This document shows, piece after piece, positions 1-64,000 of a stretch of DNA of 64,000 nucleotides. The first letter of the stretch is position 1, and each line of letters starts with the position of its first letter. The notes beneath the pieces were generated by a model. That model made no database searches and was not told the origin of the DNA. It was given only the letters and a program-made list of their open reading frames with translations. The DNA comes from Candidatus Deferrimicrobiaceae bacterium (lineage in GTDB: Bacteria; Desulfobacterota; Deferrimicrobia; Deferrimicrobiales; Deferrimicrobiaceae), in contig CAWBVY010000004.1 in the NCBI GenBank assembly GCA_963792415.1, positions 384,001 to 448,000 of the forward strand. Reading direction: 5' to 3'. The position numbers were made by a program, and so were the translations under genes.

Positions 1-1569
1 CACGGATACGATGAGGGGATCATTTTCGGCCACGCCCTGGAGGGGAACCTCCATTTCGTCTTCACCCAGGATTTCAGCGATTCGGCGGAAGTAGCGCGCT
101 ACCAGCAGTTCATGGAAGACGTGTGCGACATGACGGTGAAGAAGTACGACGGGTCCCTAAAGGGGGAGCACGGCACGGGCCGGAACATGGCACCGTTCGT
201 GGAGATGGAGTGGGGGAACAAGGCGTATGCGCTGATGAAGCGGATCAAGCGGGCCTTCGACCCGAAACGCCTCCTCAACCCCGGCGTGATCATCAACGAC
301 AACCCCCTCGTGTACCTGGAGGACCTGAAGCCCCTCCCGAAGGTGCACGAGATCATCGACAAATGCACCGAGTGCGGGTTCTGCGAGATCATGTGTCCAT
401 CCAGGGACCTCACGACGACGCCGCGTCAGCGCATCGTCGTCCGGCGGGAGATCTCCCGGTTGGGGGCCGTCGGAGGCGACGGAGAGGCGCTTCGCCGCCT
501 CGAAACCGACTACCGGTACCTTGGCGAGCAGACGTGCGCGACGGACGGATTGTGCGCCACGACGTGCCCCGTGGCGATCAACACGGGGGAGCATACGAAG
601 GAGCTTCGGTCCCTGCAAAAAGGCCGCTTCGGCCGGTCCGCGGCCCGGTGGGCCGCCGGCCACTACGCAACGGTCACCGCCGGGGTCCGGGGAGGGCTTG
701 CCGCGATGGGAGCGGCGCGGACGGTGCTCGGGGACCGCGCCCTGGGCTCCGTGGCGCGGGGCGCAAGGGCCCTTTCGGGAGACCGGCTCCCCCTTTGGAA
801 TTCCCGCATGCCGAACGCGGCCCCGGCGCAATCGTTCCGGCACACGTCCAACGGCTCCGCCCGCAAGGTGGTCTATTTCCCCAGTTGCATCGTGCGGACC
901 ATGGGGCCTTCCCCCGGGGACCCGGACCAGCGCGCCCTCTTCGAGGCCGTCCGCTCGCTGCTCGGGAAGGCCGGGTACGAGATCCTGTACCCTCCCGATA
1001 TGGCCCGCCTGTGCTGCGGCATGCCGTTCGGGAGCAAGGGATTCGTCGAGGAGGCCGAGCGGAAGCGCAGGGAGCTCGAGGCGGCCCTCCTCGCATGCAG
1101 CCGGGACGGGGAGTACCCGGTGCTCTTCGACACGAGCCCGTGCCTCTACACGATGAAACAGAAACCGGACCCGCGCCTGCGGCTCTACGAGCCGGTCGAG
1201 TTCATCCATGCCTTCCTCCTGGACGCCCTGGAGTTCACGAAAATCCCGGAGACGATCGCCGTGCACGTTACGTGCAGCTCGATCAAGCTGGGTCTCCGGG
1301 AGAAGTTCCTGGCTGTGGCGGGGGCGTGCGCGGAGACGGTGGTGGTCCCCGATCGCGCGGGGTGCTGCGGCGTGGCAGGCGACCGGATCTTCTTCTTCCC
1401 GGAGCTCAACGAATCGGCGCTTTCTTCGCTCCGTGACGGCTTGCCGGCCGGTTGCCGATCCGGGGTTTCGAACAGCCGCACCTGCGAGATCGGTCTCTCC
1501 CTCCAGAGCGGTCTGCCGTACCAGTCCATCGTCTACCTGGCCGATCGATGCGCGGCAAGGAAGGCATAG
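1..1569 (+). CDS. FAD-linked/(Fe-S)-binding 2-hydroxyacid dehydrogenase (D-lactate dehydrogenase Dld-II / GlcD-GlcF fusion type), 5' partial
   Basis: Frame 1 is open from base 1 (HGYDEGIIFGHALEGNLHF). GSLKGEHGTGR and FDPKRLLNPG FAD-oxidase C-terminal motifs, CTECGFCEIMCP and CATDGLCATTCP ferredoxin motifs, and two CCG domains. Confidence 0.88.
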   Translation, partial: HGYDEGIIFGHALEGNLHFVFTQDFSDSAEVARYQQFMEDVCDMTVKKYDGSLKGEHGTGRNMAPFVEMEWGNKAYALMKRIKRAFDPKRLLNPGVIINDNPLVYLEDLKPLPKVHEIIDKCTECGFCEIMCPSRDLTTTPRQRIVVRREISRLGAVGGDGEALRRLETDYRYLGEQTCATDGLCATTCPVAINTGEHTKELRSLQKGRFGRSAARWAAGHYATVTAGVRGGLAAMGAARTVLGDRALGSVARGARALSGDRLPLWNSRMPNAAPAQSFRHTSNGSARKVVYFPSCIVRTMGPSPGDPDQRALFEAVRSLLGKAGYEILYPPDMARLCCGMPFGSKGFVEEAERKRRELEAALLACSRDGEYPVLFDTSPCLYTMKQKPDPRLRLYEPVEFIHAFLLDALEFTKIPETIAVHVTCSSIKLGLREKFLAVAGACAETVVVPDRAGCCGVAGDRIFFFPELNESALSSLRDGLPAGCRSGVSNSRTCEIGLSLQSGLPYQSIVYLADRCAARKA

Positions 1570-1700
1570 GAGTCGCCCCGGCCCCGATCCTGTCCTTCGC
1601 GATTGAAGAGAAACCATCCGGAAGTGCGAGACATCCTACGAGGAAAAAATGGCACTCGCGGGAGCCGTTTCACCGCGAACCTGCCCGGGGAGATCCTTTG

Positions 1701-3761
1701 ATGAAAGGTGTGACCTTCATAAGACCGAGCCTCGCCCAGGAGTTCACCAAAGACATCCTCGCCTCCGAGACGTTGACCCGGTTCAACGAGCTCATCCATA
1801 CCAGGGTTGCAGATGGGCGCACCCTGGAAGAAGTCCGCCGTTCCCTCGTGGAGGCCCGGCCGGCGAAGCAGGCCCGACTGGACGCCGGCGAGCCGCTCGA
1901 CTTCCTTCCGGCGGACGAAGTGATCACCTTCCTGGACGGGACCACGATGACGGCCAGGCAGATCCGGGAGGCCGACTGGAAAGTCGACGGGCAGCCGCCG
2001 CAGCTCAACGGGCGGCACGTCCAGCTCACCGGCCCGTGCTCGGATCCCACCATGGCGATCGGCGCCATGAACACGGGTCAGCAGTGGATGGCGGACAGCG
2101 AGGACGCCGCCGCGCAGACCGCCGACAGCGCGTTGCGGACGCAGCGCACCCTCAAGCTTCTCTGCACCTGGACGCCGGAGGGAAAGCGCGCCATCGATGG
2201 AACCAGCGGAAAGCGCCTGAAGCCCGAAAACGAGCTGGCGAGGATGATCTATCGTCCCCGGGGCCTGCACCTCGACGACCGGCACCTCCTGGTGGATGGA
2301 GAAGCCGTTTCCGGAGGCTTCGTGGACGCCTGGTTGTTCCTCAGGCATAACGCGAAATCGCTGATGGACCGAGACCTGCCGGTCGCCTTCTATCTTCCCA
2401 AGCTGGAGTGCGTGCAGGAGGCCGACCTCTGGCACACCTTCCTGTACGAGACGGAGAAGGCGCTGGACCTTCCGCCCGGGACGGTAAAGGTTTACTTCCT
2501 CGTGGAGATCATCAACGCCACGTATCAGCTCGAGGAGATGATGTACGCCTTCACCCGGCCGATCCGTGACGCACGGACCGGGAAGACCGTCCCCGCCTCC
2601 CGCTTCATCGGGCCGAACGTCGGCCGCTGGGATTACCTCGCCAGCATGTACCGGGCCACTCGTGCCGACCTCGCGGGCATTCCGCCCGACACGAACCTCG
2701 TGACGCTGGACGGGGCCCGGTTCCTGGCGGTGTACGAACAGTACGTCTCGGACATGGCGCGCCGGCGCGGCGCCGTCCCCTGGGGCGGAATGTCGGCCAA
2801 CATATTGCTCCGGGCCACCCTGCGCCCGGGGGACTTCGAAAAGATCGCCGGAAAGGAGGGTGCGCCGGCCCTGTTGAGCGCCCTTCAGGCCGCGGGGTAC
2901 GTGGATCCCAAGGGGAACGTGACCGGGAAGTTCCAGGAGGGAGCGGACGCGCTGCCCGGCCTGCCGGCACCCTACGAGCCGCAACGAAAGCAGATCATCG
3001 CGATCCTGGAGGCCGTCACCGCGCGGGCCTACAACAACAAGGTCGCCCTCGAGAAGGCGAGCGACGACAAGACCCGGGAATCGGGGTTGCGGCTGGCGAA
3101 GGACGGCGGGCGCCGTTGCTACTACGGAGCCTGGGTGGCGACGCTGGACATGGTCGCGGTCATCCAGCCGATCTTCGAGAAGGCCGCCAGGGAGGGCCTC
3201 CTGGCGGCGCTGGACACCGCTCCGGCGCGGACCGACTGGTACGGCAAGGAGCTTGCGGCCGGACTCCGGACGTTCCCGCAGGGACTGGTGACCGAGGACG
3301 GGATGCGGGAGGACATCACGATCACGCTTCAGTACATGGCCTCCTACCTCCAGGGGAGCGCAGCGGCGGCCGTGACGAGTCCTCAACTCAAGCTGCAGCT
3401 GATGGAGGACCTGGCAACGGCGGAGATCCGCCGGGCCGCCCTCTGGAAGCGTCTGCACGCCGGGGCCGTCCTCCAGGGAGAGGGGCCGTTGGCCGGAAAG
3501 CGACTGACCGAGGAGGTGTTCCTGCGGCTCCTGGACGAGGAGGCGGGAAAGCTCAAGGGCAAGTCGGTCGGCACGGCCAGGGAGATCTTGCGGTGGACGA
3601 CCACCGCCGGGAAGCTCATCCCCTGGATCTCCGATCCCCTGAACGTCGTGCTGGATGAGGAAAGTCCGGAGGCGATCACCGCCGCCCTCAAGGCGTACTT
3701 CGACACGTATGTCACTACCGGAAAGCGGCTTGCCAGGGTGGCGGGAGCGGAAAGCCGGTAG
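1701..3761 (+). CDS. Malate synthase family protein (enlarged, ~686 aa)
   Basis: MADSEDA, RPRGLHL, YLPKLE, GRWDY, GGMSA and LMEDLATAEI motifs match malate synthase A. ATG 1701 follows GGAG. Confidence 0.8.
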   Translation: MKGVTFIRPSLAQEFTKDILASETLTRFNELIHTRVADGRTLEEVRRSLVEARPAKQARLDAGEPLDFLPADEVITFLDGTTMTARQIREADWKVDGQPPQLNGRHVQLTGPCSDPTMAIGAMNTGQQWMADSEDAAAQTADSALRTQRTLKLLCTWTPEGKRAIDGTSGKRLKPENELARMIYRPRGLHLDDRHLLVDGEAVSGGFVDAWLFLRHNAKSLMDRDLPVAFYLPKLECVQEADLWHTFLYETEKALDLPPGTVKVYFLVEIINATYQLEEMMYAFTRPIRDARTGKTVPASRFIGPNVGRWDYLASMYRATRADLAGIPPDTNLVTLDGARFLAVYEQYVSDMARRRGAVPWGGMSANILLRATLRPGDFEKIAGKEGAPALLSALQAAGYVDPKGNVTGKFQEGADALPGLPAPYEPQRKQIIAILEAVTARAYNNKVALEKASDDKTRESGLRLAKDGGRRCYYGAWVATLDMVAVIQPIFEKAAREGLLAALDTAPARTDWYGKELAAGLRTFPQGLVTEDGMREDITITLQYMASYLQGSAAAAVTSPQLKLQLMEDLATAEIRRAALWKRLHAGAVLQGEGPLAGKRLTEEVFLRLLDEEAGKLKGKSVGTAREILRWTTTAGKLIPWISDPLNVVLDEESPEAITAALKAYFDTYVTTGKRLARVAGAESR

Positions 3762-3930
3762 GTCCCCGGAGCGGCGTCGCTCCCGATGCGATGGATCCTC
3801 CGTCCCGCCGGTTTTCGAACTTGACATCCCCGGGAAGGACGCTTAGTAAAGAATACGTACTCGATTCATGTGAAGGGACGGACCCGCGGAGTTTCGCCGG
3901 AAAACCGGGACAGGTGGAAAAGGAGGATCC

Positions 3931-4422
3931 ATGTACAAGAACATCCTGTTGCCGACGGACGGGTTGGCGAAATGCCTGGCGGGAACCTGCCACGGGATTC
4001 TGCTCGCCAAGGCCCTCGGAGCGAAAATAACGGCGGTGTACGTCACGAGGCATCTCACCGCCCAGGAGATTCTGGAGACCTATCACGAGGACACGCCGTG
4101 GGGCGCCTCGGACGGCAGGAAGGTCCAGGAGGCGATCGCGCAAGCGAAGGGATCGCACCGGGAAGAGGCGGACAAAGCCCTGGCGGTGGCGGAGAGAATG
4201 TGCGCAGAAAACGGCGTTCCGTGCGAGAAGGTGCAACTCGAGGATGAATCCCCGGCGGATGGAATCCTGCATGCGGCACGCCAGAAAGGGTGTGACGCGA
4301 TCTTCATGTCGACGCACGGCAAACCGGGAATCATGGGCATACTGTTCGGGACCTTGGCGTCGAAAGTCCTATCGCAATCGAAGATCGCCGTCATGGTGCA
4401 CTACTGCGACGGACCGGATTGA
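3931..4422 (+). CDS. Universal stress protein (UspA family)
   Basis: MYKNILLPTDG start, CDAIFMSTHG..G..GTLASKVL motif, strong AGGAGG RBS. Confidence 0.9.
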   Translation: MYKNILLPTDGLAKCLAGTCHGILLAKALGAKITAVYVTRHLTAQEILETYHEDTPWGASDGRKVQEAIAQAKGSHREEADKALAVAERMCAENGVPCEKVQLEDESPADGILHAARQKGCDAIFMSTHGKPGIMGILFGTLASKVLSQSKIAVMVHYCDGPD

Positions 4423-4476
4423 GACGATCGTACGGAAACAGGTGACGGTGGGCGGAACCGGTCCGTTTCCCGGGGG

Positions 4477-5424
4477 TCAGGCGGGGAATTGGACCTTTCC
4501 CCGGGCTCTCAATTCCAGCGGCAGCAGGCTGCGGTACAGGTAATCATGAAGCGGGGTGGCGACGCCGGCCTGTTGCCCAAGGCGGACCACGGCCCCGTTC
4601 CACGCCTCAAGCTCCGACGGGCAACCGGCGATGATGTCCCGCTGCATCGAGACGGTCCCCTCCGGGGGCAGGGAATCCACGAAATCCATCGTCCTGGCGA
4701 CGATATCGTCCCTTAGAACAACCTTTCTTTCTTGGGCAACGGCCCGAATCTCGCGCATCCCCTCTTCCAGCATCCGGCGCGTCTCCGGGAGCGTGCGCAA
4801 GGTTCCGACCGGCGCGCGCGTCACCGCCCCGATTCCCCCCAGGGGAGCGATGAACAGGAACTTTTCCCAGACGGAAACGTGGATATCCGGAGAGATTTCC
4901 GCGGCGATCCCTCCCCGGGACAGGAATTCCCGAAGCCGTTCGGTCCGTTCGCTCGGGCGGTGATCGAGCTCACCGACCGTGATGGAGGCCGGCCCGCCGA
5001 GGTGGCGTATGCATCCCGGCGCGGCGATGAAGGTCAATACCCTGGCCGAGCCGCCGACCACGCGCTCCCGGCCCAGGACCGAAGCGAGCTGGTCCGCGGC
5101 TTCCACGCCGTTCTGCAGCGGGACCACGAACGTTTCCGGCCCGATCAACGGCCGGATCGCCTGCGCCACTTCCGGTACCTGCCACGCCTTCACGCAGACG
5201 AAGACGACGTCGACCGCTCCCGCCTTCGCCGGATCGTCCGTCACCAGGGCCGGCGTGACGACGAAGTCGCCATCGGTGCTGTCAACGCGCAGGCCGTTCT
5301 CGCGGATCGCCCGGAGATGTTCGCCGCGCGCGATGAGGATGACGTGCTCTCCCGCCCGGGCCAGGCGTGCGCCGAAATAGCCTCCGGTCCCGCCCGCCCC
5401 GAACATGGCGATTCGCATTCTCAT
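4477..5424 (-). CDS. panE: 2-dehydropantoate 2-reductase family (PanE/ApbA)
   Basis: GAGGTGG Rossmann motif, VKAWQ, LQNGVE, WEKFLF, SMQRD..G.PSE. ATGA overlap with the upstream stop. Confidence 0.85.
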   Translation of the reverse strand: MRMRIAMFGAGGTGGYFGARLARAGEHVILIARGEHLRAIRENGLRVDSTDGDFVVTPALVTDDPAKAGAVDVVFVCVKAWQVPEVAQAIRPLIGPETFVVPLQNGVEAADQLASVLGRERVVGGSARVLTFIAAPGCIRHLGGPASITVGELDHRPSERTERLREFLSRGGIAAEISPDIHVSVWEKFLFIAPLGGIGAVTRAPVGTLRTLPETRRMLEEGMREIRAVAQERKVVLRDDIVARTMDFVDSLPPEGTVSMQRDIIAGCPSELEAWNGAVVRLGQQAGVATPLHDYLYRSLLPLELRARGKVQFPA

Positions 5425-6068
5425 CGAACGATGATGATTCCCGCAAGGACGCCGCAGGGGATCTCGTCGGGCTTGGCGTCGCTCCCGATGGGGTAGACGC
5501 TCCATCCCGCCGAGGCGATCATCTTGTAGACGTCGATGCCCACGGCCTCCATCGACGGCCTGGAGCGGAGGGAAAACCGGCACTTCGTGCCTTTCATGAC
5601 CGCGCAATCTTCCTGTTGGGCGCAGAAGGTATGCCGGCAGGACCCTGCGCCGAAGCCGAACGCCAGGTAGTGGCCGTCATAAAAGGCTGCCGATTCGACG
5701 CCGTTCACGATCTTGTAGACATCCTGGTACGCGGCGATTCTCTCCCTGATCGTCGCCTTGTCCCTGACGACGACCTCGGAGGGGATCTCCTTTACGAAGA
5801 AAACCGCCGACTGGTACTTCTCCAGAAGGGAACGGAGCTCGGCAGGCTTCATCGTGTTGGGAGGACAGTTCGCGCTGACTCCATATCCGAAGCAGAGGGG
5901 GATCTGGCACTTCATCCTCACCCGATCGTCGACGGGGATATCGTTGACAGGGACGATTCTGGCCCGGGTGGCGCCCAGTTCCATGGCCTTCTCCTGGTAT
6001 TTCCGCAGATCGCCTGCAATCTGGACCTCGTCGACGGCGAGCGTGATTTCCTTCGGTTTCCGTCCCAT
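5421..6068 (-). CDS. DUF2284-type Cys-rich metal-binding protein
   Basis: KCQIPLCFGYG..NCPP, GSCRHTFC...C...C and RPSMEAVGIDV motifs. GGAGG RBS before ATG 6068. Confidence 0.75.
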   Translation of the reverse strand: MGRKPKEITLAVDEVQIAGDLRKYQEKAMELGATRARIVPVNDIPVDDRVRMKCQIPLCFGYGVSANCPPNTMKPAELRSLLEKYQSAVFFVKEIPSEVVVRDKATIRERIAAYQDVYKIVNGVESAAFYDGHYLAFGFGAGSCRHTFCAQQEDCAVMKGTKCRFSLRSRPSMEAVGIDVYKMIASAGWSVYPIGSDAKPDEIPCGVLAGIIIVR

Positions 6069-6087
6069 CTCCACCTCCGGGATTTCC

Positions 6088-6840
6088 TTATCCCCGCCCG
6101 ATAAAGGGCATCTTTGTGGCCATGACGGTCAAGAACTGCACGTTCGCCTCCAGAGGAAGACCGGCCATGTACACAACGGCCTGCGCGACGTGCTCCACAT
6201 CCATGGTCGGTTCCACGGCGGTCGTGCCGTTGGCCTGCGGCACGCCGGTTTTCATCCGTTGCACCATTTCCGTCGCCGCGTTGCCGATGTCGATCTGGCC
6301 GCAGGCGATATCGTACTTGCGGCCGTCGAGCGCGGTCGATTTCGTGAGACCGGTGATGGCGTGCTTGGTGGCCGTATAGGGGGCGGAGTTCGGCCTGGGC
6401 GCGTGGGCGGATATCGACCCGTTGTTGATGATCCTCCCGCCCATCGGGCGCTGGCTCTTCATGATCCTGAACGCTTCCTGCGTGCACAGAAACACGCCGG
6501 TGAGATTGACGTCCACCACGGCTTTCCACTGTTCGTGGGACAGGTCCTCCAAAAGGACCGGCGGTGCGCCTATGCCCGCATTGTTGAACAGCAGGTCGAG
6601 CCTGCCGAAGGCTTCCCGGGTCCTGTCGAACAGGGCGCGAACGGATGCGGGATCCGACACATCGACGGGCACGGCCAACGCCCGCGCGCCGGCCGCCCCC
6701 GCCTGGTCGACCGTCTCCTGCAGCCGCTCCAACCGCCGCCCGGCCAGGGCAACGGCGTATCCCTCGCGCAGAAGGGCAAGCGCGGTCTGCCTGCCGATCC
6801 CCGTTCCCGCGCCGGTTACGATGGCAACTTTCTGCCGCAC
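6088..6840 (-). CDS. SDR family oxidoreductase
   Basis: [13 protein letters not shown] and YTATK catalytic motifs. GTG start with GGAGG RBS. Confidence 0.92.
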
Positions 6841-7199
6841 TACTCCTCCAGCTGGGTCAGTACGCTTCCCAGCCGGGAAACGTAGATGTGGGAGAATTCC
6901 GAGTCCCCGGTCGCGCCGTGCCAATGTTTTTCTCCCGGAGCGATGAGGACGATGTCCCCTTCGGTCACGACCCGCTCTTCCCTTTCCGTGGCCACGATCC
7001 CTTTTCCGGAAGTGACGATCAGGACCTGTTCGCTGTCGTGGGAATGGAACTTGTTCCGCACTCCCTTGCCGAAGTTCACGACATTCACGCTGAGCTCCTT
7101 GCTGTCGGGCACCAGGAGCTGTCTCGTCACATCCGACCCCGTGAAGATGGGACGGGAAAACGGTTCCTTCTCTACCTCGCGGATCGATACGATTTTCAT
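6840..7199 (-). CDS. Cupin domain protein
   Basis: FHSHDSEQ and GEKHWHG cupin metal-binding motifs; 119 aa. Confidence 0.85.
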
Positions 7200-7216
7200 C
7201 CCGTGCCCCCGGATTT

Positions 7217-7561
7217 CTACTGTATGGGCGGAGAGTGGTGTATGAAGATCCTCAACGACTCGTTGCCGGTATTCTTCAACGCGTGCTCGTTGGTCTGCGA
7301 CACGAAGATGTAATCGCCGGCCTCGACGGGCTCCCAGGCTCCATTGACGTATGCTTCCCCTTTTCCGGAGACCACGAGCATGGAATCCACCTGCGGATCG
7401 TGGATGTGGATGGGGAGGCTGGCATTGGGCTGAATATCGATCAGGCAGACGCTGACGGCATTCGTGTCCTTCCCCGAGATGAACAGGGACCACTGCACGT
7501 TGGCGAACCTGGGATGCGGGGTAAACGACATTTCTTTCTTGCGGAACAATCGGGTTTCCAT
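7217..7561 (-). CDS. Cupin domain protein
   Basis: [25 protein letters not shown] motifs. AGAGGAG RBS before ATG 7561. Confidence 0.82.
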
Positions 7562-7844
7562 CGATGGTCTCCTCTTGTCCTCCTGTCGAAAAAACGTTGC
7601 CCATGTGGAAATCCCGTTGATTTCCCTGCCTCTTTCCGCGTCTTCCCGCCGCCAGTATATATCCCTCCCGTTCGGCGTCAACCCTGAACGACATCATGGA
7701 TAGGCACTCCCTCTTTCGAAATGCGTGCCATCGTGACGGTGATCTTGCGAAACCATTCAGGTCGTTTCAATGAATCGTGAAATTCCCGGATCCATACATT
7801 ACAATATTCGACACATTAGGGGCTTCGATGAGGGGGGGGGAACC

Positions 7845-9032
7845 ATGGTTTTTCCAGGCGGACGTCATTTTCTTCAAATTCCCGGGCCCACGAATGTACC
7901 GGACCGGGTCCTGCGTGCCATGAACCGGCCGACCATCGACCATCGCGGTTCCGAATTCGCCCGACTCTCTCTCGACGTGCTCGAAGGGCTCAAGCGGATC
8001 TTCCGGACCTCCGCGCCCGTCATCGTTTACCCATCGTCCGGCACCGGCGCCTGGGAGGCGGCGCTCGTCAACACCCTTTCGGCGGGGGATAAGATCCTGA
8101 TGTTTGAAACCGGGCATTTCGCGACGCTGTGGCGGAACCTGGCGAAGGAGCTCGGCCTGGAGGTCGATTTCCTTCCCGGCGACTGGCGACACGGCGTGGA
8201 CGCGAAGGCCCTCGAAAAAGCGCTCGCGGAAGACGGGGCGCACGCGATCAAGGTCGTCGGGGTCGTCCACAACGAAACCTCCACCGGGGTCACCACCCGG
8301 ATATCCGAAATCCGGAAAGCCATCGATCGTGCCGGGCATCCCGCCCTGTTGATGGTCGATACGATCTCCTCCCTGGCATCCATCGATTATCGCCATGACG
8401 CGTGGGGAGTCGACGTGGCCGTGGGATGCTCCCAGAAGGGGCTGATGCTGCCGCCGGGTCTTGGCCTGAACGCCATCAGCGAAAAGGCCCGACAGGCGTC
8501 GAAATCGGCAAGGCTGAAGAAATCGTACTGGGCCTGGGAGCCGATCCTTGCGGCCAACAAGTCGGGCTTCTTCCCATACACCCCTCCGACAAATCTGTTG
8601 TACGGTTTACAGGAAGCCGTCCGGATGCTGGAAGAGGAAGGAGTGCGGAACGTCTTCGCCCGCCATGACCGCCACGCCGAGGCGACGCGGCGGGCCGTGC
8701 GGGGATGGGGACTCGAAATCCTTTGTGCCGACCCCGAAGAATACAGCAGTTCCCTTACCGCGGTCCTGATGCCGGAGGAGCATGATGCGGACGATCTGCG
8801 TGGCGTGATAATGGAGAACTTCAACTTGTCCCTGGGCACCGGATTGGGAAAGGTCAAGGGGAAGGTGTTCCGCATCGGCCACCTTGGCGATTTCAACGAC
8901 CTCATGCTCGCCGGAACCCTTTCCGGCGTTGAAATGGGCCTCTCCCTCGCCGGCGTCCCCTACTCGAGAGGAGGGGTGGCGGAAGCCCTCGATTACCTGC
9001 AATGCACCCGGAAAGGGAACGTCAGCCGCTAG
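7845..9032 (+). CDS. sgaA: Serine-glyoxylate aminotransferase family (class V PLP enzyme)
   Basis: GRHFLQIPGPTNVP, VHNETSTG, SQKGLMLPPGL (PLP lysine), FRIGHLG. Confidence 0.85.
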   Translation: MVFPGGRHFLQIPGPTNVPDRVLRAMNRPTIDHRGSEFARLSLDVLEGLKRIFRTSAPVIVYPSSGTGAWEAALVNTLSAGDKILMFETGHFATLWRNLAKELGLEVDFLPGDWRHGVDAKALEKALAEDGAHAIKVVGVVHNETSTGVTTRISEIRKAIDRAGHPALLMVDTISSLASIDYRHDAWGVDVAVGCSQKGLMLPPGLGLNAISEKARQASKSARLKKSYWAWEPILAANKSGFFPYTPPTNLLYGLQEAVRMLEEEGVRNVFARHDRHAEATRRAVRGWGLEILCADPEEYSSSLTAVLMPEEHDADDLRGVIMENFNLSLGTGLGKVKGKVFRIGHLGDFNDLMLAGTLSGVEMGLSLAGVPYSRGGVAEALDYLQCTRKGNVSR

Positions 9033-9427
9033 GATACGAAGTTCCTGCACTTCTCGATGTTGACGACGTGCACTTCCCGCATGTCGGCGAAGAACGCCTT
9101 CTCTTGGGCGTTCATCTCCGCGGGAGGGATCTCGTCGATCTTGCGGACGACCCACGATTGCCCCTTGACCAGGAGCGCGACCTGCTCGGCCTCCGTCGCC
9201 AGTGCGATCACCTTGTCCGCGAACGCGCCGACGTTCGTCGTGGGGGCCGCGCCGCGGGCCTGAAGGAACCCGAACAGGCCGGCGCAGAATTTCCCCTCGT
9301 CGTTCCGGAAGAGGGTGAAGAGCTCCTTCTTCCCCATGTCCTTTGCCTGGTCCGCCATCGCGTCGAGGCACTTCACTCCCGCACGCTCCGCTTCCAGCAG
9401 TTCCTGCAACCGGTCGATCAGCGTCAT
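9029..9427 (-). CDS. Small ferritin-like four-helix protein (DUF6306-like)
   Basis: LLEAERAG..., DEGKFC, GQSWVVRKI, MREVH pattern with ExxR/DE/H ligands. GGGGGAG RBS. Confidence 0.65.
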   Translation of the reverse strand: MTLIDRLQELLEAERAGVKCLDAMADQAKDMGKKELFTLFRNDEGKFCAGLFGFLQARGAAPTTNVGAFADKVIALATEAEQVALLVKGQSWVVRKIDEIPPAEMNAQEKAFFADMREVHVVNIEKCRNFVS

Positions 9428-9475
9428 TGTCTCCCCCTTCCTCCTTCGCGCCGGATGCCGTACTCACCGCAACCG

Positions 9476-9538
9476 CTTCCTTCGCTTCCTCCTCCGCTGC
9501 CAGGGCAGCTTCGGAGGACAAGCCGGAGGACAAGCCCG
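9476..9538 (+). repeat. 63-bp nested palindromic element, intergenic copy
   Basis: 60/63 identical to the reverse complement of 10080-10142. Core hairpin CCTCCG-CTGCC..GGCAG-CTT-CGGAGG. Confidence 0.9.
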
Positions 9539-9543
9539 CAGTT

Positions 9544-10578
9544 TCAGAACCCCGCGGCGCGGTTGAGCTCCGAAAGGAGCTGCTTCTCGCTCACGTTGTG
9601 CATCATCGCGCTCTGCTTCACGGACTCGGTCGCCTGCCCGGGGCAGGAGAAGCAGCCGTCTCCGTAATATTTGCGGAAGACCTTCTCCGTCTCGGGGTAC
9701 GCCCCGAGGATTTCGCCGAGGATGTGGTCCGCCCCGATCGTCTCCCCCCTCGAGAGCTTCCCCTTCTTCGCCTTCCCGGCGGGTTTCCCCTCCGTAGCGC
9801 CGGAAGCGGCAGCGCCGGGAAAGGCTACCGGTGCGGAGGAGGGCGCTATCGCCTCGTTCAGCTCCGACACCATGTAGTCGAGGTCCACGTTGTGCCGCTG
9901 GCACGCCATCCGCAAGGTGATCGGCATCTGCTTCACCTGCTCGCGGTGCTCCGGGTTCGCGAGCGAGGCGAAGCCGTGCCCCACGAAGGCGTCGACGGTC
10001 TCCGGCCACCGGGTGAGGATCTCGCCCACCCGCATGTCCGGATCGATCCGCGGCGCGTCCCGGGGTTTCGTCGCGGACACGGGCTTGCCCTCCGGCTTGT
10101 CCTCCGAAGCTGCCTTGGCAGCGGAGGAGGAAGCGGAGGAAGTTCCAGCGGAGGTTGATGTTTTCTCCGCGAAGGAGGGCTCCTCCTCTTCCTCCGGTTT
10201 GGGCTCGATCAGCATCGTCGCCCCGAGGTTCACGGCGAACATGCCGGCCGAAAGGACCGACAGGGCCGAGAAGAGGATGAAGCCGTTGGAGGGCAGCGAA
10301 GGCGCGGTGGCCACCATCCCGATCAGCCCGATGTTCGCGAGGAAGAAGTGGATGGGGACCCAGGACGGCCAGCGCAGCGTGCGCCCGTTGAACCGGGGCA
10401 GGATGAAGTACCCGACACCGTAGATCATCATCGACATGAACCCCAGCAGGTTGAAGTGAACGTGGGCGAAACGCACCCATCCCGCCCCGTCCGCCCCGCC
10501 CATCCAGATCCCGAGGACGGCGGCCAGGAAGAAGTAGACGAGCGACGCGACCACGAATCCTTTGGTGTACCGGTCCAT
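9544..10578 (-). CDS. Membrane protein: N-terminal ~4-TM domain (HVHFNLLG) plus two DUF1858-like domains
   Basis: Hydrophobic N-terminus; two repeats of I..DM.VGEIL..WPET..F / ILGEIL..YPETEKVF, the second with CFSCPG. Confidence 0.75.
   Translation of the reverse strand: MDRYTKGFVVASLVYFFLAAVLGIWMGGADGAGWVRFAHVHFNLLGFMSMMIYGVGYFILPRFNGRTLRWPSWVPIHFFLANIGLIGMVATAPSLPSNGFILFSALSVLSAGMFAVNLGATMLIEPKPEEEEEPSFAEKTSTSAGTSSASSSAAKAASEDKPEGKPVSATKPRDAPRIDPDMRVGEILTRWPETVDAFVGHGFASLANPEHREQVKQMPITLRMACQRHNVDLDYMVSELNEAIAPSSAPVAFPGAAASGATEGKPAGKAKKGKLSRGETIGADHILGEILGAYPETEKVFRKYYGDGCFSCPGQATESVKQSAMMHNVSEKQLLSELNRAAGF
10080..10142 (-). repeat. 63-bp nested palindromic element, in-frame intragenic copy
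   Basis: Inverted copy of 9476-9538; encodes SSASSSAAKAASEDKPEGKP in the linker of the 9544-10578 CDS. Confidence 0.9.
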
Positions 10579-10661
10579 CGATCCCCTCGCTGTTGTTCTG
10601 ATTCCCGGAATGGCGCTTCCCCGGGTACTGATGAGGATGCCGGAAAGCGGGGCCGGGTTCC

Positions 10662-10675
10662 TTGACGTCGGTCAA
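10662..10675. promoter_or_regulatory. FNR/DNR/NnrR-type box upstream of the DUF1858 gene
   Basis: TTGAC-GTCG-GTCAA. A minus-strand -10-like CATCCT at 10634-10639 gives class II geometry. Confidence 0.7.
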
Positions 10676-10712
10676 GGGCCCCGGCCCCGGAAATCCCGTG
10701 CCGTTCGCCGCC

Positions 10713-12041
10713 TTATGCCTGGGCTTTCGCCGGCCGCAACGTGAAGAGGTCCACGACGGTGGTGAGCAGTCCCGCCAGGAAGAAGACGCCCGCCAGCATG
10801 GTGACCCCCATCCAGAGCCGCATGTACCCCTGGGCTACCATGTACCCCATGCCGAGCACCCGCTCGATGTAGCTTTGCAGGACTCCCGCCACGCCGAAGG
10901 TCAGCCCCATGATCATCATGGCGGAGCACATCGTCCAGAAGCCGATCTTCCCCCGGCGGTCGTCGTACACCGCGATCCCCTTCATCTTCGGCATCGCGTA
11001 GTAGAACGTCATCAGGTTCAGCAGCGCGTAGGCGCCGAAGAAGGCGAGATGGCCGTGCGATACGGTGACCTGGGAGCCGTGCGTGTAGTAGTTGATCTGC
11101 GGGAGCGTGTGCGCGAAGCCCCACACGCCGGCGCCGATGAAGTGCAGCACCGCGCAGCCGATGGCGTACGTCCAGGTGAGGGGGTTGACGATCTTCTCCT
11201 TCCGCTTCTTCACGTGGTGCATCGTGTCGAAGACCATCAGGATGATCGGCACCGGCTCGAGGGCCGAGAAGATCCCCCCGACCCACAGCCAGTATCTCGG
11301 CGCACCGAGCCAGTAGTAATGGTGCCCGGTTCCGGCCAGCCCGGTGAACAGGAAGAGGCCGATCTCGACGTAGAGCCACTTCTCCACGACCTCGCGCTCG
11401 ACGCCGGTGAGCTTCAAGAGGACGAAGGCGAAGATCGACGCGGTGACGAGCTCCCAGGCTCCCTCCACCCACAGGTGGATCACCCACCACCAGTAGTACC
11501 AGTCGATGACGAGGTTCCGGTAGAAGGGGATCCCGAAGAGATACAGAAGTGCGAGGAAGACCAGCCCCCCGAGGAGCGTCCCCTGGATCGCCGTCCAGTT
11601 TTTCGCCTTGAGCATCGTCATGCCGACGTTGAACAGGAAGACGAGCGCACCGATGACCACGACGAAGTCGAGCGCCATCGGGATCTCCAGGAGCGGCCGC
11701 CCCTGCGTCCACCCGAAGAGGAACCCCACGATGGCGGTCACCCCCGTGACGAGAAGGGCGATCAGCTGGAACCAGGCGAGTTTCTCGGAGTAGATCTCCG
11801 ACTTCGTCTCCTCGGGGATGATGTAGTAGGTGCCGCCCATGAAGCCGAGGAGCATCCACAGGACGAGGAGGTTGGTGTGGATCGCGCGGGCCGTCGAGAA
11901 CGGGAAGACGTTCACGATCGACTGCGGGATGGTGAAGGTGTAGTTTGCCGCCAGCCAAAGCCCCACGACGACCTGGAGCACGAACAGCGGGAGCGCGGCC
12001 GCGAAGTACCAGTAGGCGATCTTCTGGGAACGGTATTCCAT
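10713..12041 (-). CDS. norB: Nitric oxide reductase large subunit (cNOR)
   Basis: RAIHTN, WWVIHLWVEG, GHHYYW, SALEPVP and HGHLAFFG motifs; multiple TM helices. Confidence 0.93.
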   Translation of the reverse strand: MEYRSQKIAYWYFAAALPLFVLQVVVGLWLAANYTFTIPQSIVNVFPFSTARAIHTNLLVLWMLLGFMGGTYYIIPEETKSEIYSEKLAWFQLIALLVTGVTAIVGFLFGWTQGRPLLEIPMALDFVVVIGALVFLFNVGMTMLKAKNWTAIQGTLLGGLVFLALLYLFGIPFYRNLVIDWYYWWWVIHLWVEGAWELVTASIFAFVLLKLTGVEREVVEKWLYVEIGLFLFTGLAGTGHHYYWLGAPRYWLWVGGIFSALEPVPIILMVFDTMHHVKKRKEKIVNPLTWTYAIGCAVLHFIGAGVWGFAHTLPQINYYTHGSQVTVSHGHLAFFGAYALLNLMTFYYAMPKMKGIAVYDDRRGKIGFWTMCSAMMIMGLTFGVAGVLQSYIERVLGMGYMVAQGYMRLWMGVTMLAGVFFLAGLLTTVVDLFTLRPAKAQA

Positions 12042-12051
12042 CGGGGCCTCC

Positions 12052-12756
12052 TTATTTCAGGGTCGCGAGGAAGCTGGCCACTTCGTCCAGCTCCCGCTCG
12101 GAGAGGTTGTCCTTCTGCGACGGCATCTTGGAATTCGGGTCGACGCCCTTGGGATTGCGGATGTACTTGCCGATCTCCTCCGCCGTCATCCCCGCCCCGA
12201 TCTTGTCGAGCGCCGGTCCGAACGTCCCGCCCGTCCCATGGAGGGAGTGGCAGTTCATGCACCCCTTCGTCTGGAAGACGGCGGCGCCCGGCGACACCCC
12301 CACCTTGGCCATCATCATCTGCTCGCCCCTCGACAGGCGCTTCTTGCTGTCCTGCGGAGGCCAGTCGTTGTTGTTGATCTCCCCGACCCAGGTGAAGAAG
12401 GCGATGAGATCGGTGATCTCCTGGTCCGTGACGCCCTGGTTCGGCATCTTCCGCGGGGAGTTGGCGAACGCGATCTCGGGCGACTTCACCCGGTAGCGGA
12501 TCCCCTCCTCGCCGACCCGCTGGACCACCTTCGTCAGGTCCGGCGCGTAGTAGCCGCCGAAGCCCAGGATCGTGTGGCAGTCGTTGCAGTTGTACTTCTC
12601 GAACGCCCGTTTCCCCGCCACGACCTGGTCGGACAGCTTGTCCACGTGGGACAGCGTGGTGACCTGCCGCTGGGTGTCGTACGTGGCCCACAGGAACAGG
12701 GCCGCAGAAGAGAGCGTGCCGATCAGGAAAATCCAGAAGGCGGTCTTCTTTGTCAT
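12052..12756 (-). CDS. norC: Nitric oxide reductase cytochrome c subunit, diheme
   Basis: N-terminal TM, CNDCHTILG.G.YYAPDLTK NorC signature, second CMNCH domain; upstream of norB. Confidence 0.88.
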   Translation of the reverse strand: MTKKTAFWIFLIGTLSSAALFLWATYDTQRQVTTLSHVDKLSDQVVAGKRAFEKYNCNDCHTILGFGGYYAPDLTKVVQRVGEEGIRYRVKSPEIAFANSPRKMPNQGVTDQEITDLIAFFTWVGEINNNDWPPQDSKKRLSRGEQMMMAKVGVSPGAAVFQTKGCMNCHSLHGTGGTFGPALDKIGAGMTAEEIGKYIRNPKGVDPNSKMPSQKDNLSERELDEVASFLATLK

Positions 12757-12872
12757 CCTTCCCCTCCCGAAGGTACCCGGCGATCAAGCCGCCGGCGTCT
12801 GGTTAGGTTCCTCCCGCCACGACGCTTCCGATCCGTTGAAGGTCATGCTACGGGTCGCGGACCGGGCCTGCA

Positions 12873-12886
12873 TTGATGCAGGTCAA
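12873..12886. promoter_or_regulatory. FNR/DNR/NnrR-type box upstream of norC
   Basis: TTGAT-GCAG-GTCAA. A minus-strand -10 TAGCAT at 12845-12850 places the box centre near -41.5. Confidence 0.75.
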
Positions 12887-12961
12887 GAAGGGAAAAATCA
12901 CGGAAAGGCTCGAGGAGAACCGTGTATCATCAGGAGAAATCGCCGGAGGAAGGGCGCCAGG

Positions 12962-14350
12962 ATGACACGGTACCGGGTCGAAAAGGATTCGATGGGCGAA
13001 GTCCGCGTCCCGGCGAAGGCGTATTACGGGGCGCAGTCGCAGCGGGCGGTGGAGAATTTCCCCGTGAGCGGGCACGGGATGCCGATGTCCGTGGTCCACG
13101 CCGTAGCGCTGGTGAAAGGGCTCGCGGCGGAGGTCAACGCGGGGCTCGGGATCCTCCCGTCCCCGCTGGCGGAGGCGATCTCCCGCGCCGCACGGGAAGT
13201 CCTCGAGGGGAAGTTCGACGACCAGTTCGTGGTCGACGTCTTCCAGACCGGCTCCGGCACCTCCACGAACATGAACGTGAACGAGGTCCTGGCGAACCGG
13301 GCGAACGAACTGCTCGGGAAGCCGCTGGGGGGGAACGCCCCGGTCCACCCGAACGACCACGTGAACCGGTGCCAGTCGAGCAACGACGTGATCCCGTCGG
13401 CGATCCGGATCGCGGCGCGCCGGGAACTTTCGGACCGGCTCCTCCCGGCGCTCGCCGCGCTGCGGGACGCCCTCTCCGGGAAGGCGGCGGAGTTCTCCGA
13501 CGTCCTGAAGATCGGGAGAACCCACTTGCAAGATGCCGTTCCGGTGACGCTGGGGCAGGAGTTCTCGGGGTACGCCTCCCAGGTCGACCACGGGATCCGG
13601 CGCGTCCGGGCGACGTTCGCGGACCTCGAAGAGCTGCCGCTCGGCGGCACCGCCGTGGGGACGGGGTTGAACGCCCACCCGGAGTTCGGCGCGCGGACGA
13701 TCGCGGAGATCGCCCGCGCCACCGGGATTCCGTTCCGTCCGGCGGAGAACCGGTTCGAGGCGATGGGGGCGCAGGATCCGCTCGTTTCGGCGAGCGGCGC
13801 GCTGAAGGGCGTGGCGGCGTCCCTGATGAAGATCGCCCACGACCTGCGGCTCCTGTCGTCCGGCCCCCGGTGCGGGATCGGCGAGATCTCCCTGCCGCCG
13901 CTGCAGCCCGGCTCCTCCATCATGCCGGGGAAGGTCAACCCGGTGATCCTGGAGGTGGCGATCCAGGTGGCGGCGCAGGTGGTCGGGAACGACGCGGCGG
14001 TGACCCTCGGCGGCGGGTTGGGGGTGCTCGAACTGAACGTGATGCTGCCGGTGATGGCGCGCAACCTGCTCGAATCGGTCGGGCTCCTTTCCGCGTCGAC
14101 GACGATGCTCGCTTCAAGGTGCGTCGCCGGGATCGGGCCGAACCGGAATCGATGCGCGGAGCTGATCGAGCAGAGTCTCGCGATGGTGACGCCGCTGGCG
14201 GTGCGGATCGGCTACGACAAGGCGGCGGAGCTTGCCCACGAGGCGTACCATACGGGGAAGACGATCCGGGCATTGCTTGTGGATAAAGGGGTTCTCCCCG
14301 CGGACGAGATCGATCGGGTCCTCGACCCGCGGACGATGATCGGGGAGTAG
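12962..14350 (+). CDS. fumC: Class II fumarate hydratase
   Basis: RVEKDSMG, FQTGSGTSTNMN, GRTHLQDA and GSSIMPGKVNP signature. Confidence 0.93.
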   Translation: MTRYRVEKDSMGEVRVPAKAYYGAQSQRAVENFPVSGHGMPMSVVHAVALVKGLAAEVNAGLGILPSPLAEAISRAAREVLEGKFDDQFVVDVFQTGSGTSTNMNVNEVLANRANELLGKPLGGNAPVHPNDHVNRCQSSNDVIPSAIRIAARRELSDRLLPALAALRDALSGKAAEFSDVLKIGRTHLQDAVPVTLGQEFSGYASQVDHGIRRVRATFADLEELPLGGTAVGTGLNAHPEFGARTIAEIARATGIPFRPAENRFEAMGAQDPLVSASGALKGVAASLMKIAHDLRLLSSGPRCGIGEISLPPLQPGSSIMPGKVNPVILEVAIQVAAQVVGNDAAVTLGGGLGVLELNVMLPVMARNLLESVGLLSASTTMLASRCVAGIGPNRNRCAELIEQSLAMVTPLAVRIGYDKAAELAHEAYHTGKTIRALLVDKGVLPADEIDRVLDPRTMIGE

Positions 14351-14438
14351 CCCCGGTCCCCGGTTCTTTTCCGCGGAGGTCGGGCCTTTCGTGGACGAAC
14401 CTCCGGTTCCTTCGCGGAGCTTCGGTGCCGTATGCCGG

Positions 14439-15377
14439 TCACGGGGTGAGGCCCGCCAGGAAGATATCGACCAGTTCCGGATCGAGGGCGGCTCCCCGGA
14501 GCACCCCCATCACGCGCATCACTTCCTCCCGCTCGTATCCCTTGGCGTACGGGCGGTCCGACGACATTGCGTCGAAGATGTCCGCCACCGCGATAATACG
14601 CGCCTCGAGAGGGATCTCCGTCCCCTTCGCGCCCGTGGGATACCCCCGGCCGTCGAACCGCTCGTGGTGGTAGAGGATGATGTTGATGACCTCCTCGGGA
14701 AGGTTCGCCAGGCGTCCGACTTCGGCGCCCCACTCCGGATGCTTCCTGATCACCTCGAAATCCGCCGTGGACAGCTTCCCCGGGCGATTGAGGATCGCCT
14801 CCGGAACGTTGATCTTGCCGCAGTCGTGTAGCCAGCTTCCGAGCCGGATCGCCCGCCGCGTCTCCTCCGGGAGGGACAGCCCCTCGGCGATCTTCAGGGC
14901 GAACGCCGCCATGCGATCGCAATGTCCCCGGGTGTACGGGTCCCTGAGTTCGATCGTCTCGGCGATCGAGTGCAGGGTGGCTTCGTCCCCGTGGCGCAGG
15001 GAGCGCACCATCCGGTACCGCCACAACCCCTCCTCGACGGTGCGGACGATCTCCTCGTCCACCCACGGCTTCCCCTGGAAGCGGGACACCTCTCCCCGGG
15101 CGATCGCCTTGTTCGCGGCAGGCAGGTCGGCGGTCTCCGTCAGGAGGACCCTCACGGTGTCGGGCGAGAGATCCCGCACCCGCGAGAGAAGATCGACTCC
15201 GCGCGTCCCCGGCAAGAGGTCGTCGGAGACGACGACCGCCACCGGCTCCCTCCGCACGATCCCGATCGCCTCCTCCCCGTTCCCGGCGCGCAGGACCCGC
15301 ACGTCCCGGTTCAGGAACAGGCGCGCCAGCGCGTCCAGGGTGTTCGCCTCGACGACGAGGAGGATGGTGTTATCCAT
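14439..15377 (-). CDS. Response regulator receiver + HD-GYP phosphodiesterase
   Basis: N-terminal REC-like domain (VVVSD, KPW); LHDCGK, HHERFDGRGYP, DAMSSDRPY. Confidence 0.88.
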   Translation of the reverse strand: MDNTILLVVEANTLDALARLFLNRDVRVLRAGNGEEAIGIVRREPVAVVVSDDLLPGTRGVDLLSRVRDLSPDTVRVLLTETADLPAANKAIARGEVSRFQGKPWVDEEIVRTVEEGLWRYRMVRSLRHGDEATLHSIAETIELRDPYTRGHCDRMAAFALKIAEGLSLPEETRRAIRLGSWLHDCGKINVPEAILNRPGKLSTADFEVIRKHPEWGAEVGRLANLPEEVINIILYHHERFDGRGYPTGAKGTEIPLEARIIAVADIFDAMSSDRPYAKGYEREEVMRVMGVLRGAALDPELVDIFLAGLTP

Positions 15378-15431
15378 TGACTGCCTCCTTGTGCACGACG
15401 AGGATTACGCACCGGGTCGGTTCTCCCATCG

Positions 15432-17126
15432 TCAGGCCTCCTCCACCACGGGGATCCGCACGGTGAACACGGTTCCCCCGCCGGGTTCGCTCCGCACCGT
15501 GATCTCCCCGTTGTGGTTCCTCACGATGTCGTAGGTGATGCTCAGTCCCAGCCCCGATCCCTTGCCGGCCTCCTTCGTTGTGAAGAAGGGCTCGAAGATC
15601 CGGTCCAGGTTCGCCTCCGGGATCCCCGGGCCGGTGTCGGCTACGGAGACGCAGACGTACCCGTCCTCCTCACGGGAGCGGACGGTGATGATCCCCCGGT
15701 CTTGGATGGCGTGCGCGGCGTTGACCAGCAGGTTCGTGAAGACCTGGTTCATCAGCTGGGGGTAGCAGCGGGTTGTCGGGATCTCCCCCAGTTCCTTCTT
15801 CAGGGTCGCCTTCTGCTTGATCTCGTTCCAGGCGATGCTGATCGCGCTCCGGAGGCACGCGTTGATGTCGGCCTTCCTGTAATCGCTTTCGTCCGCGCGG
15901 GAGAAGCCCTGCAGTTCCGAAATGATGCCTCGGATGCGCTCCGCCCCCTCCATCGACTCGCGGACCAGGTCTTCGAGATCCTTCAAGATGTAGTCGATCT
16001 TGAGGCCGGCCTGCTGCTGCCGGACCGATTCGACCTGTTCCTGCGGCGCGCCGGCGGCGATGCACGCGGACTGGGCCGCGAGGAACGCCTCGATGCGCGA
16101 CAGGTATTTCCCGAGGGTGGAGAGGTTGCTGCTGATGAAGCCGATCGGGTTGCCGATCCCGTGGGCAATCCCGGACGCGAGTTGCCCGATCGACGCCATC
16201 TTCTCCTGATGGAGGACCTTGGCCTGGCTGCGCTTGAGCGCGGCCAGCGCCTCGTTCAGCCGGAGATTCTTCCGGGTGAGCTCCTCGGCGGCCTTCTTCA
16301 TCCCCGTAGCGTCGTGGATGGTGACGATCGTCCCCCGGGTGCCGGAATCCGGGACCTCCTCGAACGGATAGGGACTCAGCACGAACCACTTTCCGGTCCG
16401 TGCGTGGAAGCAATCCACAGGCTTCCCGAGGGAGAGCCCGGCGTCGAGGCCGGCTTCCGAAAGGAGCCGGTCGAACGGTTGCCCGAGGATCTCCGCGTGC
16501 GTCCGTCCGACGAATTCCCGGAACGTCCGGTTGCACCGCCGGATCCGGCGGTGCGAATCGGCCAGGAACAGCATGTCTTCGACGCGGTCTACCGTTCCTT
16601 CCCACTCCTCCTTTCCCGTCGCCACCAGCCGGTGCACGCGGGAGAGTTCGTCGTGCTTCTCCTGGAGTTCCGTGAGCCGCTCCGAGACGCTCTCCGCGTT
16701 CCACGACACGCAGGAGGCGACTTCGTTCCGATCGAAGAACCGCTCGATGTACCGAAGGAGTTCCTCTTCCTCCTCGCGCGGAAGCCCGGCGGTCCGGACC
16801 AGGTCGAGGTACGCCTGGCGGAAAAACTTGACGAGCCCGAGGAAGATCCCGAGAGGCATCCCCTCGCGGCGGCGCTTGCGCGCCTCGACGACGGCGAACG
16901 CGGAGAGTCCGGCTTCGCGGCCGACGTCGTCGGCGGTGAGCGAGGGGGGGGAGGGATCGGAGCGGAACGCCTGGAGCAGGGAGCCGGACAGCCCGCGGAG
17001 CGTGTCCCTCCACTCCTCGGGGGATCCGGGGACGAACCGGAAATATCCGTTCGCCTCGGCGAGGGAGAGGATCCTCCCGAGCAGGCGGTCCTCGTTCCGG
17101 GCGATGAGATCGGTCAGAAGCGTCAT
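15432..17126 (-). CDS. PAS-containing cytoplasmic sensor histidine kinase (NtrB-like)
   Basis: [47 protein letters not shown] 17126 overlaps the TonB stop. Confidence 0.88.
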
Positions 17127-17878
17127 CGCGTCGTCAGCCTGTAGACGACCGGGGTGATGACTTCCGCCTCGACCGGGGACGGGGGAAAGGGGGAGGCGTT
17201 CCGGACCGCGTCGATCGCTCCCCGGTCGAGGGCGGCGTGCCCCGAGCCCTGCACGACCCGCACGTCCCGCACCGAGCCGTCCGAGAGAAGCTGGAAGGAC
17301 ACCACGACTTTCCCCTCCCACCCCATTCTGCGCGCCGTTGCCGGGTAGGCGATCGCGCCCTGGATCGCGTCGCGGATCCAGGCGAAGTCCGCCGACGGGG
17401 GAGGCGGTGCACCCGATATCCCCGGCAAACCCCCAGCGGCAGCCTTGACGGGACCCTGGCCTGTCGGGGCCGGGGTTGCGGCAGGGGCTGCGGCAGGAGC
17501 GTGCGGAGGTCCGGGGACGGGGGCGCCCATTTTTTCAGCCACCGCCACCGGGCTCGCCGGCGCGGTCGCTTCGGGCGGATTCGCGACGGGCGGCAAGGCG
17601 GGAAGGGTGGGCGGTTCCGGGAGGACGTCCGTCCCCGGGACCCGTGACGGTTTCACGGAGGCAGTGAAGGAGGGCGGGACCGGGCGCCTGGCGATTCCGG
17701 CGGGAGGCAGGAGAGTGAGGTCGATCACCAGCGGGGTCGCCTTCGGGGGGCCGGGGAGTGCGACGACCATCGCCGCCCCGACGAAGAGGTGCAGGAAGAG
17801 GGACGCCCCCGCCCCTTTCCAGGCGGCTCCGGCCGTCCAGCCCCGCGGCACGGGGACGCTCTCCCGCTGCCTCATCAT
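17123..17878 (-). CDS. TonB family energy transducer
   Basis: SLFLH TM anchor, Pro/Ala-rich linker, YPATARRMGWEGKVVV and SG...LD..A C-terminal domain. Confidence 0.85.
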   Translation of the reverse strand: MMRQRESVPVPRGWTAGAAWKGAGASLFLHLFVGAAMVVALPGPPKATPLVIDLTLLPPAGIARRPVPPSFTASVKPSRVPGTDVLPEPPTLPALPPVANPPEATAPASPVAVAEKMGAPVPGPPHAPAAAPAATPAPTGQGPVKAAAGGLPGISGAPPPPSADFAWIRDAIQGAIAYPATARRMGWEGKVVVSFQLLSDGSVRDVRVVQGSGHAALDRGAIDAVRNASPFPPSPVEAEVITPVVYRLTTR

Positions 17879-17899
17879 CCCTCCCTGTTGTGCCGATCC

Positions 17900-19078
17900 C
17901 TACCGGATTCTCTCATACTTTTCAGGGCGCAGGAGGAGCAGGAGCGCCGCGGCGAGGAGGGCGAGCCCCGCGCTGACGCCGAAAGCCGCGGAGGCGCCGT
18001 AGGCGTTCCACAGGAGGCCGAAGAGGACGCTCGCGGGGAGGGCGGAGATGCCGGTGACGAGATGGAACCATCCGAACGCCGTCCCCCTCCGGTCGGTCGG
18101 GACGAAATCGGCCACCATCGCCCGCTCGGCGCCCTCGCACGCCGCTGCGTAGAGCCCGTACAGCAGGAAGACGGCGACGGTTGCCCCCGCGCCGCGAACG
18201 ACGGAGAACGCCGCGTAGCACGCGGCGTACACGCACCAGCCGGCCGCCACCACCCACTTCCGGGGGATCCGGTCTGAGAGTGCGCCCGCGGGGACGGAGA
18301 GGGACGATTTCACCACGTGGAACGCCCCCCACAGCAGCGGGACGTACCGGACGGGGACGCCCGCGTCCACGGCCCGCAGAATCAGGAAGGCGTCGCTCGC
18401 GTTCCCGAGGGTGAACAGGCCGACGAGGAGCAGGTATCGGCGGAACGCAGGCGATAGGCCGTCGCTGCGCAGCACGCTCCCCGCGTGGGGCGGAGCCCCC
18501 GCTGCGGGGGCGTCGCGGACCAGGAGCGCGAGGACGGCCACCGCCGCCAGGCCCGGCACGATCGACAGGAGGAAGACGGAGCGGAGGGAGATCCCGCCCG
18601 CCAGGAGGAGGAACGCCGCCACGGGCCCGAGCACCGCCCCGAGGTGGTCCATCCCCCGCTGCAGCCCGAACGCCTTCCCGCGCTGCTCGGCGGGGACGTA
18701 CGCGGCGACCAGCGCGTCCCTCGGCGAGGTCCGCACCCCTTTCCCGATCCGGTCGCAGAACCGCACGGCGAGGACGTGCCCCCACCCGGTGGCGAATCCG
18801 ACGAGCGGCCGGGCAAGGGTGGAGAGGCCGTACCCGGCGAGAACCAGCGGCTTCTTCCTCCCGCTCCGGTCGGACCAGGCGCCGGAGAAGAGCTTGAGCA
18901 GGCTCGCCGTCGTCTCCGCGACCCCCTCGATCAGTCCGAGGGCGGCGGGGCCGGCGGCCAGGGAGGTGACGAGGAACACCGGCAGGAGCGGGTAGATCAT
19001 CTCGCTCGACAGGTCGGTGAGGAGGCTCACCATCCCGATGGCGACGACGTTCCGGTGCAGCTTCCCGCGTTCCATCAT
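17900..19078 (-). CDS. MFS transporter
   Basis: DLSSEMIYPLLP, GAWSDRSGRKK, DRIGKGVRTSPRDAL; ~12 hydrophobic segments. Confidence 0.9.
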   Translation of the reverse strand: MMERGKLHRNVVAIGMVSLLTDLSSEMIYPLLPVFLVTSLAAGPAALGLIEGVAETTASLLKLFSGAWSDRSGRKKPLVLAGYGLSTLARPLVGFATGWGHVLAVRFCDRIGKGVRTSPRDALVAAYVPAEQRGKAFGLQRGMDHLGAVLGPVAAFLLLAGGISLRSVFLLSIVPGLAAVAVLALLVRDAPAAGAPPHAGSVLRSDGLSPAFRRYLLLVGLFTLGNASDAFLILRAVDAGVPVRYVPLLWGAFHVVKSSLSVPAGALSDRIPRKWVVAAGWCVYAACYAAFSVVRGAGATVAVFLLYGLYAAACEGAERAMVADFVPTDRRGTAFGWFHLVTGISALPASVLFGLLWNAYGASAAFGVSAGLALLAAALLLLLRPEKYERIR

Positions 19079-19082
19079 CCCC

Positions 19083-21230
19083 TCAGAGAGGTGTCGTCCG
19101 GGCGCGCAACAGGCGCAACCCGTTGAAAATTACAAGCAACGTGGTCCCCATGTCGGCCAGGACCGCCATCCACAGGGTGGCGTACCCGGCCACCGCCATC
19201 GCGAGGAACACCCCTTTGATGGCAAGGGAGGCGGCAACGTTCTGCCGCACCAGGGATACCATGCGATGTCCGAGGGCGATGGCCGAGGGGATCCTGCGGA
19301 GATCCCCGGTCATGAGCGCCACGTCCGCCGTTTCCATCGCGGCCGGGGAGCCCGCCGCGGCGATCGCCACGCCGACGGTGGCCAGGGCCAGCGCCGGCGC
19401 GTCGTTCACCCCGTCCCCCACCATCGCCGTCGCCCCGTGCGCGGCGACGAGGCCCCGGATCCGCGCGAGCTTGTCCTCGGGCAGCAGGCCGTGCTCAACG
19501 AATTCGATGCCGGCCTCCGCTCCCGCTTTCCGGGCAGCCTCCGCGTTGTCCCCCGTGAGCAGGACGATGTGCGCCACGCCGAGATCCCGCAACGCCCGGA
19601 TCGCCTCCGGCGCCTCGGGACGAAGCCCGTCCGCCATCTCTATCGCCCCGGCGAGGACGTCCCGCGTTCCGACGATCGCGATGGACGGCGCCGCGCTCCC
19701 CCCGTGTTCGAGGAGCCGGTCGAGCGCGTCGCGGCCAAAGCCCATCGTCTCGAACATCCTCCGGTTCCCGACGCAGATCTTCCGCCCCTCCACCTCGGCG
19801 GCGACGCCTTGCCCTTCCACGGGCTCGAACGTCCGGGCGAGGGTCCCGCGCGCCGCTGTCGCCACGCCAAGCCGCGCCGCTTCGCGACGGATCGCCTCCG
19901 CGGCGGGGTGCGCCGAGCCCGCCTCGACCGCACCCGCCAGCCGGAGAACCTCCTCTTCCGTCCACCCGTCCGCCGCCCGGACCCGGGTCACCTGGAGCCT
20001 TCCCGGCGTGAGCGTCCCCGTCTTGTCGAACGCCACCGCGCGGATCCTCCCCAGCGCCTCGAGATGCCTTGCGCCCTTGACGAGGATCCCCTCCCGTGTC
20101 GCGCGCGTGAGGGCGGAGAGGGTGACCACGGGCGCGGCCAGGACGATGGCGCACGGGCAGGCGATCACGAGCATTACGAGCGCCCTGTACGCCCAGTCGA
20201 GCGCCGTGCCCATGCCCAGCAGGGGGGGGATTGCGGCCACGAGGATGGCCGCGCAAAGAACCGCCGGGGTGTACACGGCGGCGAACCGCTCCATGAAGGT
20301 CTGAACGGGCGCTTTTTCCGCCTGCGCCTCCTCCACCCGGCGCAGGATCCGGGCGTAGGTGGATTCGGACAGCGGACGCGTCGCCTCGGCGATCAGCAGG
20401 CCCCGGCCGTTCACCGTGCCGGCGAACAGCTCCTCCCCCTCCTTCTTCTCCACGGGGACCGACTCTCCGGTGAGCGCCGATTCGTTGAGGTCCGAGGTGC
20501 CCCGGCGGATCACCGCGTCGACGGGGACGCGCTCCCCGGGTCGAACGACCAGGGTGTCTCCGGGACGGACCTCCTCGGCGGGGACGATCCGTTCCTCGCC
20601 TCCCGGGCCGCCGACGCGGACGACGGCCCGTTCCGGGGAGGAAGCGAACAGATCGGCTGTGGCGCGGCGGGCGCGATCGAGGCTGCGCGCCTCCAGCGTG
20701 TTGGCGAGGGCGAAGAGGGTTACCACCACCGCCGCCTCCGCCCACTCCCCGAGGAAGGCCGCGCCGCCGATCGAGATCGTCATCAGGGCGTTCATCCCGA
20801 GGGATCGGTTCCGCACTTCCCGGAACCCCCGCATCGCCACCGGGGCGCCGCCGAGGAGGATCGCCGCGAGAAAGAAGAGGCGGACCAGGGATTCTCCGGG
20901 AAAGAGGGTCATCGATCCTGCGCCGAGAAGAAGGGCCGCGCCGGAAAGGAGGAAGGTGTTCCGGGGCGTCCTGTCCGACGGGGGGAGTTCCGCCCGGCGC
21001 AGCGCGTCGTCCAGCGGACGTCCCTCCATCCCGATCCGGCGCAGGGCGTCGAGGATCGGCTCCACCTCCCCCCGGTGACGCACCTCCACCTGCCGGGAGA
21101 AAAGACGGAACGTGAGCGACTCCACGACGGGGAGCCTGGAGAGGGCGGCGCGGATCTCTTTCTCCTCGTCGGGACAATCCATGGCGGGGATGTAGATCCA
21201 TGTGCGGGTTGGATCGCCGGGGGTTCGCAT
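19083..21230 (-). CDS. Heavy-metal P1B-type ATPase (ZntA/CadA-like)
   Basis: MDCPDEE HMA variant, TGES, CPC, DKTGT, HP, GDGVNDAP. Occupies the 3' end of the long 19083-24959 ORF. Confidence 0.9.
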   Translation of the reverse strand: MRTPGDPTRTWIYIPAMDCPDEEKEIRAALSRLPVVESLTFRLFSRQVEVRHRGEVEPILDALRRIGMEGRPLDDALRRAELPPSDRTPRNTFLLSGAALLLGAGSMTLFPGESLVRLFFLAAILLGGAPVAMRGFREVRNRSLGMNALMTISIGGAAFLGEWAEAAVVVTLFALANTLEARSLDRARRATADLFASSPERAVVRVGGPGGEERIVPAEEVRPGDTLVVRPGERVPVDAVIRRGTSDLNESALTGESVPVEKKEGEELFAGTVNGRGLLIAEATRPLSESTYARILRRVEEAQAEKAPVQTFMERFAAVYTPAVLCAAILVAAIPPLLGMGTALDWAYRALVMLVIACPCAIVLAAPVVTLSALTRATREGILVKGARHLEALGRIRAVAFDKTGTLTPGRLQVTRVRAADGWTEEEVLRLAGAVEAGSAHPAAEAIRREAARLGVATAARGTLARTFEPVEGQGVAAEVEGRKICVGNRRMFETMGFGRDALDRLLEHGGSAAPSIAIVGTRDVLAGAIEMADGLRPEAPEAIRALRDLGVAHIVLLTGDNAEAARKAGAEAGIEFVEHGLLPEDKLARIRGLVAAHGATAMVGDGVNDAPALALATVGVAIAAAGSPAAMETADVALMTGDLRRIPSAIALGHRMVSLVRQNVAASLAIKGVFLAMAVAGYATLWMAVLADMGTTLLVIFNGLRLLRARTTPL

Positions 21231-21253
21231 CGTCCTGAGGTCCGTCGCCGCCG

Positions 21254-22048
21254 TCAGCGGGCCGGTGCGCCCCCCGGTTTCTTCGCGACGAAGATCGCTT
21301 TCTCGTCCGAGTAGGAGACGATCCGGCCCCCTTCGGCGAGGATGCGGAACGTCTCCCGCGCGAGCGGAAAGGCGGAGAGGAAGATCGTCTCGACCTCCCA
21401 TTGCACCGCCTTGGGACGGCCCGTCCGTGCCACCCATTCGGGGAAGGAGTGTGTTTTCCAAAGGGAGGCGGCCTGCAGGAGAAGAAGTCCCGCCCTCCCG
21501 AGGAACTCGAGCCACTCCTCCACGCGGTAGCTGCGCACGTGCGACGGGTCGCGGACCTTCTCGATGCCGTTCAGGAAGGCGTCGAGGGACGGCTCGCCGG
21601 GTACCACGCTGTCGATGATGCCGATCCGCCCGCCGGGGCGCGTCACCCGGGCCATCTCGGACAGCGCGGACCGGACGTCGGGGAAATGGTGCGGCGCGAT
21701 GCGGCACGTCACCCGGTCGAAGGTGGCGTCCCGGAACGGGAGCGCCTCGGCGTCGGCGGCCGCGAAGACCACGTTCCCCGACCGGCGCTCCGCGGCCAGA
21801 AGCCGCGCCTCCCGGAGCATGGACGGGGTCAGGTCCGACGCCACCACCCGGCCGGAACGCTCGGCGAGCGCCGCCGCGGTGTGGCCGCCTCCCGTCGCCA
21901 CGTCGAGGACCCTGTGCGCCGGATCGAGGGCGAGGCCCGTGAAGAGAAGATCGAGGTCCTCCACGTCCGTGTGGTCCGCGCTGCACCGGTATTTCGACGC
22001 CACCCGACCGAACTGCGCGCGGGTGCGCTCCTTCTCGGACAAAGGCAT
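21254..22048 (-). CDS. Class I SAM-dependent methyltransferase
   Basis: VLDVATGGGH motif I, DAEALPF, CRIAPHHF, RDPSHVR. GGAGG RBS. Confidence 0.88.
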   Translation of the reverse strand: MPLSEKERTRAQFGRVASKYRCSADHTDVEDLDLLFTGLALDPAHRVLDVATGGGHTAAALAERSGRVVASDLTPSMLREARLLAAERRSGNVVFAAADAEALPFRDATFDRVTCRIAPHHFPDVRSALSEMARVTRPGGRIGIIDSVVPGEPSLDAFLNGIEKVRDPSHVRSYRVEEWLEFLGRAGLLLLQAASLWKTHSFPEWVARTGRPKAVQWEVETIFLSAFPLARETFRILAEGGRIVSYSDEKAIFVAKKPGGAPAR

Positions 22049-22124
22049 TCGCGGTTCCTCCGCTCCCATTCTCCCCTGCGGAGTCGGGGATGACAAGACC
22101 GGGCGCGGGGATACAATGGGGAGC

Positions 22125-25100
22125 ATGCAGGACCGGCTCCCCGCCATCTCGCGACTGTACGCCGGACCGTTCCCCGCGCTCGAGGAACGCCTGATCGGGC
22201 GGTATTTCGGCCGCGCAGGGCGCGACCCTTCGCTGGAGCACGTTCTTCTCGTGTCGTCCAACGAACTCCGGGAGCACCTGTTGAAGCGCCTGGCGTCGGA
22301 TCCCGCCGTTCCCTCCGTCTTCGCCGGCGCGTCCGTGATGACGCTGTACGATTTCGCCGTGCGCCTTCTGAAGCATCGCGGAAGCTTCCCGGTGGAACTT
22401 CCGCCTGCGAGGATGGCGGCGGCGATCTTCGCGGCGGTTCGCGAAACGTACGCATCGGGGGGCGGGGATTTCGGGGCGATCTCCGCGACGCCCGGCTTCA
22501 TCCCCGCCCTCGCCCGCACCCTTTCCGACCTCGAGGAAGGGTGCGTGGGGGACGCGGAGCTCGCGGTGGCCGAAAGGACGGCGAAGGATCGGGGGGCCCC
22601 CCGAAAGGCGGCGCGGTGGGCGGAGTGGCGGCGGCTCCGGGGAGCCGTGGGCAGGAAGATCCGGGCGATGGGGGGGGAGACGCGACGCCGGATCTTCCGG
22701 GATGCGGTGGCGGGATTCGAGCAGCCCGGCTACCCGTTCCGCGCGACCCTGTACGGATTCTACGACTTCACCCGGCTTCAGTGGATGCTGGTCGAAAGGC
22801 TCCTCTCTTCCGGCCTGCTGGACGATGTCTACTTCCCCGGTCTCTTCGACGGCGACGGGAATCTCCGTCCTTCGTTCCTGTACGCCGCCCGGGCGTGGGA
22901 TCGTCTGCGCGCCGCCTTCGAGGGAAACGTGGAGTACCTGAACGACGTCCCCGCCGCGGGGGTCGCGTCGGTGCGCGAGCGGATCTTCTCCCCCGCCCCG
23001 CCCGCGGAACCGGGGCCCGCGCCGTTCTCCGTCCTCTCCGCTCCCCACGCGGAAGGGGAGATTCGGCTCGCCGCCAGGCGGGTCCGGTCCTGGATTGACG
23101 CTTCCCCCGGGGCTTCCGTTTTTCTCGTCGCGAGGAGAGTGACCCCGGAAATGGCGGCCGACTGGGAACGGATCGCCGCGGAGTACGGCATCGACACGGC
23201 GGGGCGTCTCGATATCCCCCTCTCTTCCGTCCCCCTCGTGCGCCTCCTCCTGCGGATGATCTCGGTCGCGCGGGACGATTTCCCGCGTCGGGAAGTGATC
23301 GACGTCCTCTCGTCTCCGTATCGTCGTTTCGCCGGGGGGGAGAACGGCGCCGCCGCGCGGCCCGACCTGTGGGACCTCCTCTCGAAGGAGCTCCTGATCG
23401 TTTCCGGGCCCGATTGGGAAACGCGGCTGGCCCGGCCTCCGCGGAGCCGTCGCCCGGCGGAGGATGCCGATGCGGGGGAGGACGCTCGCGCGGCCCAGCT
23501 CGCCCGGCTCCGGTCCGAGGTGCGCGCCTTGAGGGCCTCCCTGCGGCCCCTGGCCGAGGCGCGGGGGTACGCCGCATTCGCACGGGCGGTCCGGACCCTT
23601 GTCTTGCGCGAGTTCCGGGTCGTACGGGACGACGCCCCGGAGTGGGAGCGCGACCGCCGGGCGGTGGAGGCGCTCTTCGCGATCCTGGACGACCTCGAGG
23701 CGATCCCCGACCGGGAGGCGCCGTGGCCGGGGATGCGGGAGGGGGCGGAGGGATTTTCGGCCCTCCTCTCCGCGCAGCGGCTCTTCGTCGGCGAGCGGGG
23801 AGGGATGCGCAGGCCCGGCGCGGTCGTCCTCGGGGATGCCGTCGTCCTCCGGGGCGTCACGGCGGACCGGGCGATCGTCCTGTCGGTGAACGAGGACGCG
23901 GTGCCGGCCCAGCTCGAGGAGGACCCGCTCCTGCCGGACGACGACCGGGAGGAGATCAACCGCGGGACGCGGCAGACGGACCTGCCGGACGCCTTGACGC
24001 TGCGGCGCCGCAACGCGGCGGAGGAGAAGCTCCTCTTCGCCCTTCCCGCCGCCGCCGTGCGGGAGGAGGTCGTTTTCTCGGTCCTGCGCGCCGACGCCGC
24101 GGGCGCGGCCCGGCGCCCCTCCCGGTACCTGCTCCACCTGCTGTCGCGCTTCGCCGGCCCCGCGGTCTTCTCCGAGGAGTGGGAAGCCGCCTCCGGCGCC
24201 GTCGTCGAACGCCTCCCCCGGTCTCCCTTCGACGCCCTCGGGGGCGAGGGGCCGCGCAGCGCGCGGGAGGCGGCCCTGCGCGCGTGGAGAGCCGGAGCGG
24301 AGCCGGAGGGCGCCGCGGCCTTCGTCCCGTGGGGCAAGGTGCGCGGGATTCTGGCCGCGTGGGCCGATCGGGCCGCCGGGGAGGGGATCTTCCCCGGCCC
24401 GGGTCTCTTCGTCCGCCTCCCGGCCTGGCACAGCGCCTCCGCGCTGGAGGAGCTGGCCCGGTGTCCGTACCGGTACTTCCTCCGGCGCGTCGTCCGCCTC
24501 GATCCGCCGGAGGAGCCCGAAGAGGCGCTCGCGCTCTCTCCCGCGGAGCTGGGGGAGATCGCCCACGACATCCTGCGCCGTCTTGGTCAGGACGCCGCGG
24601 CGGGAAAGGGGTGGAGGAACATCGAAGCCGCCGCGCGAAGGGAAGTGGAGCGCTTCGCCCGGGAGAACCCGACCGGTCTTCCCGGCCTCTTCCGGATCCG
24701 GTGCCGGGGCGTGGAGCGGGACGTGGCGCGCCTGGCGGCGTGGGAGCGGAGTCGGGAGGCCGGGCGCCCCGGGTGGCGGGTCGACCGGATCGAGGAGGCG
24801 TTCTCCCTCCCCGCCACCCCACTCCTCCCGGCGCTTCGCGGGCGGGTCGACCGGATCGATCGCGGTCCCGAGGGGGAAGCCCGGGTGATCGACTACAAGT
24901 ATCGCGACCCGGCCCGCGGGGAGATCCCCCCGGACTGGATCCGTCACGGTCTCTCCCATCAGGTCCCCGTCTATCTGTCGTTCGCGGCGTCTCTCTCACC
25001 GGAGCCGTCCGCCGTCTCGGCCGCCTTCTACTTCCTTCGCAACGGGTTCGGGGTCGAGGAGGCGCCGGGGTGGGACGATATCCGCGTCGAGTGGACCGCG

Positions 25101-25340
25101 TCCCTCGCCGGCTGGCTCTCCCTCGCCGCCGCGGGGGCGTTCCCGCCACTGCCGCACCACCGGTTCACCAGCGCGGGGCGGGCGTCTCCCCGGTATTGCG
25201 ATTCCTGCCCGTTCCGTGATCATTGCCGCGTCTCGCCCGTCTACGACGGCTCCGAGATCGACCCGGGCACGCTCGGGGCGCGGATCGCGCGGGAACCGGC
25301 GCTGCGCCCGGTGGCCGACCACCGGGCCGGGAAGGAGTGA
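22125..25340 (+). CDS. addB: AddB-like subunit (inactive helicase fold + PD-(D/E)XK nuclease with Fe-S cysteines)
   Basis: YGFYDFT, SASALEELARCPYRYF, RGRVDRID..DYK, CDSCPFRDHC; directly upstream of a UvrD-type helicase. Confidence 0.75.
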   Translation: MQDRLPAISRLYAGPFPALEERLIGRYFGRAGRDPSLEHVLLVSSNELREHLLKRLASDPAVPSVFAGASVMTLYDFAVRLLKHRGSFPVELPPARMAAAIFAAVRETYASGGGDFGAISATPGFIPALARTLSDLEEGCVGDAELAVAERTAKDRGAPRKAARWAEWRRLRGAVGRKIRAMGGETRRRIFRDAVAGFEQPGYPFRATLYGFYDFTRLQWMLVERLLSSGLLDDVYFPGLFDGDGNLRPSFLYAARAWDRLRAAFEGNVEYLNDVPAAGVASVRERIFSPAPPAEPGPAPFSVLSAPHAEGEIRLAARRVRSWIDASPGASVFLVARRVTPEMAADWERIAAEYGIDTAGRLDIPLSSVPLVRLLLRMISVARDDFPRREVIDVLSSPYRRFAGGENGAAARPDLWDLLSKELLIVSGPDWETRLARPPRSRRPAEDADAGEDARAAQLARLRSEVRALRASLRPLAEARGYAAFARAVRTLVLREFRVVRDDAPEWERDRRAVEALFAILDDLEAIPDREAPWPGMREGAEGFSALLSAQRLFVGERGGMRRPGAVVLGDAVVLRGVTADRAIVLSVNEDAVPAQLEEDPLLPDDDREEINRGTRQTDLPDALTLRRRNAAEEKLLFALPAAAVREEVVFSVLRADAAGAARRPSRYLLHLLSRFAGPAVFSEEWEAASGAVVERLPRSPFDALGGEGPRSAREAALRAWRAGAEPEGAAAFVPWGKVRGILAAWADRAAGEGIFPGPGLFVRLPAWHSASALEELARCPYRYFLRRVVRLDPPEEPEEALALSPAELGEIAHDILRRLGQDAAAGKGWRNIEAAARREVERFARENPTGLPGLFRIRCRGVERDVARLAAWERSREAGRPGWRVDRIEEAFSLPATPLLPALRGRVDRIDRGPEGEARVIDYKYRDPARGEIPPDWIRHGLSHQVPVYLSFAASLSPEPSAVSAAFYFLRNGFGVEEAPGWDDIRVEWTASLAGWLSLAAAGAFPPLPHHRFTSAGRASPRYCDSCPFRDHCRVSPVYDGSEIDPGTLGARIAREPALRPVADHRAGKE

Positions 25341-25343
25341 CCG

Positions 25344-28300
25344 GTGCGGGAGAACCGTGAAAAGGCGGCCAGCGAGTTCCGGCGCGACCTCGCCGTCGAC
25401 GCCTCCGCGGGGACGGGGAAAACGTCCACCCTCGTGGCGCGGGCGACCAACCTCTTCCTCGCCCTTCCGGACCTGTCCACCGACCACGTCCTCCTGCTGA
25501 CCTTCACCGACAAGGCGGCGGCGGAGATGAAGGCGCGGGTCACGGAAGGGTGGGAGCGGCTCTTCGCGGCGACGCAGGAAACCGGCGACATCGACGAGGT
25601 CGCGCTGCGCGCGGCGGCGTGGAACCCGCTCGCCCGCGTTCCAGGGGAACTCTACCCCGACTTCGCCGCGCTGCGCCGGCGGGTCGAGGAGATGGTCGAC
25701 GGGGTGGGCCGCCTCTCCGTGACGACGTTCCACTCGTTCTGCGCCCGCGTTCTCCGCTCCTTCCCGGCGGAGGCGGGGGTCGACCCTCTCTTCGAAGTGC
25801 TGCCGGAGACCGCCGCGGCCGACGCGTGGGACGCCGCGTTCCGGAAATTTCTGCAGGGCGAGTTCGGGGCGGAAGAGGTCCTCCCGGAGTGGGATCGGGT
25901 CCTTTCCCGTCTCCCCGACCCCTCGAAGGCGTGGTGGGTGATCCGCCGCCTTTGCCTCTTCCAGCGCGACCTGCTGCGCGGCCCGGCGCCCGATTTCGGG
26001 TCCCCCCGGGACTTCCTCGGCTTCCTCGTCAGGGAACACGGTCCCGATGTCGATTATTTCCGCTCCTTCGTCGCCGGGACCCTGGCTCCGGAGGACGACC
26101 CGGCGGCGGTCGCGTTCCGGGAGGCGCTCCGCGTCCTCGATTCCGCGTGGGAATCGGTCCTGGAGGGGGATCTCGCCTCCGCCGCGGCGGTCGCGGAGGA
26201 GGGGGCGATGGCCTTTGCCATGGACCTCCGCAAGGCGGCGAGCAAGAAAAAGTTCCCGCGCCCCGAGGGGCCGAAACTGTCCGAGGTGCGCGACGCGCTG
26301 CTCCGGTTCTGGAAACGGGTGGCCGAGGTGCCGGAGGGGGATGCGGCGGCGCGCTTCCTCGTGGCGCGCGCCGGGGCCGCTCTCGCATCGTTCGAGGCGG
26401 CGAAGGGGAGCGGGCTCGACTTCATGGACCTGCTGTTGCGGGCGAGCGATCTTCTCGCGGGGAACCCCGCGGTCGCGCGGCGGCTGGGGGAGCGGTTCCG
26501 GTACATCTTCGTGGACGAGTTCCAGGACACGGACCCTCTGCAGGCGGGGGTTCTCCGGGCGATCGCTGCCGACGCGGCTCCGGGGCGCCTCTTCGTCGTC
26601 GGGGATCCGAAGCAGTCGATCTACGGGTTCCGCCGCGCGGATATCCAGGTGTACAGGCAGTTCCGCGAGGGGATGGTCGACGCCGGGGGGGAGGACGTCC
26701 CGCTGGCCCGCAACTTCCGCAGCCGCCCCGACCTGCTCGCGACGCTCTCGGGCCTCTTCTCCCGCGTTCTCTCCGGCGGGGAGGACTTCTCCCCCGCCTA
26801 CGCGCACGTTGTGCCCAACCGGAACGACCCCGGCGAGGGGCATCCCGTTTCGCTCTATCGGCTCGACCCCGCCGTGGACGAGTCGGAGTTCCTCGCGGCG
26901 CTGGTCGGTCGGATCGCCGGATCGGTGAAGGTCCGGGATCGCGACGGCATCGAACGCCCCGCCTCGTTCCGGGACATCGCCGTCCTCTACCGCTCCGACG
27001 CCTCGGGCGAGGTGCTTTCGGGGTATCGCGCGGCGCTCGCGGCCGCGGGGATCCCCCATGTCGTCCCTTCGCGCAAGGGGTTCTTCCTGCGGCAGGAGAT
27101 CCAGGACGTGCGGATGGTTCTTTCCGCCATCGATGTCCCCGCGGACCGGTCGGCGCGCCACGCGGCGATGAAGACGATCTTCTTCGGACTGTCGGACGAG
27201 GAGATCCACCCGCTCTACGGGGAGGACCCGGCCGCGGTCCCTCCGCGCGTGCGCGAGGCCGTGGCGCTCCTTTCCCGCCTCTCCGCGCGGCGGGGGCGGG
27301 CGTCCCTTCCGGACCTTCTCGCGGCCTTGTACGGGGAGACGGGGGTCGATTTCGTCGCGGCGAGGATTCCCGAGGGGGAGCGGATCGTCCGGAATCTGTC
27401 GAAGGCCGCGGAGATGGCGAGGGCCTTCGAATGGGGCGGCGCCGGTTCCCTCAAGCTCTTTCTCGCGGAGATCCGCCGGAAGGCCGCCGAGGGGCGGGAG
27501 GAGGACGAAGTCCCCGACTTCGAGGAGGGGGAGGACGCCGTGCGCCTTTCCACGATCCACGGAGCGAAGGGGCTCGAGTTCCCGGTCGTGATCCTCGCGG
27601 GGATCTCCCGCGGCGGGCGGAAGGGGCCGGAGGGGCTTCGGGTGGACCGGGTCCGGGGTCTCTCCGCGGTGATCTTTCCCGGGTTCCGGACGTATTCGGC
27701 GTTCCGTCAGGTGCCGGGCGCGGGTCGCCCGGTGACGTTCGAGGAGTGGGAGAAGGAGAAGATGATGGCGGAGGAGCGCCGTCTTCTCTACGTCGCGGCC
27801 ACCCGCGCGAAGGACCGGCTCTACCTGGTGGACCGGGGGACGGGGCCCGGCTCGACCCTTCGGGACGCGCTGATGGAGGGAATCTCCGGGGCGACGGCAG
27901 AGGGGGAGGGCCGCTGCCTCGTCACGGGGCTTCCGGGGGAACGTCTTCGGCTCAGCGAGGGGCCGCCCGACGGGTCCGCGGGCGGGGAGCTGCTCCGGGT
28001 GTCGGTGACGTCGGTCCTGCGGGAGCCGGTCCCGCGTCCCCCCGCGCCTCTCGCCGTCCCGGCGATCGCCTGGGCGCGGGTCGGGGAGGAGGCGGAGCCG
28101 GTCCCGCCCGCGCCGGCACCCGAGCCGGTCTCCCTCGCCGAGCTGCACGGCCGCTTGCGCGGGAAACGGTTCGGGGAGAAGGTCCACCGCGTCTTCGAGG
28201 CGTACCCGCCGGTGACCGACCCGTGGCCGCCGCCGGGGGCGGCCCTTCCGGTGATCTGGGACGGGGAGGAGGAGCGCCGGTGGAACGCGATCGTCGTCGC

Positions 28301-28607
28301 GGTGCGCTCCTCCCCGCTGTTCCGGGAGCTTCGCTCCTCCCGCGTCGTCGGCACGGAGCTGGCGCTCCTCCGGGTCCGGGGCTTCACCGCGGACGAGGAA
28401 CGCGCCGACCTCGTCGTTCGGCTCCCTGGACCGGCGGGGGAGATGCGGGTCGTCGACTACAAGACCGGGGAGCGGGACCGGGCGCTCGAGAAGGCGTACT
28501 TTCTCCAGCTGCGCGAATACCGCGGCATACTCTCCGAGGCGTGGCGGGTCCCCGTGCGCGCCTTCCTCTGGTACGTGGAATCCGGCGCGTCGTTCGAGGT
28601 GGGCTGA
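25344..28607 (+). CDS. addA: AddA-like UvrD helicase-nuclease
   Basis: ASAGTGKT, TFTDKAA, VDEFQDTD, VGDPKQSIYGFR, TIHGAKGLEF, YVAATRAKD, C-terminal VDYKTG nuclease. Confidence 0.85.
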   Translation: MRENREKAASEFRRDLAVDASAGTGKTSTLVARATNLFLALPDLSTDHVLLLTFTDKAAAEMKARVTEGWERLFAATQETGDIDEVALRAAAWNPLARVPGELYPDFAALRRRVEEMVDGVGRLSVTTFHSFCARVLRSFPAEAGVDPLFEVLPETAAADAWDAAFRKFLQGEFGAEEVLPEWDRVLSRLPDPSKAWWVIRRLCLFQRDLLRGPAPDFGSPRDFLGFLVREHGPDVDYFRSFVAGTLAPEDDPAAVAFREALRVLDSAWESVLEGDLASAAAVAEEGAMAFAMDLRKAASKKKFPRPEGPKLSEVRDALLRFWKRVAEVPEGDAAARFLVARAGAALASFEAAKGSGLDFMDLLLRASDLLAGNPAVARRLGERFRYIFVDEFQDTDPLQAGVLRAIAADAAPGRLFVVGDPKQSIYGFRRADIQVYRQFREGMVDAGGEDVPLARNFRSRPDLLATLSGLFSRVLSGGEDFSPAYAHVVPNRNDPGEGHPVSLYRLDPAVDESEFLAALVGRIAGSVKVRDRDGIERPASFRDIAVLYRSDASGEVLSGYRAALAAAGIPHVVPSRKGFFLRQEIQDVRMVLSAIDVPADRSARHAAMKTIFFGLSDEEIHPLYGEDPAAVPPRVREAVALLSRLSARRGRASLPDLLAALYGETGVDFVAARIPEGERIVRNLSKAAEMARAFEWGGAGSLKLFLAEIRRKAAEGREEDEVPDFEEGEDAVRLSTIHGAKGLEFPVVILAGISRGGRKGPEGLRVDRVRGLSAVIFPGFRTYSAFRQVPGAGRPVTFEEWEKEKMMAEERRLLYVAATRAKDRLYLVDRGTGPGSTLRDALMEGISGATAEGEGRCLVTGLPGERLRLSEGPPDGSAGGELLRVSVTSVLREPVPRPPAPLAVPAIAWARVGEEAEPVPPAPAPEPVSLAELHGRLRGKRFGEKVHRVFEAYPPVTDPWPPPGAALPVIWDGEEERRWNAIVVAVRSSPLFRELRSSRVVGTELALLRVRGFTADEERADLVVRLPGPAGEMRVVDYKTGERDRALEKAYFLQLREYRGILSEAWRVPVRAFLWYVESGASFEVG

Positions 28608-28626
28608 AGGGGTTTGTCGGCCGGTC

Positions 28627-29106
28627 TCAGCGGACCCGCTTCAGGTAGATGAGCTTGTCGTCGCCCATCGCGTAGTAGTCGGGCAGCCGCGCGGCGAGGG
28701 TGCAGCCGACCTTGTCGTAGAATTGCCGCGTCGTGCCGTAGCTCTCCAGGGACGACGTCTCGATCACCAGGAGGTACCCCCCGCGTCGCCGGACCTCCTC
28801 CTCGACGAACGACAGGATGGACCGTCCGTACCCTTTTCCCATCCGGTCCGTGCGCGTCGCGATCCAGTACAGGTCGAAGGTCCCCGTCGTCATCGCGTTC
28901 TTCCCGAAGCAGGCGTAGGCGACCACGGTGCCGTCGTCCTCCACCAGGACGTACGGGTGGTAGTCGTCCTGCCCTTTCTGCGTCAACGCGACGTCCACCA
29001 GCTCCATGGCCACGTCCACCTCGAACGGCTTGAACGCGTTCGTTCCCGCGACCAGTTCCCGGATCGCCTCGCGGTCCCCCGCCTCGATCCCGCGGACGCG
29101 CGTCAC
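28627..29106 (-). CDS. GNAT N-acetyltransferase
   Basis: FDLYWIA...RMGKGYGR acetyl-CoA motif, LVIETSS, FYDKVG. GTGA overlap with the upstream gene. Confidence 0.85.
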   Translation of the reverse strand: MTRVRGIEAGDREAIRELVAGTNAFKPFEVDVAMELVDVALTQKGQDDYHPYVLVEDDGTVVAYACFGKNAMTTGTFDLYWIATRTDRMGKGYGRSILSFVEEEVRRRGGYLLVIETSSLESYGTTRQFYDKVGCTLAARLPDYYAMGDDKLIYLKRVR

Positions 29107-30131
29107 CGCGCCCCCAGGGCCATGCCCAGCCGCAGGATCTCGGCGATAAGGTCTTGGTAGGAGAGCCCCGCCGCGCGCGCCGCGCGCGGCATCCCCGCGT
29201 CGGTGGAGATGTCGGGATTCGGGTTGACCTCGAGGACGAACAGCTCCCCTTTGGCGTTCATGCGGAAGTCGACCCTGGCATACCCGGTCAGGCGGAAGAT
29301 CCGCGCACAGGCGAGGGTGATCTCCGAAAGCCGGGCGGCGAGCCCGGGCGGGACGTCCGCGGGGCAGGCCGGGGCGATCTCCGAATAGGAGGGGTGCGTC
29401 GCGTTCCACTTCGAATCGTACGTGCAGAGCCGCCAGCGCGGGTTCCGGTAGACGAGCTCCGCGGGTGGGAGCGACCGGTGCGGATCGGTGGCCGACCCGT
29501 TCCCGAGCACGCCGACGTTGAACTCCCGCCCCTCGACGAACTCCTCGACGAGCGAATCCTGCTGGAATGTTTCCCTCAGCCACTTCACCTGCCGGCGCAG
29601 GCCGGCCAGGTCGGCGACGACGCTGTCCTCGGTGATCCCGGCCGAGCCGTCCTCGTTCGCCGGTTTCACGACCAGCGGGTACGAAAGCCCCGGCTCCCGG
29701 GCGGGATCGCCGGTGCAGAGCCGGAAGCGCGGCGTCGGGATCCCGTTGGCGATCATCAACTGCTTGGAGAGCGCCTTGCTGTTGCAGATCCCGAGCGCGA
29801 GCGGCCCGTTTCCGGTGTACGGCAGGCGGAGCAGTTCGAGGAGGGCGCAGGCGTGGAGCTCCTTTTCGGGGGAGAGGTCCGGGCACTCGCACAGGTTGAA
29901 GACCGCCTCGGCCCCGGAGGAACGCAGCCCCGAGATCAGCTCCCCGGGGTCCTTTCCGAACGCGTGGGTCCACGCGTCGTGGCCGGCGGAGCGAAGGGTC
30001 TCCGTCACCAGCTTCGCGTTGATCGCCAGGTCCATGTCCTCCCGGTGTTCCTCCCTCACATCCTTGAGCGATTCGAAGACGGAGGTGTAGAGGACGGCGA
30101 CGCGCGCCCCCTTCGTCGCGACCGGGGTCAC
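29103..30131 (-). CDS. ATP-grasp ligase, D-Ala-D-Ala ligase-like (B)
   Basis: VFNLCE, KPANEDGSAGI, EEFVEGREF, YARVDFR, LEVNPNP. GTGA overlap. Confidence 0.85.
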   Translation of the reverse strand: MTPVATKGARVAVLYTSVFESLKDVREEHREDMDLAINAKLVTETLRSAGHDAWTHAFGKDPGELISGLRSSGAEAVFNLCECPDLSPEKELHACALLELLRLPYTGNGPLALGICNSKALSKQLMIANGIPTPRFRLCTGDPAREPGLSYPLVVKPANEDGSAGITEDSVVADLAGLRRQVKWLRETFQQDSLVEEFVEGREFNVGVLGNGSATDPHRSLPPAELVYRNPRWRLCTYDSKWNATHPSYSEIAPACPADVPPGLAARLSEITLACARIFRLTGYARVDFRMNAKGELFVLEVNPNPDISTDAGMPRAARAAGLSYQDLIAEILRLGMALGAR

Positions 30132-31120
30132 GCGGCCCCCATCCCGAGGCGGGAAAGGGCGTGCGAGAGGATCTCGCCGACGAGGGACAGGTAAGGGATC
30201 CCCATCCGGTCCGCCAGGATCGGCAGGTCGCCGTACCCCGGGGAAAGGCCCGGCAGGGGGTTGCACTCGATGAAGTGCGGCGTGCCCGAAGCGTCGAGAC
30301 GGAAGTCGATCCGGGAGAAGTCGCGGCATCCGAGGGCCCGGTAGATCCCCAGCGCGCACCGCTCGATCTCCGAGAGGACCTCTGCCGGCAGCGCCGGGGG
30401 GACGCGGTACGCCACGCGGTTCTCCCAGTCCCTCTTCACCTCGAGGGAGTATACGAACTCGGCCGGGGGGACCGTCTTCGGAACGATCTCCATCATCCCG
30501 GCGACCCGGGGCGGATCGTTCCCCAGCACTCCCACCGTGACCTCCGCCCCCGGCACGAACGCCTCGACCATCGCTTCCTGGCGGTATGTCCGTGTGACGA
30601 ACCGCACCATCTCCCTCGCCTGGTCGAGCGACGCTGCGCGCGAAGCGATCCGGACCCCTTTGCTCGATCCTTCGAAGACGGGTTTCACCATGACGGGGTA
30701 GGGAAACGGGAGAGAATCGAGCTCCTCGGCGGACCGGAAGGTCCGGAACGGCGGGGTGGGAAACCCGTCGTGCTCCACGAGGCGCTTGGCCACCGGCTTG
30801 TCGAGGGTGACGCAGAGCGTGAGCGGATCGGAGCCGACGTACGGGACGCCGAGCATCTCGAGGACGGCAGGGACATGCGCCTCGCGGCACCGGCCGCCTT
30901 CCCCTTCCGCGATGTTGAAGACGATGTCGGGCGCGGCGCCCCGCAGCGCGTCGACGAACCCGCGTCCGGCGGGAAGCCGGCGGACGTCGTGGCCCAGGAG
31001 GGAGAGGGCGTTCTCGATGTGGCCCACCGTCGCCTCTGAGTCGTACTCCTCGAAGGCGTCCTCGGGCAGCTGTTCGGGCGTGTCGGCCGGCTTTACGTTG
31101 AAGGCGAGCCCGACTCGCAC
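30128..31120 (-). CDS. ATP-grasp ligase, D-Ala-D-Ala ligase-like (A)
   Basis: VFNIAEG..GRCREAHVP, KPVFEGSSKG, SRIDFR, IECNPLPGL. GTG start with AGGAGG RBS inside the kamA 3' end. Confidence 0.85.
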   Translation of the reverse strand: MRVGLAFNVKPADTPEQLPEDAFEEYDSEATVGHIENALSLLGHDVRRLPAGRGFVDALRGAAPDIVFNIAEGEGGRCREAHVPAVLEMLGVPYVGSDPLTLCVTLDKPVAKRLVEHDGFPTPPFRTFRSAEELDSLPFPYPVMVKPVFEGSSKGVRIASRAASLDQAREMVRFVTRTYRQEAMVEAFVPGAEVTVGVLGNDPPRVAGMMEIVPKTVPPAEFVYSLEVKRDWENRVAYRVPPALPAEVLSEIERCALGIYRALGCRDFSRIDFRLDASGTPHFIECNPLPGLSPGYGDLPILADRMGIPYLSLVGEILSHALSRLGMGAA

Positions 31121-32412
31121 CGGCGTTTCCTCCTGGCCATCCGCTCGTTCCCCGCGGGGATGAGCGCGCGGACCTCCCCGGTCAGCAGGCGGTAGACGTC
31201 GTTGCGCGGCGGAGGGAGCGCCGAATCGACCCGCGCCGAAGGGCGGCCGTCGTCCCGCGCCTCCTCGTAGCTCACGACGATCCCCTCGTAGTTCCGCAGG
31301 ACCGTCCGGTCCTCGCCCATCGAGAGGATGTAGTTCGGCATCAGCGGGATCTTGCCGCCGCCCCCGGGGACGTCCACCACGTAGGAGGGGATCGCGAGCC
31401 CCGAGGTGAGGCCCCGCAGCGCCTCCATGATCTGGATCCCCTTCGACAGGCGGGTTCGGAAATGGTCGAGCCCCCGGACCATGTCGCACTGGAAGAGGTA
31501 GTAGGGGCGGACCTTCGCCCTCAACAGCTCCGTGTTGAGCTTCCGGATGATCTCGGCGTGGTCGTTGACGCCCTTGAGCAGGACGGTCTGGTTGTTGACG
31601 GGAACGCCCGCGCGAAGGAGCCGGTCGCACGCCTGGCGCGCCTCGGGGGTGACCTCCCGGGAGTGGTTGAACTGCGTGTTCAGCCAGACGGGGCCGTACT
31701 TTTCGAGCACCGCGCACAGCTCGTCGTCGATCCGCATCGGGAGGACCACCGGCACGCGGGTGCCGATCCGGATGATCTCGACGTGCGGGATCTTGCGGAG
31801 GCTCTTCAATATGTACTCGATCCGATCGGTCGGAAGCGTCAGCGGGTCCCCCCCCGAGACGATGACGTCGCGGATCTCCTCGTGGCGGCGGATGTAGGCG
31901 AACATCTTCGACAGCTCGAACTCGGTCTTCGCCGATTCGCCCAGGGTCCAGATCCGCTTCCGCGTGCAGTGGCGGCAATACATCGAGCAGAAGTTGGTGA
32001 CGACCATCAGGCAGCGGTCCGGGTACCGGTGGGTGAGCCCCGGGACCGGCATGTCCTTCTCCTCCTCGAGGGGGTCGTCCTCGCCGTCCTCGGCGCCGAA
32101 ATACTCCTCGGCGGAGGGGATCGACTGGCGGGCGATCGGATCGTCGGGGTCGTCGAACCGGATGAGCGAGAGGTAGTAGGGGGTGACGGCGAGCCGGTAG
32201 ATGTCCGTCACGCGGGAGAGGCGCTGCGCCTCTTCCGGGGGGATCCGGCAGAGCCCCGCGAGGTCGTCGACGGAGGTGATGCGGTTGGACAGCTGCCAGC
32301 GGTAATCGTTCCACTGCTCGCGCGAGACCTGCGGCCAGGGAAGGCCGACCGGCGCGGTCCTCCCCTTGGGGCGCCTCAACGGTGCGGCGACGTCACCGGG
32401 ATGGGTCTCCAT
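31093..32412 (-). CDS. kamA: KamA family radical SAM enzyme, probable lysine 2,3-aminomutase
   Basis: HRYPDR, CSMYCRHC, SGGDPL, YYLFQCD, VVDVPGGGGK (PLP lysine). Confidence 0.88.
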   Translation of the reverse strand: METHPGDVAAPLRRPKGRTAPVGLPWPQVSREQWNDYRWQLSNRITSVDDLAGLCRIPPEEAQRLSRVTDIYRLAVTPYYLSLIRFDDPDDPIARQSIPSAEEYFGAEDGEDDPLEEEKDMPVPGLTHRYPDRCLMVVTNFCSMYCRHCTRKRIWTLGESAKTEFELSKMFAYIRRHEEIRDVIVSGGDPLTLPTDRIEYILKSLRKIPHVEIIRIGTRVPVVLPMRIDDELCAVLEKYGPVWLNTQFNHSREVTPEARQACDRLLRAGVPVNNQTVLLKGVNDHAEIIRKLNTELLRAKVRPYYLFQCDMVRGLDHFRTRLSKGIQIMEALRGLTSGLAIPSYVVDVPGGGGKIPLMPNYILSMGEDRTVLRNYEGIVVSYEEARDDGRPSARVDSALPPPRNDVYRLLTGEVRALIPAGNERMARRKRRCESGSPST

Positions 32413-32484
32413 GATCCTCCTCGAGTTCCCCGTTTCCGGGGTGGATGGCCGGGGGGATCCCGGCGTTAGCGCCTGGAAAGACCG

Positions 32485-33021
32485 TTATCGCCCGCTCGTG
32501 CGCACCCAGAGAAAGTCGACGAGCGTCTTCCCCTTGTTCGAATATGCGAACTCCTGCTCCCCGGCGAAGTAGAGGCTCTCCCCCTTGCGGGCCACGTAGG
32601 AGATCTGTCCGAGCCGGAGGCTCAGGCGCCCGGCCAGAACGTGGATATAGTTCTCCCCTTCCTGCGGGGGCTCCGGGAGTGTCTGCCTCCCCGGGGCGAT
32701 CGTGGCGCGATATGCGACGATGGAGCGGTAGCGGCTCTTGGGCAGAAGCGTGTCGAACTCCTTGTATCCGGTGACATCGGAAGGGAGGGCGTCGCTCTTC
32801 CGGAAGAGCACCTTCTCCTCGTCGACGTCGGCGAAGAAGGAGGAGGGCGTCTCGTTGAGGGCGGAGAGGATCTCGAAGAGGTTCGCAACGGAGGGGGAGG
32901 TGAGGTTGCGCTCGACCTGGGAGATGGCGCCCTTGGTCAGGCCCGCGCGTTCGGCCAGGTCGGCCTGGGCCAGCCCGTTGATCTGGCGGAGGTGCTTGAT
33001 CCTTGCGCCGATGTCCATCAT
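32485..33021 (-). CDS. XRE-HTH + cupin transcriptional regulator
   Basis: IGARIKHLRQ..LAERAGLTKGAISQVERNLTSPS HTH plus C-terminal cupin (GENYIHVL.G). Confidence 0.9.
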   Translation of the reverse strand: MMDIGARIKHLRQINGLAQADLAERAGLTKGAISQVERNLTSPSVANLFEILSALNETPSSFFADVDEEKVLFRKSDALPSDVTGYKEFDTLLPKSRYRSIVAYRATIAPGRQTLPEPPQEGENYIHVLAGRLSLRLGQISYVARKGESLYFAGEQEFAYSNKGKTLVDFLWVRTSGR

Positions 33022-33062
33022 GGGACTGTTTTTTAAACCCTCCGTTTAGTAAACCTATCCAA

Positions 33063-33091
33063 ATTCTAGAAATACGCGTTCGCGGTGTCAA
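33063..33091 (-). promoter_or_regulatory. sigma70 promoter for the XRE-kamA operon
   Basis: Minus strand TTGACA (33091-33086), 17 bp, TAGAAT (33068-33063). Confidence 0.75.
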
Positions 33092-33606
33092 CCGGAAAAT
33101 AGCGAATCCCATAAACTTTTTTAATATTCGACCGCTGCCCTCTAATCACGTGGGGACGGTTTGCTATACCTGAAAAACGGCCTTTCCGTGAAAAGGAAAT
33201 CGCGGTCCGGGGGTGGCGCGCGCCGCGCGAGCCCTTGCACGGCGTGGATTCCCGCGCACAGGTGCGCGACGGATCGCGAAGGGAACGCGGAGGGGATTCC
33301 ATCCGAAGGGGTGATCTCATCGCCACGGCGTTTTCTCCGATCCGTTTTCTCCGCGGCAATGTATTTTTCCGTTGCCGCCGGGCAAGGAGCGCGCTCCCCC
33401 GGTACCCGGGGACCTGCTCAATGCATTGATCGGCAGCGGAGAGAAAAACTTTATCGTTTTCGAGGGATTTTCCGCGCCGTCCGCGCAACTGCGCGCATCC
33501 AGCTCTCGTTCGAACCGCGCTCCCCGGGGTACCCCCGCAGGAAAAAGCCAGGGGGGCGCGAGCCCGGGAGCAAGGTTCGGCGTTGTGCGCTTTCCTGGTG
33601 CGCGGA

Positions 33607-33636
33607 TTGACAACGCGAAGGGAAATCGGAGAGAAT
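33607..33636 (+). promoter_or_regulatory. sigma70 promoter for tRNA-Ala
   Basis: TTGACA, 18 bp, GAGAAT, lying 18 nt upstream of the tRNA. Confidence 0.6.
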
Positions 33637-33654
33637 GCTTCCCTGCGCGCAGGT

Positions 33655-33730
33655 GGGGGAGTAGCTCAGCTGGGAGAGCACCACGTTCGCAACGTGGGGG
33701 TCGAGGGTTCAATCCCCTTCTCCTCCACCA
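33655..33730 (+). tRNA. tRNA-Ala (anticodon CGC)
   Basis: 76-nt cloverleaf, G3:U70 alanine identity pair, anticodon arm CCACG-TTCGCAA-CGTGG, GGTTCAATCC T-loop, encoded CCA. Confidence 0.97.
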
Positions 33731-33756
33731 TCCTTCGCTCCTTCGGAGCTTCGGAT

Positions 33757-33810
33757 GGTGCCCGACGAAGCTCGCAGAGCGAAGTCGGGCACCACCTTTC
33801 TTTTCTTTTC
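33757..33810 (+). terminator. REP-like hairpin plus T-tract downstream of the tRNA
   Basis: GGTGCCCGAC..GTCGGGCACC stem followed by TTTCTTTTCTTTT. Confidence 0.6.
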
Positions 33811-33967
33811 CTCACAACAAGCTTGCACCAGGGGATGGAACCGGCCTCGGGCGCCGACGAACAGGAGCCCCGCCACAAACCGAGAGGCAAAGCGCCGCCT
33901 GGGTACCTCGCACGTTTCGTCGAGAGGCACGCGTCAGCCACACCCCCTGTCGTAGTATCATCCGGGC

Positions 33968-36205
33968 ATGACCTTTTCCCTCTCCGCGCCGCTGTTCGTC
34001 GAGGTGGCCGTGCCGCTCCCCATCGACCATCCGTTCACGTACCGGGTCCCCTTCGGGGAGGAGCATCGCGCAAAGGTCGGCGTTCGCGTCCTCATCCCGT
34101 TCGGGGGGCGGAAGATGACGGGGCTGGTCACGGCGATCACCGACGCCTCCGCCCTCGGCGGGCGGGACGCGAAGGACCTTCTCGCGATCCTCGATGACAC
34201 GCCGTACGTGTCCGGGCGCCACCTCGCGTTCCTTTCCGCGACCGCCCGCGAATGCCTTGCCCCGCTGGGCGAGACGCTGCGCGCGGCCCTCCCCCGCGGC
34301 CTTCCCCGGAAGGAGGCACCGTCCGGGCCCCGGATGGAGGCGTTCTACCGCCCTTCACCGCTTCCCCTCGAGGGTCCGGTGACTCCGAAGCAGCGCCTTG
34401 CGCACGAAGCCGTTCGCGAGGCGGGGGGACTGTCCTCCTCCGAACTTTCGTTGCGGGTGCCGGGCGGGGCGGAGGCGGCGAAGCGCCTCGCCGCGAAAGG
34501 ATTCCTGCTCGTCGAGTCCCGACCCCGGCCGGTGACCCTGCACGCCACGTCTCTTCCCGACCTGGCGGGGGCTCTCTCGCCCACGCCCGGCCAGGAGGCC
34601 GCGCTTGCGCGGGTCGGGGTCGCCGTCGCCTCGGGGCGGCACGCCGTCTTCGTGCTGCACGGCGTGACCGGTTCCGGGAAGACCGAGGTCTACCTGCGCG
34701 CGGTCGAACAGGCGCGCGCGACGGGCCGCCAGGCGATCTTCCTCGTACCCGAGATCGCCCTCACCCCCCAGCTGCTCGGCAGGGTCCGTTCCCGGTTCCG
34801 CGACGGGGTCGCCGTGCTTCACAGCGGGCTCACTCCGGCGGAGCGGTCCTCCCAGTGGAGAAAGATCCGCGACGGCGAGGTGTTCCTCTGCGTGGGGGCG
34901 CGCTCCGCGATCTTCTCCCCCTTCCCGTCCGTGGGGCTCGTCGTCGTGGACGAGGAGCACGACGCCGCGTACAAGCAGGAGGACGGCGTCCGGTACCAGG
35001 CCCGGGATCTCGCCCTGCTGCGGGGCCGCATGGAGGACGCCGTCGTCCTGCTGGGCTCCGCCACGCCATCCGCCGAGTCGTTCCACCGGGCTCGGACCGG
35101 CGCCGCGACGCTTCTTTCCCTCCCCGAGCGGATCGGCGGGAGCGACATGCCGGATATCTCCGTCGTCGACCTCAAGGGCCGCACGGACCGGCGCGGCGCC
35201 GACCGCTACTTCTCATCAGAGCTCGAGTCGGAAATCGACGCGACCCTTGCCCGGGGCGAGAAGACGATGCTCTTCCTCAACCGGCGCGGGTTCGCCGCCG
35301 CCCTCACGTGCCTCGAGTGCGGGACCACGGTGCAGTGCCGGAATTGCCAGGTGGCGCTCACGTACCACCGGGAGCATGAGGCGCTCCTGTGCCACTACTG
35401 CAACGTGAAGCGGAAGGAGCCCGAATCGTGCGCGAAGTGCGGCGGGCACAAGCTCGCCCAGGTCGGGATCGGGACGGAGCGGCTCCTCTCCTGGGTCTCG
35501 AAGCGGTGGAAGGAGGCGCGGGTCGCGCGGCTCGATTCGGACGTCACGCGGAAGCGCGGGGCCTATGCCGAGGTCCTCTCCGGCATGCAGCGGGGGGAGG
35601 TGGACATCCTCGTCGGGACGCAGATGATCGCCAAGGGGCACGACTTCCCCGAAGTCACCTTCGTCGGGGTGCTGTTGGCCGACCTCTCCCTGTCGTTTCC
35701 GGACTTCCGGTCGTCGGAGCGCACCTTCCAGATCCTGACGCAGGTGGCGGGACGTTCGGGGCGCGGCCCCCGGCCGGGCAAGGTCCTCTACCAGGCGATG
35801 GCGCCGGAGAGCCCGGCCATCCGCAAGGCGGCGGAGCACGACTACTCCGGGTTCATGGAAGACGAGCTCGCTGCGCGGGAAGCGATGGGGTACCCCCCTT
35901 TCGGCCGGATGCTGTTGCTGCGCCTGTCGGGGACGAGGCAGGAAGCCGCGCGTGCGGCGGCCGATCTTGTAACCGGTGCGCTTTCCGGCCCGATGTCCGC
36001 CCACGGAGTTCGCCTCCTGGGCCCGGCCCCCTCGCCGATCGCGCGGGTCAAGCGCCGCTTCCACTACCAGATCCTCCTGGTGATGCCCGCCGACCTCCCG
36101 GTGGGGGACCTCCTCCCGGAGCTCCTGCGACCGCTCCGCGAGCGGGTCCGCAAGTCGGGCGCGCGCCTCGAGGCCGACGTCGACCCGTATCAGATGATGG
36201 TGTGA
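33968..36205 (+). CDS. priA: Primosomal protein N'
   Basis: GVTGSGKTEVY, VDEEHD, LGSATPS, zinc-finger CxxC pairs, GTQMIAKGHDFP, QVAGRSGR. Confidence 0.96.
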   Translation: MTFSLSAPLFVEVAVPLPIDHPFTYRVPFGEEHRAKVGVRVLIPFGGRKMTGLVTAITDASALGGRDAKDLLAILDDTPYVSGRHLAFLSATARECLAPLGETLRAALPRGLPRKEAPSGPRMEAFYRPSPLPLEGPVTPKQRLAHEAVREAGGLSSSELSLRVPGGAEAAKRLAAKGFLLVESRPRPVTLHATSLPDLAGALSPTPGQEAALARVGVAVASGRHAVFVLHGVTGSGKTEVYLRAVEQARATGRQAIFLVPEIALTPQLLGRVRSRFRDGVAVLHSGLTPAERSSQWRKIRDGEVFLCVGARSAIFSPFPSVGLVVVDEEHDAAYKQEDGVRYQARDLALLRGRMEDAVVLLGSATPSAESFHRARTGAATLLSLPERIGGSDMPDISVVDLKGRTDRRGADRYFSSELESEIDATLARGEKTMLFLNRRGFAAALTCLECGTTVQCRNCQVALTYHREHEALLCHYCNVKRKEPESCAKCGGHKLAQVGIGTERLLSWVSKRWKEARVARLDSDVTRKRGAYAEVLSGMQRGEVDILVGTQMIAKGHDFPEVTFVGVLLADLSLSFPDFRSSERTFQILTQVAGRSGRGPRPGKVLYQAMAPESPAIRKAAEHDYSGFMEDELAAREAMGYPPFGRMLLLRLSGTRQEAARAAADLVTGALSGPMSAHGVRLLGPAPSPIARVKRRFHYQILLVMPADLPVGDLLPELLRPLRERVRKSGARLEADVDPYQMMV

Positions 36206-36267
36206 GCTCCCCTCGGCACGGCGCTTGAACTCCTTTCGTGCATCAACGCGCAAAGGAGGGCAGGACC

Positions 36268-36654
36268 ATGCGGGTGCACTACGTTCTGAACCACGGGGGG
36301 ACGCCGGCGTCGAAGCTGGCCGACGTCGAGATCCACTTCGAGGAGGGGCTCCTCGCCGGCCTCAAGCTGGTGGGGTGCTCCGTCTGGCGGTCGAAGAAGG
36401 GGGAGGCGCCGACCGTGCTCGTCCCCTCCCGCTCCTACGCCACCGCCGGGGGGGTCCGTTACTACGAGCTGCTGCGCTCCTCGATCGACGGCTCCTCCTC
36501 CGCGGCGGGGAACGGCGAGGACCCGGCGCCGAAGCTCGCCGTCCGGCGGTTCAAGGAGTACGTCCGCGACGAGTACCGCAAGATCGCGGCGCTGCCCGAC
36601 GAGCCGCCAATCCCCGCCGAGCGTGGCGGCGGGAAAAAGGCCGCCGCCCGGTAG
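36268..36654 (+). CDS. Hypothetical protein, possible SpoVG-like fold
   Basis: AGGAGG RBS; KLADVEIHF...GLKLVGCSVW...VLVPSRSY beta-rich pattern. Confidence 0.6.
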   Translation: MRVHYVLNHGGTPASKLADVEIHFEEGLLAGLKLVGCSVWRSKKGEAPTVLVPSRSYATAGGVRYYELLRSSIDGSSSAAGNGEDPAPKLAVRRFKEYVRDEYRKIAALPDEPPIPAERGGGKKAAAR

Positions 36655-36666
36655 GTTCCCTTCGAG

Positions 36667-36699
36667 GGGGACACTCCCGGATCGGTCGGAGTGTCCCCC
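36667..36699. terminator. Hairpin downstream of the 36268-36654 CDS
   Basis: GGGGACACTCC...GGAGTGTCCCC stem; no clear T-tract. Confidence 0.4.
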
Positions 36700-36817
36700 G
36701 TCATACGCTGCGGCCACCGTCGTGCCCCCTTCGATAAAACAGGTGAAAAGCCGACCCCGCCGGACATACAATCAAACGTCTATGTACTAACGGCGATGCA
36801 TCGCCCGGGGGGGGTCC

Positions 36818-37306
36818 ATGTCGGAAGTCGGCGAAAAGGTGGCGGAGGCGACCCGCCAGCGCGCGGCGGTCTACGCGCACCTGTTCCTCGTGCTGCGCAA
36901 GAAGCTCGGGGAGCGGGAGGCGGTCGACCTGATGAGCGAGGCGATCTACAACTTCGGCAGGGAAAAATCGACGCGCAACTACTCCGAGAAGGCGCGCTCC
37001 GGCGACCTCGAGCAGGCGGCACGGGAGTTCGCGTCCCCGGACCCGGCGAAGCAGCACCAGTTCGCCCCGCGGGTCGTGTCGCTCACCCCCGACGAGGCGG
37101 TGCTCGCGATGTCGAAGTGCCCACTGGTCGACGAGTGGCGGTCGATGGGGCTGCCGGACAAGGATGTCGCGACGCTCTGCCGCGTCGCCCACTCCGTCGA
37201 CTTCGGGACGTGGGAAGGGGCGCTGGGCTGCGCGCTCTGCTTCGAGGGAACCCGCGGGCAGGGGAAGGAAGAGTGCGTCCTCCGCGTGAAGAAGGCGCGG
37301 GGCTGA
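36818..37306 (+). CDS. L-2-amino-thiazoline-4-carboxylate hydrolase-like (V4R-related) protein
   Basis: CPLVDEW...G...LCRVA..VDFG and T..QG...C motifs. Confidence 0.65.
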   Translation: MSEVGEKVAEATRQRAAVYAHLFLVLRKKLGEREAVDLMSEAIYNFGREKSTRNYSEKARSGDLEQAAREFASPDPAKQHQFAPRVVSLTPDEAVLAMSKCPLVDEWRSMGLPDKDVATLCRVAHSVDFGTWEGALGCALCFEGTRGQGKEECVLRVKKARG

Positions 37307-37310
37307 CGCG

Positions 37311-37607
37311 ATGAGCGGGATCCGGGCGAGGGACTTCCAGTTCCTGCTGGTCGTGGTCGCGGTCGTCGCCCTGCTCACCGTCCTCTCCATGACGGGGAAG
37401 GAGCGGTTCATTGCGCGGACCGAGGCGCACCTTGCCGTCGCTCCGATCCAGGACACGGCCCAGGCCGACGCGGTCTGCCGGTCGTGTCACGGGGGAGAGA
37501 AATCGGCTTCCGTGGAAGGGAAGATGGGCCCCTTGATGCCGGAGAACCATCCGCTCCGGAAGAAGAACTGCCGTCAGTGCCACCGGCTGGAGCGGAAGAA
37601 GTCGTGA
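37311..37607 (+). CDS. Small membrane-anchored diheme c-type cytochrome
   Basis: N-terminal hydrophobic helix; CRSCH and CRQCH. Confidence 0.72.
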   Translation: MSGIRARDFQFLLVVVAVVALLTVLSMTGKERFIARTEAHLAVAPIQDTAQADAVCRSCHGGEKSASVEGKMGPLMPENHPLRKKNCRQCHRLERKKS

Positions 37608-38464
37608 CCCGGAAAGGTCCCCCGCTGGGGGCGCACGTTTCCGTGGCCGGAGGGGTCCACACGGCGCCGGAGCGGGGCAGGAAGATCGGCGCCGACGTCG
37701 TCCAGATCTTCTCAAAGCAGAACACCCGCTGGATGGGGAAGGCCCTCGAGGAGGAGGACGCCCGGGCGCTTCGCGAGGAGAGCGATCGCACGGGCGTCCG
37801 CGTCGCGGCCATCCACTGCGCCTACCTCATCAACCTCGGTTCCACGAAAGAGACGGTCCGGACCCGTTCCCTCTACGCGCTCGAGGACGAGGCGTCGCGC
37901 GCCGCCATGCTCGGCGTGCCGTACCTGGTGATGCACCCCGGCTCGTGCGGCGACGACCCGGTGGAGGAGGGGATCTCCCGAATCGCGTCGGCGATCCGCT
38001 CGTTCGGGAAGTTCCCGCGAGGGGTGACGCTGCTCCTCGAAAACACGGCAGGCCAGGGAAACTCGATCGGCCGAACGATGGGGCAGCTTCGGGAGCTGCT
38101 CGACGCCGCGGGGAATCCGTCCGACGTGGCGGTGTGCCTCGACAGCGCCCACCTCTTCGAGTCCGGGTACGACATCGGCACGGCGGCGGGGTGGGACGCC
38201 CTTCTCGCGGAGATGAGGGAGGAAATGATCCTCCCCCTGGTCCGGATGTGGCACCTGAACGACTCGAAGACGCCGACGGGAAGCCGCGTCGACCGGCACG
38301 AGCACATCGGAGAGGGGCGGATCGACGCCTCCGCCTTTCGCCGGATCCTCAACCACAAGGGGTTCTCGGCGCTGCCGATGGTGCTCGAGACGCCGAAGGG
38401 CGAGGACGACGAGTTCACGATGGACCTGCGCAACCTCGCGGCGCTGCGCAAACTGATCGCTTAG
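37604..38464 (+). CDS. nfo: Endonuclease IV
   Basis: LGAHVSVAGG, YLINLGS, HPGS, LENTAGQG, CLDSAH, HLNDSK, DRHEHIG, LETP. Confidence 0.93.
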   Translation: MTRKGPPLGAHVSVAGGVHTAPERGRKIGADVVQIFSKQNTRWMGKALEEEDARALREESDRTGVRVAAIHCAYLINLGSTKETVRTRSLYALEDEASRAAMLGVPYLVMHPGSCGDDPVEEGISRIASAIRSFGKFPRGVTLLLENTAGQGNSIGRTMGQLRELLDAAGNPSDVAVCLDSAHLFESGYDIGTAAGWDALLAEMREEMILPLVRMWHLNDSKTPTGSRVDRHEHIGEGRIDASAFRRILNHKGFSALPMVLETPKGEDDEFTMDLRNLAALRKLIA

Positions 38465-38490
38465 ATTAATGGGGTAACGTAGACGCAGGG

Positions 38491-38529
38491 CGCCCCACTA
38501 CGAGCGTCGCGCCAGTGGGGTACCCCCGC
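38491..38529 (+). repeat. ~38-bp palindromic repeat family B, copy 1
   Basis: CGCCCCACTACGAGCGTCGCGCCAGTGGGGTACCCCC; related copies at 61810 and 62517. Confidence 0.8.
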
Positions 38530-38549
38530 AACCGTATAATTGGGGGGCA

Positions 38550-38669
38550 CAGCGGGGGGGGGCCACCCAGCGGCGTATGGAGCGAGGCGGGGATTGCGTC
38601 GAGCGGAATCGCAGTGAGCGGGCGAAGATCGCGAACGTAGCGGAGTGGAAGCCCCCCGCGAGCCCGAAG
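38550..38669 (+). repeat. ~120-bp MITE-like structured repeat family A, copy 1
   Basis: Near-identical to 56990-57108; complementary termini GCGGGGG...CCCCCCGC. Confidence 0.85.
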
Positions 38670-38715
38670 TCTGAATATGTATTGTCGTATTTGTGAAGGG
38701 GGAGAAGGGGAGACG

Positions 38716-39306
38716 ATGGATTTCGAGACGATCCGGGAGCTGGCCAAGCACCACAAGCAGAGCTTCGGGCGCATCCTCAAATGCGAGATGTACAAGCTCG
38801 AGGACGGCCGCCTGCTGGCGATCACGCGCCTTCACGACGATTTCCACGACATGAACCTTGCGATCCTCCTCTCCGATTCCTATCGCATCGAGGAGATCGC
38901 GGGAAAGATGGATCGCATTCCCCAGCCCTGCTGCGAGACGAAGCCCCTGGAGATGCTCTCGTCCCTGAAGGGGATCGCCGTCCTGGAGCGGGGCGGGATC
39001 AAGAAGGTGAAGGAGCGGATCCCCCGGAACATGAGCTGCACGCACATCTACGAGATGCTGGAGTCCACGTTCCGGTCCATTTTCGTCGGGAGCTACAGCA
39101 TCCTCGGCCAGAAGTGGGATGGAGTGCTCACCCTCGAGATGGAGGAGAACCGCCAGCTCGGGATCCAGTCCCCGGTGCTGGCCGACACGTGCTACGCCTT
39201 CAACCTCGAATCGGCCGATCCGGTCATCCTCGAGCGGGCCCGGAAGAAGGTCGAGGAGGCCCGCCGGAAGATGGCTGCGATCGAGGCGGTCAAGCGGGGC
39301 GGGTAA
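38716..39306 (+). CDS. DUF2889-like protein
   Basis: LHDDFHDM, MDRIPQPCC and SCTHIYEM motifs, DTCYAF. GGGGAG RBS. Confidence 0.65.
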   Translation: MDFETIRELAKHHKQSFGRILKCEMYKLEDGRLLAITRLHDDFHDMNLAILLSDSYRIEEIAGKMDRIPQPCCETKPLEMLSSLKGIAVLERGGIKKVKERIPRNMSCTHIYEMLESTFRSIFVGSYSILGQKWDGVLTLEMEENRQLGIQSPVLADTCYAFNLESADPVILERARKKVEEARRKMAAIEAVKRGG

Positions 39307-39336
39307 TACTGGCGCGCTAACGGGAAGGGGAGATCC

Positions 39337-40443
39337 ATGGGCTCTGAGCGGCAGGTGCGGCGGCTGGCGGAAACGCTGGTACGCCATTCGGTGAAGGCGA
39401 AAAAAGGGGAGACCGTCCGGATCTCCACCGGCGAGCTTGGCCGTCCCCTCGCGCTGGAGGTCTACCGGGAGGTGTTGCGGGCGGGGGCCCACCCCCTGCT
39501 CTCCGTGGGGTTCGAGGAGGCGAACGCGATCTTCTACGAGGAGGCGTCCGCGGAGCAGATCGCCCACATGCCGCCCACGAAGATGCACGAGGCGAAGACG
39601 ATCGACGCCGACATCGTCATCCTCGCCCCCGGCAACACCCGGCACCTATCCCACATACCCCCGCGGAAGATGGCGGACCGCCGCAAGGCGACCAAGCCGA
39701 TCTCCGAGGTGATGCTGCGCCGCGTCCGGTGGGTCCTCACGAATTTCCCGACGGAGGCGCTCGCGCAGGAGACGGACCGGTCCCTGCCCGAGTACGAGAA
39801 ACTGTATTACCGGGCCGTGGAGCAGGACTGGGCCGGGATGTCGCGGATGTTCGCCCGGGCGAAGAGGATGCTCGAGAAGGCCGACCGGGTCCGGATCACG
39901 GGGAAGGAGACCGACCTTTCCTTCTCGATCAAGGGGCGCACCGCGATCCCCTGCGCCGGCGAGTTCAACATGCCCGATGGGGAGATCTTCACCGCGCCCG
40001 TCGAGACGTCGACCGAGGGGAGGATCTTCTTCGAGTTCCCCGCGATCGCCGGCGGGCGGGAGGTGGCGGGGATCCGCCTGACGTTCCGCAAGGGGCGGGT
40101 GGTGGAGGCTTCGGCGGAGAAGAACGAAGGGTACCTGAAGGAGATGCTCGCCGCCGACCGCGGCGCCTCCGTCCTGGGCGAGTTCGGCATCGGGGCGAAC
40201 GCGGGGGTGACCTCCTTCACCCGCGACATTCTTCTCGACGAGAAGATGGGTGGGACGATCCACCTGGCGATCGGCCGTTCGTACCCCGAATCGGGGGGGA
40301 GGAACGACTCGGCGGTCCACTGGGACATGATCAAGGACCTGCGCGCGCAGGGCGATCTCCACCTCGACGGGGAGCCGGTCCTGCGGACGGGCGTCCTGTT
40401 CGGGAAGACGCCGAAGGGGATGCGAAAGCCCCGGTCCTCCTGA
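39337..40443 (+). CDS. Thermophilic metalloprotease M29 aminopeptidase (AmpS/AmpT type)
   Basis: NMPDGEIFTAP, LGEFGIG, LLDEKMGGTIHLAIG, SAVHWDMI. Confidence 0.9.
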   Translation: MGSERQVRRLAETLVRHSVKAKKGETVRISTGELGRPLALEVYREVLRAGAHPLLSVGFEEANAIFYEEASAEQIAHMPPTKMHEAKTIDADIVILAPGNTRHLSHIPPRKMADRRKATKPISEVMLRRVRWVLTNFPTEALAQETDRSLPEYEKLYYRAVEQDWAGMSRMFARAKRMLEKADRVRITGKETDLSFSIKGRTAIPCAGEFNMPDGEIFTAPVETSTEGRIFFEFPAIAGGREVAGIRLTFRKGRVVEASAEKNEGYLKEMLAADRGASVLGEFGIGANAGVTSFTRDILLDEKMGGTIHLAIGRSYPESGGRNDSAVHWDMIKDLRAQGDLHLDGEPVLRTGVLFGKTPKGMRKPRSS

Positions 40444-40478
40444 AACACCGCCTGCGGATTCTTCTCGGAGGAGAAACG

Positions 40479-40991
40479 ATGAACGAACCCGGAGCGAGCG
40501 TGGCGGCCGAGGAGTCGATCCCCGATATCCCGACGCGGATCCGCACGGGCCTGGAGGCGGGGTTCTGGACGTCCGTAAAGATCATCAAGGTGTCGGTCCC
40601 GCTCTATGTGGCGGTCACGTTGCTGAAGGAGACCCCGTTTATCGAGATGATGGGGAAGGTCTTCGCGCCGGTGATGGGGATCTTCGGCCTTCCGGGCGAG
40701 GCGGCCTTCGCCTTCGTCGCCGCGTTCCTCCTGAATATATACGCCGCCATCGCGGTGATGGTGCCTCTGCACCTTACCCCCTTCCAGGTGACGCAGTGCG
40801 GCCTGATGATGGGAATCGCCCATAACCTCGTGGTGGAGGGAGGGGTGCTCTCCACAACGGGCGCGCGCGGCGGGGTCCTCACCCTTTGCAGGCTGGTCAT
40901 CGCCTGCGCGGCCGGCCTCCTGCTGCGCGGGCTCTGGGGCCTCTGGGAAACCGCCGCTTCCTGGGCGATGACGCTGCCGGGGCTTTCGTGA
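40479..40991 (+). CDS. Nucleoside-recognition (Gate) domain membrane protein, part 1
   Basis: FAPVMGIFGLPGEAA...NIYAAI...HNLVVE pattern; GGAGG RBS. Confidence 0.7.
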   Translation: MNEPGASVAAEESIPDIPTRIRTGLEAGFWTSVKIIKVSVPLYVAVTLLKETPFIEMMGKVFAPVMGIFGLPGEAAFAFVAAFLLNIYAAIAVMVPLHLTPFQVTQCGLMMGIAHNLVVEGGVLSTTGARGGVLTLCRLVIACAAGLLLRGLWGLWETAASWAMTLPGLS

Positions 40992-41422
40992 TGGAGGTTC
41001 TTCTTCAATCCCTCCTGGGGGCCCTGGAGCTTTCCGTCAAGCTCATCCTCATCATCGTGCCGCTGGTGACGCTCTTCGAGGTGCTGCGGCACCTCCCCGT
41101 CTTCCGCCGGGCGGGAAACGTCGTGGAGCCGATGATGCGGGGAGTGGGGCTCACGCGGGACGCGGCGGTTCCCCTGTTCACCGGGATCTTTCTCGGCATC
41201 GCCTACGGGGCGGGGATCATCATCCGCGTGGCGCAGCAGAAAGGGCTCCCCGCCCGGGAACTCTTCCTGATGGGGCTCTTCCTCGCCACCTGCCACTCGG
41301 TGATCGAGGACGTCCTCGTCTTCGTGGTCATCGGGGGGAACGGCCCGGCGATCCTCGGCGTGCGCCTGGGGCTGGCGGTCTTGCTGACCGGACTGATGGC
41401 CCGTGTCTGGAAGCCGGTTTGA
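40991..41422 (+). CDS. Nucleoside-recognition (Gate) domain membrane protein, part 2
   Basis: GIFLGIAYGAGII...CHSVIED; TGATG coupling to the previous gene. Confidence 0.7.
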   Translation: MEVLLQSLLGALELSVKLILIIVPLVTLFEVLRHLPVFRRAGNVVEPMMRGVGLTRDAAVPLFTGIFLGIAYGAGIIIRVAQQKGLPARELFLMGLFLATCHSVIEDVLVFVVIGGNGPAILGVRLGLAVLLTGLMARVWKPV

Positions 41423-41490
41423 ACCGCACCACCCTCCGGGATCATCCATTGAAAAGGTTCGGAACAAGGGAAATCGCGGGGGAGAGAAGG

Positions 41491-44139
41491 ATGAAGACGC
41501 GGAATCGGACGCACTGGCTGCTGGGAGCGGCTCTGTTCGCAATGATCGCGGGGGGACCGACTCCCTCCGCCGGGGAGGAACCGTTGGTCGAAACCTACGT
41601 TCTAGGCAACGGGCTGACGGTCGTGATCCGGCCGAACCCGTCGTCTCCGGTCGTGGCGGTGCAGGCGTGGATCAAGGCGGGCAGCACCACGGAAACCGAA
41701 GCCCGCGCCGGGATGTCCCACATCCTCGAGCACATGGCGTTCAAGGGGACGAAGCGCCGGGGGCCCGGGGAGATCGCCCGGGAGGTCGAGGCGGTGGGGG
41801 GCGAGATCAACGCCTACACGAGCTTCGACCAGACGGTTTACCACATCACCCTCTCCGGGCGGTTCCTCGAGAACGCGCTCGACATCCTCGCCGACACGCT
41901 CGGGAACTCGGTCTTCGACCCCGGGGAGCTATCGCGGGAACGCGAGGTGATCCTCGAGGAGGTGCGGATGAACGAGGACGATCCTGGCCGGGTCGTCTCC
42001 AAGGCCCTCTTCCGGGAGGCGTACAAGGTCCACCCGTACGGGCGCCCCGTCATCGGCTTCGTCGACACGATCCGGAAGACCACGCGCGAGGATCTCCTCG
42101 CCTACTTCCACGCGAACTACGTCCCCGGGAACATGGTGCTCGTGATCGCCGGGGCGGTGGACCCGAAGACGTCCCGGCCGCTGATCGAGAAGACGTTCGG
42201 GCGGCTTCCCGCCGGTTCCGCGCCGGAAGTCCCGAGGCCGGTCGAGCCGCCGCAGGGGGAGACCCGGGCCGTCGTCAAGGAGAAGGACGCGCGGCGCGCC
42301 TATCTCGACATGGGATTCCACGGCCCCTCGATGAAGGACCCGGACGTCTACGCCTGGGACCTTCTATCGATGATCCTCGGCAGCGGGGAGACGTCGCGGC
42401 TCTACCGTGGCGTCAAGGACGGGAAAGGGCTGGTCGACTCGGTGAGCGCCTCCTCGTACACTCCCCGGGATCCGGGTCTCCTGTACATCGGCGGAACCTT
42501 GTCGCCCGAGAAGGCGCCGGCGGCGTTGAAGGAGATCCTCCTCGAGACGTTCCGCTTGACGGCCTCCCCCCCGGAGGGGGCGGAGCTGGCGCGCGCCAAG
42601 ACCGCCACGGAGACCGACTTCCTCTTCTCCCTCGAGTCGGCGTCCGCGCTGGCCCGCCACGTCGGATTCTACGAGACCACGCTGAACGACGCGGCGTTCG
42701 AGCGGACGTACCTGCGCAAGATCCGCGCGGTGACCGCCGACGACATCCAGGCGGTCGCGAGGAAGTACCTTGCCCCCGGGAACCTGACCGTTTCGGCCGT
42801 CCTGCCCGTGGGAAAGGGGGGGATTCTTCCGGTGGAGGAGGTCCGCGCCATCGCGCGACAGGCGTTCGCGGAGGCGACCGCTCCGGCCGCGGAGACCGGG
42901 AAGAAGCGGACCGTGGTGAAGGAGGTCCTCGCCAACGGGATCCGGGTGATCGTCCGGGAGAGCCGGGCCGTCCCGGTGGTGGCGGTGCAGGCGGGCTTCC
43001 TCGCGGGGGTGCGCGGAGAGCCGAAGGAAAAGGGCGGCGTCGCCAGCCTCACCGCGGGGATGCTCGTCAAGGGGACGACGCGGCACACGGCGCAGGAGAT
43101 CGCCGAGGCGGTGGAGGACATGGGGGCGGACCTCAACGGCTACTCGGGACGCAACTCGTTCGGCCTCCAGGGGAAGTTCCTCCAGCGCGACTTCGAGAAA
43201 GGGTTTCGCCTGTTCGCCGAATCGCTGCTCGAGCCGACCTTCCCGGCCGAGGAGCTCGAGAAGAAGCGGATCGAGACGCTGGGAGCCTTGAAGCAGCAGA
43301 AGGACCAGCTGGCGCAGGCGACCTTCCTCCTGTTCCTGGGGGCGCAGTACGGCGACCACCCGTACGGCAGGAATCCCCTCGGCACGGAGAACTCGGTCCG
43401 CGCGATGATCCCCGCGGACCTGAAAGCGTATTACGAGCGGTGGGCGGATCCGCGGAACATGGTGATCGCGGTCTCCGGGGACATCGACGCCGGGGAGGCG
43501 GTCGCGGCGGTACGCAAGGCGTTCGGGGAGATGCCGCTTCGGCCGGGGTACGCGGCGCTCGGTGCATTGCCGGTCCCCTTGCACGATGCGGTGGTGAAGG
43601 TGGAAGAGGAGCGCGACAAGCAGCAGGCGCACTTCGTCATCGGCTATCCGGGTGCGCGGTTCACCGACCCGGACCGGTACGCGCTCGACGTGCTGGGGTC
43701 GGCGCTCGCCGGGATGGGAGGCCGGCTCTTCGTGAACCTGCGGGACAGGAAGTCGCTGGCCTACTCGGTCACCTCGTTTTCCTCGGAGCAGGTGGACCCG
43801 GGCTTCTTCGCCTTCTACATGGGGACGAGCGCCGACAAGCTGGACGGCGCGATCGCCGACACCCTCGCCGAGATCGCCGACGTGAAGAAGGGAGGCGTTA
43901 CGCGGGAGGAGTTCGAGCGGGCGAAGAAGTGGATGATCGGAAAATACGAGATCGGCCTCCAGAGCAACGGCTCCTACGCCGACAAGATGGTCTACAACGA
44001 ATTGTACGGGGTAGGATACGAGGAGACGTTCGCGGCTCCGGAGAAGATCGCGGCGGTCGGCTTTTCGGACGTGAACCGCCTCGCCGCCTCCGTCCTCGAC
44101 CCCGACGTGTACACGATCGCCGTCCTCCGGGGGAAGTAG
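41491..44139 (+). CDS. Secreted M16 family zinc peptidase (pitrilysin-like, two-domain fusion)
   Basis: Signal peptide, HILEH inverted zincin motif, NAYTSFD; the second M16 domain lacks the motif. Confidence 0.92.
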   Translation: MKTRNRTHWLLGAALFAMIAGGPTPSAGEEPLVETYVLGNGLTVVIRPNPSSPVVAVQAWIKAGSTTETEARAGMSHILEHMAFKGTKRRGPGEIAREVEAVGGEINAYTSFDQTVYHITLSGRFLENALDILADTLGNSVFDPGELSREREVILEEVRMNEDDPGRVVSKALFREAYKVHPYGRPVIGFVDTIRKTTREDLLAYFHANYVPGNMVLVIAGAVDPKTSRPLIEKTFGRLPAGSAPEVPRPVEPPQGETRAVVKEKDARRAYLDMGFHGPSMKDPDVYAWDLLSMILGSGETSRLYRGVKDGKGLVDSVSASSYTPRDPGLLYIGGTLSPEKAPAALKEILLETFRLTASPPEGAELARAKTATETDFLFSLESASALARHVGFYETTLNDAAFERTYLRKIRAVTADDIQAVARKYLAPGNLTVSAVLPVGKGGILPVEEVRAIARQAFAEATAPAAETGKKRTVVKEVLANGIRVIVRESRAVPVVAVQAGFLAGVRGEPKEKGGVASLTAGMLVKGTTRHTAQEIAEAVEDMGADLNGYSGRNSFGLQGKFLQRDFEKGFRLFAESLLEPTFPAEELEKKRIETLGALKQQKDQLAQATFLLFLGAQYGDHPYGRNPLGTENSVRAMIPADLKAYYERWADPRNMVIAVSGDIDAGEAVAAVRKAFGEMPLRPGYAALGALPVPLHDAVVKVEEERDKQQAHFVIGYPGARFTDPDRYALDVLGSALAGMGGRLFVNLRDRKSLAYSVTSFSSEQVDPGFFAFYMGTSADKLDGAIADTLAEIADVKKGGVTREEFERAKKWMIGKYEIGLQSNGSYADKMVYNELYGVGYEETFAAPEKIAAVGFSDVNRLAASVLDPDVYTIAVLRGK

Positions 44140-44205
44140 CCGTAACTCCGGACCGCGGATCGCCCATGACTCCGTAACCCCCCGCCCGTTAGCGGGGAAC
44201 GACGG

Positions 44206-44239
44206 AAGGGGCTGCATCTTCGGATGCAGCCCCTTTTTT
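44206..44239 (+). terminator. Rho-independent terminator
   Basis: AAGGGGCTGCATC-TTCG-GATGCAGCCCCTT-TTTT. Confidence 0.85.
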
Positions 44240-44453
44240 CATATCATGGTCGATATCCTTCGCTGTCCCGCGGGTGATAGCAATCGCTTGCTCCGGCCGG
44301 AAAAGATTTTCGGCGTTCAATCCATGGATGCTGATCGATGGATGGCGATCTTGACGCACTGCGGGTATCATGTTCCCTGAAGGTCCTGGCCGGGCACGCG
44401 TGGCGTGATCGACCCGCGGACAGGAAAGCCCGGTCCTCGTCCACAAACCACAG

Positions 44454-44469
44454 CGGCACGCAATGTGCT
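44454..44469 (+). promoter_or_regulatory. sigma54 (-24/-12) promoter for the RND operon
   Basis: CGGCACGCAATGTGCT, with GG-N10-GC spacing. Confidence 0.6.
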
Positions 44470-44541
44470 AATTCATCGTGGAAACCGTGGTTGTTGCATA
44501 TGGTGCGACAAATCGTTGCGCGCTGCGCCAAGGAGACGAGG

Positions 44542-45948
44542 ATGCCCCGATCCCCCCGATGTTCTTCCGTTTCCGCCCTGTCCGGGGCGGCGCTGCTCCT
44601 CCTGGCACTCGGTTTTCCCCTCCCTCCCTCCGTTTCGGCGATGGAGTCGGTCGATTTCTCCGAGGCGGTCGCCCGGGCATTGTCGAACAACGCCTTTGTC
44701 CAGGCGGCGGAGGAAGAGGCGACCGCCGCGCGAAGCGACGCGGACGCGGCCCGCGGGCACCTTCTCCCTTCCGTGCGTTTCAATGAGAAATTCATCCGCA
44801 CGACCGTTCCCGCGGAGGCGTTCGCCCTCAAGATAAACCAGGAAAAACTTCTCTCGTCGGATTTCGCCGATGTGAGCAACTTCAACAGTCCTCCGCCGCG
44901 CAACGACTTCGTCGGCACGCTTTGGCTCGAGCAGCCGATCTTCTCCCCGAAGGCGTACCTGGGATACGGGATGGCGAAGGTGGAGGCGGACGCAAGGGGC
45001 CAGGACCTCTACCGGCGGAAGGAGGAGGCGGTCTACCGGGTCGTCGCCGCGGTCCTCGACGTCCTCACGGCACGGCAATACATCGAGGTTGCGGACCAGG
45101 GCCTCTCCGATACGCGGGAACACCTGCGGATCGCGGAGAATCTCGAGGCGGAGGGGATGGGGCTTGCCTCCGACGTGTTGCGTGCGAAGGTGGCGGTCGC
45201 CTCCGCGGAAGGGGCGAAGGTGACGGCCGGGAGCCGGCTGGAACTTGCGCGCCGCAGGCTCGCGCTAGCGATGGGCGAGCCGGGGGCGCCCCCCGTGGAC
45301 GTCATCGGACCGCCCCCGGAGTTTCCCGATCCCGGGACGCCCCTGGACACCGAGGCCGGCACAACCGCCCGGGCCGACCTGCTCGCCTCGTCGCTGCGGG
45401 TCGCGAACGCGGGGAGCAACGTGGAGCTCCGGAAGTCGGGGTACCTGCCCGAGGTCGGCCTCGCCGGGGGGTACCAGGTGGACTCCGAGGATTCTCCCTT
45501 CTCCCCCGACAACCGATCCTGGACGGTGGCCGTCGGGCTTACCTGGAACCTCTTCGACGGGATGCGGCGTGAGGCGGAGGTGGGAAAGGCCGCAGCAGAG
45601 CGCCGCCGGGCGCAGGCATACGACCGCGGCGTGCGGGATCAGGCGGCGTTCGAAGCCGCGCAGGCGGAGCTGGGCGTGAAGGAGGCGACGCTTCGCGCGG
45701 AGATCGCGCGCGCCGCTCTCGCGTCGGCGGAGGAGGGTGTGCGGCTGCTCACGTCCCGGTACGAGAACCGTCTTGGCCGGATGGTGGACCTCCTCGATGC
45801 GCAGACGGCCCTCGACGGCGCCCGCGCCGCGCGGATCCGCGCGGAGAACGACGTGCGGCTCTCCCGCGCGCAACGGTTGTACGCCTCCGGCGGGCTGCTC
45901 TCCCTGGTGGCGCCGAATGAGGAAAAAGGGAAGGAGAAGATACGGTGA
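44542..45948 (+). CDS. TolC family outer-membrane efflux protein
   Basis: Signal peptide, two OEP repeats (LLPSV..., YLPEV...WNLFDG, RYENRLG..VDLLDAQ). Confidence 0.88.
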   Translation: MPRSPRCSSVSALSGAALLLLALGFPLPPSVSAMESVDFSEAVARALSNNAFVQAAEEEATAARSDADAARGHLLPSVRFNEKFIRTTVPAEAFALKINQEKLLSSDFADVSNFNSPPPRNDFVGTLWLEQPIFSPKAYLGYGMAKVEADARGQDLYRRKEEAVYRVVAAVLDVLTARQYIEVADQGLSDTREHLRIAENLEAEGMGLASDVLRAKVAVASAEGAKVTAGSRLELARRRLALAMGEPGAPPVDVIGPPPEFPDPGTPLDTEAGTTARADLLASSLRVANAGSNVELRKSGYLPEVGLAGGYQVDSEDSPFSPDNRSWTVAVGLTWNLFDGMRREAEVGKAAAERRRAQAYDRGVRDQAAFEAAQAELGVKEATLRAEIARAALASAEEGVRLLTSRYENRLGRMVDLLDAQTALDGARAARIRAENDVRLSRAQRLYASGGLLSLVAPNEEKGKEKIR

Positions 45949-47135
45949 ACGAGACGACGAGGGTGCTTTCGTTCGGGGCGCGTGCCGCGTCGGCGGTGGT
46001 GATCCTTTCGATGGCTGCGGGGCTTTCCGCCTGCGGGGAAAAGGGAAAGCCGGGGACGGCGGTTTCCCGCCCCGTGGTGCAGGACGTGGAGGTGGTCGTC
46101 GTCCGTCCGGTCCCGCGGGAAACGATGGCGGAAGCGCTGGGGACGGTCCGGGCGCGGACGACCGCCGCGGTGGCGCCGCAGGTGATGGGGCGTCTGACCG
46201 GCGTCGCGGTCTCGGAAGGTTCCGTGGTGGCGGCGGGGGCGCTCCTGGCGACGATCGACGACACGACGGTCCGCGCGCAATACTCCGCGGCGGAAGGGGC
46301 GGTAGCGGAAGCGGAGGCGGCACGCGAGGAGGTCGACGGGGCAATCTCCCAGGCGGAGGCCACGAAGAGCCTCGCGGAGAAGACGTTTGAACGGTACCGG
46401 AAACTGCTCGAAGGGAAGGTGGTCACGCAGCAGGAGTTCGACGAGGTCGAGATGCGTCGAACCGTGGCGGTGAAGGAACTCGAGCGGGCGCACCGGAAGA
46501 GGGTGCAGGTGAGCGCGAAGATCGCCCAGGCGAGGGGCCAGGCCGACGCGGCGAAGGCGATGCTTTCCTGGACCCGGGTGATCGCCCCCTTCGCCGGGGT
46601 GATCGTCGAGAAGCGGGCCGACGTCGGATCGATGGCCGTCCCCGGCGTTCCTCTCTTCGTCCTGGAGGATCCGCGCGGTTACCGCATCGAGGCGTCGGTA
46701 TCGGAGACCTACCTCCCGTTGCTCAAGAAGGGAACCGCGGTCCAGTGGATCCTTGACGCGGACCCCGGGAAACCGTTCCCGGCCGTCGTCACGGAGGTCG
46801 TTCCCGAGATCGACCCGGCGACCCGCACGTTCACCGTGAAGGTGGATCTTCCCGCGGGCCCGGCCCGGTCGGGCCAGTCCGGGAAGGTGCGCTTCGCAGC
46901 GGGGAAGGGGACGGTCCTTGCGGTCCCGAAACGGGCCATCACCCGCGCAGGCGGGTCCGACGGCGTGTTCACGGTCGGAGCCCTCGACAACGTGGCGCAC
47001 CTCTCGATGATCACCCTTGGCGCGGAGTTCGACGACAGGGTGGAAGTCCTCTCCGGCATCGAAGACGGGGCGCGGGTCGCCCTGTCGCCGATCGACAGGC
47101 TCTCCGACGGGGCGCGGGTGGAGGTCCGCCGGTGA
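45945..47135 (+). CDS. RND periplasmic adaptor (MFP) lipoprotein
   Basis: LSAC lipobox, [22 protein letters not shown]. Confidence 0.9.
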
Positions 47136-50100
47136 GCGCCACGGACCCGCACGCCCATCGCGGCATCGCCGGGCGGATCGCGGCCGCCTTCATCGGGTCC
47201 CGCCTCACGCCCCTGATCATCATCGCCTCGATTCTGCTCGGGGTCGGCGCCGTGCTCCTTCTCCCAAGAGAGGAGGAGCCGCAGATCGTGGTGCCGATGG
47301 TCGACGTCTTCGTGCGGATGCCCGGGGCCTCGGCGACCGAGGTGGAGAACCGGGTCACCCGCCCGATGGAGAAGCTTCTTTGGGAGATCCCGGGGGTGGA
47401 GTACGTATACTCCACGACCTCGCCCGGGCAGTCGATGGCGATCGTCCGGTTCAAGGTGGGCGAGGACGAGGAGAAAAGCATCGTCCGGCTGAACCAGAAG
47501 ATGTCCGCCAACTTCGACATGATCCCGCCCGGCGCGACGCATCCCCTCGTCAAGCCGCGGTCCATCGACGACGTCCCGGTCCTTGCGGTGACGCTCTCCT
47601 CCGCCCGCCACGACCCGTTCTCCCTCCGGCGGATCGCGCAGCAGCTCCACGACCAGGTGAAATCGGTCCCCGACGTCTCGGAGGTGAGGATCATCGGCGG
47701 CCAGCGTCGCCAGGTGCGGGTGCTCCTCGACCCGGCCCGGATGGCGGCGCGCGGCATCGCCCCGGCCGCGCTCGTCGGGACGCTGGGGCAGGCAAACCGC
47801 CAGCTTTCCTCGGGAAGCATCGTCGCCGGGAACCGGGAGATCCTCGTCGAGACGGGCGGGTTCCTGCACACGGCCGAAGACGTGGGCCAGGTGGTGGCGG
47901 GCGTCTCGGGGGGGCGGCCCGTCTATCTTCGGGACGTTGCGCAGATCCTGGACGGACCGGAGGAGGCGGCCGACTACGTCCTCCTCGGGCCGGGGCCGGC
48001 GGCGCGCGCGACCGACCCCGCGTCGCACCCCGCGGTGACCCTTTCCGTCGCGAAGCGGAAGGGGACCAACGCGATCGAGGTGGCCGACAAGGTCCTCACG
48101 AAGATCGAGGCGCTGAAAGGGACCCTCGTCCCGGGCGACGTCACCCTGACCGTCACGCGGAACTACGGCGAGACGGCCGCGGAGAAGTCGAACGAGCTCC
48201 TCCTTCACATGCTGATCGCCGTCATCTCGGTGTCGATCCTCATCTGGATCACCCTCGGGTTCCGGGAGGCGGGGATCGTCGCGACGGCGATTCCCGTGAC
48301 CCTCGCCCTCACGCTCACCGTCTTCTATCTCACCGGGTACACGCTGAACCGGGTGACGCTCTTCGCGCTCATCTTCTCCATCGGGATCCTCGTCGACGAC
48401 GCGATCGTCGTTGTGGAAAACATCGTCCGCCACTATCGGCTTCCGGAGAACCGGGGCCGCTCCGTGACCGACATCGCTGTCGAGGCGGTGGACGAGGTCG
48501 GCAACCCCACGATCCTCGCCACCTTCGCCGTCATCGCCGCGATCCTTCCGATGGCGTTCGTCCGGGGCCTGATGGGCCCGTACATGCGGCCGATCCCGGT
48601 GGGCGCCACGGCGGCGATGCTCTTCTCGCTCCTCGTCGCCTTCGTCGTCACCCCCTGGACCGGGGTCCGGCTGCTCCGGAAGGACGTCGGGGACCAGGAT
48701 CATTCCGCCGAGGGGTGGACCACGCGCCTCTACCGGGAGGCGATGGGGCGGCTCCTTCACCGGCCCGTCTGGCGCTACGGGTTCCTTGCGATGGTCGTCG
48801 TCCTGCTGCTGGGGTCCGCGTCGCTCGTCGCGTTCCGGGTGGTGCAGGTGAAGATGCTCCCGTTCGACAACAAGAGCGAGTTCCAGGTGGTGGTCGACAT
48901 GCCGGAAGGGTCGACCCTCGAGCAGACCGCGGCCGCGACCCGGGAGATCGGCGACGTCGTCGCCGCCGTTCCGGAAGTCCTGAATTACCAGATGTACGTC
49001 GGAACCTCCTCTCCCTACAACTTCAACGGGCTGGTGCGCCACTACTTCCTCAGGCGGGGGGCGAACGTTGCCGACCTCCAGGTGAACCTTGTTTCAAAGG
49101 GGGAGCGGAAGGCCCAGAGCCACGACATCGCGAAGAGGGTCCGGCCGGCGATCCAGGCGGCCGCCGCGCGATACGGCGCGAACGTGAAGGTGTCGGAGGT
49201 CCCCCCGGGGCCGCCGGTCCTCCAGACGCTGGTGGCCGAGGTGTACGGGCCCGACTACCCGGGGCAGATCGAGGTGGCCCGCAGGATCAGGGAGATCCTG
49301 TCGAAGACCGAGGGGGTGGTCGACGTCGACTGGTACGTGGAGGACGATCAGCTCCGGTTCCGCTTCGAGGTCGATCAGGCCAAGGCGGCGATGAACGGCG
49401 TTTCCACGGAACAGGTCGCCGAAACCGTCCGTCTCGCCGTGGACGGGACGACCGCGGGGCTGCTCCACCGGGCCGGGGAGAAGGAAGACGTGCCGATCGT
49501 CCTGCGCCTCCCGCTGGCGGAACGCTCGAAGCTGGACCGGCTGAAAGCGGTCCGGGTGATGGGCCGCCAGGGGAACCTCGTCCCCCTCGGCGAGCTGGTG
49601 CGGGTGAAGGAGGAGATCGCCGAGAAGAGCATCTACCACAAGAACCTGATGCCCGTGGTCTATGTGACCGCCGACGTCGCCGGGAAGGTGGAGAGCCCCG
49701 TGTACGCAATCCTTTCGATCGACAAGGAACTCGACAAGCTGACGCTCCCCGGCGGGTACAAGCTCGAGCGGTACGTCGCGTCCCAGCCTGGGAGCGATCG
49801 GAAGATCGCGATGAAGTGGGACGGGGAGTGGCACATCACCTACGAGGTGTTCCGCGACCTCGGCCTCGCATTCGCCGCGGTGCTCGTGCTGATCTACATC
49901 CTGGTGGTCGGGTGGTTCCAGTCGTTCCGGACGCCGATCACGATCATGGCGGCGATCCCCTTCTCCCTCGTGGGAATCCTCCCGGCCCACGCGCTGATGG
50001 GGGCCTTCTTCACCGCCACCTCGATGATCGGTTTCATCGCGGGGGCCGGGATCGTGGTGCGCAACTCCATCATCCTCGTGGATTTCGTGGAGCTGCGCCT

Positions 50101-50344
50101 CGCGCAGGGGATGCCGCTGGACCAGGCCGTCATCGACGCGGGTGCGGTCCGGTTCCGCCCCATGATGCTGACCGCGATGGCGGTGATCGTCGGCGCCTCG
50201 GTGATCCTGTTCGACCCGATCTTCCAGGGATTGGCGATCTCCCTGATGGCGGGGGAGGTGGCGTCGCTCCTCCTGTCGCGGATGACGGTCCCGATCCTCT
50301 TCTTCATGAGCGAGAGCCGACGGCCCGGGAGAGGGAAGGCCTAG
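47132..50344 (+). CDS. RND efflux permease (AcrB/CzcA family)
   Basis: [37 protein letters not shown]; 1070 aa. Confidence 0.93.
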
Positions 50345-50469
50345 TGCCGAGGCGGCCGAGGAAGGCCACGGATTCGTATGCCTCGGCCGGAAGCACGGCC
50401 ACGTGGCGCGCTTCCCGGAAGGGTCGGCCGGATGGCGCCGGTCAGCGGGACGCTGCGGGTTTCAAGGCC

Positions 50470-51237
50470 TTATTTCGCGGCGGGAGCGGGCGATGGCGTC
50501 GGGGCCGGAGCGGGGGGGAGCTTCTTCAGTTGCTCGAGTTGGGTCGTGGCGGTTTTGAGCGACTTGGCCGCCTCCACGTTGGCCGGGTCGTAGGCGAGGA
50601 TCGTCTTCCAATCGGCGATCGCCGCCGAAACCTCCCCCCGGCGGTACTCCGTCAACGCCTTCTCCGTCAGCGCCGTGGTGAGGTTGTCGACCTTCGCCCG
50701 CACCTCGCTCCGCGTGAAGGGGTAGCCCCGCGGGTTCGCCGCGGGGTGGCCGATGAACCGCAGCGTCCCCATCCATCGCTTCCCCGCGTCTTCCCATTTC
50801 CCCTGCGCGTACGCAGCGTCCCCGTTCTTCTTGAGGGCGAGCACCGCGCCGTCGAACTCCCGGGCGACTCCCGCGTGGCCCGGCTGCTCCTGCCAGGCGG
50901 CGGAGAAGAGCTCGAGAGCCCGCTCGTTCCTGCCTTCCTGGAGTACCGTCATCCCCTCGGCGAACATCTTGTCGGCCACGGAGATCGCGGGCGCCTTCAC
51001 CGCGGGCACGGGGGGCGGTGTCGCGGGCGGCTTCACCGCGGGCGCGGGGGGCGGTACCGCTGGCGGCGCCGCTGGCGGCACCGCTGGCGGCATCGCGGCG
51101 GGCCCGGTGGGCGCGCCGGAGGGCGGCACCGGGGACGGAGCCGTGCGGATGGTTTGTGAAAGTTCCGCGCACCCGGAGAAAGCGGTTGCGAGGAGGGCCG
51201 ACAGGAGAAGGATCGACGGAAGGGTCCTTCGTCTCAA
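50470..51237 (-). CDS. TPR-like lipoprotein with Pro/Ala-rich linker
   Basis: TTG start overlapping the upstream TGA; FSGC lipobox; helical repeats (AIADWKTILAYDPAN). Confidence 0.65.
   Translation of the reverse strand: MRRRTLPSILLLSALLATAFSGCAELSQTIRTAPSPVPPSGAPTGPAAMPPAVPPAAPPAVPPPAPAVKPPATPPPVPAVKAPAISVADKMFAEGMTVLQEGRNERALELFSAAWQEQPGHAGVAREFDGAVLALKKNGDAAYAQGKWEDAGKRWMGTLRFIGHPAANPRGYPFTRSEVRAKVDNLTTALTEKALTEYRRGEVSAAIADWKTILAYDPANVEAAKSLKTATTQLEQLKKLPPAPAPTPSPAPAAK
50985..51092. repeat. Coding tandem repeats (2x36 bp, 3x12 bp) in the lipoprotein linker
   Basis: TCGCGGGCG.CTTCACCGCGGGC.CGGGGGGCGGT x2 followed by CCGCTGGCGGCR x3. Confidence 0.75.
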
Positions 51238-52658
51238 AGCGCCATGCTCTTCAGCGTGGTTTCGTCCATCGGCGGCATCTCCCGCACCATCCTCGCGAAG
51301 GTGTCCGCTAGTTCCGGGGAGAATTGCGTCCCGCGGAACTGCAGGATCTCTTCGATCGCCTCTTCGGACGAAAGCGCCTCCCGGTACGGGCGGTCGGTGG
51401 TCATCGCGTCGAAGGCGTCGGCCAGCGCGATGATCTGGGCGTGGCGTGGGATCTCGTCCCCCTTGATCCCGTCCGGGTACCCCGCTCCGTTGTACCACTC
51501 GTGGTGGGCGCGCACAACGGGGATGTACTGTTCGAGTAGCGGCGCGCTCCGGAGGAGAGCCGTGCCGTCGACAAGATGGGTTTTCATCTGCTCTTCCTCT
51601 GAGGGCGACAGAGGCTCCCCCTTGCGGAGGACGTCCTGGGGGGTCTGGATCTTCCCGAGGTCGTGGAAGATCGCCGCCAGTTCCAGGTTGGAAAGCTCCT
51701 CTTCACCCATCCCGAGGCGGCGCCCCAACATGCACGACATCCGCGCCACGCGGGTGGAGTGCCCAATCGTGTACGGGTCCGGGTCCCTCGCATCCAGCAA
51801 ATCGGCGAAGATGTGCATCATGCTGACGTACGCATCCTCCAGTTGACGCGCCCTCTTTTCCAGGGTGGTCTTCTGGGCGAGGATCGTCTCCGCCATCCGG
51901 TTGAAGTTCCGCGTGAGAGCGCCCAGTTCGTCGGAGGTGCGCGCCGGGACGGGCTGGAACGTATCGCTGCCCGCGAGGGAGAGAACCCCCCGGTGGAGCC
52001 GCTTCACCGGGGTGGTGATGAGCGACGAGAGCAGCAGCGTCCCGAAGAAGGCGATCACCAGGATGCCCCCCGCTACCTTGTAGATCCGCTGCCGGATCGA
52101 CCGCTGCGCGGTCGCAAGACCTTGCATGGAGAGGCCGAGGGAGGCGATCCCCACGCGCACGCGCTGTTCCGGCCGCACCGGCGAGTTGTAGATCGGGGTG
52201 GTGTATTCGAAGAGGCGTTGTCCGTCGCGCACCACCTCGTCCGCCCGCGTGTCGCCGAACGTTGCCAGCGGAAGCAGGGGCGGAACGGAACGGTACGGCT
52301 TTCCCCTCTCCGTCAAGATGTTGTGGGCCACCACGTTGTCGGAGGCGTCCCGGATGGCGACGAAGGCGATGTCGGGATCGCCCGCCTTGGTTTTCGAGAC
52401 CAGCGTGTCCAGTCCCAGCGGATCGTTCGCCAGGAGGGAATATCCCGCGGAGAGCGCCACCACGCGGGAGATCGCGGCGCCCCGCTGGAGCAGGTCGTTG
52501 TGCAGGGTGTCCTTCGTCACCTCCGTGACCACCAAGGTCATGGAGGTGATCAGGAGGAAGACGAGGGGGAGCAGGAACCCGAACAGCTTCAGGCGGATCC
52601 CGACCCCGACCCGACGTTCGATGCCCCCCGGTTCGGTCTGTGGTTCCTTGGCACGCAT
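51234..52658 (-). CDS. Membrane sensor-HAMP-HD-GYP phosphodiesterase
   Basis: Two TMs, periplasmic domain, DELGALTRNFNRM HAMP, FHDLGK, HHEWYNGAGYP. Start set at 52658 because TATAAT lies too close to ATG 52667. Confidence 0.85.
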   Translation of the reverse strand: MRAKEPQTEPGGIERRVGVGIRLKLFGFLLPLVFLLITSMTLVVTEVTKDTLHNDLLQRGAAISRVVALSAGYSLLANDPLGLDTLVSKTKAGDPDIAFVAIRDASDNVVAHNILTERGKPYRSVPPLLPLATFGDTRADEVVRDGQRLFEYTTPIYNSPVRPEQRVRVGIASLGLSMQGLATAQRSIRQRIYKVAGGILVIAFFGTLLLSSLITTPVKRLHRGVLSLAGSDTFQPVPARTSDELGALTRNFNRMAETILAQKTTLEKRARQLEDAYVSMMHIFADLLDARDPDPYTIGHSTRVARMSCMLGRRLGMGEEELSNLELAAIFHDLGKIQTPQDVLRKGEPLSPSEEEQMKTHLVDGTALLRSAPLLEQYIPVVRAHHEWYNGAGYPDGIKGDEIPRHAQIIALADAFDAMTTDRPYREALSSEEAIEEILQFRGTQFSPELADTFARMVREMPPMDETTLKSMAL

Positions 52659-52772
52659 GGCAATCATGTATTATACGAGATAGGGCCCGGTTCGTGGGTT
52701 CCACGCTGGCGTGATTGAATAAAAAGGATCGCGGGGCGGTCTTATCTGCGACGACGGGAACGGAGGTGGCGT

Positions 52773-53309
52773 ATGACGATTTCCGGATCGGTCTTCCGGT
52801 GCCTGCTGGCGGGGGCGGCGTTTGCCGCCGCGATCGGATTTTCGGGGCCCTCGCGGGCGGAAGTGAACGTCAACATCAACCTGGGTCCCCCGCCGATCGT
52901 GGTCTCCGCTCCGCCGGCGGTCGTGATGATTCCGCAGACCCAGGTCTACTTCGTCCCGGACCCCCACATCGACGTATTCTTCTACGGGGGGTACTGGTGG
53001 TCGCCGCGCGGCGCGCAGTGGTACCGGGCGAAGGCATATAACGGGCCTTGGGGGGTGATCGAACAGCGCCGGGTGCCCAAGGCGGTGATGTATGTGCCGC
53101 CGGACTACAGGGGAAGGTATGAGCGGGAGCAGCACGTCCCGTACGGCCAATGGAAGAAGGATCACTCCAGTTGGGACAAGCAGAACAAGAAGTCGCACAA
53201 GAAATGGGAGAAGGAGCGCGAGAAGGAGTGGAAGGAGAGCCAAAAGGGTCACGGGAAGGGCAACAAGCACGGCGATCAGGGGGGTGACGGCGGAAAGCAC
53301 GGCCGGTAG
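52773..53309 (+). CDS. Secreted hypothetical protein (Pro/aromatic-rich, charged tail)
   Basis: GGAGG RBS, signal peptide ending SRA-EVNVNINLGPPP, FFYGGYWW...WY...YNGPW. Confidence 0.75.
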   Translation: MTISGSVFRCLLAGAAFAAAIGFSGPSRAEVNVNINLGPPPIVVSAPPAVVMIPQTQVYFVPDPHIDVFFYGGYWWSPRGAQWYRAKAYNGPWGVIEQRRVPKAVMYVPPDYRGRYEREQHVPYGQWKKDHSSWDKQNKKSHKKWEKEREKEWKESQKGHGKGNKHGDQGGDGGKHGR

Positions 53310-53313
53310 CGGT

Positions 53314-54468
53314 TCAGGCCAGCCGCTGAAGCACCTCGCTCGATACGAACCAGTACCTCTCCGGGAGCCTCAGGCGATCCCCCTCCCGTAGCAGCAAGCC
53401 GGATCCGATCAGGTTTTCAATGGCCTCCCGCGCCTCGTCGGGCGGGGGGCCGTTCCTTTTTTCGATGGAGGGCGGGGACACCCCTTCCGACATCCGCAGT
53501 CCGAAGATGAGCGACTCCTTCCACGCGTCGTTCCGGCCGCACGCGCGGGTCGATTCCCACGGCGGGCGTCCTTCGCCCAGTGCCCGGCCATAGTCGGGCA
53601 GGGAAGGCGGGTTCGCCGTCCGCAGACCGAACGGGGCGGACCCCCCGGGGAACAGCAGACCGTGGGCCGATGGGCCGAGCCCGAGATATCCGTCCCTGCG
53701 CCAATATTTCAGGTTGTGGCGGCACTCCTTCCCCGGACGGGCGAAGTTGGAGATCTCGTAGTGGCGGTACCCGGCGGCTCTCAAGGTCTCCCGCGCCGCC
53801 GTGTACATCCGTGCGACGGTGTCGTCGTCGGGCAGGGCGATGTCGCCGCCCCTGACCGCCGCGTGGAGCGGCGTTCCGGGTTCCGGCGTCAACGCGTAGG
53901 CCGACACGTGGTCCGGCAGGAACGTCACGGCGAGATCGAGGTCCTGTTGCCATTCCGCCTCGCCCTGGGCGGGGTTTCCGAAGATGAGGTCGATCCCGAC
54001 GGAGGAGAACCCCTCCCTTCGGGCGTCCCGGTACGCCGCGCGGACGTCCTCCACGGAGTGGATCCTCCCGAGAGCGGCGAGGGTTTCCGGCCGGAACGAC
54101 TGGACCCCGAGGCTCACCCGGTTGAAGCCGCCCTCCCGGAGCCGGGCGAAATCGTCGCCGGTCACCGTTCCCGGGTTTGCCTCCGTCGTGATCTCGGCGT
54201 CCTCCGCCACGGGAAAGCGCGACCGGATCGAGGCGAGGATCCGGTTGAGCCGGACCGGCCCGAGGACCGTCGGCGTCCCGCCGCCGAAGTACACGGTGTC
54301 CGCAGGGACGCTCGCTTCGCCGGGAAACTCCCGCAGGAGGAGGTCGATCTCCCGCTCCACGAGCGCGGGGAACCCGTCGCGCGCCTCTTCCCCGCCCGCG
54401 ACGGAGTAGAAGTCGCAATACCCGCACTTGCGGACGCAGAACGGAACGTGAACGTAGATCCCCCGCAT
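53314..54468 (-). CDS. hemW: Radical SAM heme chaperone HemW (HemN-like)
   Basis: YVHVPFCVRKCGYCDF, GGGTPT, YEISNF, HNLKYW, YLGLGPSAH. Confidence 0.9.
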   Translation of the reverse strand: MRGIYVHVPFCVRKCGYCDFYSVAGGEEARDGFPALVEREIDLLLREFPGEASVPADTVYFGGGTPTVLGPVRLNRILASIRSRFPVAEDAEITTEANPGTVTGDDFARLREGGFNRVSLGVQSFRPETLAALGRIHSVEDVRAAYRDARREGFSSVGIDLIFGNPAQGEAEWQQDLDLAVTFLPDHVSAYALTPEPGTPLHAAVRGGDIALPDDDTVARMYTAARETLRAAGYRHYEISNFARPGKECRHNLKYWRRDGYLGLGPSAHGLLFPGGSAPFGLRTANPPSLPDYGRALGEGRPPWESTRACGRNDAWKESLIFGLRMSEGVSPPSIEKRNGPPPDEAREAIENLIGSGLLLREGDRLRLPERYWFVSSEVLQRLA

Positions 54469-54487
54469 GGACCCATTCTCCCACGTC

Positions 54488-54519
54488 TTGACACGCCCCC
54501 CGAAGTGAATCATCATTCA
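54488..54519 (+). promoter_or_regulatory. fad operon promoter with overlapping palindromic operator
   Basis: TTGACA (54488), 17 bp, CATCAT; palindrome TGAAT-CATC-ATTCA at 54506-54519. Confidence 0.6.
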
Positions 54520-54564
54520 GTTTCGCGTTCCGTCCGACACCGACCCGACAGGAGGTAGGAACCG

Positions 54565-56970
54565 ATGTTTCCGAAAATCCGCAAGGTGGCCGTGCTCGGG
54601 GCCGGGGTGATGGGTTCCGGCATCGCGGCGCACCTGGCCAACGCCGGGATCTCCTGCCTGATGCTCGACATCGTCCCGCCGACCCTCTCCGACGACGAGA
54701 AGAAGAAGGGGTTGACGGAGAAGAGCCCCGCCTTCCGGAACCGCTTCGCGTTGAAAGGGCTGGAAGGGATCCGGAAGAGCCGTCCGTCCCTGATCTATTC
54801 GCAGAAGGACCTGGCCCGGATCGCGATCGGCAATTTCGACGACGATTTCGCGAAAATCGCGGAGTGCGACTGGATCGTCGAGGTGGTGATCGAGAATCTG
54901 GAGATCAAGCGGGCGCTCTACGCGAGGATCGAGGCGCTCTGGAAGCCGGGGGTCGTCGTCTCCTCCAACACCTCGGGGATCTCGATCGCGCAGATGATGG
55001 AAGGGCGCGGAAAGGAGTTCCGCCGCCACTTCCTGGTCACCCACTTCTTCAACCCCGTCCGGTACATGAAGCTGCTCGAGATGGTCGCGGGGGAAGACAC
55101 CGACCCCGCGATCTTCGCGGAGATGGCCGCCTTCGGCGAACGGGTCCTCGGGAAGGGGATCGTCTACGGGAAGGACACGCCGAATTTCGTCGGGAACCGG
55201 GTCGGCGTCTTCGCGATGATGCACGCGATGCACGCGATGATCGAGGACGGGCTGACCATCGAGGAGGTGGACAAGGTCCTCGGGCCGGCGATGGGGCGCC
55301 CCAAATCGGCCGCTTTCGGCACCGCCGACCTCGTTGGCCTCGACACGCTCCTCCACGTCTCCGACAACGTCTATGCGAATCTCACGGGCGATCCCGACCG
55401 GGATCGGTTCCTTCCGCCCCCCTTCGTGAAGGAGATGGCGAAGCGCGGTCTGCTGGGCCGCAAGACCGGCGCCGGCTTCTTCAAGATGGAAGGGAAGGGA
55501 GACACGAAGCGGAAGTACGTCCTCGACTACAAGGCGCTGGAGTACCGCCCAACGGAGAAGGTCTCCTTCCCGTCCCTCGATGCGGCGAAGGGCGAGGAGG
55601 AGGCGGGGGCGCGGATCGGGAAAGTGATCTCCGGGGACGACAAGGCGGCGAAGTATGCCTGGAAGGTGCTCTCCGACTCGCTGCTCTACTCCGCGAAGCG
55701 GATCCCGGAGATCGCGGACGACGTGGTCAACGTCGACAACGCGATGAAGTGGGGATTCAACTGGACCCTCGGCCCTTTCGAGACGTGGGACGCGATCGGG
55801 TTGTCCGATTCGGTGGGCAGGATGAAGGCCGAGGGAAAGGCGATCCCGGCGAATGTCGAGACGATGCTCGCCTCGGGGGCGTCCTCCTTCTATCGACGCC
55901 GGGACGGTGCGCTCGAGTTCTTCGATTTCGCCTCCGGCGGGTACCTCCCGGTTCCCGTCTCGCCCGATATCATTTCCCTCCCGTCCCTTGCGGAGCGTAA
56001 GAAGGTGATTCGGCGAAACGCGGGGGCGTCGCTCTACGACATCGGCGACGGCGTGCTGTGCGTGGAGTTCCACACGAAGATGAACGCCATCGACGCCGAC
56101 ATCGGCGCCATGCTGATGGAGGGCGTCGATCTCGCCGAGAAGGAGTTCGCGGGGCTCGTCATCGCCAATCACGCGGAGCACTTCTGCGTCGGGGCGAACC
56201 TGATGCTCGTCTTCCTCGAGGCCCAGAACAAGCAGTTCGACAAGATCGATGCGATGGTCAAGGGGTTCCAGGACGCGTGCATGCGGCTGCGGTACTCCGA
56301 GCGGCCGGTCGTCGCGGCTCCCGCGGGGATGGCGCTTGGCGGCGGCGCCGAGATGTGCCTCGCTGCGGACCGGATCCGCGCGTCGGCCGAGACGTACATG
56401 GGGCTGGTCGAGGTGGGCGTCGGGCTGCTGCCCGCCGGCGGAGGGCTGAAGGAGATGGCGATTCGCCACCTCGAAGGGATCCCGGACGGGGTCGCCGCGG
56501 ACCCGCTCCCGTTCCTGCGCAAGGCGTTCGAAACGGTCGGCATGGCGAAAGTCTCCACGTCGGCGAAGGAGGCCCGCGAGCTCGGCTTCCTGCGGTCCAC
56601 GGACCGGATCACCCTCCAGCGCGACTTCCTGATCCAGGATGCGAAGAACACCGTGCTCGCGATGAACAGGGAAGGGTACGTGATGCCGGAGGCGCGCACC
56701 GTCGCCCTGCCCGGGCGGTCGGCCTTTCCGACGTTCGCCTACGGGCTCTACACGATGAAGGCGGCGGGGCAGATCAGCGAGCACGACGAGAAGATCGGCC
56801 GGATGATCGCCTCCGTGCTGACGGGCGGGGACGTTCCCCCGGGGACGAGACGGACCGAACAGGAGTTGCTCGACCTGGAGCGCGAGGCGTTCCTCTCCCT
56901 CTGCGGCGAGGAGAAGACCCAGGCGCGCATCCAGTTCATGCTGATGAAGGGGAAGCCGCTCCGGAACTGA
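54565..56970 (+). CDS. fadN: 3-hydroxyacyl-CoA dehydrogenase / enoyl-CoA hydratase (FadN type)
   Basis: GAGVMG, SNTSG, HFFNPVRYMKLLE, C-terminal crotonase (FCVGANL, LGGGAE). Confidence 0.9.
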   Translation: MFPKIRKVAVLGAGVMGSGIAAHLANAGISCLMLDIVPPTLSDDEKKKGLTEKSPAFRNRFALKGLEGIRKSRPSLIYSQKDLARIAIGNFDDDFAKIAECDWIVEVVIENLEIKRALYARIEALWKPGVVVSSNTSGISIAQMMEGRGKEFRRHFLVTHFFNPVRYMKLLEMVAGEDTDPAIFAEMAAFGERVLGKGIVYGKDTPNFVGNRVGVFAMMHAMHAMIEDGLTIEEVDKVLGPAMGRPKSAAFGTADLVGLDTLLHVSDNVYANLTGDPDRDRFLPPPFVKEMAKRGLLGRKTGAGFFKMEGKGDTKRKYVLDYKALEYRPTEKVSFPSLDAAKGEEEAGARIGKVISGDDKAAKYAWKVLSDSLLYSAKRIPEIADDVVNVDNAMKWGFNWTLGPFETWDAIGLSDSVGRMKAEGKAIPANVETMLASGASSFYRRRDGALEFFDFASGGYLPVPVSPDIISLPSLAERKKVIRRNAGASLYDIGDGVLCVEFHTKMNAIDADIGAMLMEGVDLAEKEFAGLVIANHAEHFCVGANLMLVFLEAQNKQFDKIDAMVKGFQDACMRLRYSERPVVAAPAGMALGGGAEMCLAADRIRASAETYMGLVEVGVGLLPAGGGLKEMAIRHLEGIPDGVAADPLPFLRKAFETVGMAKVSTSAKEARELGFLRSTDRITLQRDFLIQDAKNTVLAMNREGYVMPEARTVALPGRSAFPTFAYGLYTMKAAGQISEHDEKIGRMIASVLTGGDVPPGTRRTEQELLDLEREAFLSLCGEEKTQARIQFMLMKGKPLRN

Positions 56971-56989
56971 GAGCCTGCCGCGAAGGGCG

Positions 56990-57108
56990 CAGCGGGGGGT
57001 TCCGCGACGCGGCGTATGGAGCGAGGCAGGGATTGCGTCGAGCGGAATCGCAGTGAGCGGTCGAAGGTCGCGAGCGTAGCGGAGTGGAAGCCCCCCGCGA
57101 GCCCGCAG
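56990..57108 (+). repeat. ~120-bp MITE-like structured repeat family A, copy 2
   Basis: Direct repeat of 38550-38669; GCGGGGGGTTCC...GGAAGCCCCCCGC termini. Confidence 0.85.
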
Positions 57109-57145
57109 CGACCGACTCGGGAGAGCACGAGAGGGGGATACGACG

Positions 57146-58324
57146 ATGGCGAAGGCATATATCATCGCGTCGGTGCGCACGGCGGTGGGCAGGGCGTACC
57201 GGGGAAGCCTGAAGGACACCCGCCCGGACGACCTCGGCGCCGCGGCGATCCGCGGGGCGCTGGACCGCGTGCCGAACCTCGACCCGGCGCGGATCGACGA
57301 CGTGATCCTCGGCTGCGCGATGCCCGAGGCGGAGCAGGGGATGAACGTCGCCCGCATCAGCGCCCTGAAGGCGGGGGTGCCCGACAGCGTCCCCGCGATG
57401 ACGATCAACCGGTTCTGCTCCTCGGGGCTGCAGGCGATCGCGATGGCGGCGGAGCGGATCCTCGCGGGGTTCGCCGACGTGGTCGTGGCCGGCGGCACCG
57501 AGTCGATGACGATGGTCCCCATGGGCGGCAACAAGCCTTCCTTCAACCCGGACCTGATCGAAAACCGCCCCGAGGTCTACCTGCCGATGGGGCTGACGGC
57601 CGAGGAGGTCGCCCGCCGGTACAAGGTGACGCGGGAGGACCAGGACCAGTTCGCCTACCATAGCCACCGCAAGGCGCTCGCGGCGATCGGGGACGGCAAG
57701 TTCCGGGAGGAGATCGTCCCGGTTACCACGGTGCTGTTCCAGCAGAAGGAGGACGGCTCGCTCCTCCGCAAGGAGATCGTCTACGACACCGACGACGGCC
57801 CGCGGGCCGACACGACGGTCGAGGCGCTGTCGAAGCTCAAGCCCGCCTTCGACGCGAGGGGGACGGTGACGGCGGGGAACTCCTCCCAGATGAGCGACGG
57901 CGCAGCCGTCGCGATCGTCGTCTCGGAAAGGGTCCTGAAGGAGCTCGGCGTGGAGCCGATGGCGCGCTTCCTCGGGTTCGCCGTCGCCGGCGTGGCCCCC
58001 GAGGTGATGGGGATCGGCCCGATCGCGGCGATCCCGAAACTGATGAGGCGGCTGCGGATGAAGCTCAACCGCGTCGACATCGTGGAACTGAACGAGGCGT
58101 TCGCCGCGCAGTCCCTCCCTGTGATCCGGGAACTGTCGCTGGACCCCGACAAGGTGAACCTGAACGGCGGCGCGATCGCCCTCGGCCACCCCCTCGGATG
58201 CACCGGGGCCAAGCTCACCGCCACGCTCCTCCACGAGATGAAGCGCCGCAACGCGGCCCTGGGCCTCGTCTCGATGTGCATCGGCGGCGGGATGGGCGCC
58301 GCGGGGCTGTTCGAGCGCGCGTAA
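57146..58324 (+). CDS. fadA: Acetyl-CoA C-acyltransferase (thiolase)
   Basis: NRFCSSG, NEAFA, GHPLG, CIGGGMG. Confidence 0.93.
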
Positions 58325-58349
58325 CCCGGCAGCGCCGGGGAAAAACCGG

Positions 58350-59737
<1,388 letters not shown>

Positions 59738-59789
59738 GAGTCCTCCGTCCGGGGGGTCCGCCCTCCGGGCGTTATTTCCGCTTTCATAC

Positions 59790-59805
59790 TTGACATTAAC
59801 GTTAA
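59790..59805. promoter_or_regulatory. LiuR-like MerR operator overlapping the -35 of the acyl-CoA dehydrogenase promoter
   Basis: TTGACATTAACGTTAA; a similar box lies at 62989. Confidence 0.6.
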
Positions 59806-59889
59806 GAAGAAGTATGAAATAGGGAAGGCCCCTGAAACCCGGGGAAGCACAAGCCTGTTGAGAAATACGGGCTGGACCGAGGTGAGCCG

Positions 59890-61668
59890 ATGGCGACCGG
59901 AGAGAAGATTTTGCACGGCGGCGGGTACCTGATCGAGGACGCAACCGCGGGGAGCGTGTTCACCCCTGAGGATTTCAGCGACGAGCAGCTTCAGCTCGCG
60001 GACACCACGGACCAGTTTCTCCGTGAAAAGGTCCTGCCCCACGTGGAAAAGCTGGAGAACCACGACTTCGACCTGATGGTCAAGCTCCTGCGTCAGTTCG
60101 GGGAACTCGGCCTCCTGATGATCGACGCCCCCGAGGAGTACGGTGGTCTCGATCTCTCGAAGACCACGAGCATGCTGGCGGCGGAGAAGGCGTCCATCTA
60201 CGGCGGCTTCTCCGTGGCGTACACGGCGCACTCGGGGATCGGCACCCTGCCCCTCATCTATTACGGGACGAGGGAGCAGAAGGAGCGGTACCTCGGGAAG
60301 ATCATCACCGGCGAGTGGATGGCCGCCTACTGCCTCACGGAGCCCGACTCCGGGAGCGACGCCCTCGGCGCCAAGGCGACCGCCACCCTCACGCCGGACG
60401 GGAAGCACTATCTCCTGAACGGCACCAAGCAATTCACCACCAACGGGAGCTTCGCCGACCTATACACGGTCTTCGCCAAGATCGACCGGCAGCATTTCAC
60501 CGCGTTCCTGGTCGAGCGCGCCTTCGAGGGGGTGAAGCCCGGCCCCGAGGAGAAGAAGCTCGGGATCCACGGTTCCTCGACGACCTCGCTGATTCTCGAG
60601 GATGCGAAGGTCCCCGTGGAAAACGTGCTCGGCGAGATCGGCAAGGGGCACAAGATCGCCTTCAACGTCCTGAACGTAGGGCGTCTCAAGCTCGGCGCCT
60701 GCGTCACCGGCGCCGGAAAGTTCGCCTTCGCGGAAGGGGTGCGGTACGCGAACCTGCGCAAGCAGTTCGGCGTCACCATCGGGACGTTTGGCGCCATCCG
60801 TGAGAAGATCGCCGACACCGCGGCGGCGCTGTTCGCCTCCGAGGCGCTGGTGTATCGCGTGGCCGGGATGATCGACGACCGCCTGGCTGCCGTCCCGAAG
60901 GGGATCCCCGACTACTACGAAGCGTACCAGGAAGGGATCGAGGATTACTCCATCGAGTGCGCGATCGCGAAGGTCTTCTGCAGCGACGTCCTCGCGCTGG
61001 TGGTCGACGAGGTCGTCCAGATCTTCGGTGGGTACGGCTACACGCAGGAGTACCCCGCGGAGCGCTACTACCGCGACGAGCGGATCAACCGGATCTTCGA
61101 GGGGACGAACGAGATCAACCGGATGCTCATCCCCGGGACGCTTCTGCGGCGCGCGAAGAAGGGGGAGATCCCCCTGCAGGAAGAGGTGATGAAGGCGGTG
61201 GGACGCCTCTCCGCGGCCGCGGGGGAACCGCCGGCCGTGCCGTTCGGCGCGGAGAAGGCGCTGCTTCGCAACCTGAAGGACGCCTTCCTCGTGCTCGCGG
61301 GCGCGGCCGTCCAGCGGTTCGGCGGGAAGGTGAAGGACGAGCAGGAAACGCTGATCGCCCTTGCGGACGTGGCGATCAACGTCTTTGCGATCGAGAGCGC
61401 GGTGCTGCGGGCGGAGAAGGTCGCCGCCTCGGGAAACGCCTCCCGGGCGGAGCTCGCCGCCGCGGCCGTCAAGACGTTCACGTTCCCGGCGTCCGAGGCG
61501 GCCGTCAGCGCGGCGCGGCGCGCGGCGTTCTACGTCGGCGAGGGGAATACGCTGCAGATGCTCCTCTCGGGGATCCGGCGGGCGACGCGGTACGACGCCT
61601 CCGGCCTCCTCGACGCGAAGCACAAGCTTGCGGCCGCCGCGCTCGAACTGGAGCGCTACCCGCTGTAA
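59890..61668 (+). CDS. Acyl-CoA dehydrogenase (long FadE type)
   Basis: YCLTEPDSGSDA, LNGTKQF, KLGIHGSST, RKQFG, QIFGGYGY, RIFEGTNEINR. Confidence 0.93.
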   Translation: MATGEKILHGGGYLIEDATAGSVFTPEDFSDEQLQLADTTDQFLREKVLPHVEKLENHDFDLMVKLLRQFGELGLLMIDAPEEYGGLDLSKTTSMLAAEKASIYGGFSVAYTAHSGIGTLPLIYYGTREQKERYLGKIITGEWMAAYCLTEPDSGSDALGAKATATLTPDGKHYLLNGTKQFTTNGSFADLYTVFAKIDRQHFTAFLVERAFEGVKPGPEEKKLGIHGSSTTSLILEDAKVPVENVLGEIGKGHKIAFNVLNVGRLKLGACVTGAGKFAFAEGVRYANLRKQFGVTIGTFGAIREKIADTAAALFASEALVYRVAGMIDDRLAAVPKGIPDYYEAYQEGIEDYSIECAIAKVFCSDVLALVVDEVVQIFGGYGYTQEYPAERYYRDERINRIFEGTNEINRMLIPGTLLRRAKKGEIPLQEEVMKAVGRLSAAAGEPPAVPFGAEKALLRNLKDAFLVLAGAAVQRFGGKVKDEQETLIALADVAINVFAIESAVLRAEKVAASGNASRAELAAAAVKTFTFPASEAAVSAARRAAFYVGEGNTLQMLLSGIRRATRYDASGLLDAKHKLAAAALELERYPL

Positions 61669-61680
61669 GCCACCGGGATG

Positions 61681-61794
61681 CTTCGGCGGAGTCGCCGCAG
61701 GAGGGGGGGCGCAGTGAGGTAAAGCGCAGCCGTGCGGGTTCACCGCACGGCGAGCCACGAACGAGCCCCGCCCTCCGAGGCGACTCCGCCAAAG
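61681..61794 (+). repeat. Long palindromic (MITE/REP-like) element
   Basis: GGCGGAGTCGCC...GGCGACTCCGCC outer stem, GGAGGG..GGGC/GCCCC.CCCTCC middle stem, CCGTGCGG/CCGCACGG inner stem. Confidence 0.6.
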
Positions 61795-61809
61795 AGAAAC
61801 TCCCTGAGC

Positions 61810-61846
61810 CGCCCCACTGCGACCTTCGCTCTGATGGGGTACCCCC
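61810..61846 (+). repeat. Repeat family B, copy 2 (degenerate)
   Basis: CGCCCCACTGCGACCTTCGCTCTGATGGGGTACCCCC. Confidence 0.7.
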
Positions 61847-61955
61847 ACTGTAGGAATAACCGGGGGTACGGCGGCTTCCCTCGGGAAAGAGTGTCCTGCG
61901 CCACAACCCACAAGCCATAGTATGATTTGATAAACAATCAACCGGGGGGTGGGGG

Positions 61956-62513
61956 ATGAGAAAGCTCGCCATCGTGCTGTCGTTCCTGCTGCTGTCGTCG
62001 CAAGCCTTCGCGCTGGACGTCGCCGGGGTGAACGTCGCCCCGACGGTTTCCGCCGGCCCGAAGACGCTCTCCCTCAACGGGGCGGGCATCCGCAAGGCGT
62101 ACACCTTCGTCAAAGTGTACGTCGGCGCGCTCTACACGGAAAAGAAGTCCGTCTCGACCGACGAACTGCTGAAGGATCCGGGCGACAAGCTCATCCGGAT
62201 GACCTTCGTCATGAAGAAGGTCGAGAAGGAGAAGATCGTCGATGCGTTCTCCGAGGGGTTTTCAAAGAACTCCCCGGCCGTCGCCGGGACCGCCGATGCG
62301 AAGGGGTTTCTCTCCTGGTTCACGACCGACTTCGTCGCGGGCGACACGGTCGACATCTTCCTCGCCGCAGACGGCACGGTATCGGCCACGCACAACGGGA
62401 AGGCGTTGGGAACGGTGCGGAACCCGGCGCTTGCCCGGGCGGTCCTGCTGATCTGGTTCGGGGAGAAGCCGGCCGACGGGGGCCTGAAGAAGGGGATGCT
62501 CGGGAACGGGTGA
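61956..62513 (+). CDS. Secreted chalcone-isomerase-like (CHI-fold) protein
   Basis: Signal peptide AFA-, LNGAGIRK..FVKVYVGALY, IWFGEKPAD..LKKGMLG. Confidence 0.82.
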   Translation: MRKLAIVLSFLLLSSQAFALDVAGVNVAPTVSAGPKTLSLNGAGIRKAYTFVKVYVGALYTEKKSVSTDELLKDPGDKLIRMTFVMKKVEKEKIVDAFSEGFSKNSPAVAGTADAKGFLSWFTTDFVAGDTVDIFLAADGTVSATHNGKALGTVRNPALARAVLLIWFGEKPADGGLKKGMLGNG

Positions 62514-62516
62514 GCC

Positions 62517-62556
62517 CGCCCCACTACGAGCTTCGCGCTGGTGGGGTACCCCCCGC
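62517..62556 (+). repeat. Repeat family B, copy 3
   Basis: CGCCCCACTACGAGCTTCGCGCTGGTGGGGTACCCCCC. Confidence 0.8.
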
Positions 62557-62583
62557 GCTTGGAAAAACGGGGGGCACGGCACG

Positions 62584-62982
62584 CTACTTCGGGATGCCGT
62601 AGAAGTCGACGATCCGCTTCCGGTATTCCGAGATGTCCCGCGCCAGGGACGACAGCTTTTCGATCCTCCGGTGGATCGCGTCCGTGTGGGAGTCGAGCAG
62701 CTCGATCAGTCTCGGCATGATCTTGTCCGGCATCTTCGTCTCGCCGTAGATTTCCGCGAGTTCCTGCATCTGCTGGAGCGAGAGCCCCAGTTCCTTCAAT
62801 TTCAGGACGAATTTGATCCGCCGGATGTCGTCCTTCGTGTAATAGCGGATCCCCCCCTCGGTCCGCTGCGGCGGTTCGATCAGCCCCATCTGCTCGTAGA
62901 GCCGGAGCGTCCGGGTCGTCACCCCGAGCGAGCGGGAAATCTCCCCGATCTGCTGGTGGTCTTCGCTGTTTTTCAGCTTCAT
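62584..62982 (-). CDS. MerR family transcriptional regulator (LiuR-like)
   Basis: IGEISRSLGVTTRTLRLYEQMGLI..R..GG.RYY; no metal-binding Cys. Confidence 0.88.
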   Translation of the reverse strand: MKLKNSEDHQQIGEISRSLGVTTRTLRLYEQMGLIEPPQRTEGGIRYYTKDDIRRIKFVLKLKELGLSLQQMQELAEIYGETKMPDKIMPRLIELLDSHTDAIHRRIEKLSSLARDISEYRKRIVDFYGIPK

Positions 62983-62988
62983 CCGTAC

Positions 62989-63032
62989 TTTACCTCAACG
63001 TCAATGTTAACCATCGGCCCACCGGGTGTCAA
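62989..63032 (-). promoter_or_regulatory. MerR gene promoter with autoregulatory box
   Basis: Minus strand TTGACA (63032-63027), 17 bp, TAACAT; box TTTACCTCAACGTCAA at 62989-63004. Confidence 0.65.
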
Positions 63033-63055
63033 GGTCTTCTGATACACTTGGTGGC

Positions 63056-64000
<945 letters not shown>

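Follow-up and report, generated by a model that had tools for sequence, protein, structure and literature searches.

What might a bacterium make with a lysine 2,3-aminomutase, two Ddl-like ATP-grasp ligases and a GNAT acetyltransferase that are placed together under one regulator? The question is raised by a locus in a 64,000-nucleotide stretch of a Candidatus Deferrimicrobiaceae genome (GenBank assembly GCA_963792415.1, contig CAWBVY010000004.1, positions 384,001 to 448,000), hereafter the window, in whose coordinates all features are given. An original prediction, made from the letters of this DNA, read the locus as a route to an acetylated beta-lysine peptide or amine conjugate; our analysis supports that interpretation overall, and the conjugate itself is something that we infer. 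A literature search over open-access full text and bioRxiv returned no paper on a unit of KamA, Ddl-like and GNAT genes or on its product.

Organisation and control of the operon

The genes of the locus, called from codon-position GC and from their translations, all lie on the minus strand. They comprise an XRE-family HTH and cupin regulator (32485-33021, 178 aa, ATG start), a lysine 2,3-aminomutase of the KamA/AblA type (KamA; 31093-32412, 439 aa, ATG start), a Ddl-like ATP-grasp ligase (LigA; 30128-31120, 330 aa, GTG start behind AGGAGG), a second and more divergent Ddl-like ATP-grasp ligase (LigB; 29103-30131, 342 aa, GTG start) and a small GNAT acetyltransferase (28627-29106, 159 aa, GTG start). 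Read letter by letter, the sequence shows LigA starting within kamA, with which it overlaps by 28 nt, and GTGA overlaps at both the LigA/LigB and the LigB/GNAT junctions, which bears out the overlapping arrangement with two such junctions that had been described. Equally confirmed is the description of five co-oriented genes behind a consensus sigma-70 promoter, as a promoter-like site, TTGACA-17-TAGAAT (33063..33091, minus strand, 11/12 match), lies upstream of the regulator gene. A promoter scan of 5.8 kb returned two sites, this one included, where shuffles gave 0.5 +/- 0.8, and the -35 TTGACA of this site is unchanged in all 12 aligned relatives. The span first assigned to the locus, 28627..33091, does contain the operon, but its upper limit is the -35 box and no gene end; the motifs quoted at the time (HRYPDR, QCD, VVD, EEYDSE and EDMD) are all present in the translations. 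That the five genes constitute a real operon, in which KamA is joined with two partner ligases and an acetyltransferase, is confirmed.

The cassette is flanked by convergent AddB-like and AddA/RecB-like genes and by a divergent priA. Profile searches of the flanking genes found neither lysine-fermentation genes nor efp, epmA or mur beside the operon, as had been stated, yet an epmA sits elsewhere in the genome. RNA-library contigs from four runs cover 29 to 30 of 30 bins and span each of the three junctions inside the cassette, which suggests that it may be transcribed, although such contigs can contain DNA. Upstream of the promoter, positions 33259-33400 have zero cover in RNA runs X1 and X2, an observation that we do not count as evidence. 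A terminator scan of 5.8 kb gave 0 sites, a lower count than shuffled sequence yields.

The conserved 5' leader contains a 5-1-5 palindrome, GTTTA-C-TAAAC (33037..33047, minus strand), which was spotted by eye and whose TTTA.TAAA is retained in aligned relatives; we regard it as a candidate operator of the XRE-cupin regulator. An automated search found no inverted repeats of at least 8 (6-base seed) near the promoter. Between the regulator and kamA lies a short hairpin, CCCCG-GAAA-CGGGG (32426..32439, minus strand), and loci L023 and L026 have a hairpin at the same position with different stem letters. The regulator itself scores 46.1 bits on HTH_3 and 35.6 bits on Cupin_2 (Pfam), an architecture that is all it has in common with PuuR, for which an equivalog assignment is ruled out by 58.4 bits on NF007408 against a cut-off of 211. 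It occurs in 17 of the 80 related loci, close relatives only, and, itself transcribed from the promoter of the cassette, would control the unit in this lineage, probably in response to a small molecule that its cupin domain senses.

The aminomutase, the ligases and the acetyltransferase

KamA passes the KamA subfamily model TIGR00238 (354.7 against a cut-off of 199.2 bits), carries a LAM_C domain (96.6 bits, Pfam) and matches the solved clostridial enzyme, PDB 2A5H, with an E-value of 9.3e-133. On the AblA model TIGR03820 it reaches 510.3 bits, 15 bits below the cut-off of 525.4, and an identity as EpmB is ruled out by 247.2 bits on TIGR03821, where the cut-off is 369.3. By alignment to 2A5H, KamA retains the equivalents of Cys125, Cys129, Cys132, Arg134, Asp293, Asp330 and Lys337, as do 69 of 69 cassette KamAs. 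Among these are the CxxxCxxC cluster motif, the PLP-binding lysine (Lys337) and the carboxylate-binding arginine (Arg134), and the QCD and VVD motifs align with Asp293 and Asp330, which hold the epsilon-amino group of lysine. The earlier assignment of lysine-type residues to KamA, with beta-lysine as the likely product, agrees with 2A5H and with every cassette KamA, and on the strength of these residues KamA almost certainly converts L-lysine to beta-lysine.

Both ligases contain Dala_Dala_lig_C (115.1 bits in LigA and 96.5 bits in LigB, Pfam), and their nearest solved structures are Ddl and VanA, with E-values of 1e-27 to 1e-30. With the Ddl/Van enzymes they have in common the fold family, the ATP/Mg catalytic residues and, by prediction, a dimeric arrangement; they differ in falling below the cut-offs, in forming clades of their own and in the replacement of His63, Glu68, Gly276, Ser281 and Leu282 (numbered here and below by E. 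coli DdlB). LigA and LigB score 163.1 and 130 bits on the Ddl model NF002378 (cut-off 243), and 132.4 and 114.4 bits on TIGR01205 (cut-off 245.65). A quick IQ-TREE phylogeny of 74 rows with midpoint root splits 16 Ddl/Van rows (support 100) from 58 LigA/LigB rows, of which 34 are LigA (support 89) and 24 LigB (support 98), and the proposed separation from canonical Ddl is thereby upheld. A true ddl exists elsewhere in the genome (281.2 bits against the 245.65-bit cut-off) and one is retained in 61 of 61 sampled genomes. Given the sub-cut-off scores, the sister clades outside Ddl/Van and the separate true ddl, LigA and LigB are not regarded as cell-wall Ddl; in all likelihood they are catalytically competent ATP-grasp ligases that do not join D-Ala to D-Ala. 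The Protein Atlas places them in generic 'D-alanine--D-alanine ligase family' clusters only.

Residue counts over 83 LigA and 63 LigB rows place equivalents of K97, K144, E180, E187, K215, R255, D257, E270 and N272 in nearly all of them. The His63 position is Glu throughout (83/83 LigA, 63/63 LigB), the Leu282 position is Asp in 72 of the 83 LigA rows, and the Gly276 position is Asp in 55 of the 63 LigB rows (6 gaps); positions 281/282 read Tyr/Ser and Asp in LigA, and Ala/Ser and Gly in LigB. In DdlB, His63, Ser281 and Leu282 are D-Ala site residues, the latter two being the D-Ala2 carboxylate positions, which are replaced in the cassette ligases. The predicted substrate sites carry family-specific acidic replacements beside intact ATP/Mg residues, and what is said below of ligase substrates is deduced from these aligned residues. 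The ligases had been described as missing the GGxSxE motif; LigA does lack both glycines, but it keeps a Glu aligned to Glu15, the equivalent of which is found in 73 of 83 LigA rows and 12 of 63 LigB rows.

The GNAT scores 34.7 bits on Acetyltransf_1 (Pfam). Its closest curated matches are N-terminal acetyltransferases of the RimI type, at 32.4 bits against a cut-off of 86.4, and RimI entries in the PDB match the cassette GNAT family at E about 1e-5. A profile of that family matches PDB 2R7H over 151 residues (E 2.5e-48), which is a full-length match. The depositors named this entry a 'putative D-alanine N-acetyltransferase' of the GNAT family; it is a structural-genomics structure, probably of a Desulfovibrio protein, which is solved but uncharacterised, the activity in its name being putative. 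A literature search by entry code and name returned no study of what it does. The AblB model TIGR03827 matches neither the cassette GNAT nor any protein in the whole genome.

Conservation of the cassette and predicted pairing of the ligases

The order KamA-LigA-LigB-GNAT is found in several phyla, in 43 of the 67 related loci large enough to accommodate it and in 46 of 80 overall, and the four-gene arrangement is thus conserved as predicted. KamA is present in 72 and a second ligase in 70 of the 80 loci, and with the cassette GNAT as query a GNAT was found in 48. Within the genus, LigB occurs in 25 of 28 genomes, and the cassette is also carried by small genomes, one of them a Dehalococcoidales chromosome of 1.7 Mb. 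By their record titles the relatives are mostly MAGs from groundwater, soil, peat and lakes, for which reason a dedicated salt-stress solute is not favoured. An all-against-all BLAST of 4446 ORFs from the 80 loci found no further partner gene common to distant loci, and Pfam searches of 132 ORFs from 12 loci found no partner family common across phyla. The flanks differ, holding sigma-54 activators, two-component systems, MscS-like, ion channel and arginase-family genes or a transposase, and in 10 Dehalococcoidia loci a MarC-family membrane protein follows the GNAT. A match on a Sinorhizobium plasmid (35% identity) proved to be a solitary ATP-grasp gene next to an MFS transporter, and not a cassette.

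A complex of LigA with LigB is predicted with a score of 0.88, the best of three controls giving 0.00; 116 of 157 solved complexes attain this mark, as do 2 of 215 mismatched pairs. Contacts agree between model runs to at least 92%, with partner pLDDT of at least 83. The suggestion that the ligases act as a heterodimer is upheld insofar as the model passes its controls, but a heterodimer and two homodimers are not told apart, and the pass may stem from likeness to solved Ddl homodimers. Fused ligases of two modules (about 660-750 aa) occur in cultured Myxococcota. The halves of a fused Myxococcus protein are 45% and 37% identical to LigA, and 33% and 26% identical to LigB; a LigA-LigB fusion is ruled out there, as both halves are LigA-like.

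The proposed product and competing explanations

Several known systems offer points of comparison. The AblA/AblB route to N-epsilon-acetyl-beta-lysine is described for methanogens and predicted in Pelobacter carbinolicus (PMC3543383). It resembles the cassette in that a single operon encodes a lysine 2,3-aminomutase and, after it, a GNAT, with beta-lysine as the committed intermediate, and differs in that the cassette inserts two ATP-grasp ligases between kamA and a 159-aa GNAT that fails the AblB model. In the EpmA/EpmB system (PMC5585712), beta-lysine from a KamA-family enzyme is joined to a lysine amine of EF-P. The source of beta-lysine is alike, whereas in that system a LysRS paralogue does the joining, where the cassette has ATP-grasp ligases and a KamA below the EpmB cut-off. 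Pyrrolysine synthesis by PylB, PylC and PylD proceeds by a radical-SAM rearrangement of lysine, after which a Ddl-like ATP-grasp ligase couples the rearranged product to an amine of a second lysine. Here the likeness is one of logic alone: PylB is not known to be a KamA-family enzyme, the PylC model TIGR03909 (cut-off 248.3) gives 24.4 bits for LigB and no match for LigA, and the cassette, which has no PylD, is not homologous at the family level. In NAGGN synthesis, a GNAT fused to an ATP-grasp dipeptide ligase (Ngg) makes an N-acetylated peptide solute from glutamine substrates; the pairing of acetyltransferase and ligase recurs in the cassette, whereas Ngg belongs to another ATP-grasp subfamily, uses glutamine and has no aminomutase.

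We put at roughly 55% the probability that the genes form a biosynthetic unit complete in itself, whose product is a small amide containing beta-lysine. KamA would turn L-lysine into beta-lysine, and LigA and LigB, as a heterodimer or fused pair, would form two successive amide bonds, the family-specific acidic residues holding at least one substrate that is a cationic amine, be it beta-lysine, lysine or another. LigA, with its Glu15 equivalent, would take an acyl donor bearing a free amino group; LigB, mostly devoid of that residue, may accept a donor that is N-blocked or has already been extended; and the GNAT would cap a remaining amine by acetylating it. The product would most likely be a cytoplasmic metabolite of general physiology, a solute or organic cation, and not part of the cell wall. 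A bolder form of the proposal, which we consider clearly less likely than not, has LigA/LigB as an obligate heterodimer that isopeptide-links beta-lysine to a second diamino acid or amine before the GNAT caps it, giving a new and widespread class of acetylated oligo-amides that would serve as a housekeeping organic cation or solute of anaerobes in many phyla, the beta-lysine pool in this genus also replacing the missing EpmB for EF-P modification. If the amide exists, a common metabolite of anaerobes in soils, sediments and groundwater is still new to chemistry, and hundreds of genes labelled 'D-alanine--D-alanine ligase' carry the wrong label. With four genes, a solved GNAT relative and cultured carriers or near relatives (Myxococcus and kin), the product could be within reach of ordinary expression and mass spectrometry.

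A role as polyamine substitute was rejected: spermidine-synthase-like genes in the genome (PF01564, 69.4 bits) make one unneeded, and a missing polyamine route is not supported. Genome profile searches found no NspC, and no SpeA above cut-off.

It is unlikely that the operon is instead a protein-modification system, in which the ligases would put beta-lysine on a macromolecule such as EF-P or a ribosomal protein and the GNAT would acetylate the adduct. ATP-grasp enzymes such as RimK do modify proteins, the best curated GNAT matches are of the RimI type (far below their cut-off), beta-lysine is used on EF-P, and the genus has EpmA and an EF-P with a PGKG loop; however, no conserved target or carrier gene lies beside the cassette, the cassette does not track EpmA in the phylum sample, and the ligases appear to retain the closed architecture of Ddl, one associated with small substrates. 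Beta-amino acids and ATP-grasp ligases also occur together in antibiotic pathways, such as those of blasticidin S and streptothricin-type compounds, and this precedent, with the MarC-family protein of the Dehalococcoidia loci, would fit a secondary-metabolite cluster making an antibiotic, siderophore or signal on beta-lysine. Such a cluster is nonetheless improbable, as no exporter, resistance or tailoring gene is common across phyla, and near-core presence in the genus and occurrence in small genomes fit housekeeping better than a niche weapon.

The KamA score just below the AblA cut-off and the GNAT later in the same operon would agree with synthesis of N-epsilon-acetyl-beta-lysine only, with the ligases serving another purpose, but the absence of an AblB match in the GNAT and in the genome, and the position of the ligases between kamA and GNAT with overlapping codons, kept across phyla, make this quite improbable. 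Least probable of all is an altered peptidoglycan or envelope building block with beta-lysine, the ligases having a role like that of Ddl/Van or D-Asp ligases. The nearest solved relatives of the ligases and the name given to 2R7H speak for it; against it stand ligase clades apart from Ddl/Van with the Ser281/Leu282 positions replaced, a true ddl in every sampled genome, and 12 annotated loci without mur, van or pbp, save an unrelated Mur-ligase-like gene 2 kb off in locus L083.

Beyond the small amide that we favour, beta-lysine from the operon may also serve EF-P. The cassette KamA is the sole KamA-family gene in the genus, yet EpmA and a Lys-type EF-P with a PGKG loop are present; in this genome EpmA lies away from the cassette. 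Since epmA is present without a second KamA-family gene, the cassette KamA of this genus probably feeds EpmA with beta-lysine for EF-P as well. Among the sampled genomes of the phylum, EpmA fails to exceed its cut-off in 14 of the 24 that have the ligase pair and exceeds it in 8 of the 37 that lack the pair, which argues that the cassette does not track EF-P beta-lysylation. What is new here is the combination, within one genus, of an only KamA with an orphan EpmA and a Lys-type EF-P, and this orphan EpmA offers a natural test of whether an aminomutase of the clostridial type can feed EF-P modification.

The cassette and its possible transcription

As the G+C content of the window is approximately 70%, raw lists of open reading frames are crowded with false frames; codon-position G+C picks out a single minus-strand frame across 28627-33021, on which genes were called by translation and family scans. 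This frame encodes an HTH_3 and Cupin_2 regulator (32485-33021, 178 aa), the lysine 2,3-aminomutase KamA (31093-32412, 439 aa), two Ddl-like ATP-grasp ligases that each carry a D-Ala-D-Ala-ligase C-terminal domain (LigA, 30128-31120, 330 aa; LigB, 29103-30131, 342 aa) and a small GNAT acetyltransferase (28627-29106, 159 aa). The GTG start of ligA lies 28 nt inside kamA with AGGAGG 8 nt ahead of it, and GTGA overlaps are found at both the ligA/ligB and ligB/GNAT junctions. Downstream, genes for an AddB-like protein (1258 aa, PD-(D/E)XK) and an AddA/RecB-like protein (1087 aa; both genes within 21564-28607, plus strand) converge on the operon and stop 19 nt short of the GNAT stop codon; no terminator-like site was found between them and the operon. 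Upstream, priA diverges from the operon start across a 950-nt spacer that holds a tRNA-Ala gene (anticodon CGC; 33655-33730, plus strand) with its own promoter-like site, TTGACA-18-GAGAAT (33607-33636, plus strand).

The promoter-like site of the operon, TTGACA-17-TAGAAT (33091..33063, minus strand), was located by motif scan; on alignment with 12 relatives whose LigA is 70 to 94% identical to that of the window, its -35 box is invariant in all 12. Just past the -10 box, in a strongly conserved 5' leader, lies the minus-strand palindrome GTTTA-C-TAAAC (33037-33047), a candidate operator for autoregulation by the regulator. Roughly 75 nt upstream of the -35 box, the motif GGTATAGCAAACC (33153-33165, minus strand) is nearly invariant in the same relatives amid variable surrounding sequence, and a hairpin, CCCCG-GAAA-CGGGG (32426-32439, minus strand), stands just ahead of the kamA ribosome-binding site; two related loci, L023 and L026, have a hairpin with different stem letters at the equivalent place. 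With gene calls, junctions, promoter-like site and flanks all as found, the five-gene minus-strand operon of the original prediction is confirmed.

Contigs from four RNA libraries (X1-X4; estuary and sediment, four studies) match the operon at 90-99%, cover 29-30 of its 30 bins and span the GNAT/ligB, ligB/ligA and ligA/kamA junctions, and those of three runs stop at 32426-32433, at the hairpin before kamA. These matches lend weak support to transcription of the operon in nature; RNA libraries can hold DNA, and the contigs are no proof of a single transcript.

Two ligase families apart from Ddl and Van

LigA and LigB score far under every curated Ddl and Van cut-off, and elsewhere the genome encodes a protein above the cut-off of the Ddl model (281.2 bits; cut-off 245.65). 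Of 61 genomes sampled from the phylum, 58 likewise have a gene that passes this model. A quick IQ-TREE analysis with midpoint root was made on 74 rows (34 LigA, 24 LigB, VanA, VanB and 14 canonical Ddl, including those of E. coli (DdlB) and of the window's genome), drawn from 30 of 80 cassette loci and 12 of 30 Ddl loci to limit tree size. Ddl and Van split off as one side (support 100), LigB forms a single clade (support 98) and LigA a separate one (support 89). Identity of either ligase with the cell-wall Ddl is rejected by the sub-cut-off scores and the separate clades, and the placement of both outside Ddl/Van, as had been proposed, holds. As the same organism groups recur within both clades, the tree fits inheritance of LigA and LigB as a pair.

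Alignment of 83 LigA, 63 LigB and 34 Ddl/Van rows to E. coli DdlB, for which we presume the generally understood roles of the residues compared, shows the ATP/Mg residues (K97, K144, E180, E187, K215, R255, D257, E270, N272) to be kept in both families and the substrate region to be rebuilt. His63 of DdlB is Glu in every LigA and LigB row (83/83, 63/63), and Glu68 is Arg in all 83 LigA rows; Leu282 becomes Asp in 72 of 83 LigA rows and Gly276 becomes Asp in 55 of 63 LigB rows, with a gap in six. Tyr216 is replaced by Trp in 60/83 LigA and 63/63 LigB rows, Ser150 and Tyr210 are retained in LigA and gone in LigB, and an equivalent of Glu15 is present in 73/83 LigA rows and 12/63 LigB rows. New acidic side chains occupy the site that in Ddl receives the second D-alanine's carboxylate, which suggests an amine-rich acceptor. 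The donor of LigB, where the Glu15 anchor is lost, may have no free alpha-amino group, e.g. because it is acetylated or already extended.

A LigA:LigB complex model (48-row alignment per partner, median of three runs, three controls) scored 0.88, with a best control of 0.00; among solved complexes 116 of 157 attain that mark, and among mismatched pairs 2 of 215 do. At least 92% of contacts are shared between runs, and partner pLDDT is at least 83. Since Ddl homodimers are solved, the pass may mirror likeness to these, and an A:B complex is indistinguishable here from A:A plus B:B. The suggestion of an A/B heterodimer is thus borne out in so far as the model passes its controls, and not in the choice of partner. 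Fused ligases bear on the same question. Longer LigA relatives number 587, and the 120 listed (P0121-P0240; 661 to 748 aa) include many from cultured Myxococcus, Corallococcus, Cystobacter, Hyalangium and Archangium; P0146, from Myxococcus fulvus (748 aa), comprises two complete ligase modules. Each of its halves resembles LigA more closely than LigB, a pattern shared with the Omnitrophota type described below, and the fusion therefore supports two cooperating modules rather than an A/B pair as such. Five further proteins of ~500-512 aa, singletons or pairs, join a ligase to a GNAT and could be read-through of the GTGA junction.

Beta-lysine, the acetyltransferase and conservation of the cassette

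KamA can be aligned over residues 28-428 with 2A5H, the solved enzyme of Clostridium (E 9.3e-133), and, counted along that alignment, keeps cluster cysteines 125, 129 and 132, Arg134, Asp293, Asp330 and the PLP lysine, Lys337. We take Asp293 and Asp330 to hold the epsilon-amino group in 2A5H and to differ in glutamate 2,3-aminomutase. On the curated AblA model KamA scores 510.3 bits, 15 bits below the cut-off, and it falls much further below those of the glutamate, arginine and EpmB models. All seven residues are retained in 69 of 69 KamA proteins of related cassettes, which bears out the lysine-type assignment originally made and renders beta-lysine the likely product in every cassette.

The AblB model gave no match for the cassette GNAT (ACETYLTRANSFERASE), nor did it find AblB anywhere in the genome. 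When a profile was built from 49 cassette GNATs, its best match was PDB 2R7H, labelled 'putative D-alanine N-acetyltransferase of GNAT family', with E 2.5e-48 over 151 residues (next match 3.7e-6), so that a solved structure of the family exists already; a literature search found no functional paper on 2R7H. Acidic residues occupy several positions that are invariant or almost so (E29, E35, E116, D149, D11, D38, D78, D143), which would fit a cationic acceptor.

A LigA scan of one genome per species confirmed at least 569 relatives, and the window's five proteins were placed by tblastn on the best 80 loci. KamA was matched at 72 of these loci and a second ligase at 70; a GNAT match was found at 48 and a regulator match at 17, the last all close relatives. 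The order KamA-LigA-LigB-GNAT on a single strand was found in 46 of the 80 (43 of the 67 with room for all four), under record labels of Deferrimicrobiaceae-like 'Deltaproteobacteria', Planctomycetota, Acidobacteriota, Chloroflexota/Dehalococcoidales, Clostridia and Syntrophales; the four-gene order is thus conserved across several phyla. Ten Thermodesulfobacteriota-type loci (including L034 and L039) place a histidine kinase and two response regulators between ligA and kamA-ligB; the kinase has a PAS domain, one regulator is of the sigma-54 type, the other is a receiver domain by itself, and tatC lies upstream. Four Omnitrophota loci carry two LigA-like genes followed by kamA. No further gene common to cassette loci across phyla was found. 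In 10 Dehalococcoidia loci the next gene after the GNAT, in the same orientation, encodes a MarC-family integral membrane protein (e.g. L044:8502-9104, 118.5 bits), possibly a transporter for the product. Sinorhizobium medicae plasmid pMl2 also bears a LigA-like ATP-grasp gene on its own (L121, 7001-7999), which aligns with 99% of LigA at 35% identity and adjoins an MFS transporter amid insertion sequences.

Of the 28 genomes of the window's genus, 25 have LigB; among the 19 high-quality ones, 18 do. In the 61-genome phylum sample, counted by eye among the rows listed, at least 24 genomes have an adjacent pair of sub-cut-off Ddl-like genes, and in at least 19 of these a KamA gene lies no more than 5 kb away on that contig; these are lower bounds because 229 weaker rows lie outside the listing.

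Relation to known systems, and EF-P

Among known systems the nearest are AblA/AblB, Ddl/Van, the logic of PylB/PylC, EpmA/EpmB and NAGGN synthesis; against Ddl, AblB, EpmB and PylC, cassette proteins fail the curated model or the clade test. A literature search found no published description of the KamA-LigA-LigB-GNAT unit. AblA/AblB are predicted in Pelobacter (PMC3543383), and efp-genX-yjeK is described in Geobacter (PMC5585712). In Myxococcus xanthus the aminomutase gene MXAN_4699 is reported to influence swarming on prey in evolved populations (10.64898/2026.05.15.725110), the MXAN_4699 passage of that preprint naming no ligase. The original reading is supported as far as sequence carries, and the cassette appears to belong with beta-lysine solute pathways and ATP-grasp amide ligases, as a new variant of both.

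EpmA is missing from 14 of the at least 24 pair-bearing genomes among the rows listed, and the cassette is therefore independent of it. The window's own genome encodes EpmA (C7:181453-182385, L124; 304.2 bits against a cut-off of 286.9) and an EF-P with a PGKG loop (C6:469901-470452, L128), and its sole KamA-family gene, in a search of all but ~72,000 bases, is that of the operon. Across the genus a KamA-family match occurs at a single place in 15 of 16 genomes (split in two pieces in one) and EpmA in 14 of 16; many EpmA genomes of the phylum outside the genus carry a second, shorter KamA gene, which is next to epmA in several (G011, G053, G027, G044). As the sole KamA-family gene in genomes with EpmA, the cassette KamA of this genus probably also supplies beta-lysine for EF-P and may take the place of EpmB. 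This would be notable, given that EpmB and clostridial KamA yield opposite beta-lysine enantiomers.
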